Origin: a virus
Taxonomy: Duplodnaviria; Caudoviricetes
DNA length: 24,642 bases
Reading direction: 5' to 3' (one strand)
IMG/VR virus record: IMGVR_UViG_3300027533_000087
Location: 1-24,642 of that record
The position numbers and the translations under genes were made by a program. The notes under the pieces are model-generated. The model was not told the origin of the DNA. It saw only the letters and a program-made list of their open reading frames with translations, and made no database searches. This document shows positions 1 to 24,642 of this stretch, piece after piece; positions within the stretch are counted from its first letter, which is position 1; every line of letters begins with the position of its first letter.

Positions 1-47
1 GGACGCCATCGGTCTGTAATACGGGGCTGGTAGTGCGTCCCCGCTAT

Positions 48-83
48 GGAACAGGCTGATTACCCCATTGGTCAGTCTGTTCC
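48..83 (+). other. Long stem-loop upstream of first ORF
   Basis: GGAACAGGCTGATT (48-61) pairs with GGTCAGTCTGTTCC (70-83), 14 bp including G-U pairs; no U-tract follows. Confidence 0.6.
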
Positions 84-98
84 GCTTGGAGCCCGTTC

Positions 99-326
99 AT
101 GCAATCAATCAACTGGTTAGAGTTCTGGTACAGCGCTTTAGGAAGTCCTTTCGGAATAGCCTTGGCTGTCACCGAACAGGAGCCTTGCCGACAGGCACTG
201 TACAGGGCACGAACCCAGGCTGCTGACCCTGCACTGGACGGGCTTCAGGTACGCCTTCGCCCTGATGGGGACTTGTGGATTGTGAAAGGAGCTGCCAATG
301 CCTCGCAGAGAAAGCGAAGCGCTTGA
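99..326 (+). CDS. Hypothetical phage protein (75 aa)
   Basis: ATG preceded by GGAG (88-91); first of a chain of overlapping co-oriented small ORFs. Confidence 0.75.
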   Translation: MQSINWLEFWYSALGSPFGIALAVTEQEPCRQALYRARTQAADPALDGLQVRLRPDGDLWIVKGAANASQRKRSA

Positions 327-558
327 GCGGCACGATATAGTGCTGTATAAGGGTGACTGGGAGGACTTGAGAGTCCTGCTGGCATCTACTCGCGTGACAC
401 CCACTGCCTTCATCCGTGCGCTGGTGCGGCGTACGATTCGCAGAATTGAGGCAACCAAGGCTGGTATGGAACGGCCTGTCGAGGAGGACATCGATGACAG
501 ACTCGTCAACAACATCGAGCACGGAGACACCATCGCCGCTGATGGAGGTCCAATCTGA
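298..558 (+). CDS. Hypothetical protein, possibly small DNA-binding (ribbon-helix-helix-like) protein (86 aa)
   Basis: AAAGGAG RBS upstream; strand-helix-helix pattern (RHDIVLYKGDWEDLRVLL...TAFIRALVRRTIRRIE); fold call is tentative. Confidence 0.7.
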   Translation: MPRRESEALERHDIVLYKGDWEDLRVLLASTRVTPTAFIRALVRRTIRRIEATKAGMERPVEEDIDDRLVNNIEHGDTIAADGGPI

Positions 559-742
559 CTCTCTAGAACTGATCTGGAGCCGCGATCCCAATCTTCTTAA
601 CGTGGAAGATGTGAAGAAGATAGTTGCAAAGCTCCAGGCCGATCGCCAACGATTCCTGCTCGAACCTGAGAAGGTAAAGAAGCAGCGCGGTAAGAGCACT
701 GACAGCACCGGGATCAAGTCGATAGAGGACTTGGGATTATGA
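494..742 (+). CDS. Hypothetical phage protein (82 aa; start reassigned from 416 to ATG 494)
   Basis: GAGGAGG at 481-487 precedes in-frame ATG 494; stop overlaps next start (ATGA 739-742). Confidence 0.75.
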   Translation: MTDSSTTSSTETPSPLMEVQSDSLELIWSRDPNLLNVEDVKKIVAKLQADRQRFLLEPEKVKKQRGKSTDSTGIKSIEDLGL

Positions 743-978
743 GCCGCCGCTATCGCAACTTCTGTGGTCAGGAGATTCCGACTGCTAAAGACTGGCAGTT
801 GTACACCTGCGGCCACTGTCCCAACCTTCATGTGGTACTGTTCGACGACGCAGGTGAAGCCTTTGCAGAGATGGTCCTCGGCAAGGATAGCTTGGACCAG
901 CTTTTCAAGGAGGGGACTAATTTCCTCGCCAAGATCCGCTTGGAAAATATTAAGCGCCAGAACGAGGACAGGCCATGA
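739..978 (+). CDS. Hypothetical protein with CxxCxxxH putative metal-binding motif (79 aa)
   Basis: ATGA coupling at both ends; GAGG RBS; motif CGHCPNLH. Confidence 0.7.
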   Translation: MSRRYRNFCGQEIPTAKDWQLYTCGHCPNLHVVLFDDAGEAFAEMVLGKDSLDQLFKEGTNFLAKIRLENIKRQNEDRP

Positions 979-1166
979 ATGCACGAAAGAAAGGCGCAGG
1001 CTATACTGAACGTACCGCTCTTATTCAAGAGCATCTTACAAGTTTCTCTCAACGTGTTCTCACGTCGGAACAACCGGAACAGGCTTACTATGACCTCTGT
1101 CAAATTATGCGCCATGCTCGCGTCATGCGTGGCTGGTTAAGCAAAAAGCTGGAGGCAAGTGAATGA
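975..1166 (+). CDS. Hypothetical protein (63 aa)
   Basis: ATGA overlaps with both neighbours; GAGGA RBS. Confidence 0.7.
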   Translation: MNARKKGAGYTERTALIQEHLTSFSQRVLTSEQPEQAYYDLCQIMRHARVMRGWLSKKLEASE

Positions 1167-2119
1167 GCGAACTCACTCCCATCCACAATACAGCTTTCTC
1201 GAATGTGACTCCCATCTTACAGCTCGCATGGGATAACCATTCCATGAACATGCTGAAGGAGTGCCCCAGGAAATATCAACTCGCCATCCTCTATGGTCGC
1301 GTCCCCAAGATCATGTCTGTCCATCTGGTGTTCGGCATCCTCTACCACGAGGGTCTTGAACTGTATGACAGGCTCATGGCGAAAGACTCCACCCATGACG
1401 ATGCTGTCGTTGCTGTTACCTGGCATCTGTTGAAGGCCACATGGGATAAGGAGCTTAACCGCTCGATAGTCCTTGACGATAAGAACAAGAACCGTTACAC
1501 TTTGATCCGTTCTGTAGTGTGGTACTTGGAGCGATTCAAAAAGGACAACCTCAAAACCGTTATCCTTGCCGATGGCAAGCCTGCCGTCGAGATCAGCTTC
1601 AAATTCCAGACCCACTACAAAGCCAGCAACGGCGAACACTTTTCCATCTGCGGTCACATCGACAAGATTGCTGAAATGGACGGCCTTTACTGGGTGGTAG
1701 ATCGTAAGACCTCCAAGAACTCCATCGACGGAGACAATTTCTTCGAGCACTATAGCCCGCACAACCAGATGTCAACGTACGATTTCGCTGGCCAGATCGT
1801 GACCCCTTACAAGACCACCGGCATCATCATCGATGCTGCACAGATCATGGTCAACTTCTCACACTATCGCAGGGGCTTCTCGCAGAGAACTGAAGCCCAG
1901 CGGATTGAGTGGTACGATAACCTGGGCTATTGGTTTGAACAGATCGACAGGTTCGCCACTGACCAGAAGTGGCCGATGAATGAGGCGAGCTGTGGCAATT
2001 ACGGAGGCTGCCCGTTCCGCGGCATCTGTGGTCGGTCCCCAGAGGACCGTGACCATTGGCTACAGGTCAAGTTTGCTCATCGCAACTGGGATCCTCTAGA
2101 AATTCGGGGTGATGTCTGA
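1163..2119 (+). CDS. PD-(D/E)XK nuclease, Cas4/AddB-like exonuclease with probable Fe-S cysteines
   Basis: N-terminal ECPRKY, FGILYH, catalytic VE..GHIDKI..VVDRKT, QMSTY and C-terminal CGNYGGCPFRGIC; GGAGG RBS. Confidence 0.88.
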   Translation: MSELTPIHNTAFSNVTPILQLAWDNHSMNMLKECPRKYQLAILYGRVPKIMSVHLVFGILYHEGLELYDRLMAKDSTHDDAVVAVTWHLLKATWDKELNRSIVLDDKNKNRYTLIRSVVWYLERFKKDNLKTVILADGKPAVEISFKFQTHYKASNGEHFSICGHIDKIAEMDGLYWVVDRKTSKNSIDGDNFFEHYSPHNQMSTYDFAGQIVTPYKTTGIIIDAAQIMVNFSHYRRGFSQRTEAQRIEWYDNLGYWFEQIDRFATDQKWPMNEASCGNYGGCPFRGICGRSPEDRDHWLQVKFAHRNWDPLEIRGDV

Positions 2120-2142
2120 AATCTTAACAAGGAGTAACAACT

Positions 2143-2718
2143 ATGTCTGGACTACAAGAGAGATGTGTAGCGATCTGCCAGGCGATCAACAGCCTTGTGG
2201 ATATGCAGGGCGCGAGCGACCTCGACAAGGCTAACTACTTCCAACAGGTCGCCGAGGCCGACTCACATACCAGTGAGAACGTGGCGAAGTTCTTTGGCTG
2301 GAAGGACATCCTTCCGCCTCCGGGAGTACCGGAACCGACTGAGCCTCCGACCCTCACTTCACTCAATCCCGTCACTGCTGAGGTCGGCGCCGCTGAGTTT
2401 ACTCTGGAGTGTATCGGGACCAACTTCTCCCCGAGCTACAGTCACATCAACTTCAATGGAGGTGACGAAATTACCACCTTCATCGATGCCACCAAGGTCA
2501 CTACCCTCGTGAGGCCTGCCACCGCGTCAGGGGCTGCTGAAGTCCCTGTCAAGGTTCGCACGCTTCTCGGTGAGACTGAGCCGCAGATGTTCTCGTTCAC
2601 CGCTCCTGCGGGTCTGACTCAGGCAATGGGTTATCCTGACCCAGCTGAGGCGAAGCCGATGGAGGAGGTCGGCGGGACCGACAGTCCTGATGAAGTCCGT
2701 CGCTCGCGTCGTCGCTAA
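2143..2718 (+). CDS. IPT/TIG (Ig-like) domain protein
   Basis: Strong RBS AAGGAG; PTLTSLNP...FTLECIGTNF...INFNGG...TTFIDATKVTTLV...VPVKV...FSFT is the IPT/TIG pattern; Pro-rich linker before it. Confidence 0.75.
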   Translation: MSGLQERCVAICQAINSLVDMQGASDLDKANYFQQVAEADSHTSENVAKFFGWKDILPPPGVPEPTEPPTLTSLNPVTAEVGAAEFTLECIGTNFSPSYSHINFNGGDEITTFIDATKVTTLVRPATASGAAEVPVKVRTLLGETEPQMFSFTAPAGLTQAMGYPDPAEAKPMEEVGGTDSPDEVRRSRRR

Positions 2719-2772
2719 AGGGCTTCCACCGCAACGCTAGGCTGCCCCGCTTGGCGGACTTGGACAAAAGGG

Positions 2773-2807
2773 CCGCTGTGGAGACTGAGAGCGGATAACC
2801 ACAGCGG
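2773..2807 (+). promoter_or_regulatory. Perfect 9-bp inverted repeat in the leader of the ATPase gene
   Basis: CCGCTGTGG (2773-2781) / CCACAGCGG (2799-2807) with 17-nt spacer; function unknown. Confidence 0.45.
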
Positions 2808-2829
2808 TATAACTCAAAGGACAAGACCC

Positions 2830-3738
2830 ATGCCGACACTTGATGTACACTCCAGTTCTGTCTGTACGAAGCTTCTGCTCATGGGGGACTCCGGCACAGG
2901 CAAGACCGGGGCATTGGTATCGCTGGTGCTTGCTGGATATAAACTCTATATCCTAGATTTCGATAACGGCGTAGACATTATCAGGAACCTGCTTGTTACA
3001 GCAGGTCGCCCTGACCTCTTGCAGAATGTTGATGTCTACACCCTTACCGATCCCATGATGACCTCCGGCTCTCATCTAGTTCCGAAGGAGGCTACCGCCT
3101 GGACGCGAATGGTTAAGCTCTTAGGCGAGTGGCCAGGTGTCGGCCCAGTGCAGAAGCTCGGGGAGAAGGACATTCTGGTCCTGGACTCGATGAACTTCGC
3201 TGGTCGAGCGGCGATGCGATTCATAGCGAAACTGAATAATCGGCTGGCTGTCCCTCCGCAGATCCAAGACTACTTCGATGCTCAACGCATGATTGAGGGT
3301 CTCTGTGCGCAGCTATACGATGAAGCCGTCCGCTGCAACGTCATCGTCTTGACCCACATGCGAGAGATCTCACAGACCCGTGAACAGACCAATGCCAAAG
3401 GGAATGTGATACAGATGCGAGTGGAGGGCACTGAGAAGATGTATCCTGAAACCGGCGCGGGCAAGGCCATGTCGCCAGTCGTGGGGAGGTTCTTCAACTC
3501 TGTTCTGTTGGCTGACATCGTTGGCAGCGGTTCCGCCACAAGACGCTTGATCAGGACACAGCCACATGGTAATATCGGGCTGAAGAATTCAGCTCCAGGT
3601 TTAGTCAAGTCCGAATATCCGTTGGATACCGGCTTGGCTCAGTATTTCGCCGCAGTCCGTGGCGAGACCCCAGTAGCCGGGGCAAAGGCTACAGACGCGG
3701 GGATGGCAGCCATCGAAGCTGCATTACCTCGTAGATAA
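2830..3738 (+). CDS. P-loop ATPase, AAA_24/Sak4-like recombination (single-strand annealing) protein
   Basis: Walker A GDSGTGKT, ILDFDNG, Walker B ILVLDS, NVIVLTH; position between exonuclease and SSB-like gene. Confidence 0.82.
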   Translation: MPTLDVHSSSVCTKLLLMGDSGTGKTGALVSLVLAGYKLYILDFDNGVDIIRNLLVTAGRPDLLQNVDVYTLTDPMMTSGSHLVPKEATAWTRMVKLLGEWPGVGPVQKLGEKDILVLDSMNFAGRAAMRFIAKLNNRLAVPPQIQDYFDAQRMIEGLCAQLYDEAVRCNVIVLTHMREISQTREQTNAKGNVIQMRVEGTEKMYPETGAGKAMSPVVGRFFNSVLLADIVGSGSATRRLIRTQPHGNIGLKNSAPGLVKSEYPLDTGLAQYFAAVRGETPVAGAKATDAGMAAIEAALPRR

Positions 3739-3749
3739 GGGAGGCCTTC

Positions 3750-4205
3750 ATGGCCGTTGACTTCAAGGCACTTCTCAACACACCCGTCACCGAAGCAGAA
3801 CGCCCGAAACCTCGCCCCGCTGGACCCTACTTTGGAACCATCTCGGCATTCAAGTTCCAGGAATCTGCTCGGCAGAAAACCCCCTTCGTCAGGCTTACGT
3901 TGAAGGGTGTTCAGCCGGGTGCCGGCATCACTGGTGACGCTGCCCTGTTTGAGCGTTTCAACAAGGCGGGCGGCGCCGACAAGTGGAACCCCGGTAAGGA
4001 CTACTACCTTACAGAGGATGCAAAGTATCGACTCCGTGAGCTGATGGAGTCTTGTCAGCTGAAGGTGGAGGGCCGGTCGTTTCTCGAGGTCATTCCTGAA
4101 CTCGTGAACCAGCCGGTTTCGTTCGACGTGACTGAGGAGAGCTATGAAACTCAGTCCGGCGAGACTGGTATCGCCAACCGCATTGGTGATATGCGCGGCG
4201 CCTAA
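3750..4205 (+). CDS. Putative single-stranded DNA-binding protein (DUF669-like OB fold)
   Basis: GGGAGG RBS; PKPRPAGPYFGTI N-terminal motif and beta-rich pattern ending in NRIG; typical position after Sak4-like ATPase. Confidence 0.65.
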   Translation: MAVDFKALLNTPVTEAERPKPRPAGPYFGTISAFKFQESARQKTPFVRLTLKGVQPGAGITGDAALFERFNKAGGADKWNPGKDYYLTEDAKYRLRELMESCQLKVEGRSFLEVIPELVNQPVSFDVTEESYETQSGETGIANRIGDMRGA

Positions 4206-4258
4206 CCCACAGTCGTTAGTGGGTCGTAAGCCTCTGCAGTAACGACAGCAGTAGGGGC
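4205..4258 (+). ncRNA. Candidate structured RNA: two hairpins with complementary loops (kissing loop/pseudoknot)
   Basis: Stem 1 ACCCAC/GTGGGT (4205-4210/4219-4224); stem 2 GCCTCTGC/GTAGGGGC (4230-4237/4251-4258); loop 1 GTCGTTA (4212-4218) is the exact reverse complement of loop 2 TAACGAC (4240-4246). Confidence 0.5.
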
Positions 4259-4260
4259 AC

Positions 4261-4314
4261 GGAGCCGCAGGCAGAATGAACGCCACCACCCCCTGCCTGC
4301 GGTTTCTTTCTTTC
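4261..4314 (+). terminator. Intrinsic terminator-like hairpin between SSB-like gene and ParB-MTase
   Basis: 14-bp stem GGAGCCGCAGGCAG / CTGCCTGCGGTTTC, 18-nt loop, followed by TTTCTTTC. Confidence 0.7.
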
Positions 4315-4333
4315 ACATTGGCTGGGAGGCCAC

Positions 4334-5764
4334 ATGCCAATAACCAACAAGTATAGACGCATACCCCTCGACCAGATCTTCGTCGAGAGGGACGAGCGTC
4401 AGAGAACAGAGATCGATACCACTGACATCGATGACAGCATCAGGAATCGAGGCGTCATCCAACCCATCTTGGTACAATGGGATGAGACGATTAACCTATA
4501 CAGGCTGATCGCCGGGGAGCGGCGTTTCACGTCGTCTAAGAAACTCAATATCCCTGACATCCCATCCAGGCTTGTTCATGAGGTCGATCCGATAGAATTG
4601 CAGATCCTCGAACTCGAAGAGAATGTCAAACGGAAAGACCTTGACTGGAAGGACGAGACTCGGGCAGTCAGGCGTATCCATATTCTGTACTGCGAACTGA
4701 ATACTACCTGGACTCAGGCTCAAACCGCTTCGTCTATCGGCATGAATCAGTCGATCGTGGCGATGATGATCAGGGTTGCTGAGGAGATCCTGGCAGGGAA
4801 CAAGCTCGTCTTGGAAGCCCAGGGCTACCGTCCAGCCTATAACATTATCTCCAGACATGAAGGTATCCAGATCGCTGACGCGATGAATGATCTATTGTCG
4901 GAGGGGCTTGATGTTGTCGCTGGTCACGGATATGCTATCGTCGGCGAGGGCGTGGTCGATTTGGAGGAGGTCAAATCTGCGAAGCCTGGTGGTATTATCA
5001 GGGTTCAGCATCCACAGCCGATACCCAATCCTATCAGTCCTGAGACGATCGTCCAGACTGACTTCGTAAAGTGGGCTGAGCAGTACAGAGGCAAGCCCTT
5101 CAGCTTCATCCACTGTGACTTCCCCTATGGCCTAAACCTTGACAAGAGTGAACAGGCTAACACCAAGACCTGGGGCGGATATGAGGATAGCGAAGCAACG
5201 TACTGGACTCTCTGTCGAGCCTTGTGCGATAATATCGATAGGGTAATGATGCAGTCTGGGCACTTGCTATTCTGGTGTTCGTCCGATTGCAGGATGATGA
5301 ACAAGACCCTTGACTTCTTTCAGTCTGCTGCTCCTTCCCTGGACTTTGTCCCTATCCCTATCATCTGGCACAAGACCGATGGCAAGGGCATCCTCTCTGA
5401 CCATAGGAGACGCGCCCGCCATGTCTACGAAACCGCCCTCATTGCGTCCAGGGGAGATCGACATATACTGCGAAGCGTCGGGGACGCCTATGGTGCTCCG
5501 ACATCTAAAGAGATCCACCAGTCGGAGAAGCCAGAACCCGTCCTGCGTCATTTCTTTGCTATGTTCGTGGACGAGAACACGCGAATGCTGGATCCTACGT
5601 GTGGTTCAGGCTCTTCAATCCGAGCGGCTGAGAGCCTCAGCGCTGCGTACACCTTCGGCCTCGAAATCAACGGGGACACAGTCGCCGCAGCCCGAACAGC
5701 CCTCAGACGCTCAAGGCTTCTACGAGGAGCCGAACGAAAATCCTCTGCTGCGGAGGGAATGTGA
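4334..5764 (+). CDS. ParB/Srx N-terminal domain + HTH fused to N6-adenine/N4-cytosine DNA methyltransferase (beta-class motif order)
   Basis: GVIQPILV and LIAGERRF (ParB signature), ELEENVKRKDL, HTH-like WTQAQTASSIGMNQSIVA; MTase motif IV DFPY, HQSEKP, motif I MLDPTCGSGS, GLEIN; GGAGG RBS. Confidence 0.88.
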   Translation: MPITNKYRRIPLDQIFVERDERQRTEIDTTDIDDSIRNRGVIQPILVQWDETINLYRLIAGERRFTSSKKLNIPDIPSRLVHEVDPIELQILELEENVKRKDLDWKDETRAVRRIHILYCELNTTWTQAQTASSIGMNQSIVAMMIRVAEEILAGNKLVLEAQGYRPAYNIISRHEGIQIADAMNDLLSEGLDVVAGHGYAIVGEGVVDLEEVKSAKPGGIIRVQHPQPIPNPISPETIVQTDFVKWAEQYRGKPFSFIHCDFPYGLNLDKSEQANTKTWGGYEDSEATYWTLCRALCDNIDRVMMQSGHLLFWCSSDCRMMNKTLDFFQSAAPSLDFVPIPIIWHKTDGKGILSDHRRRARHVYETALIASRGDRHILRSVGDAYGAPTSKEIHQSEKPEPVLRHFFAMFVDENTRMLDPTCGSGSSIRAAESLSAAYTFGLEINGDTVAAARTALRRSRLLRGAERKSSAAEGM

Positions 5765-6543
5765 TGACTGACGACACCACTGCGTTGCCCCCCATACCGG
5801 ATGACGACAGCGACTTCACGCCGGACTTGGCGCGAAATATCGTTGAAAAATATCAGGCATTTGTTTCCGAGCTTTTGGCGCGGATAGATCGCATCGAGAA
5901 GGCGGCCGAAAGATTGGTCCCCATCGAAGCTAGCGCTTACAGGGCGTTACCGAGCGATGAGATCGAGCGCCTCCGATCTGAATTGTTCTCGCTCTGCGAG
6001 GACACGGAGGAACGGTGCGCAAGCGTTGCCTCCAAGGACACAGAGGGAAAGCAGGGCGCATTCGCACGCGGGCGTATCTACGAAGCCAAGGGCATCCGCA
6101 ATGCAATGGGCGAAGTGTTCAGGCTCGCCCTCATAGACGTGGGTCAGCCGACGTTAGCGATGGTGGCCGAGATCGAGCGACTACGCGCTAACAGGGCGGG
6201 AGCAATGCCGAGCGAGGTGGAGATCGCTAAGGCCATCTGCAAATCAGCATCGTGTCAGGGGATCGACTGCTGCCAATGGCCATCACAGGGAGGCCGACTT
6301 AAGTGCGCCGTCGATCAGGGCGGGTATAAGGCCGCAGCACAAGCCGTACTCGCCATCCTCTCCCCGCAAGACGGCACCACCAAGCCGACGTTACCGATGG
6401 CGGGTGACGTAGTGCAGCGCCTGCGGAATCAAGAGTGCTCCGACACGCCCAGCCTGCGGCTAGAGGCGGCCGATGAGATCGAGCGGCTGCGCAATGATCT
6501 AGTTGCGCGCACAAACGTAATCAACAAACTGCGGGGCGAGTAG
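5764..6543 (+). CDS. Mosaic hypothetical protein with repeated EIERLR coiled-coil motifs (Ead/Ea22-like style)
   Basis: GGAGGG RBS, ATG overlapping upstream TGA (alternative GTG at 5761); three (D/A)EIERLR motifs; fills gap exactly up to the UDG start. Confidence 0.7.
   Translation: MTDDTTALPPIPDDDSDFTPDLARNIVEKYQAFVSELLARIDRIEKAAERLVPIEASAYRALPSDEIERLRSELFSLCEDTEERCASVASKDTEGKQGAFARGRIYEAKGIRNAMGEVFRLALIDVGQPTLAMVAEIERLRANRAGAMPSEVEIAKAICKSASCQGIDCCQWPSQGGRLKCAVDQGGYKAAAQAVLAILSPQDGTTKPTLPMAGDVVQRLRNQECSDTPSLRLEAADEIERLRNDLVARTNVINKLRGE
6146..6403 (+). repeat. 21-bp imperfect direct repeat inside the mosaic gene
   Basis: AGCCGACGTTAGCGATGGTGG (6146-6166) and AGCCGACGTTACCGATGGCGG (6383-6403), 19/21 identical. 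Confidence 0.7.
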
Positions 6544-7587
6544 GTGACTTTATATAATCCTTGCATCAAGGCCATAGGCCCGAAGAACGCCAAGGTAGTT
6601 TTCATCGGCGAGGCCCCTGGCGAACAGGAGGAGCTTACCGGTGTTCCTTTCATCGGAGCCAGTGGTCAGGAGTTGGACCGTCTATTCGATGAGGTCGGGC
6701 TGGACAGGTCACAGATATACCTCACCAATGTTCTGTTCACACGTCCGCCTAACAACAAGCTGGATTCGTTCTGCATTAAGAAAGAACAGTGTCCTTCTGG
6801 GTACACGCTGCCGCCTATATCCAACGGGAAGTATCTACACCCAGACCTTCTGCCAGAACTGCAGCGCCTTGCGGAGGAGCTTCGTGCTGTCAAGCCAAAC
6901 CTCATCATCGCCGGGGGCGGAGTCCCCGCCTGGGCTACCCTTGGTAATAGCAAGATCTCCGCTGTTCGAGGAACGATCACTGAAAGCCCTTATGGCAAGG
7001 TGCTGCCTACATACCATCCCGCGTACCTTTTCAGGGATTGGTCAGTCAGAACTATTATCAAGGCTGACCTACTCAAGGCTAAGGTTGAAATGGATTACCC
7101 TGAAATTAGACGCCCTGTTCGCGAGGTACTGGTCGACCCGACCTATGATGAAGTGATGGAGTTCCTGAATAAGTGTCTGTCAGCTTCTATGGTGACTGTA
7201 GACGTTGAGACACCTATCGGTACTATCACACATCTGGGCTTTGCGCCGTCAGTTGACCGTGCTATCATAATTCCCTTCTTCTCCAGGAGAACCACTAACG
7301 GTTCCTACTGGTCACAGGAGGACGAAGTACAAATCCGCTTGAAGATCGGGGAGGTCCTTTCTTCTAAGAGGGTTTGTAAGATCACTCAGAACGGCATGTT
7401 CGATATGCAGCACTTACTGAGAGAGGGCTATCGACTGTCCAACATGGGTGAGGATACAATGCTTCTCCAGCATGCGTTGTATCCAGAAATGCCGAAGTCG
7501 CTGGCGTTCCTTGGCTCTATCCACACCAATGAGACGGCGTGGAAAAAGCTGCGTCCACGTAGCAAGGTAATCAAACGAGAGGACTAA
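6544..7587 (+). CDS. Family 4-like uracil-DNA glycosylase fused to N-terminal part (ExoI+ExoII) of a DnaQ-like 3'-5' exonuclease; probable DNA polymerase subunit
   Basis: UDG motifs FIGEAPGEQE, PFIGASG, YLTNV, PTYHPAY; exonuclease motifs VDVETP (ExoI), TQNGMFD (ExoII), DTMLLQH...SLAFL; no ExoIII before the stop. Confidence 0.88.
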   Translation: MTLYNPCIKAIGPKNAKVVFIGEAPGEQEELTGVPFIGASGQELDRLFDEVGLDRSQIYLTNVLFTRPPNNKLDSFCIKKEQCPSGYTLPPISNGKYLHPDLLPELQRLAEELRAVKPNLIIAGGGVPAWATLGNSKISAVRGTITESPYGKVLPTYHPAYLFRDWSVRTIIKADLLKAKVEMDYPEIRRPVREVLVDPTYDEVMEFLNKCLSASMVTVDVETPIGTITHLGFAPSVDRAIIIPFFSRRTTNGSYWSQEDEVQIRLKIGEVLSSKRVCKITQNGMFDMQHLLREGYRLSNMGEDTMLLQHALYPEMPKSLAFLGSIHTNETAWKKLRPRSKVIKRED

Positions 7588-7588
7588 G

Positions 7589-8155
7589 ATGCGAAAGATC
7601 TTTAACAAGACTGAACCAGTACTGCAAGCGAAACCTGTCCAGGAAAGGAAACCTCGCATGCCCGCAGTAAAGGTGATAGTGGAATCCCCCTTCGGGTCTG
7701 ACGATATTGAGATCCGTAAGGCCAATGTCTCGTATGTGAGGGACGCCTGCCGGGACTGTGTGAGAAGGGGCGAGAACCCCTTTGCATCACACCTGTTCTA
7801 CACGCAGTTCATGGATGATGCTGACCCCGCTGATAGATCGTTAGGGATTCAGCTCGGCTATGACCGCTGGACCGACGCAGACTCTATCGTGTTCTATCTG
7901 GACCTCGGCATGAGCCCCGGAATGCAGAAGGCCCTGTGCCATGCCTTCGCCCTCGGCATTCACATAGAACGCCGTTGGCTAGGTCGCAATCTGGTGGCTC
8001 GCCCTGTTGAGAATGGCCGCTCGATTGAGGAAATCATGAATGACTTTGCTAAGGAGCTTGCCCCTGATGCCGTGGATCAAGACGCACGAACTGACAGAAC
8101 AGAAGATCGCGTCCCTGAGGGAGTCGGATCGGGAGTCGATATACAACGGCCTTGA
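7589..8155 (+). CDS. Nucleoside 2-deoxyribosyltransferase-like (DUF4406/DUF7768-like) protein
   Basis: VIVESPF, RGENPFASHLFYTQF.DD, GI..G, D.IVFYLDLGMSPGM pattern typical of this Rossmann-like phage family; family label is from recall. Confidence 0.7.
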   Translation: MRKIFNKTEPVLQAKPVQERKPRMPAVKVIVESPFGSDDIEIRKANVSYVRDACRDCVRRGENPFASHLFYTQFMDDADPADRSLGIQLGYDRWTDADSIVFYLDLGMSPGMQKALCHAFALGIHIERRWLGRNLVARPVENGRSIEEIMNDFAKELAPDAVDQDARTDRTEDRVPEGVGSGVDIQRP

Positions 8156-9593
8156 TTGTTGCATCACTTTCGAGGTCTTTGAGAAAGTCAAAGAGGAACT
8201 CGTCAAGCAGAACGATCCCTCTGCCAGACTTATATACGATTTCGAAAGGGGCATGTGTGGCCCCGCACTGGACATGATGCAGAGGGGTTTCAAAATCGAC
8301 ACCTATCAGCGTAATGTCCAGATCTCCCGACTAGAGAAAGAAGTCGTCAAGGTAGAAGGTATACTGAATCAGTATGGAATGGCTACCTGGGAGAAGCCGA
8401 TCAAGGCTAGAAGCCCGTTCCTGAAAGAGCTGTTCTATACCTTCTATAATCTGCCTGAGCAATTCAGATTTGATAAGGGTGAGAGAAAGGTCACAGTCAA
8501 CAGGGAGGCACTGGAAAAGCTCAGTGCTTATCATCATGTACTTCCCATCATCAATGCGATACTCACTGTACGAGATACGGCAAAGCTCCTTTCTACAATC
8601 AGGACAGAAATTGACCCTGACGGTCGTATGCGTACCAGTTACAATGTGGCTGGAACTGAAACGGGACGCTGGTCATCGTCGTCGTCTGTCTTTGGCTCAG
8701 GCACTAATCTACAAAACATCACTAACGAAGTTCGACGAATGTTCATTGCAGATGAAGGTAAAGTCCTCTGCAACATCGACGAAGAACAAGCAGAGTCCAG
8801 GGTGATGGGACTACTGATGTGGTCACTGATAGGTGATCCATCTTACCTGCTTGCCAATGAGTCCGGCGATGTCCATACTGCTGTCGCCAGGCTCTGCTGG
8901 CCACACCTTCCTTGGAACGGGGAGATTCTTCATGACAGGGAAGTCGCGGAACGCCCATTCTATCGCCATTTCTCATACAGAGACATGTCCAAGCGGGGCG
9001 GCCATCTCACTAATTATTATGGCACGCCGCCAACGATGGCTCGTAATCTCAAGATTGAGGAGAAAGTCGCCGCGGAGTTTCAACTTGCTTATTTCAAGGC
9101 TTTTCCGGGGCTTCGAGAATATCACCACTGGGTTGCGAGGGAGATCGGGCTTCATCAGGAACTCACTACTCCGCTGGGACGACGCCGGATTTTCTTTGGT
9201 CGTCCAGGTGACGATGCTACCCTCCGTGAAGCTATCGCCTACATTCCGCAAAGCACTGTTGGAGATATTCTTAACTGTGCTTTGTGGCGTATTTGGAGAT
9301 ATTGCCCGGAAGCGCAGTTACTCGCGCAGGTACATGACTCAATATGCTTTCAGTCTGACGAATCAGATCTACCAAGGGCCATCGCAAATGCTCGAAGACT
9401 TGCTACCTTCCCCTTGCGTATGAATGGGAAGGCACTAGTTATTCCAGTCGATGCCAAAGTGGGCTGGAACTGGGCGGACGAGACGATCAAAACTTCTAGA
9501 GGCAAAGTGCACAACCCTAACGGGTTATCGAAATGGAAAGGATCACTGGCAGGACGTAAACGTCTGTCAGGTGTCCATAGCATGGTGGCATAG
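8067..9593 (+). CDS. polA: Family A DNA polymerase (ExoIII helix + polymerase domain); start reassigned to ATG 8067
   Basis: AAGGAG at 8051-8056 before ATG 8067; YNGLD (ExoIII), GTETGRWSS, NLQNI, motif A DEEQAESR, motif B RDMSKRGGHLTNYYG, PQSTVGD, motif C QVHDSI. Confidence 0.95.
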   Translation: MPWIKTHELTEQKIASLRESDRESIYNGLDCCITFEVFEKVKEELVKQNDPSARLIYDFERGMCGPALDMMQRGFKIDTYQRNVQISRLEKEVVKVEGILNQYGMATWEKPIKARSPFLKELFYTFYNLPEQFRFDKGERKVTVNREALEKLSAYHHVLPIINAILTVRDTAKLLSTIRTEIDPDGRMRTSYNVAGTETGRWSSSSSVFGSGTNLQNITNEVRRMFIADEGKVLCNIDEEQAESRVMGLLMWSLIGDPSYLLANESGDVHTAVARLCWPHLPWNGEILHDREVAERPFYRHFSYRDMSKRGGHLTNYYGTPPTMARNLKIEEKVAAEFQLAYFKAFPGLREYHHWVAREIGLHQELTTPLGRRRIFFGRPGDDATLREAIAYIPQSTVGDILNCALWRIWRYCPEAQLLAQVHDSICFQSDESDLPRAIANARRLATFPLRMNGKALVIPVDAKVGWNWADETIKTSRGKVHNPNGLSKWKGSLAGRKRLSGVHSMVA

Positions 9594-10798
9594 TGTCGGG
9601 GCAGGATGAGGATTGGCTCAATGGCTTCCTAGATCACACGTCAGGCATACCCAGTCCAGAAGTCTTTCGCTTATGGTCTGGTATTGCCACGATTGCAGGG
9701 GCCTTGGAGAGAAGAGTCTGGGTTCGGCTGGCTGGGAAACCTGTGTTCCCCAACATGTATGCTCTGTTGGTAGGTATCCCAGCCACCGGCAAGTCCCAGG
9801 CGATTGAACACACAACAGAGTTGTGGCACGGAATATCTGAACTCCACATGGCGCCTCATGATGTCACGAAAGCGTCTCTCGTCGACAGCCTTGATAAAGC
9901 AGCAAGAAAAATGGTCTTGCAGACTGGTAATGGGGGCACTACTCTACTTGAGTACAATAGTCTCCTGGTGCCTGCTGACGAGTTTGGGGTACTAATGCCC
10001 AGTCATGACCTAGAGTTCCTGTCTACCCTTAACAGGATCTATGACAATCCACCTGCGCATAGACAGGAGCGACGCTCTTTGAAGAAGCCTATCGACATCA
10101 TCAATCCTCAGCTCAATATCATAGCTGGGGTACAGCCTGCTTACTTGGCTAATCTCTTGCCCGAAGAAGCCTGGGCAATGGGGTTCATGAGTCGCGTGAT
10201 TATGATCTACTCAAGAGATAAACAGAAAGTCCAACTCTTTAAGCCTAACGGAAAGCCCTACGAAGTGAACCAGAATCTACTTCGTAGGTTGCGCGACATG
10301 ACCAAGATGTATGGGGAGGTGACTTTCGATGCAGCAGCCACCGCTGAATTTGAACGCTGGTATGACAAAGGCTGCGATCCGATCCCGGAGCATTCTCGCC
10401 TCGAACACTATAATGGCAGAAGGCTGCTCCACGTCGCTAAGCTTTCTCTGGTGGCAGCTGTATCGGCCGGACGTAAGTTTATCTCGTTACAAGACTTCGG
10501 TCGCGCTAGGGATTGGATGCTCGATGCTGAGGTACGAATGCCAGACGTCTTTAGAGAGATGACTCAACACTCCGATATCCAGCTCATCCAAGAACTACAC
10601 TTCTTCGCATGGCAACAGTGGATCAAAGATAGGAGACCCCTCCATGAATCAAGACTCATCAACTTTCTTGCAGCACGTGCCCCGTCGGAGAGGATCCCGC
10701 GAATCCTTGACATTGCCGTTAGGGCTAACATCTTCGACAGGGACGCCGGGTCGGGCTCTTTCCGCCCTCGCCCTAAAAATGAGCATGGCCTGGAGTAA
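9593..10798 (+). CDS. Putative replicative helicase (DUF3987-like P-loop NTPase with C-terminal winged-helix-like region)
   Basis: GTG start overlapping pol stop; PNMYALLVGIPATGKSQA (Walker A), ADEFG (Walker B), GFMSRVI (arginine finger-like). Confidence 0.78.
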   Translation: MSGQDEDWLNGFLDHTSGIPSPEVFRLWSGIATIAGALERRVWVRLAGKPVFPNMYALLVGIPATGKSQAIEHTTELWHGISELHMAPHDVTKASLVDSLDKAARKMVLQTGNGGTTLLEYNSLLVPADEFGVLMPSHDLEFLSTLNRIYDNPPAHRQERRSLKKPIDIINPQLNIIAGVQPAYLANLLPEEAWAMGFMSRVIMIYSRDKQKVQLFKPNGKPYEVNQNLLRRLRDMTKMYGEVTFDAAATAEFERWYDKGCDPIPEHSRLEHYNGRRLLHVAKLSLVAAVSAGRKFISLQDFGRARDWMLDAEVRMPDVFREMTQHSDIQLIQELHFFAWQQWIKDRRPLHESRLINFLAARAPSERIPRILDIAVRANIFDRDAGSGSFRPRPKNEHGLE

Positions 10799-10901
10799 CG
10801 GGGGCTGCCGGTGTCCGCTGAATCGCACGACCTGGCACGAACACCCAGATGGGAGTATTTACTGGAAGTTGGGGCGGAAGGTTCCTCTGCGGAATTATTG
10901 A
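10785..10901 (+). CDS. Possible 38-aa protein with CxC and HxH motifs
   Basis: Overlaps helicase end and fills the gap to the convergent junction; no clear RBS. Confidence 0.3.
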   Translation: MAWSNGGCRCPLNRTTWHEHPDGSIYWKLGRKVPLRNY

Positions 10902-10909
10902 TTATCAAT
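10897..10909. promoter_or_regulatory. AT-rich palindrome ATTGAT-T-ATCAAT, copy 1 (early/late convergence point)
   Basis: Identical 13-mer recurs at 22350-22362; both copies lie at transcription-unit boundaries. Confidence 0.6.
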
Positions 10910-10922
10910 TAACCCCGGTGAA

Positions 10923-13900
10923 CTACTCCTTCGGCAGGTTCTGTGCCGCTGCCCTCGCCGCTGCATCGTCCTGATGCCGTTGGATAGCTGACTGATAGAG
11001 GGGAATATCTCCAGGCCGCATCGTCCGCTCTATCACATCCAGTCTGCGACGATTGGTTTCTCTCACGCCCTCGCTGATAACCTTGCTGATGTCCACTCCC
11101 CAGACTGTAGCTTGGCGCATAATCAGGCCCATCTGCTCGCCTCGCCCAGACTGCTGTGCGTCGGCCCAGGCGTTGCCGAGTTTTGTCTCTGCCGCTTTGA
11201 GACTCGCATGGCGAGAGTACAGTTCTTGACTGATCTGTGTAGCCCTGTCCAGTTCCACCGGATTGAAGCCAAACGTGTAGAAGAACCTACTCATCGGAGT
11301 CATGTTCTTTAGCTGGGGTCTATCCGTTCCCATCTGGATGATAGAGCCAGGTTCACTAAACGCCCCAAATGCCCGATACATAGTGGTCGGGGCAAATGCC
11401 CTTATCAGCATCTGCTTAGTGTTGACGTCTTGCGCTGGATGCACGCCTGTTGCACCATAGTGATCGAAGGCCGCTCCTGCCAATTTGCTAATCTGCTTCA
11501 TCCTGTCGTAGGCTACGACACCAAAGAGCTGTGATGCATCTCTTGTAGGGTTTGCCAATGGTGTAGCGACGTTGCTGTAGAGGCTGATCCCAGTCATCGC
11601 TGCCGGGAGGCCATACAGCACTCCATCCGCCCCTGAGCCCATTTGATCGTAGGCTAGTTCGGTCGCACTTTTCCCACTCCAGGCTTTGCTGAATTGGTTC
11701 GCTGCCCACCATGTCGGGGTGGCTGCCAGTCCTCCAAGCGTAAAGGTTCCGGCGGTCTGCCACATGAGGGGACTCCAGTTTCCATGGCGGAGTCCTTCTC
11801 CAGTGTACTCCAATGTAGCTCCCATGAAATGGAATAGCCAGTTTTTGAACAGACCCATCGAACTCCCGAGAGGTGTAGTAAAGATCTTGGGACGATCGCT
11901 AGCTGCATACATATACATAGTGTTTTCTGTGAATTCTTTTGCAAATTTGTATATCTCCTCTTGATTGAGTGATTGCCCGGCTTTAGTCTTGAGAAAGTCT
12001 CTCGCCGCGATATAGCCATTAGTAAAGGCTTGAGTCCTGGCGAAGTTTTCTGAATGTTTCGGCATCCATTCTGACACCGCTCTTACCCAGCCCCCGAAAC
12101 CACCGGCACTGGAGAAAGCCTTTTTCAGGTCCGTCACGGAGGAGGCATTCGCCCCCACATACTCCTCGACCATCTTCGGGTCCAGCACCCTCTCCGTCAT
12201 TGCTCGTCCGTAAGCATGAGAGAGTTCTGGAGAGGGGCTTTTCATCTCCTTGAAAGAGTGATAGATCATCTTGACGGGGTTCAGCACCGCCATTCCACCG
12301 ACAGGGCCATTGGTGCCGCCGGCTGCAAAATGGCTATACCTCGGTGCCAAGTGTTCAGGTAGAGTCTTGCCCATGACAAAGGCGTTTTCTGGAATGACGT
12401 TCTGGATAAACGTCAGGGCATTCAATATCGGAAACGAGATTTTGCCAAAGCCAAGCTGTAGATTGAAGAGCGCTGTATTGGTGTTCCGTACTATCGTCGT
12501 TGCACTGTTCTGTCCAAGTATTGGTGCCAATACACTATCCACTACCTGGTTCTGCAAGACTTCAAACTTCGATGGCTGCCCAGCGTAAGCATCTTTCCTA
12601 GACTGCAACATGCGATAGACAGCTGGATCTTCACGCTGGATGCGCTCTAATCCTGCCCCGAACACGTCGTCCACAGCCATGCCAGCTTGATACTTCTGCT
12701 GTGCGCGGAGCTGCTCATCCATGGACTTGATGAATTCTTCTCTCGTGAACGGCTTAGTGTCGTAAGAGAACCCCCTCAATCCCTGCTTCTCCAGCATGAA
12801 GCTCGGGGCAAACACTACCGGCTTGACATCGGCGGGCAGATTGCCCTGGCTGATCTGGTAGTCCTTGTCGATTTTCCAGCCGGGGTTCTTGGCAACCAGT
12901 TCATCAGCGTTGGCTAGTGCCGCTTTCCTGTTCGGTCCTCCCGCCTGCGCCACGATTTCGTCAGATTCGTTCTTGATGATGACCCTGGTATCACCCTCCC
13001 ACTTCCGTGCCAAGCCAAGATGCCCCGTCGGCGTTTCTGTGGGGGTTTTGCCGACAGCGTTCTCTGCCTTACCTATCCCAGCTTTCACGAACTCGTTAAC
13101 CCTCTCCAATTCCCATACTAGCTTGTTCACTTCCGGATTGAACAAGTAGTCTGTCTCAGGAGTATGCCCCTTGGCCTTCTTGATTTCGTTAATCTTGTCG
13201 GTTGTGAGTCCCTCCCTCCAGATCCTGTGAAACTTGGGAAAGTTCTCCTCCGATACAGACATTACAGCATCACGGACAGGCGTAAATCCCAATGCCCCTG
13301 TCTGCTGTTTGGTGAGTCCTGCCAGAAGAAGGTTCTTCCCAGGATCTACCTTGGTTTCGCCGTACATCAGCTTCTGAACCATAGTCTCAGCGTTTTCGTA
13401 TGTAGTTTTTACCCCATTCATGAGCCAATTCGCCCGCGGCGAGTTCTTGAACTGGAACTGCCTCGGCGCAAGGTATTCCCTGATGACTTCCTTGGCCCTT
13501 GCGAATACTTCTGACCCTTTCCCTACTATTCCCTCAGGTAGTAGTTTATCAATCGACTTACTGATGCGATCTGGTGCCCCACCCAAGGCTCTGGCATTGT
13601 CCAAGGGGAACATTTCTGTATAGCCCTTGGCGGAATTGTAGATCGCTCCACCATCTGCTGCGACGTTGGCCCCAGGAATCCACGAATTCTGCGCCACTGT
13701 GGATTTTGCCCAGAGATCTGGCCCAGGCAAGAACTTCCCAGGCTGGTCAGTTTTCCACAGTACCCATTCGTCGGTCTTATCCCCCTTTCCGGGCTTGCCA
13801 GCGATCTTCCTCGCCATCAGGAACATGCCATCGTCAGCCTCCCTCGACATAAAGGTATCGGCACTGACAGGACTCATGTTCTTGGTAAGGTTCTCATCGA

Positions 13901-14870
13901 TACTTCCTGGAACCTTGCTGTTCTTGACCTTTGTCGAGTCGAACTTGACATGGCGGAAGTACTGCCCGAACTCCTCGAAGCCGTCAGTAAAGCCTGCTCT
14001 GTTGGCTGCGTCTTTCCACTCAGCTGCTGAACTAAAATTCCTTGACTGTCCAACAGCGAAAGCCCTTTTCTCCAGAAAGTTCTTCGGGTTGTGATCCTGT
14101 ATTCTCATAAGCCTGTTAAATTGTTTCTGCAACTCTCTAGTATCTGCTCCTGGCAAGAATGTCGGATCAATATCTCCAACATAACGACTAGTTCCCGACA
14201 GTGCTTCGCCACGAGCATTGCGTAGGGTCTCGAATAGGAGGCTATTCGCCCTGTCCAGATCATCACCTTGCAGCTTCCCACTCGCAATGATCTCCCGCAT
14301 CTTTCTAGCTTGTAGCGAAAGTGGCATTGCGAGGTCTATGCCAGGGAACGTGCTGGCTACTTTTGATAGGTTCCGCTGCCCACCAGCAGTTATCGCCCCA
14401 ATGATGCCTCCGATTCCGCCAGCCCCGGCGATGCCTAGCGCACCTTCAAAGGCCATGTCTCCGAATGACTTATCTCCTACTCCGGGGAGCTGACTTATGC
14501 CGACCCTTCCCACTTCGAAGGGCGCAATCTTCAGCGCCTCCCTCGCAGCAGTTGTCAGTGCGGGGTGCTTCTGTAGGTTCCCTACTGCATTGAGAGCTTG
14601 CCCGAACTTCGGCACCATACTGGCAGCTTTGTACCAGCCCAGATACGGTACAGCAAAGCCGCCGAGTTGACTAACAACTCCGCTGATAGGATTGTCCTGC
14701 CTAAACTCTTGAGTCGTTGTAGATGGAGTTATGCCGATGAGTTCTGGAATACTCTCCAGCGCACTCTTGCCAAAGCTCATCCCCCAGTCAATGACACTAT
14801 CCCCAGAGCTTTTGGGATCGTCAATGCTGCCTGCAAGGAATGGATCTTTAGGTGCCATGTCTGTACTCAA
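10923..14870 (-). CDS. Large internal virion (ejection) protein, 1315 aa
   Basis: Largest ORF, last of the virion arm after two Gly/Ala/Gln-rich proteins, as in podovirus ejectosome gene order; no catalytic motif recognised. Confidence 0.65.
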   Translation of the reverse strand: MSTDMAPKDPFLAGSIDDPKSSGDSVIDWGMSFGKSALESIPELIGITPSTTTQEFRQDNPISGVVSQLGGFAVPYLGWYKAASMVPKFGQALNAVGNLQKHPALTTAAREALKIAPFEVGRVGISQLPGVGDKSFGDMAFEGALGIAGAGGIGGIIGAITAGGQRNLSKVASTFPGIDLAMPLSLQARKMREIIASGKLQGDDLDRANSLLFETLRNARGEALSGTSRYVGDIDPTFLPGADTRELQKQFNRLMRIQDHNPKNFLEKRAFAVGQSRNFSSAAEWKDAANRAGFTDGFEEFGQYFRHVKFDSTKVKNSKVPGSIDENLTKNMSPVSADTFMSREADDGMFLMARKIAGKPGKGDKTDEWVLWKTDQPGKFLPGPDLWAKSTVAQNSWIPGANVAADGGAIYNSAKGYTEMFPLDNARALGGAPDRISKSIDKLLPEGIVGKGSEVFARAKEVIREYLAPRQFQFKNSPRANWLMNGVKTTYENAETMVQKLMYGETKVDPGKNLLLAGLTKQQTGALGFTPVRDAVMSVSEENFPKFHRIWREGLTTDKINEIKKAKGHTPETDYLFNPEVNKLVWELERVNEFVKAGIGKAENAVGKTPTETPTGHLGLARKWEGDTRVIIKNESDEIVAQAGGPNRKAALANADELVAKNPGWKIDKDYQISQGNLPADVKPVVFAPSFMLEKQGLRGFSYDTKPFTREEFIKSMDEQLRAQQKYQAGMAVDDVFGAGLERIQREDPAVYRMLQSRKDAYAGQPSKFEVLQNQVVDSVLAPILGQNSATTIVRNTNTALFNLQLGFGKISFPILNALTFIQNVIPENAFVMGKTLPEHLAPRYSHFAAGGTNGPVGGMAVLNPVKMIYHSFKEMKSPSPELSHAYGRAMTERVLDPKMVEEYVGANASSVTDLKKAFSSAGGFGGWVRAVSEWMPKHSENFARTQAFTNGYIAARDFLKTKAGQSLNQEEIYKFAKEFTENTMYMYAASDRPKIFTTPLGSSMGLFKNWLFHFMGATLEYTGEGLRHGNWSPLMWQTAGTFTLGGLAATPTWWAANQFSKAWSGKSATELAYDQMGSGADGVLYGLPAAMTGISLYSNVATPLANPTRDASQLFGVVAYDRMKQISKLAGAAFDHYGATGVHPAQDVNTKQMLIRAFAPTTMYRAFGAFSEPGSIIQMGTDRPQLKNMTPMSRFFYTFGFNPVELDRATQISQELYSRHASLKAAETKLGNAWADAQQSGRGEQMGLIMRQATVWGVDISKVISEGVRETNRRRLDVIERTMRPGDIPLYQSAIQRHQDDAAARAAAQNLPKE

Positions 14871-16324
14871 TTAGTGGGTGGAGTTGCCGCCGGCTGTCTC
14901 GGTTGTCCCTGTTCATCAAGATCGTAGACCGTTTCCTGTCCACTGCGTAGAAGCATTGCAGCGCCAATGTTCTGCCTGGTTGCCCTCTCCAGCCACGTCC
15001 CTGCCATAATATCTTGATTAGCTTGCAGGATTGCTGCAACACGCTGATACATCTGACGAGAGTATTCGTCTGGCTTTGCCAGGAGACCAGGATTGAACTG
15101 CTGCAGTTCCCTTTTCGCAGTCTCTACAGCATTGGCATAGTGATTACCAAATACAGCTTGTCCTGTACCACGGTTCACTACTTGTGACACAGCCAGTTGC
15201 ATCATTGCGGCTCTTCCGAGGACAGGATTATCGTTGTACATGCTCGCCATGTATTGTGCCTGCATGAGTTCTGGTCCAGGGCCTGCTGGCGAACCAGTTA
15301 GCACTTTATAGATTTCTGCTATTCTGTCCGACTGTGCTATCGCAGGTTTTGTCTCATGGAAAGAGATTCTGTTCTGCCCAGTAGCGGCGTCAGGCTGCCT
15401 GATGATTACGCCATTAGGTGCACTGGTGACAGTCGGCTGATTAAGCCCAGCCACTTCGAGTTGATGCTTATATGCAGCAAGCTTATTTGCGATGTTGGTG
15501 TCATAAGTTCTCTGCGCATTCTCATAAAGTATTTTATTGTTCTCCTTGTCGTTTTCGTGTGTCAGTCTCGTCTGGTCCATACTCACGCCGGCGCGATTGC
15601 GGGCATACTCCGCCCCCTGACGAGAGCTTTCGGCAAAGCCTTTACTCGCCCCCGCACCCATACTGGCAAGGACTTCTGAGAAGGTCGGAGCTACAGCGAA
15701 CTCTCTCTGTGGCCCTACCTGACTTAATCCACCCAGTACTGCCGCCAGTTGCCCACTTGGAGTTGGGGCCGATTTATTCAGCCATTCTTCTGTCCTGCTG
15801 AAGTCGATTGCAGGATTCTGTCCTCTCGCAGGTGGCGGTGGCAGCTCTGGCGGTGCCGGTAGTGTCTGCTGCGGAAACGATGCTATTGCCTGTCCACCTA
15901 GCCCAGGGCCACTAGTGGTGCTTCTCGTAGCGATTGGCCTGACTACAGGATTGCCGGAGCTTGGCACTGGGGGAACCGCCTCCCTTGTCGGGAGCGCAGG
16001 CGGATTCAACGCCTTGTTGGCGCCGTAGAAAGGAACGAATATAGTTTTCAATACGTCTGCTGTGGTACCGCTCAGTGATTTCAACCAGTCCGGCGCTGGC
16101 AGAGGATTCGCCATGCCACCTGCTTCTGGCGTGCCAGTGCCGCCCAAGAAGGCTGCAACCCTTTTCAGCGGATCTGCTAAACTAGCGCCAGCATCAGCAA
16201 CTGGATCAGTTTTAGGCCTGTTTTCCGGACTGAACAGCCTCTGCAAAAGAGCTGTTATCGGATCAAAGGCACTCGACGCCGGAGGCGGATTGCCTCTGCC
16301 ATAGGGGCGATACTGGTCGCTCAT
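14867..16324 (-). CDS. Putative internal virion/DNA ejection protein, 485 aa
   Basis: AGGAG RBS; Pro/Ala/Gln-rich low-complexity protein; position in module. Confidence 0.6.
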   Translation of the reverse strand: MSDQYRPYGRGNPPPASSAFDPITALLQRLFSPENRPKTDPVADAGASLADPLKRVAAFLGGTGTPEAGGMANPLPAPDWLKSLSGTTADVLKTIFVPFYGANKALNPPALPTREAVPPVPSSGNPVVRPIATRSTTSGPGLGGQAIASFPQQTLPAPPELPPPPARGQNPAIDFSRTEEWLNKSAPTPSGQLAAVLGGLSQVGPQREFAVAPTFSEVLASMGAGASKGFAESSRQGAEYARNRAGVSMDQTRLTHENDKENNKILYENAQRTYDTNIANKLAAYKHQLEVAGLNQPTVTSAPNGVIIRQPDAATGQNRISFHETKPAIAQSDRIAEIYKVLTGSPAGPGPELMQAQYMASMYNDNPVLGRAAMMQLAVSQVVNRGTGQAVFGNHYANAVETAKRELQQFNPGLLAKPDEYSRQMYQRVAAILQANQDIMAGTWLERATRQNIGAAMLLRSGQETVYDLDEQGQPRQPAATPPTN

Positions 16325-16333
16325 TGTCAGCTC

Positions 16334-17266
16334 CTATACGTAGCCTGGTGCGGTCCAAGATGTCGAACTCGCTTGTGGCTCCGGTGAACCCCTGAACATG
16401 GACATCAGATTACTCGCAGCGCTCACACCACCACCGGCAGGCACCCCGTACATAGCGCCTACGATACCAGCAATACCACCTGCGGCCTGCAAGGCTTGCG
16501 TGAAGGCATCTGGCTTCGCCGCCGTCTGAGTCTTTAGCGAGTCTGTCGTGTTGGTGCCGTAGTTTCCAGCTGTGAGCATGTTGATGAAGTTCATCAGTCC
16601 TGTCTGGCCCATCTGGAACTTCTGAATATCGTTGTTGAGTGCGCCCTGATTCCAACCCTGTTCGGTTGACCCAGCCGCCGCTGCGATAGCCGCTGGCATA
16701 AGCCGTTGAGCCTCGCCCTCTCTTGAGTATTCCAATCCGACAGGCATCAACGATCCGCCCCACTTGCTGTAATCCAGTGCCATCTTGGCCAGAACATCGC
16801 CGGTGCCCGTCGTCCAGTCATTGACTGCCGCCGCCTGCGGAACGCCGAGGCTCGCCCCACCGAATGCACTTGGCCCACCTCCCATACCACCTGCCTGGAT
16901 AGCAGTATTGGTCAGGTTAGGCAGTATCTTCTCTGTGAAGCCCCTTGTCAATTGGTTAGTGACGGCATCCTGCGCACCCAGATACGCCGAACTCCTGCTC
17001 GGGTCCAGGAACTCCCCGCTGGCGATTCTCTGCGCCATGTCCAGCAGTGTCCCTGAGGTGCTTCCTGCTCCCCCTGCCAAGTTGTACAGTTGCTCATTAG
17101 CCATGACCTGCTTCTGCACAGGTCCAGCAACGTAGTTCTCTGGCAACCCCGCAAGGGTCTGTGCTCCCCGCTCATAGAGCGTCGGGAAATACTCTTTCGC
17201 TGGCCCATAGGGATCCTTGGACACGACAGAGTGTTCTGTCGTTTTGGCTGGAGTTCCACCACCCAT
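16334..17266 (-). CDS. Putative DNA transfer/pilot (internal virion) protein, 310 aa
   Basis: GAGGAG RBS; MGGG...TT start, AFGGAS motif, Gly/Ala-rich hydrophobic C-terminal segment typical of small ejection proteins. Confidence 0.65.
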   Translation of the reverse strand: MGGGTPAKTTEHSVVSKDPYGPAKEYFPTLYERGAQTLAGLPENYVAGPVQKQVMANEQLYNLAGGAGSTSGTLLDMAQRIASGEFLDPSRSSAYLGAQDAVTNQLTRGFTEKILPNLTNTAIQAGGMGGGPSAFGGASLGVPQAAAVNDWTTGTGDVLAKMALDYSKWGGSLMPVGLEYSREGEAQRLMPAAIAAAAGSTEQGWNQGALNNDIQKFQMGQTGLMNFINMLTAGNYGTNTTDSLKTQTAAKPDAFTQALQAAGGIAGIVGAMYGVPAGGGVSAASNLMSMFRGSPEPQASSTSWTAPGYV

Positions 17267-17267
17267 G

Positions 17268-17666
17268 TCAAATCTCCTCGACGTAGAGCGTTGCTACTGG
17301 CTTCCCGGCAGTATGTTTATCATACCACTTCGCCAGTGCAGTGCGTGAGACGAGTCCTGCGATCGACTTCAGTCCCATGCCTTGAGCCATCATTCTCAAC
17401 AGGTTCCTGAATTCTTCCTGATGTCTCATCAGACCCTTGCCAGCTACGAGGTCAATCCACAACTGGCTTTTCGTATTATCTATCGTCAACACCACGATCC
17501 CTGTTGCGTTGCCGTGTAGCCTATACATTATACAGTTCCCGTCTACAGCGTTCTGAACGATTTCCGCAGGCGTCTGCTTATCCCACGACCTTTGCCTACA
17601 GCCAATAGTAAGCCACTTCACATCTTCTGCGTTGACCTCTTGCAGCTTGATTCTCTCGAATATCAT
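17268..17666 (-). CDS. Hypothetical virion-module protein, possibly GNAT-like fold
   Basis: GIVVLTI...LWIDLVAGKGL...AQGMGLKSI pattern; position between tail genes and ejection proteins. Confidence 0.55.
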   Translation of the reverse strand: MIFERIKLQEVNAEDVKWLTIGCRQRSWDKQTPAEIVQNAVDGNCIMYRLHGNATGIVVLTIDNTKSQLWIDLVAGKGLMRHQEEFRNLLRMMAQGMGLKSIAGLVSRTALAKWYDKHTAGKPVATLYVEEI

Positions 17667-17989
17667 ATAGCCCTTATTCCAGCTACGAAGTTTGCGGGAG
17701 CTGTGACTGTTGGTAACTGTATCTGTACAGGCGGCCCCGGTAGTCCAGCTCCGAACGTAGTACCAAGCTTCTGCGCCAGTTCTGGATAGCTATCCGCCAG
17801 GAACATAGTTCCGTTGGCTGGTATCCAACGACCATTCTGTGGCAGCGCCACAGCGAAGTTCGCAATCATTCCAACTTCGTCATAGTCGTCCAGCAACCAG
17901 TCGTTGAGCCTGGAAATGATCTCATGTGCCCAGAGCTGCCACTCTGCATAGGACTCTGGTATCGGCCATTCTGGTAGTCCGCGGGGCAT
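17663..17989 (-). CDS. Small protein with phage tail collar-like domain
   Basis: VGMIANFA...WIPANG...SYPELAQKLGTTFG...LP matches the tail collar consensus. Confidence 0.7.
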   Translation of the reverse strand: MPRGLPEWPIPESYAEWQLWAHEIISRLNDWLLDDYDEVGMIANFAVALPQNGRWIPANGTMFLADSYPELAQKLGTTFGAGLPGPPVQIQLPTVTAPANFVAGIRAI

Positions 17990-19383
17990 TAGTTCACACT
18001 CCCAGCTTCTTCACCAAACACCTGTACAGACGTCAGTTTCAGCGTTGACGTTGCTCTGATCTCAATAGCTATATACACACTTTCTCTAGGCCCAAAGGGC
18101 ACCCTTGTCTCTAGTGGCATCCAGTCCCCCCATTCGATAGTGTCGTCATTGGGAAGATCTGTAAAGCCGAATCGCACTTCTCCTGTAAGGGTTCCTCCAA
18201 AGACAGCGTAATCCCATGATTTCTGATGGGTCTTGTCCTTCCCATCCATGAGTTGAGATGTTAATGAGAAGTCTCCGACAAGGCTTCCAGCGATCGATAC
18301 GAAATATAGTGCGTCCGCGAAAGCTCTAACCGGATAGTCAAACACTTCGCGACGCAACCCAACTCCCCCACCCGGCTCAAGATACGTAAATCCTGCAAGC
18401 TCACGTCGTCTGGTATCAAGCGCCAACACAGCGTGAGACTCCGGGGCAGCGACGAGCAGTGGCACGGACCAAGAAACCAGCTGTAGTCGTGCATCGTAGA
18501 ATCCTGCGATCTGATGTGCGAGATTCCAGTCGATTTTCTCCTGCACCCATGTATCAATACCTGGACGATCCACATACTGGAATGAGTTCCCATCAGTGAC
18601 GAAGATGCCATCCCTACAAAGACCGTAGTTTAATGGTCCAACAGAGATGCACGATAACGTACTGACTGCTCCGATTCCCTGTAACGCTTGCTGCGGTGTC
18701 CCGAACCACTGCGTTGGTCCAACATACCTCACTAACAGCATAGTGCTCCGGCTATAAACAGCATGACTAGCACCAAGGTCAGTAACGCAAACAATTTCAC
18801 TATCCAAACCGCGAATAGGTAGATTCCGCGCAGAATTCGTCGCAGCAGGCGTCCATGTCTCGGGGTCATTGGCGTTGCACCAGTGGAAGCCGCTCGGAAA
18901 GACATCCGTGTTGTAGGCTATCATGTGCTGTGCAAGCTTCTTAGCAATGCGTGCCCTGGCAAATTGTCCAGTTCCGATGTTGATGAAGCCGCCTGTGTTC
19001 TTCCACAGCTTCAACTGGTTGATGTTGTCTGATGCTATCAGCCAGTCACCCCAAGGCTCCAGCCAGTATCGCGCGTCGGGAGAGTTACTCAATGAATCTA
19101 TCAGTGTCGTCGAGGATCCTCCTTGAGAATATCTGATGACGCCTGAATCTTCATAATAGAGGCGCTTCTGTCCATTGCTGGTGAAGGCATTAGCCAGTGC
19201 CTTCGACTGCACATTCGTCTTGACAATTCTACTTCTGCCGAGCGCGTGTTCTACACTGGCCTCCTTAAACCAGGCGTTGCGGGACGTTTTCCATACTGCC
19301 CCTGACGCCGGCTCAATGCTCGGCATGACCCCTGTAACGAGGCCCTGATCAGGTCGGAGCAGGATATACTCCTTTGCAGGCAT
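17989..19383 (-). CDS. Tail stabilisation / tail tubular (nozzle) protein, probable beta-propeller
   Basis: 464 aa beta-rich protein with W..A.DPETW motif; position in podovirus tail module. Confidence 0.65.
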   Translation of the reverse strand: MPAKEYILLRPDQGLVTGVMPSIEPASGAVWKTSRNAWFKEASVEHALGRSRIVKTNVQSKALANAFTSNGQKRLYYEDSGVIRYSQGGSSTTLIDSLSNSPDARYWLEPWGDWLIASDNINQLKLWKNTGGFINIGTGQFARARIAKKLAQHMIAYNTDVFPSGFHWCNANDPETWTPAATNSARNLPIRGLDSEIVCVTDLGASHAVYSRSTMLLVRYVGPTQWFGTPQQALQGIGAVSTLSCISVGPLNYGLCRDGIFVTDGNSFQYVDRPGIDTWVQEKIDWNLAHQIAGFYDARLQLVSWSVPLLVAAPESHAVLALDTRRRELAGFTYLEPGGGVGLRREVFDYPVRAFADALYFVSIAGSLVGDFSLTSQLMDGKDKTHQKSWDYAVFGGTLTGEVRFGFTDLPNDDTIEWGDWMPLETRVPFGPRESVYIAIEIRATSTLKLTSVQVFGEEAGSVN

Positions 19384-21140
19384 CAGAAGATCTCTTCAAC
19401 TAGGATAACACCTGAGCCACCAGCACCACCATCGACGCCAATTCCAGCTGATGGCGTACCACCTGCACCAACTGTATAGGTGTACGACGCGGCCGGAGTA
19501 TTGATGATGAACTCCTTATACTGCCCCGCTCCACCACCAGGAGTTGCAGTCGAATTACCGCTGCCAGCACCAGAACCACCGCTACCTGTATTGGGAACAG
19601 CGCTGCCACCATCGACATCTCTTAATCTGCATATACCTCTACCACCAAAAGGCGTACCACCACCAGCGCTACCCATTGCGTTGGCACTGTTAGTGGCAAT
19701 GCCTTGTCCGGTTTGTCCAGCTTCACCATTGACATTGAGAATAAGTTGTCCTGTGCCATCAACACCAGCAGAGCCGCCGACACCGCCACTCCCGCCACCA
19801 GTACCACCTCCGTCACCAAAGTCGCAGGACCAGTCACCGAAAGAAGTAGATGTTCCGTTGCCACCTGGCGCAGCAACACCACCGCCTGCTCCGCCACCAC
19901 CAGCCATTCTGATGTGGAGTTGCCGACAACCCGCTGTGACGTTGAAAGTAGCTCCTGAACCACTCAACAGTGATGTGTGTTTCGGCAGCGTAACTGGCGG
20001 CAGAATCGACTGAATCTGCGCCGGCGTTGCCTGTTTTGCGGTAGCCGTGCTGGCATCGTACAACAGGAACAGATCTTGAGTCGGATGCGGAGCTGCCTTA
20101 TTCGGCAACAGCCCTACCGCCTTGAACAGATCCGGCACAAGAATCGACTTCCCTATCAGGGCTGTCGCATCCCAGATGCCGAGCTTATCGATAAGCAATG
20201 GTGCCGTATGCGCTGCGCCAACGTGCAACAGTAGCTCTGATGCAGCCATCGCCCTTGTCTCTGCGATGATCCAGGCAACTGCCACGCCATCGTAGGTCAT
20301 GCCGGTAGGAACTCCTGGCAACAGCGTCCCTGCGGGGGCGTTTACGCCAGGCGCCACCTGTATTGGCCTCGCTGCCAACCCAGACACCGCGATCGTGGCG
20401 TTGGCAGCATTCGTCACGCCGAATCTGACGCACAATCGCTGCCCATGCACATACACAGGTGTAGGGACGTTGGCTACAACTGTGTAGGCTGACGCCGTTC
20501 CACCAGCCTGCAGCGATCCCTCGAAGTCGTCAATAGCTTGCCCAGGGAACGTCACCAACGCATCTGCGTAGGCTTTGGTCGCTGGCTCACTGGGAGCCCC
20601 CGGCGTTGGTAGGTTGATGATGTGGTTGGAGTTCATATTGATGTCGCCCTGCATCACGCCACCGCTGAGCGGTAGGCCTGATCCCTGGACGCTATCAACA
20701 TACAACTTTGTCGCAGCACCTAACGGATCTAGTGGAGGACCATCAAGAATCAGCGGACCCGTTAGCACACCTCCTGACAGTTTGAGGAAGCTCGCCGCCA
20801 GAACCTCATTGAAATCGAAGTATGCCTCAAGTGCAGTATTGATGACTTCAGACGTCAGCGCTGACACAACCTGCGTCCCAGCACTCCATGCCTGGGCAGT
20901 GGTTCCCTCTTTGGCCCTCGTAACTATCAGAGTCCCATCTTGAAGATTCTGCGTACAGCCCACGATCTCCGGGGGCAGCTGGCCATCCCAGAGCGTGAGC
21001 CTCGCCTCGTTATCATCCTCTGTCGCGAAAGCTGGCAACAGTAATGTCGCGCTCGGCGGAACCTGTAGTTGCGTAGCACCCACAGTTATGCCAACTGTGA
21101 GTTCTGTCGCAAAGAAGTTCCCAAATACATATTCAGGCAT
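19383..21140 (-). CDS. Tail fibre protein with glycine-rich C-terminal domain
   Basis: N-terminal LIVTRAKEGTTAQAWSAG, two LSGG..G....ATK.Y.D repeats, C-terminal GGGGAGG-rich domain ending GGSGVILVEE. Confidence 0.8.
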   Translation of the reverse strand: MPEYVFGNFFATELTVGITVGATQLQVPPSATLLLPAFATEDDNEARLTLWDGQLPPEIVGCTQNLQDGTLIVTRAKEGTTAQAWSAGTQVVSALTSEVINTALEAYFDFNEVLAASFLKLSGGVLTGPLILDGPPLDPLGAATKLYVDSVQGSGLPLSGGVMQGDINMNSNHIINLPTPGAPSEPATKAYADALVTFPGQAIDDFEGSLQAGGTASAYTVVANVPTPVYVHGQRLCVRFGVTNAANATIAVSGLAARPIQVAPGVNAPAGTLLPGVPTGMTYDGVAVAWIIAETRAMAASELLLHVGAAHTAPLLIDKLGIWDATALIGKSILVPDLFKAVGLLPNKAAPHPTQDLFLLYDASTATAKQATPAQIQSILPPVTLPKHTSLLSGSGATFNVTAGCRQLHIRMAGGGGAGGGVAAPGGNGTSTSFGDWSCDFGDGGGTGGGSGGVGGSAGVDGTGQLILNVNGEAGQTGQGIATNSANAMGSAGGGTPFGGRGICRLRDVDGGSAVPNTGSGGSGAGSGNSTATPGGGAGQYKEFIINTPAASYTYTVGAGGTPSAGIGVDGGAGGSGVILVEEIF

Positions 21141-21149
21141 AGCCGGCTC

Positions 21150-21695
21150 CTAGGTTAAGCCAAGCGGCTCACCAGTGTCTTCAGTGATGAGGAATTGATC
21201 TTCCTCCGTGCTCAAAACATCCATCAGCAGGTCATCCTCGGCAGTCGCAACAGTCGTTCTTGATTGCTTATTGGGATATAGAATCCCTCCCGGCCGAATA
21301 AATCCTGTAACGAATCTGAGAGATTGCATTGTAACAGGGGCGGGACTAGCCTGATCTCTGCCGAGGTCAACGAGTTTCCTGTCTCTCGTCTCAAAAGTAT
21401 TGAGCCAATCTGACAGCATATTGCGTCCAACCAGCCACTGACTGGATGGGAGCACAGGCGGTTCAAAGAATCCTGCTGATACTGTGGAACCTCGATGATC
21501 GTAGAGAATACCACCGGGGCGCACAAGACCCACACACCAACGCAGACTATGCATTGGGCCAGGATGTTGCGCCAGCGATCCCGAACTATCTGAAAGCCAG
21601 TCAAGATTGACAAGTTTCCTATCCCGCGTTTGATGCTCAGCAGGCCAGTCGCAGAAGCCAGATCGATTCTTCAACCACGACTTTACGTTGCTCAT
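21150..21695 (-). CDS. Hypothetical virion protein with internal tandem duplication
   Basis: Two copies of DW....TRDRKLV.L...M.SLR...G..RPGGILY; acidic C-terminal LSTEEDQFLITEDTG. Confidence 0.7.
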   Translation of the reverse strand: MSNVKSWLKNRSGFCDWPAEHQTRDRKLVNLDWLSDSSGSLAQHPGPMHSLRWCVGLVRPGGILYDHRGSTVSAGFFEPPVLPSSQWLVGRNMLSDWLNTFETRDRKLVDLGRDQASPAPVTMQSLRFVTGFIRPGGILYPNKQSRTTVATAEDDLLMDVLSTEEDQFLITEDTGEPLGLT

Positions 21696-22327
21696 GCAGG
21701 CCTGTATTGCATCGCCAAGCTCTCACCAGCGTAAGCCGTTTCATCGGCGGCTCTAGTGAGTGTGTTAACTCCTTCGTCTCTCATGGCTTTGTAGCCTTGA
21801 ACCATTCTGATGTCTCGCGTCACAAATGCGCTCATGTTCAGCAGCGTCTGTGCAAGTAGGACATCTGATCCAGTTTGCAGAAGGAAGTTGGTACTGGCGG
21901 GCTCTTTCGGCCAATCAGTATATTCATACCACATAGCTTCCCCATTAAGCTCCTGCGTCGGGACACCACTAAAGACTAACGTGGTAGTCCCCACGATCCA
22001 ATAGCTTGAGGGGATATTGTTGCTGTCCAGCTGTTGCCCAACACCTACAGCATCTTCCGGTTCAATCTTCTTGATATAACTATAGCCCCCATCGGAGCCA
22101 ATAAATCTCAGAAACTTCATTCCCTTAATAACTACGTTCAAGGGCAGAACTATTGTTCTATCCCCTGCCACCACCTGAATGAGCTTGAATCTCTCCATGT
22201 ACTTGAACGTATAGTTGCGCTCAAGCCATTGCGCAGCTAGCCCCACCATCGCAGGGATCTTTGTGTCAAGAGTTGACCCACGATTCAGCGATACTGAAAC
22301 GAGATTGTGAAACTCACTCAGGTTCAT
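21692..22327 (-). CDS. Head-tail adaptor / tail tubular protein A-like
   Basis: 211 aa gene directly after capsid; N-terminal helices, IVLP, PSSYWIVG..L, TNFLL...DVLL pattern of adaptor proteins. Confidence 0.7.
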   Translation of the reverse strand: MNLSEFHNLVSVSLNRGSTLDTKIPAMVGLAAQWLERNYTFKYMERFKLIQVVAGDRTIVLPLNVVIKGMKFLRFIGSDGGYSYIKKIEPEDAVGVGQQLDSNNIPSSYWIVGTTTLVFSGVPTQELNGEAMWYEYTDWPKEPASTNFLLQTGSDVLLAQTLLNMSAFVTRDIRMVQGYKAMRDEGVNTLTRAADETAYAGESLAMQYRPA

Positions 22328-22346
22328 TATCGCACACTGACCCCGG

Positions 22347-22365
22347 TTTATTGATTATCAATAAA
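22347..22365. promoter_or_regulatory. AT-rich palindrome TTTATTGAT-T-ATCAATAAA, copy 2 (between capsid and adaptor genes)
   Basis: 9-bp perfect arms; core identical to 10897-10909. Confidence 0.6.
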
Positions 22366-22415
22366 TGGGGCAGACCAAGCAAGCAGGTGGAGGTACCTTC
22401 TCACTGATCTGCCCC
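22358..22415 (-). terminator. Terminator-like hairpin downstream of major capsid gene
   Basis: Minus strand GGGGCAGATCA (22415-22405) pairs with TGGTCTGCCCC (22377-22367), followed by ATTTATTGAT; preceded by a second hairpin CCTCAG/CTGAGG (22416-22439). Confidence 0.6.
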
Positions 22416-22439
22416 CCTCAGAGGATGCGAGCCCTGAGG

Positions 22440-23720
22440 TTACGCTGCGTCCTTGACACCACTGATGATGCCAGTCCAGATCGCATGAGTCTCGCCGTGG
22501 TTGACTTCGAGTCCACACTCTGCCAGATACCCTGACTTCATGCCGTCAAGCCCTACCGGCGTCAGATCACTCTCGTACTTCACATCGTCGATGTACCTGT
22601 ACCGGACATTCGCCATGTCCAGAATGTACATGTTGTTCTCGACGGCGGTGTACGCAGTGGCTCCGTTCAAGCCACCAGTCATCTGATTGAACAGCGGGTG
22701 CGACTTGATAACCAGCTCGCCGAACGGGCTCACCAGCCTTGCAACTCGCATTCCGTATTCTTTCTCGTTGTACTCGATGTTGTAGGTCGAGTTCTTTCGA
22801 ACCACCTGCCCGATAGCCATGAGCACGCGGTTGGAGGCGAAGCCCATCTTCTGGCTGCTGCCGAAGGAGAACACGTCCTTGAGGCCCTTTTCAACCCAGT
22901 TCATGTCGATGATGCCGACTGTGGCAAGGCCGTTGGCTGTCGTCGCCGCCCAGGGCGTCACACCAGCGGCGGTGATCTGTGACAGTACCCCCGCCGTCGT
23001 CCTGATCGGCTGACCATTCAGCGTGCCGATGGTCTTGGCTCCATTGAACCAGAAGCCACGCTCCATGTCCACACTGAAGTATTCGAGGCACTCTCGCTTG
23101 GCCTCGACCACAGCATCGCCTGTGCGAAGACGGGTTTTCTGCGCCGTACGAGTGATGCCGAGTGTGGACCTGAAGATCTGAGTATAGTTGCTCAGTTCCA
23201 CAGGATCCATCGACATGCTGGTCGGGGCGAGTGAGCCTTCCTCAAAAGCGCTACCGATGACGATAGCGAAGGGATTGGTCCCTGCCACCGCCGCATCGAT
23301 CGCTGTACCGGCCGAGCCCATGAAGGCACGAGTGACCGGAATGAGGTTGTTCGCGGACGGGTCTGCGCTGACACGCACATACTCGCCGGTTTGCTCGATC
23401 CGCAGGACGTCGCCAGCTTTCACTCCAAACGCCGTCGCAGGCGTCGAGCCAGAGATATAGGCTGGATCGATCGTCAGTGTCGCCACGACGTTGGTGTGAG
23501 CGCCGAGCAGCTTCAGTCGCCGGGCGTCGAGCTTCTTTTGAAACCAGTGAAAGACCGGATCGTCAGTCTTTTCCGATTTCATCGCTGCCGTTAAGGCTGT
23601 GAGAGGGGCCTTGGCGGCTTCGGCGCTGTTGGGATACAGCCGGAGAATCGTCTCTCTCCAGTTCTGCGGACGCTGTGCAGCAAGGAAGTTTTCGTCGTTG
23701 CGCAACCCTTGGATAGGCAT
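22440..23720 (-). CDS. Major capsid protein (SU10/DUF5309-like HK97 fold)
   Basis: AAAGGAG RBS; FEEGS, NYTQIFR..., DMERGFWF, R.TAGVL, SPFGEL, ECGLEV motifs; follows scaffold and precedes a terminator. Confidence 0.88.
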   Translation of the reverse strand: MPIQGLRNDENFLAAQRPQNWRETILRLYPNSAEAAKAPLTALTAAMKSEKTDDPVFHWFQKKLDARRLKLLGAHTNVVATLTIDPAYISGSTPATAFGVKAGDVLRIEQTGEYVRVSADPSANNLIPVTRAFMGSAGTAIDAAVAGTNPFAIVIGSAFEEGSLAPTSMSMDPVELSNYTQIFRSTLGITRTAQKTRLRTGDAVVEAKRECLEYFSVDMERGFWFNGAKTIGTLNGQPIRTTAGVLSQITAAGVTPWAATTANGLATVGIIDMNWVEKGLKDVFSFGSSQKMGFASNRVLMAIGQVVRKNSTYNIEYNEKEYGMRVARLVSPFGELVIKSHPLFNQMTGGLNGATAYTAVENNMYILDMANVRYRYIDDVKYESDLTPVGLDGMKSGYLAECGLEVNHGETHAIWTGIISGVKDAA

Positions 23721-23750
23721 ATGCCAACTCCTTTCGGGCAGGCTGAAGTC

Positions 23751-24642
23751 CTACCAGATCTTCAGCACCTGCTCCATCTCGTTTAACGGGGCAGCAGCAG
23801 GCCTTGCTCCAGCTCCCGTGGTGAAAGGCTGACGCTTCACCGGCGCTGCTCCATTGCCTCCCGCCGCTGCCGCAGCATCGTGCTGGGCCTTCAGCATTGG
23901 GAACATGGCAAACATCCGTCCAGCGATAGCATCTCTCATCTCAGCGTTCCAAGTCGGATTCCTGCCTTGAGAGACCATCTCTTGTGCGATCTGCATACCG
24001 ATATTCTGCATCAGCGGGACAAACGCTGGCTGCCGGAACACCTCGTATGTTCCGTAGAAGTCCTGAGCCACTTCCTGCTGTTTGTGCACCAGCTGTTGGT
24101 GGGTCTGGACAATCTGCGGAACGGTACGCAGCATTTCTTGCACTGTCTCTCGTAGCGCATTCTCCGTCTGCTTCCAAACGTGATTAGCCACTCCGTTGAC
24201 CAAAGCATGTATTGCAACGGAGCGTTCTTTGGGATCCTCTGATCCCATTGCCGCGACAATCTGGTCAGGAACTCCCAGATTGAATTTCGGTGCCTCCGGG
24301 CCGGGCTGTGCCTGCGGCTGGGGCTGCTGCTGTTGACCTGCCAGAACGTCGCGAACTGCCTGTGTGTTGGCTGCAATCGCTGCGGCGAGCTGATCTGGGG
24401 TCTGCTGAGTGTGCGCCGGCGGCGTCTGGGCTGGTGGCACCACCGGCGCGGGAGGCACGGCAGCACCAGTATCGGGGTGAACCTGCCCTGGAACCGCCTC
24501 TCCACCCTCGCCCGTACCGTCCGCAGGCGCTGGAGCCGCTTTCGGAGGGGCGAACGGGTCAAACTTCATTACATCAGAGATGTCTCGTGACGGCTCAGAT
24601 ACCGTCTCATTCAAAGATGGCCCGCCCTGATCAGGCTGCTGC
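23751..24642 (-). CDS. Putative capsid scaffolding protein (5' end probably outside the window)
   Basis: Pro/Ala/Gln-rich and helical, directly upstream of capsid; frame stays open from the TTG at 24614 to the window edge. Confidence 0.7.
   Translation of the reverse strand, partial: QQPDQGGPSLNETVSEPSRDISDVMKFDPFAPPKAAPAPADGTGEGGEAVPGQVHPDTGAAVPPAPVVPPAQTPPAHTQQTPDQLAAAIAANTQAVRDVLAGQQQQPQPQAQPGPEAPKFNLGVPDQIVAAMGSEDPKERSVAIHALVNGVANHVWKQTENALRETVQEMLRTVPQIVQTHQQLVHKQQEVAQDFYGTYEVFRQPAFVPLMQNIGMQIAQEMVSQGRNPTWNAEMRDAIAGRMFAMFPMLKAQHDAAAAAGGNGAAPVKRQPFTTGAGARPAAAPLNEMEQVLKIW

Follow-up and report, generated by a model that had tools for sequence, protein, structure and literature searches.

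A phage family A DNA polymerase with its proofreading motifs divided between two genes: a probable two-chain enzyme with a shared proofreading site

Introduction

Phage family A DNA polymerases (PolA) that carry a UDG domain in the same chain are described for SPO1-like phages, for N4-like phages (cluster 17) and for SP15-like phages such as phiLo and YerA41 (PDB 9qhs) in the available text of PMC10201439 and of bioRxiv 10.1101/2025.03.26.645540. In the available part of the latter, a Glu-x-Pro motif and a His are named as catalytic in the UDG of phiLo. The division of a PolA between two genes has also been reported, for the S-SBP1-like or clade B T7-like cyanophages (available parts of PMC10201439 and PMC12695635, and of the S-TIP37 record MH540083). 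The exonuclease gene of S-TIP37 retains ExoIII, that is, the cut comes after this motif, so each chain has a whole active site; the two genes overlap. Publications thus exist both on fused UDG-PolAs and on a T7-like PolA that is split downstream of ExoIII.

A further two-protein system, CCPol-MP, is found in staphylococcal mobile elements (PMC10201439, in the part available). Phage phiKZ has a naturally split two-subunit replicase that forms a stable 1:1 complex (PMC13648687, available text), and the Mpox polymerase has its UDG in trans, as a separate chain on the replicase (as cited in the available text of the bioRxiv preprint). Both are family B enzymes of unrelated lineages and serve as analogies only. 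The split of the OM43 phage lies inside the polymerase domain, according to the available text of PMC10580990, and differs from the cut described here. Our literature search, thin on subscription journals, found no paper on this cut; a mention in the supplements of PMC10201439 or of the bioRxiv preprint is possible, and the word "split" was not found in the main text of the preprint.

In this work we analysed a stretch of 24,642 nucleotides (the window) from a virus of the Caudoviricetes, IMG/VR record IMGVR_UViG_3300027533_000087. All the features given below are on the plus strand.

Results

The gene for the first protein, subunit A (347 aa, 6544..7587), starts with GTG immediately 3' of the preceding stop and ends with TAA at 7585-7587. 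ORF, Pfam, profile and fold analyses assigned to it a family-4 UDG domain (about residues 1-189) followed by the N-terminal part of a 3'-5' exonuclease. Pfam recognized UDG at residues 12-168 (E 6.6e-27) and DNA_pol_A_exo1 at residues 201-323, the latter with an E of 1e-4 that is slightly below the curated cut-off. The UDG motif A region, from G22-E23-A24-P25-G26 to F36 (6607..6651), was delimited by alignment to the Thermus and Thermotoga family-4 UDG and by conservation, and motif B, H158-P159, is located at 7015-7020. Residues E23, P25, E29, F36, N62 and H158 align with Thermus 1ui0; the family-4 signature of GE[AG]PG, downstream Glu and Phe, Asn and motif B His-Pro is thus complete, and it includes the Glu-x-Pro and His named as catalytic in phiLo. 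The fold comparison of the modelled UDG with the Thermus enzyme gave Z 22.2 (rmsd 1.7, 164 aligned), and PDB 9qhs matched subunit A by both profile and fold.

The four cysteines of family-4 UDG presumably hold a 4Fe-4S cluster. None of them was found in subunit A, by Thermus alignment, by conservation or in the model: the Cys position of the KCRPP motif is Thr66, a column in which Cys is absent from the four commonest residues of 185 split sequences, and the model begins at residue 15 of the Thermus chain, beyond the N-terminal Cys pair. Furthermore, the P25 position is occupied by Trp in 42/185 split relatives, and motif A is degenerate in some relatives, the cultured phage Kuura among them. 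The sequence-only reading had considered all catalytic residues intact, which holds for this phage but not for the cluster cysteines, nor for motif A in those relatives. Because of the missing cysteines and the Trp at P25, we regard uracil excision by subunit A as less certain than proofreading.

DEDDy proofreading domains are marked by D-x-E in ExoI, D in ExoII and Y-x3-D in ExoIII. All these motifs are present, distributed over two genes. Subunit A has ExoI, D220-V-E222 (DVE, 7201..7209), and ExoII, Q282 to D287 (QNGMFD, 7387..7404); its stop falls between ExoII and ExoIII, just short of the ExoIII helix, so that the DnaQ-like domain is not contained in one polypeptide. The protein ends in a conserved tail, K-[RK]-[DE]-[DE] (7573..7584), with K344 in 171/185 sequences and D or E as the final residue in 111/120. 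Tail conservation, together with the comparison of a second split lineage with the fused protein P0295, suggests that the tail likely consists of ancestral linker residues ahead of the ExoIII helix.

The second gene, for subunit B (508 aa, 8067..9593), encodes a leader of about 25 residues and the ExoIII helix, followed by a family A polymerase domain with its thumb, palm and fingers. Its frame is open from 8040; the ATG at 8067 is preceded, 10 nt upstream, by a ribosome-binding-site-like TAAGGAG (8050..8056) and agrees with the conserved MPxIxT start among relatives. ExoIII, Y26-N-G-L-D30 (YNGLD), is located at 8142..8156. Polymerase motif A spans D238 to E243 (8778..8795; D238 in 171/171), motif B comprises R305-K309-H313-Y317 (8979..9017), with histidine at the variable B3 position, and motif C, assigned by conservation, is H423-D424 (9333..9338); D238, R305, K309, Y317, H423 and D424 make up the expected family A set. 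Pfam gave DNA_pol_A with E 1.4e-33, and the model showed a Klenow-type fold (Z 30.6, rmsd 3.0 and 400 aligned against 1kln). Both ORFs match consecutive stretches of a single PHROG polymerase profile (phrog_17, positions 473-788 and 809-1234). A DUF3987 or primase-annotated gene (9593..10798; Pfam, PHROG), whose start overlaps the polymerase stop, sits at the same position in fused relatives.

All the coordinates of the sequence-only reading checked out on the sequence. So did its proposal of a true two-gene split, with ExoI and ExoII on a chain that stops before ExoIII and with ExoIII opening the other, which has a complete polymerase domain. Its two-gene layout was incomplete, however, since a gene between the two had been overlooked. 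Subunits A and B are separated by 479 nt, where we found a DUF7768 or nucleoside 2-deoxyribosyltransferase-like gene (7589..8155, starting at 7589 or 7658; domain about 7670-7972; Pfam E 6e-24), the 3' end of which shares 89 nt with the start of the polymerase gene. This gene is a passenger in a variable slot: across loci the gap measures 53-3,380 nt and is filled by unrelated genes or tRNAs, and the gap genes of different loci show no relation to one another.

Phage polymerase genes often contain introns or inteins, and one chain could be restored from the two genes by an intron, by frameshifting or ribosomal bypass, or by a split intein. In favour of this, the polymerase of several relatives has an insert of about 290 aa at another site, and HNH-like ORFs are present in some gaps. 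However, Rfam detected nothing in the window and only tRNAs in 13 sources (picked mostly for long gaps), in a search that a very divergent intron could escape, and Pfam found no intein domain in either ORF. The A and B frames show all three offsets (12, 27 and 17 of 56 distinct loci, with gaps of 53-2,862 nt). The DNA past the A stop and ahead of the B start has a median identity of 0.25, the chance level, vs 0.65 for coding DNA, and a conserved Met start of B lies 19-25 residues before ExoIII in 101/119 database proteins. Neither intron RNA, nor a fixed frame junction, nor intein ends were found, and the acidic end of A and the unrelated gap genes likewise speak against restoration. Splicing, which the sequence-only reading had named as an outcome that would speak against it, is therefore unlikely, and we consider a restored chain of any kind highly improbable. 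In the public runs, one Logan contig, which may be the window's own source, covers the whole stretch without indel or joint, and other runs hold short pieces only, with no joint; no RNA run is listed among the runs holding the stretch.

To what extent the break is shared was evaluated by two profile searches, with many loci common to both collections. With the subunit A profile, A was an independent ORF in 80/80 viral loci, and a polymerase start was found downstream in 73 of them. With the polymerase profile, none of 159 non-self loci was fused: A ends upstream in 122, which are all the loci long enough to show it (122/122), in 28 an in-frame stop lies upstream and A falls beyond the contig end, and 9 are undecidable. 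The window's own record (L127, L282) and the frameshifted L111 were excluded from counts and trees, and the second split lineage was excluded from the main motif and covariation sets. Identity to subunit A was 31-42% in fused relatives and 46-80% in split ones. A single-sequence polymerase locus search returned distant relatives only, of which 13/15 were fused and 2/15 cut by contig ends. The same split is present in the plaque-forming cultured Caulobacter phage Kuura (PMC9959647); the available text of that paper names only "a DNA polymerase", and the available supplement has one "glycosylase" match, in the row of another phage. The 14 loci from genome bins have mixed labels and lie mostly on phage-sized contigs, and for these reasons no host was inferred.

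One could also object that the gene has decayed or that this contig is misassembled. The database gene call for the polymerase of this DNA, P0121 (446 aa), begins 3' of ExoIII, so automatic annotation is inconsistent here. Nevertheless, the same break occurs in well over 100 loci, some recurring across collections, as well as in a cultured phage; close relatives with 78-80% identity to subunit A also end at 347 aa; and both genes are under purifying selection, with a median dN/dS of 0.10 (A) and 0.06 (B) in 9 pairs that include near-duplicates (two pairs with identical values) and leave out intein-bearing polymerases. The relatives with the same break refute this explanation, to which we assign practically no chance, and the invariant catalytic residues together with the dN/dS values bear out the earlier argument against decay.

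In the trees of both halves, the split forms make one clade, which takes in Kuura, nested among fused UDG-PolAs (SH-aLRT 100 and 97). In a second lineage the same loop was interrupted by a separate event (AU p = 5e-6, with the group of "all split forms" named after the first tree was seen). It should be noted that the trees are quick searches with SH-aLRT only, that the root is soft because of the long branches of the outgroup rows L116 and L118, and that intein-bearing polymerases were omitted from the polymerase trees, bar any in two added second-lineage rows. The cut is old, judging from these trees, and a recent one-off disruption, which the sequence-only reading had conceded would count against it, is contradicted by the split clade; the break point that it proposed to compare in related phages is conserved.

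The two proteins could nevertheless work apart, A as a stand-alone uracil-repair protein or nuclease, with its tail possibly replacing ExoIII, and B as a non-proofreading polymerase. The acidic tail of A is better conserved than the matching positions of fused proteins, a well-formed polymerase core is predicted for B on its own, and most of the exonuclease domain has been lost from CCPol, a PolA already described (PMC10201439, in the part available). However, D220, E222 and D287 are kept in 185/185 split A sequences, and Y26 and D30 in 168/171 B sequences, the remaining 3 being gapped there, and without a partner there would be no reason for B to keep these two residues. The invariable order of A upstream of B points in the same direction.

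Covariation between the genes also argues against independent halves. We applied mean-field DCA to the exonuclease windows of 227 paired rows (effective 119). The top inter-gene pairs were G232-C31 (z 14.1), I280-F35 (z 9.0) and V237-E39 (z 8.9), whereas 8 controls with near-neighbour re-pairing reached maxima of z 4.1-5.1; the covarying residues of subunit B fall on one face of the helix that starts at ExoIII. The 10 best pairs of fused proteins averaged z 3.9 in the split sequences vs 0.8 +/- 0.25, and the top pair survived the removal of 30 inferred pairs. Furthermore, Ser232 appears in 9 separate clades and is paired with Ser/Thr31 in 15/15 cases, with sister-pair contrasts of 4:0, 8:1, 6:1 and 3:0. 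This analysis followed a simpler score and covered selected windows; its depth was low, and 8 re-paired sets served as controls. The simpler, average-product-corrected covariance over all columns barely separated true from re-paired sets (1.19/0.99, 0.83/0.66 and 1.18/1.11), and its top pairs look phylogenetic. The DCA gives indirect support to a physical interface between A and B, as a sign of contact and not of catalysis, and independent function of the two proteins appears very unlikely.

Discussion

The covariation of the ExoIII helix with the exonuclease strands of A, repeated across the tree, makes it likely that the enzyme consists of two chains which jointly form the proofreading site. 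We propose that a single-chain ancestor was cut before the ExoIII helix and that A and B reassemble as a stable pair which completes the proofreading site, a reading to which we give a probability of roughly 0.8. It is built on direct observations, namely separate ORFs with an unrelated gene between them, a clade-wide break, intact catalytic residues on both sides and covariation. An ancestral UDG-exonuclease-polymerase gene would have been cut in two at the loop before this helix, and the gap would then have become an ordinary slot for gene traffic. The first helix of the polymerase would complete the site of the UDG-exonuclease protein: the ExoIII helix (Y26 and D30, with the face N27/G28/C31/F35/E39) may pack on the exonuclease sheet of A (T229/G232, V237, I242 and I280), and because of this packing D220, E222 and D287 of A, together with D30 of B, would coordinate the two catalytic metals. 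If the solved enzymes of phiLo and YerA41 are a guide, the UDG might be placed at the template entry, excising uracil ahead of the fork.

Alternatively, the association could be reversible, with proofreading and uracil scanning turned on or off through the ratio or timing of the two proteins. In favour of this, the separate start signals and gaps of up to 3.4 kb would allow separate control, two independent breaks hit one and the same loop, and both new ends are conserved. On the other hand, the genes are packed tightly into a single run, their stops and starts abutting or overlapping, and neither promoter-like sites (6 vs 3.4 +/- 1.8 in shuffles) nor terminator-like sites (3 vs 3.5 +/- 1.9) are clearly above chance. 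In addition, both new ends model poorly alone: A falls from pLDDT 80 to 44 across residues 301-347, and residues 1-40 of B have 61-80, with values below 50 at 30-32, the cores being mostly above 85. We consider such a switch unlikely; since the helix of subunit B belongs to the core of the exonuclease fold, a permanent pair is most likely, and the earlier suggestion that docking acts as a switch and that fidelity is tuned by the subunit ratio found no support.

The order UDG, exonuclease, polymerase is common to this phage and the single-chain UDG-PolAs, among which Microcystis phage Mel-JY34 and MW202489 are nearer relatives. Those enzymes are one chain, whereas here there are two, which places the present system outside that group. 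The two chains total 855 residues vs 1,142 in 9qhs, a difference in length from which the large SP15-type inserts are probably missing here. With the S-SBP1-like phages it shares, going by the available sources, a family A polymerase that gene fission has divided between two genes whose products are predicted to reassemble. However, that group is marked by a break after a complete exonuclease and by a T7-like polymerase with Tyr at B3 and no UDG; compared with S-TIP37, the present cut passes through the exonuclease site, a UDG domain is present and the two halves are separated by as much as 3.4 kb of other genes. Like subunit B, CCPol keeps the last exonuclease helices, and a second protein is predicted to complete it at that surface, but its partner, MP, is a beta-barrel protein of unrelated type, and no exonuclease half was detected in the vicinity, as far as the available sources tell, whereas here the partner is the missing half itself.

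A broad and old group of phages has one catalytic site spread over two genes, while the chains of S-TIP37 each keep a whole site. That the same cut was made twice implies that the PolA exonuclease tolerates a split at this point, which could be useful for conditional or two-part proofreading enzymes. A more far-reaching idea, which we consider rather doubtful, is that this loop is a recurrent break point (used at least twice) and that A is a detachable editing module which sets mutation rate and uracil handling in infection, and could be swapped between phages or grafted onto engineered polymerases. Owing to the split, annotation misses the enzyme: the first half is "hypothetical" in Kuura, and the database polymerase call drops ExoIII. 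With Kuura as a cultured member, proofreading can be probed by omitting one gene product instead of mutating the site.

Another aspect to mention is the B3 position, occupied by Phe, Tyr or Leu in family A polymerases according to the available text of PMC10201439. Subunit B has His313 instead, which sets this phage apart from the single-chain UDG-PolAs of the SPO1-, N4- and SP15-like phages; the literature search gave nothing relevant on histidine at position 762/B3. This residue is present in 171/171 split and 125/136 fused relatives, and it is a clade trait that does not bar family A membership. An invariant histidine at this nucleotide-selecting position raises a further question of its own for enzymologists.

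Organization of the polymerase locus

The window, a phage fragment of 24.6 kb with a completeness rating of 54%, presents on the plus strand a replication block (PD-(D/E)XK nuclease, Sak4-like ATPase, ParB-methylase, polymerase genes and a DUF3987/primase-annotated gene) and, facing it on the minus strand, a virion block whose major capsid protein is of the SU10 type. The plus-strand gene at 6544-7587 encodes subunit A (347 aa), in which a family-4 UDG is followed by ExoI (D220, E222), ExoII (D287) and then the stop. Subunit B (508 aa), encoded on the same strand at 8067-9593 with TAAGGAG 10 nt 5' of its start, carries ExoIII (Y26, D30) and then polymerase motifs A, B and C. Both products match consecutive stretches of a single polymerase profile. 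The sequence-only reading had described these two ORFs in the same way, and on the sequence it was right; it left unmentioned a plus-strand DUF7768 gene lying in between (start 7589 or 7658, end 8155), whose 3' end shares the first 89 nt of the subunit B gene in a different frame.

Upstream of the polymerase genes, a ParB-N domain is fused to an N6/N4 DNA methylase (4334-5764); methylase or ParB-like genes occupy the matching position in Mel-JY34, MW202489, VS-ABTNL-3 and a Desulfofustis phage. The 260-aa ORF at 5761-6543 is unmatched in PHROG, and its sole Pfam hit lies below threshold. Around 6462-6494 its DNA has matches in several unrelated contigs, in one of them (69 kb) at both ends.

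Distribution and conservation of the split form

The split is real, old and widespread, and likely functional. Among proteins of 190-608 residues, a range in which fused forms could not appear, the best 120 relatives of A have 329-392 aa and 46-80% identity to it, self excluded; a search of longer proteins found 385, the best 120 being UDG-PolA fusions with 31-42% identity to A. When viral contigs were scanned with an A profile (347 matches confirmed, 80 loci returned), A was a separate ORF in 80/80 loci and B was also visible in 73 of them. With a B profile, 445 matches were confirmed among metagenome sequences and 263 among viral ones, with 80 loci returned from each; after setting aside the window's own record (1), none of the 159 loci, many of which recur between collections, was fused: A ends upstream in 122, an in-frame stop lies upstream in 28 and 9 are undecidable. 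This comparison of relatives' loci, which the sequence-only reading had proposed, thus shows that the break point is kept in related phages. Caulobacter phage Kuura, a deposited genome, has the same split; two small genes separate the halves, the first of which carries a hypothetical-protein annotation. Kuura has been described as a plaque-forming podovirus (PMC9959647). The fused form, in a similar gene order, is found in Microcystis phage Mel-JY34 and MW202489.

The exonuclease acids are kept in 185/185 A sequences; in B, ExoIII Y26 and D30 are kept in 168/171 sequences, polymerase D238 in 171/171 and D424 in 170/171. Over 9 non-overlapping pairs, taken from 63 usable ones among 64 loci and including some near-duplicates, dN/dS had a median of 0.10 in A and 0.06 in B. 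Since the catalytic residues are near-invariant and these medians are low, decay is rejected, as had been argued earlier from the intactness of both halves.

Position of the cut

In fused relatives, a motif ending in Trp/Tyr-Lys leads through a short linker of variable length to the ExoIII helix. Split A proteins extend 12-19 residues beyond this motif, and their last residue is D or E in 111/120; B starts 19-25 residues ahead of the ExoIII tyrosine in 101/119 database proteins. The new ends are conserved on both sides (K344 of A in 171/185, T6 of B in 146/171).

The distance from the A stop to the ExoIII tyrosine spans 53-2,862 nt (median 586; 56 distinct loci) with all three frame offsets, and the longest gap in a later locus set is 3,380 nt. 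DNA beside both cut ends shows chance-level identity between loci. A small membrane-protein-like family occupies the gap in 31 loci, DUF7768 in 15 and tRNAs in some, such as L041:3045-4216 and L079:6860-7019; further gap ORFs we take by eye to be MazG-like, HNH-like, HD-like and others. In three loci A and B are adjacent, with the B start overlapping or shortly after the A stop. An Rfam scan of 13 sources gave no intron. Splicing across the gap is therefore unlikely, given the variable gap, the frame offsets, the chance-level flanks, the unrelated gap genes and this negative scan.

Origin and a probable second fission

The main split forms make up one clade nested within fused forms, both in the polymerase tree (45 of 134 rows, SH-aLRT 100) and in the UDG-exonuclease tree (48 of 143 rows, SH-aLRT 97). 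Fission from a fused ancestor is therefore the simplest reading, with a tree root that depends on long outgroup branches. Locus L109 (4947-7887) is also split, and falls outside the main clade, next to the fused protein P0295; in seven further loci of its lineage (L119-L125), a separate ORF begins just before ExoIII in 7/7. When both split lineages were forced together in a quick tree of 34 rows, the likelihood fell by 98 (p-AU 4.8e-6; the constrained group was chosen after inspection of the first tree), so the same loop before the ExoIII helix was likely cut twice, independently. The second-lineage A tail resembles the linker of fused proteins as far as the residues directly preceding the ExoIII helix, which suggests that the acidic tail of A is the ancestral linker. 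The L109 gap holds two small ORFs.

Probable contact between the two subunits

Folded alone, both chains gave confident models (mean pLDDT 87.7 for A, 88.4 for B) except at the cut: A drops from 80 to 44 across residues 301-347, and B stays at 61-80 over its first 40 residues, where ExoIII is broken at 30-32. Taken alone, this loss of confidence would be a weak sign of contact. A first covariance score was hardly above its control. Mean-field DCA between residues 191-337 of A and 20-79 of B, run on 227 split pairs of which 30 were joined by inference from contigs of equal length (effective number 119), ranked G232-C31 first (z 14.1), followed by I280-F35 (9.0), V237-E39 (8.9) and T229-N27 (6.4); eight near-neighbour re-pairings reached maxima of 4.1-5.1. 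The top pair stays the same without the inferred pairs or under stricter weights. The ten best pairs of 137 fused proteins, I242-G28 first, have a mean z of 3.9 in the split set and 0.8 +/- 0.25 in controls. Mapped on a polymerase-core-only tree (120 rows), Ser232 of A occurs in 9 separate clades, paired with Ser/Thr31 of B in 15/15 cases, and sister-pair contrasts for four residue pairs were 4:0, 8:1, 6:1 and 3:0. The covarying B residues lie at helix spacing (27/28, 31, 35, 39) and those of A on or next to predicted strands 230-234, 239-244 and 278-281, the pattern expected if a helix packs against the exonuclease sheet. This covariation supports contact between A and B, through the predicted ExoIII helix, and speaks to contact, not catalysis.

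Proposed mechanism

The most likely mechanism, to which we give a probability of about 0.8, is that A and B would form a permanent two-chain replicase. The proofreading site would form only in the A-B pair, because proofreading by the Klenow fragment requires the aspartate of ExoIII, which serves as a metal ligand. The earlier proposal that fidelity is set by the subunit ratio finds no support in the present data and is retained as a speculative alternative.

The UDG of A is without iron-sulphur cysteines. Residues aligned with the family-4 catalytic ones are kept, of 185 sequences, in 178 (E23), 182 (E29), 172 (F36), 178 (N62) and 181 (H158). At position 25, 42/185 relatives have Trp instead of Pro, which may alter or block the uracil pocket, and both Kuura and the second split lineage have a degenerate UDG motif A. 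The fused UDG domains of phiLo and YerA41 are reported to excise template uracil in front of the polymerase site (bioRxiv 10.1101/2025.03.26.645540); by analogy, we infer that the UDG domain of A could do the same.

Comparison with known systems

Fused UDG-PolAs and split PolA are already known, and the split of the window is a variant of both. The 2023 classification (PMC10201439) describes the fused proteins and a split T7-like PolA, presented there as the family's first. It also covers CCPol, in which three exonuclease helices remain and for which binding to an unrelated partner is predicted. For phiKZ, a split family B polymerase is reported as a 1:1 complex (PMC13648687). The exonuclease gene of S-TIP37, a T7-like split, retains ExoIII, which places its cut at the domain border; the cut in the window, in contrast, crosses the exonuclease active site, and its lineage bears a UDG and has His at B3. 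This nucleotide-selecting position of motif B (window 8979-9017; H313 in B) is His in 171/171 split and 125/136 fused relatives, and the classification names Phe, Tyr or Leu there (PMC10201439). Our literature search found no paper on an ExoII/ExoIII cut in UDG-PolA, although supplements and subscription papers may hold one. Covariation across the break, the second, likely independent fission and a cultured member were examined directly here.

Other disruptions were seen among the collected loci. In seven (L042, L079, L094, L096, L100, L103, L123), B carries inserts of ~290 residues at two palm/fingers sites, probably inteins. L111, which is of the split type and lies on an Actinomycetota contig of 4.7 Mb, has several frameshifts, from a decayed prophage or read errors, and the fused UDG-PolA of L005 is frameshifted in its polymerase part. 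In Vibrio phage VS-ABTNL-3 (L019:4974-8108), UDG-PolA is interrupted at a different place: a 184-aa ORF that has no match in Pfam, perhaps an intron, lies within the polymerase domain.
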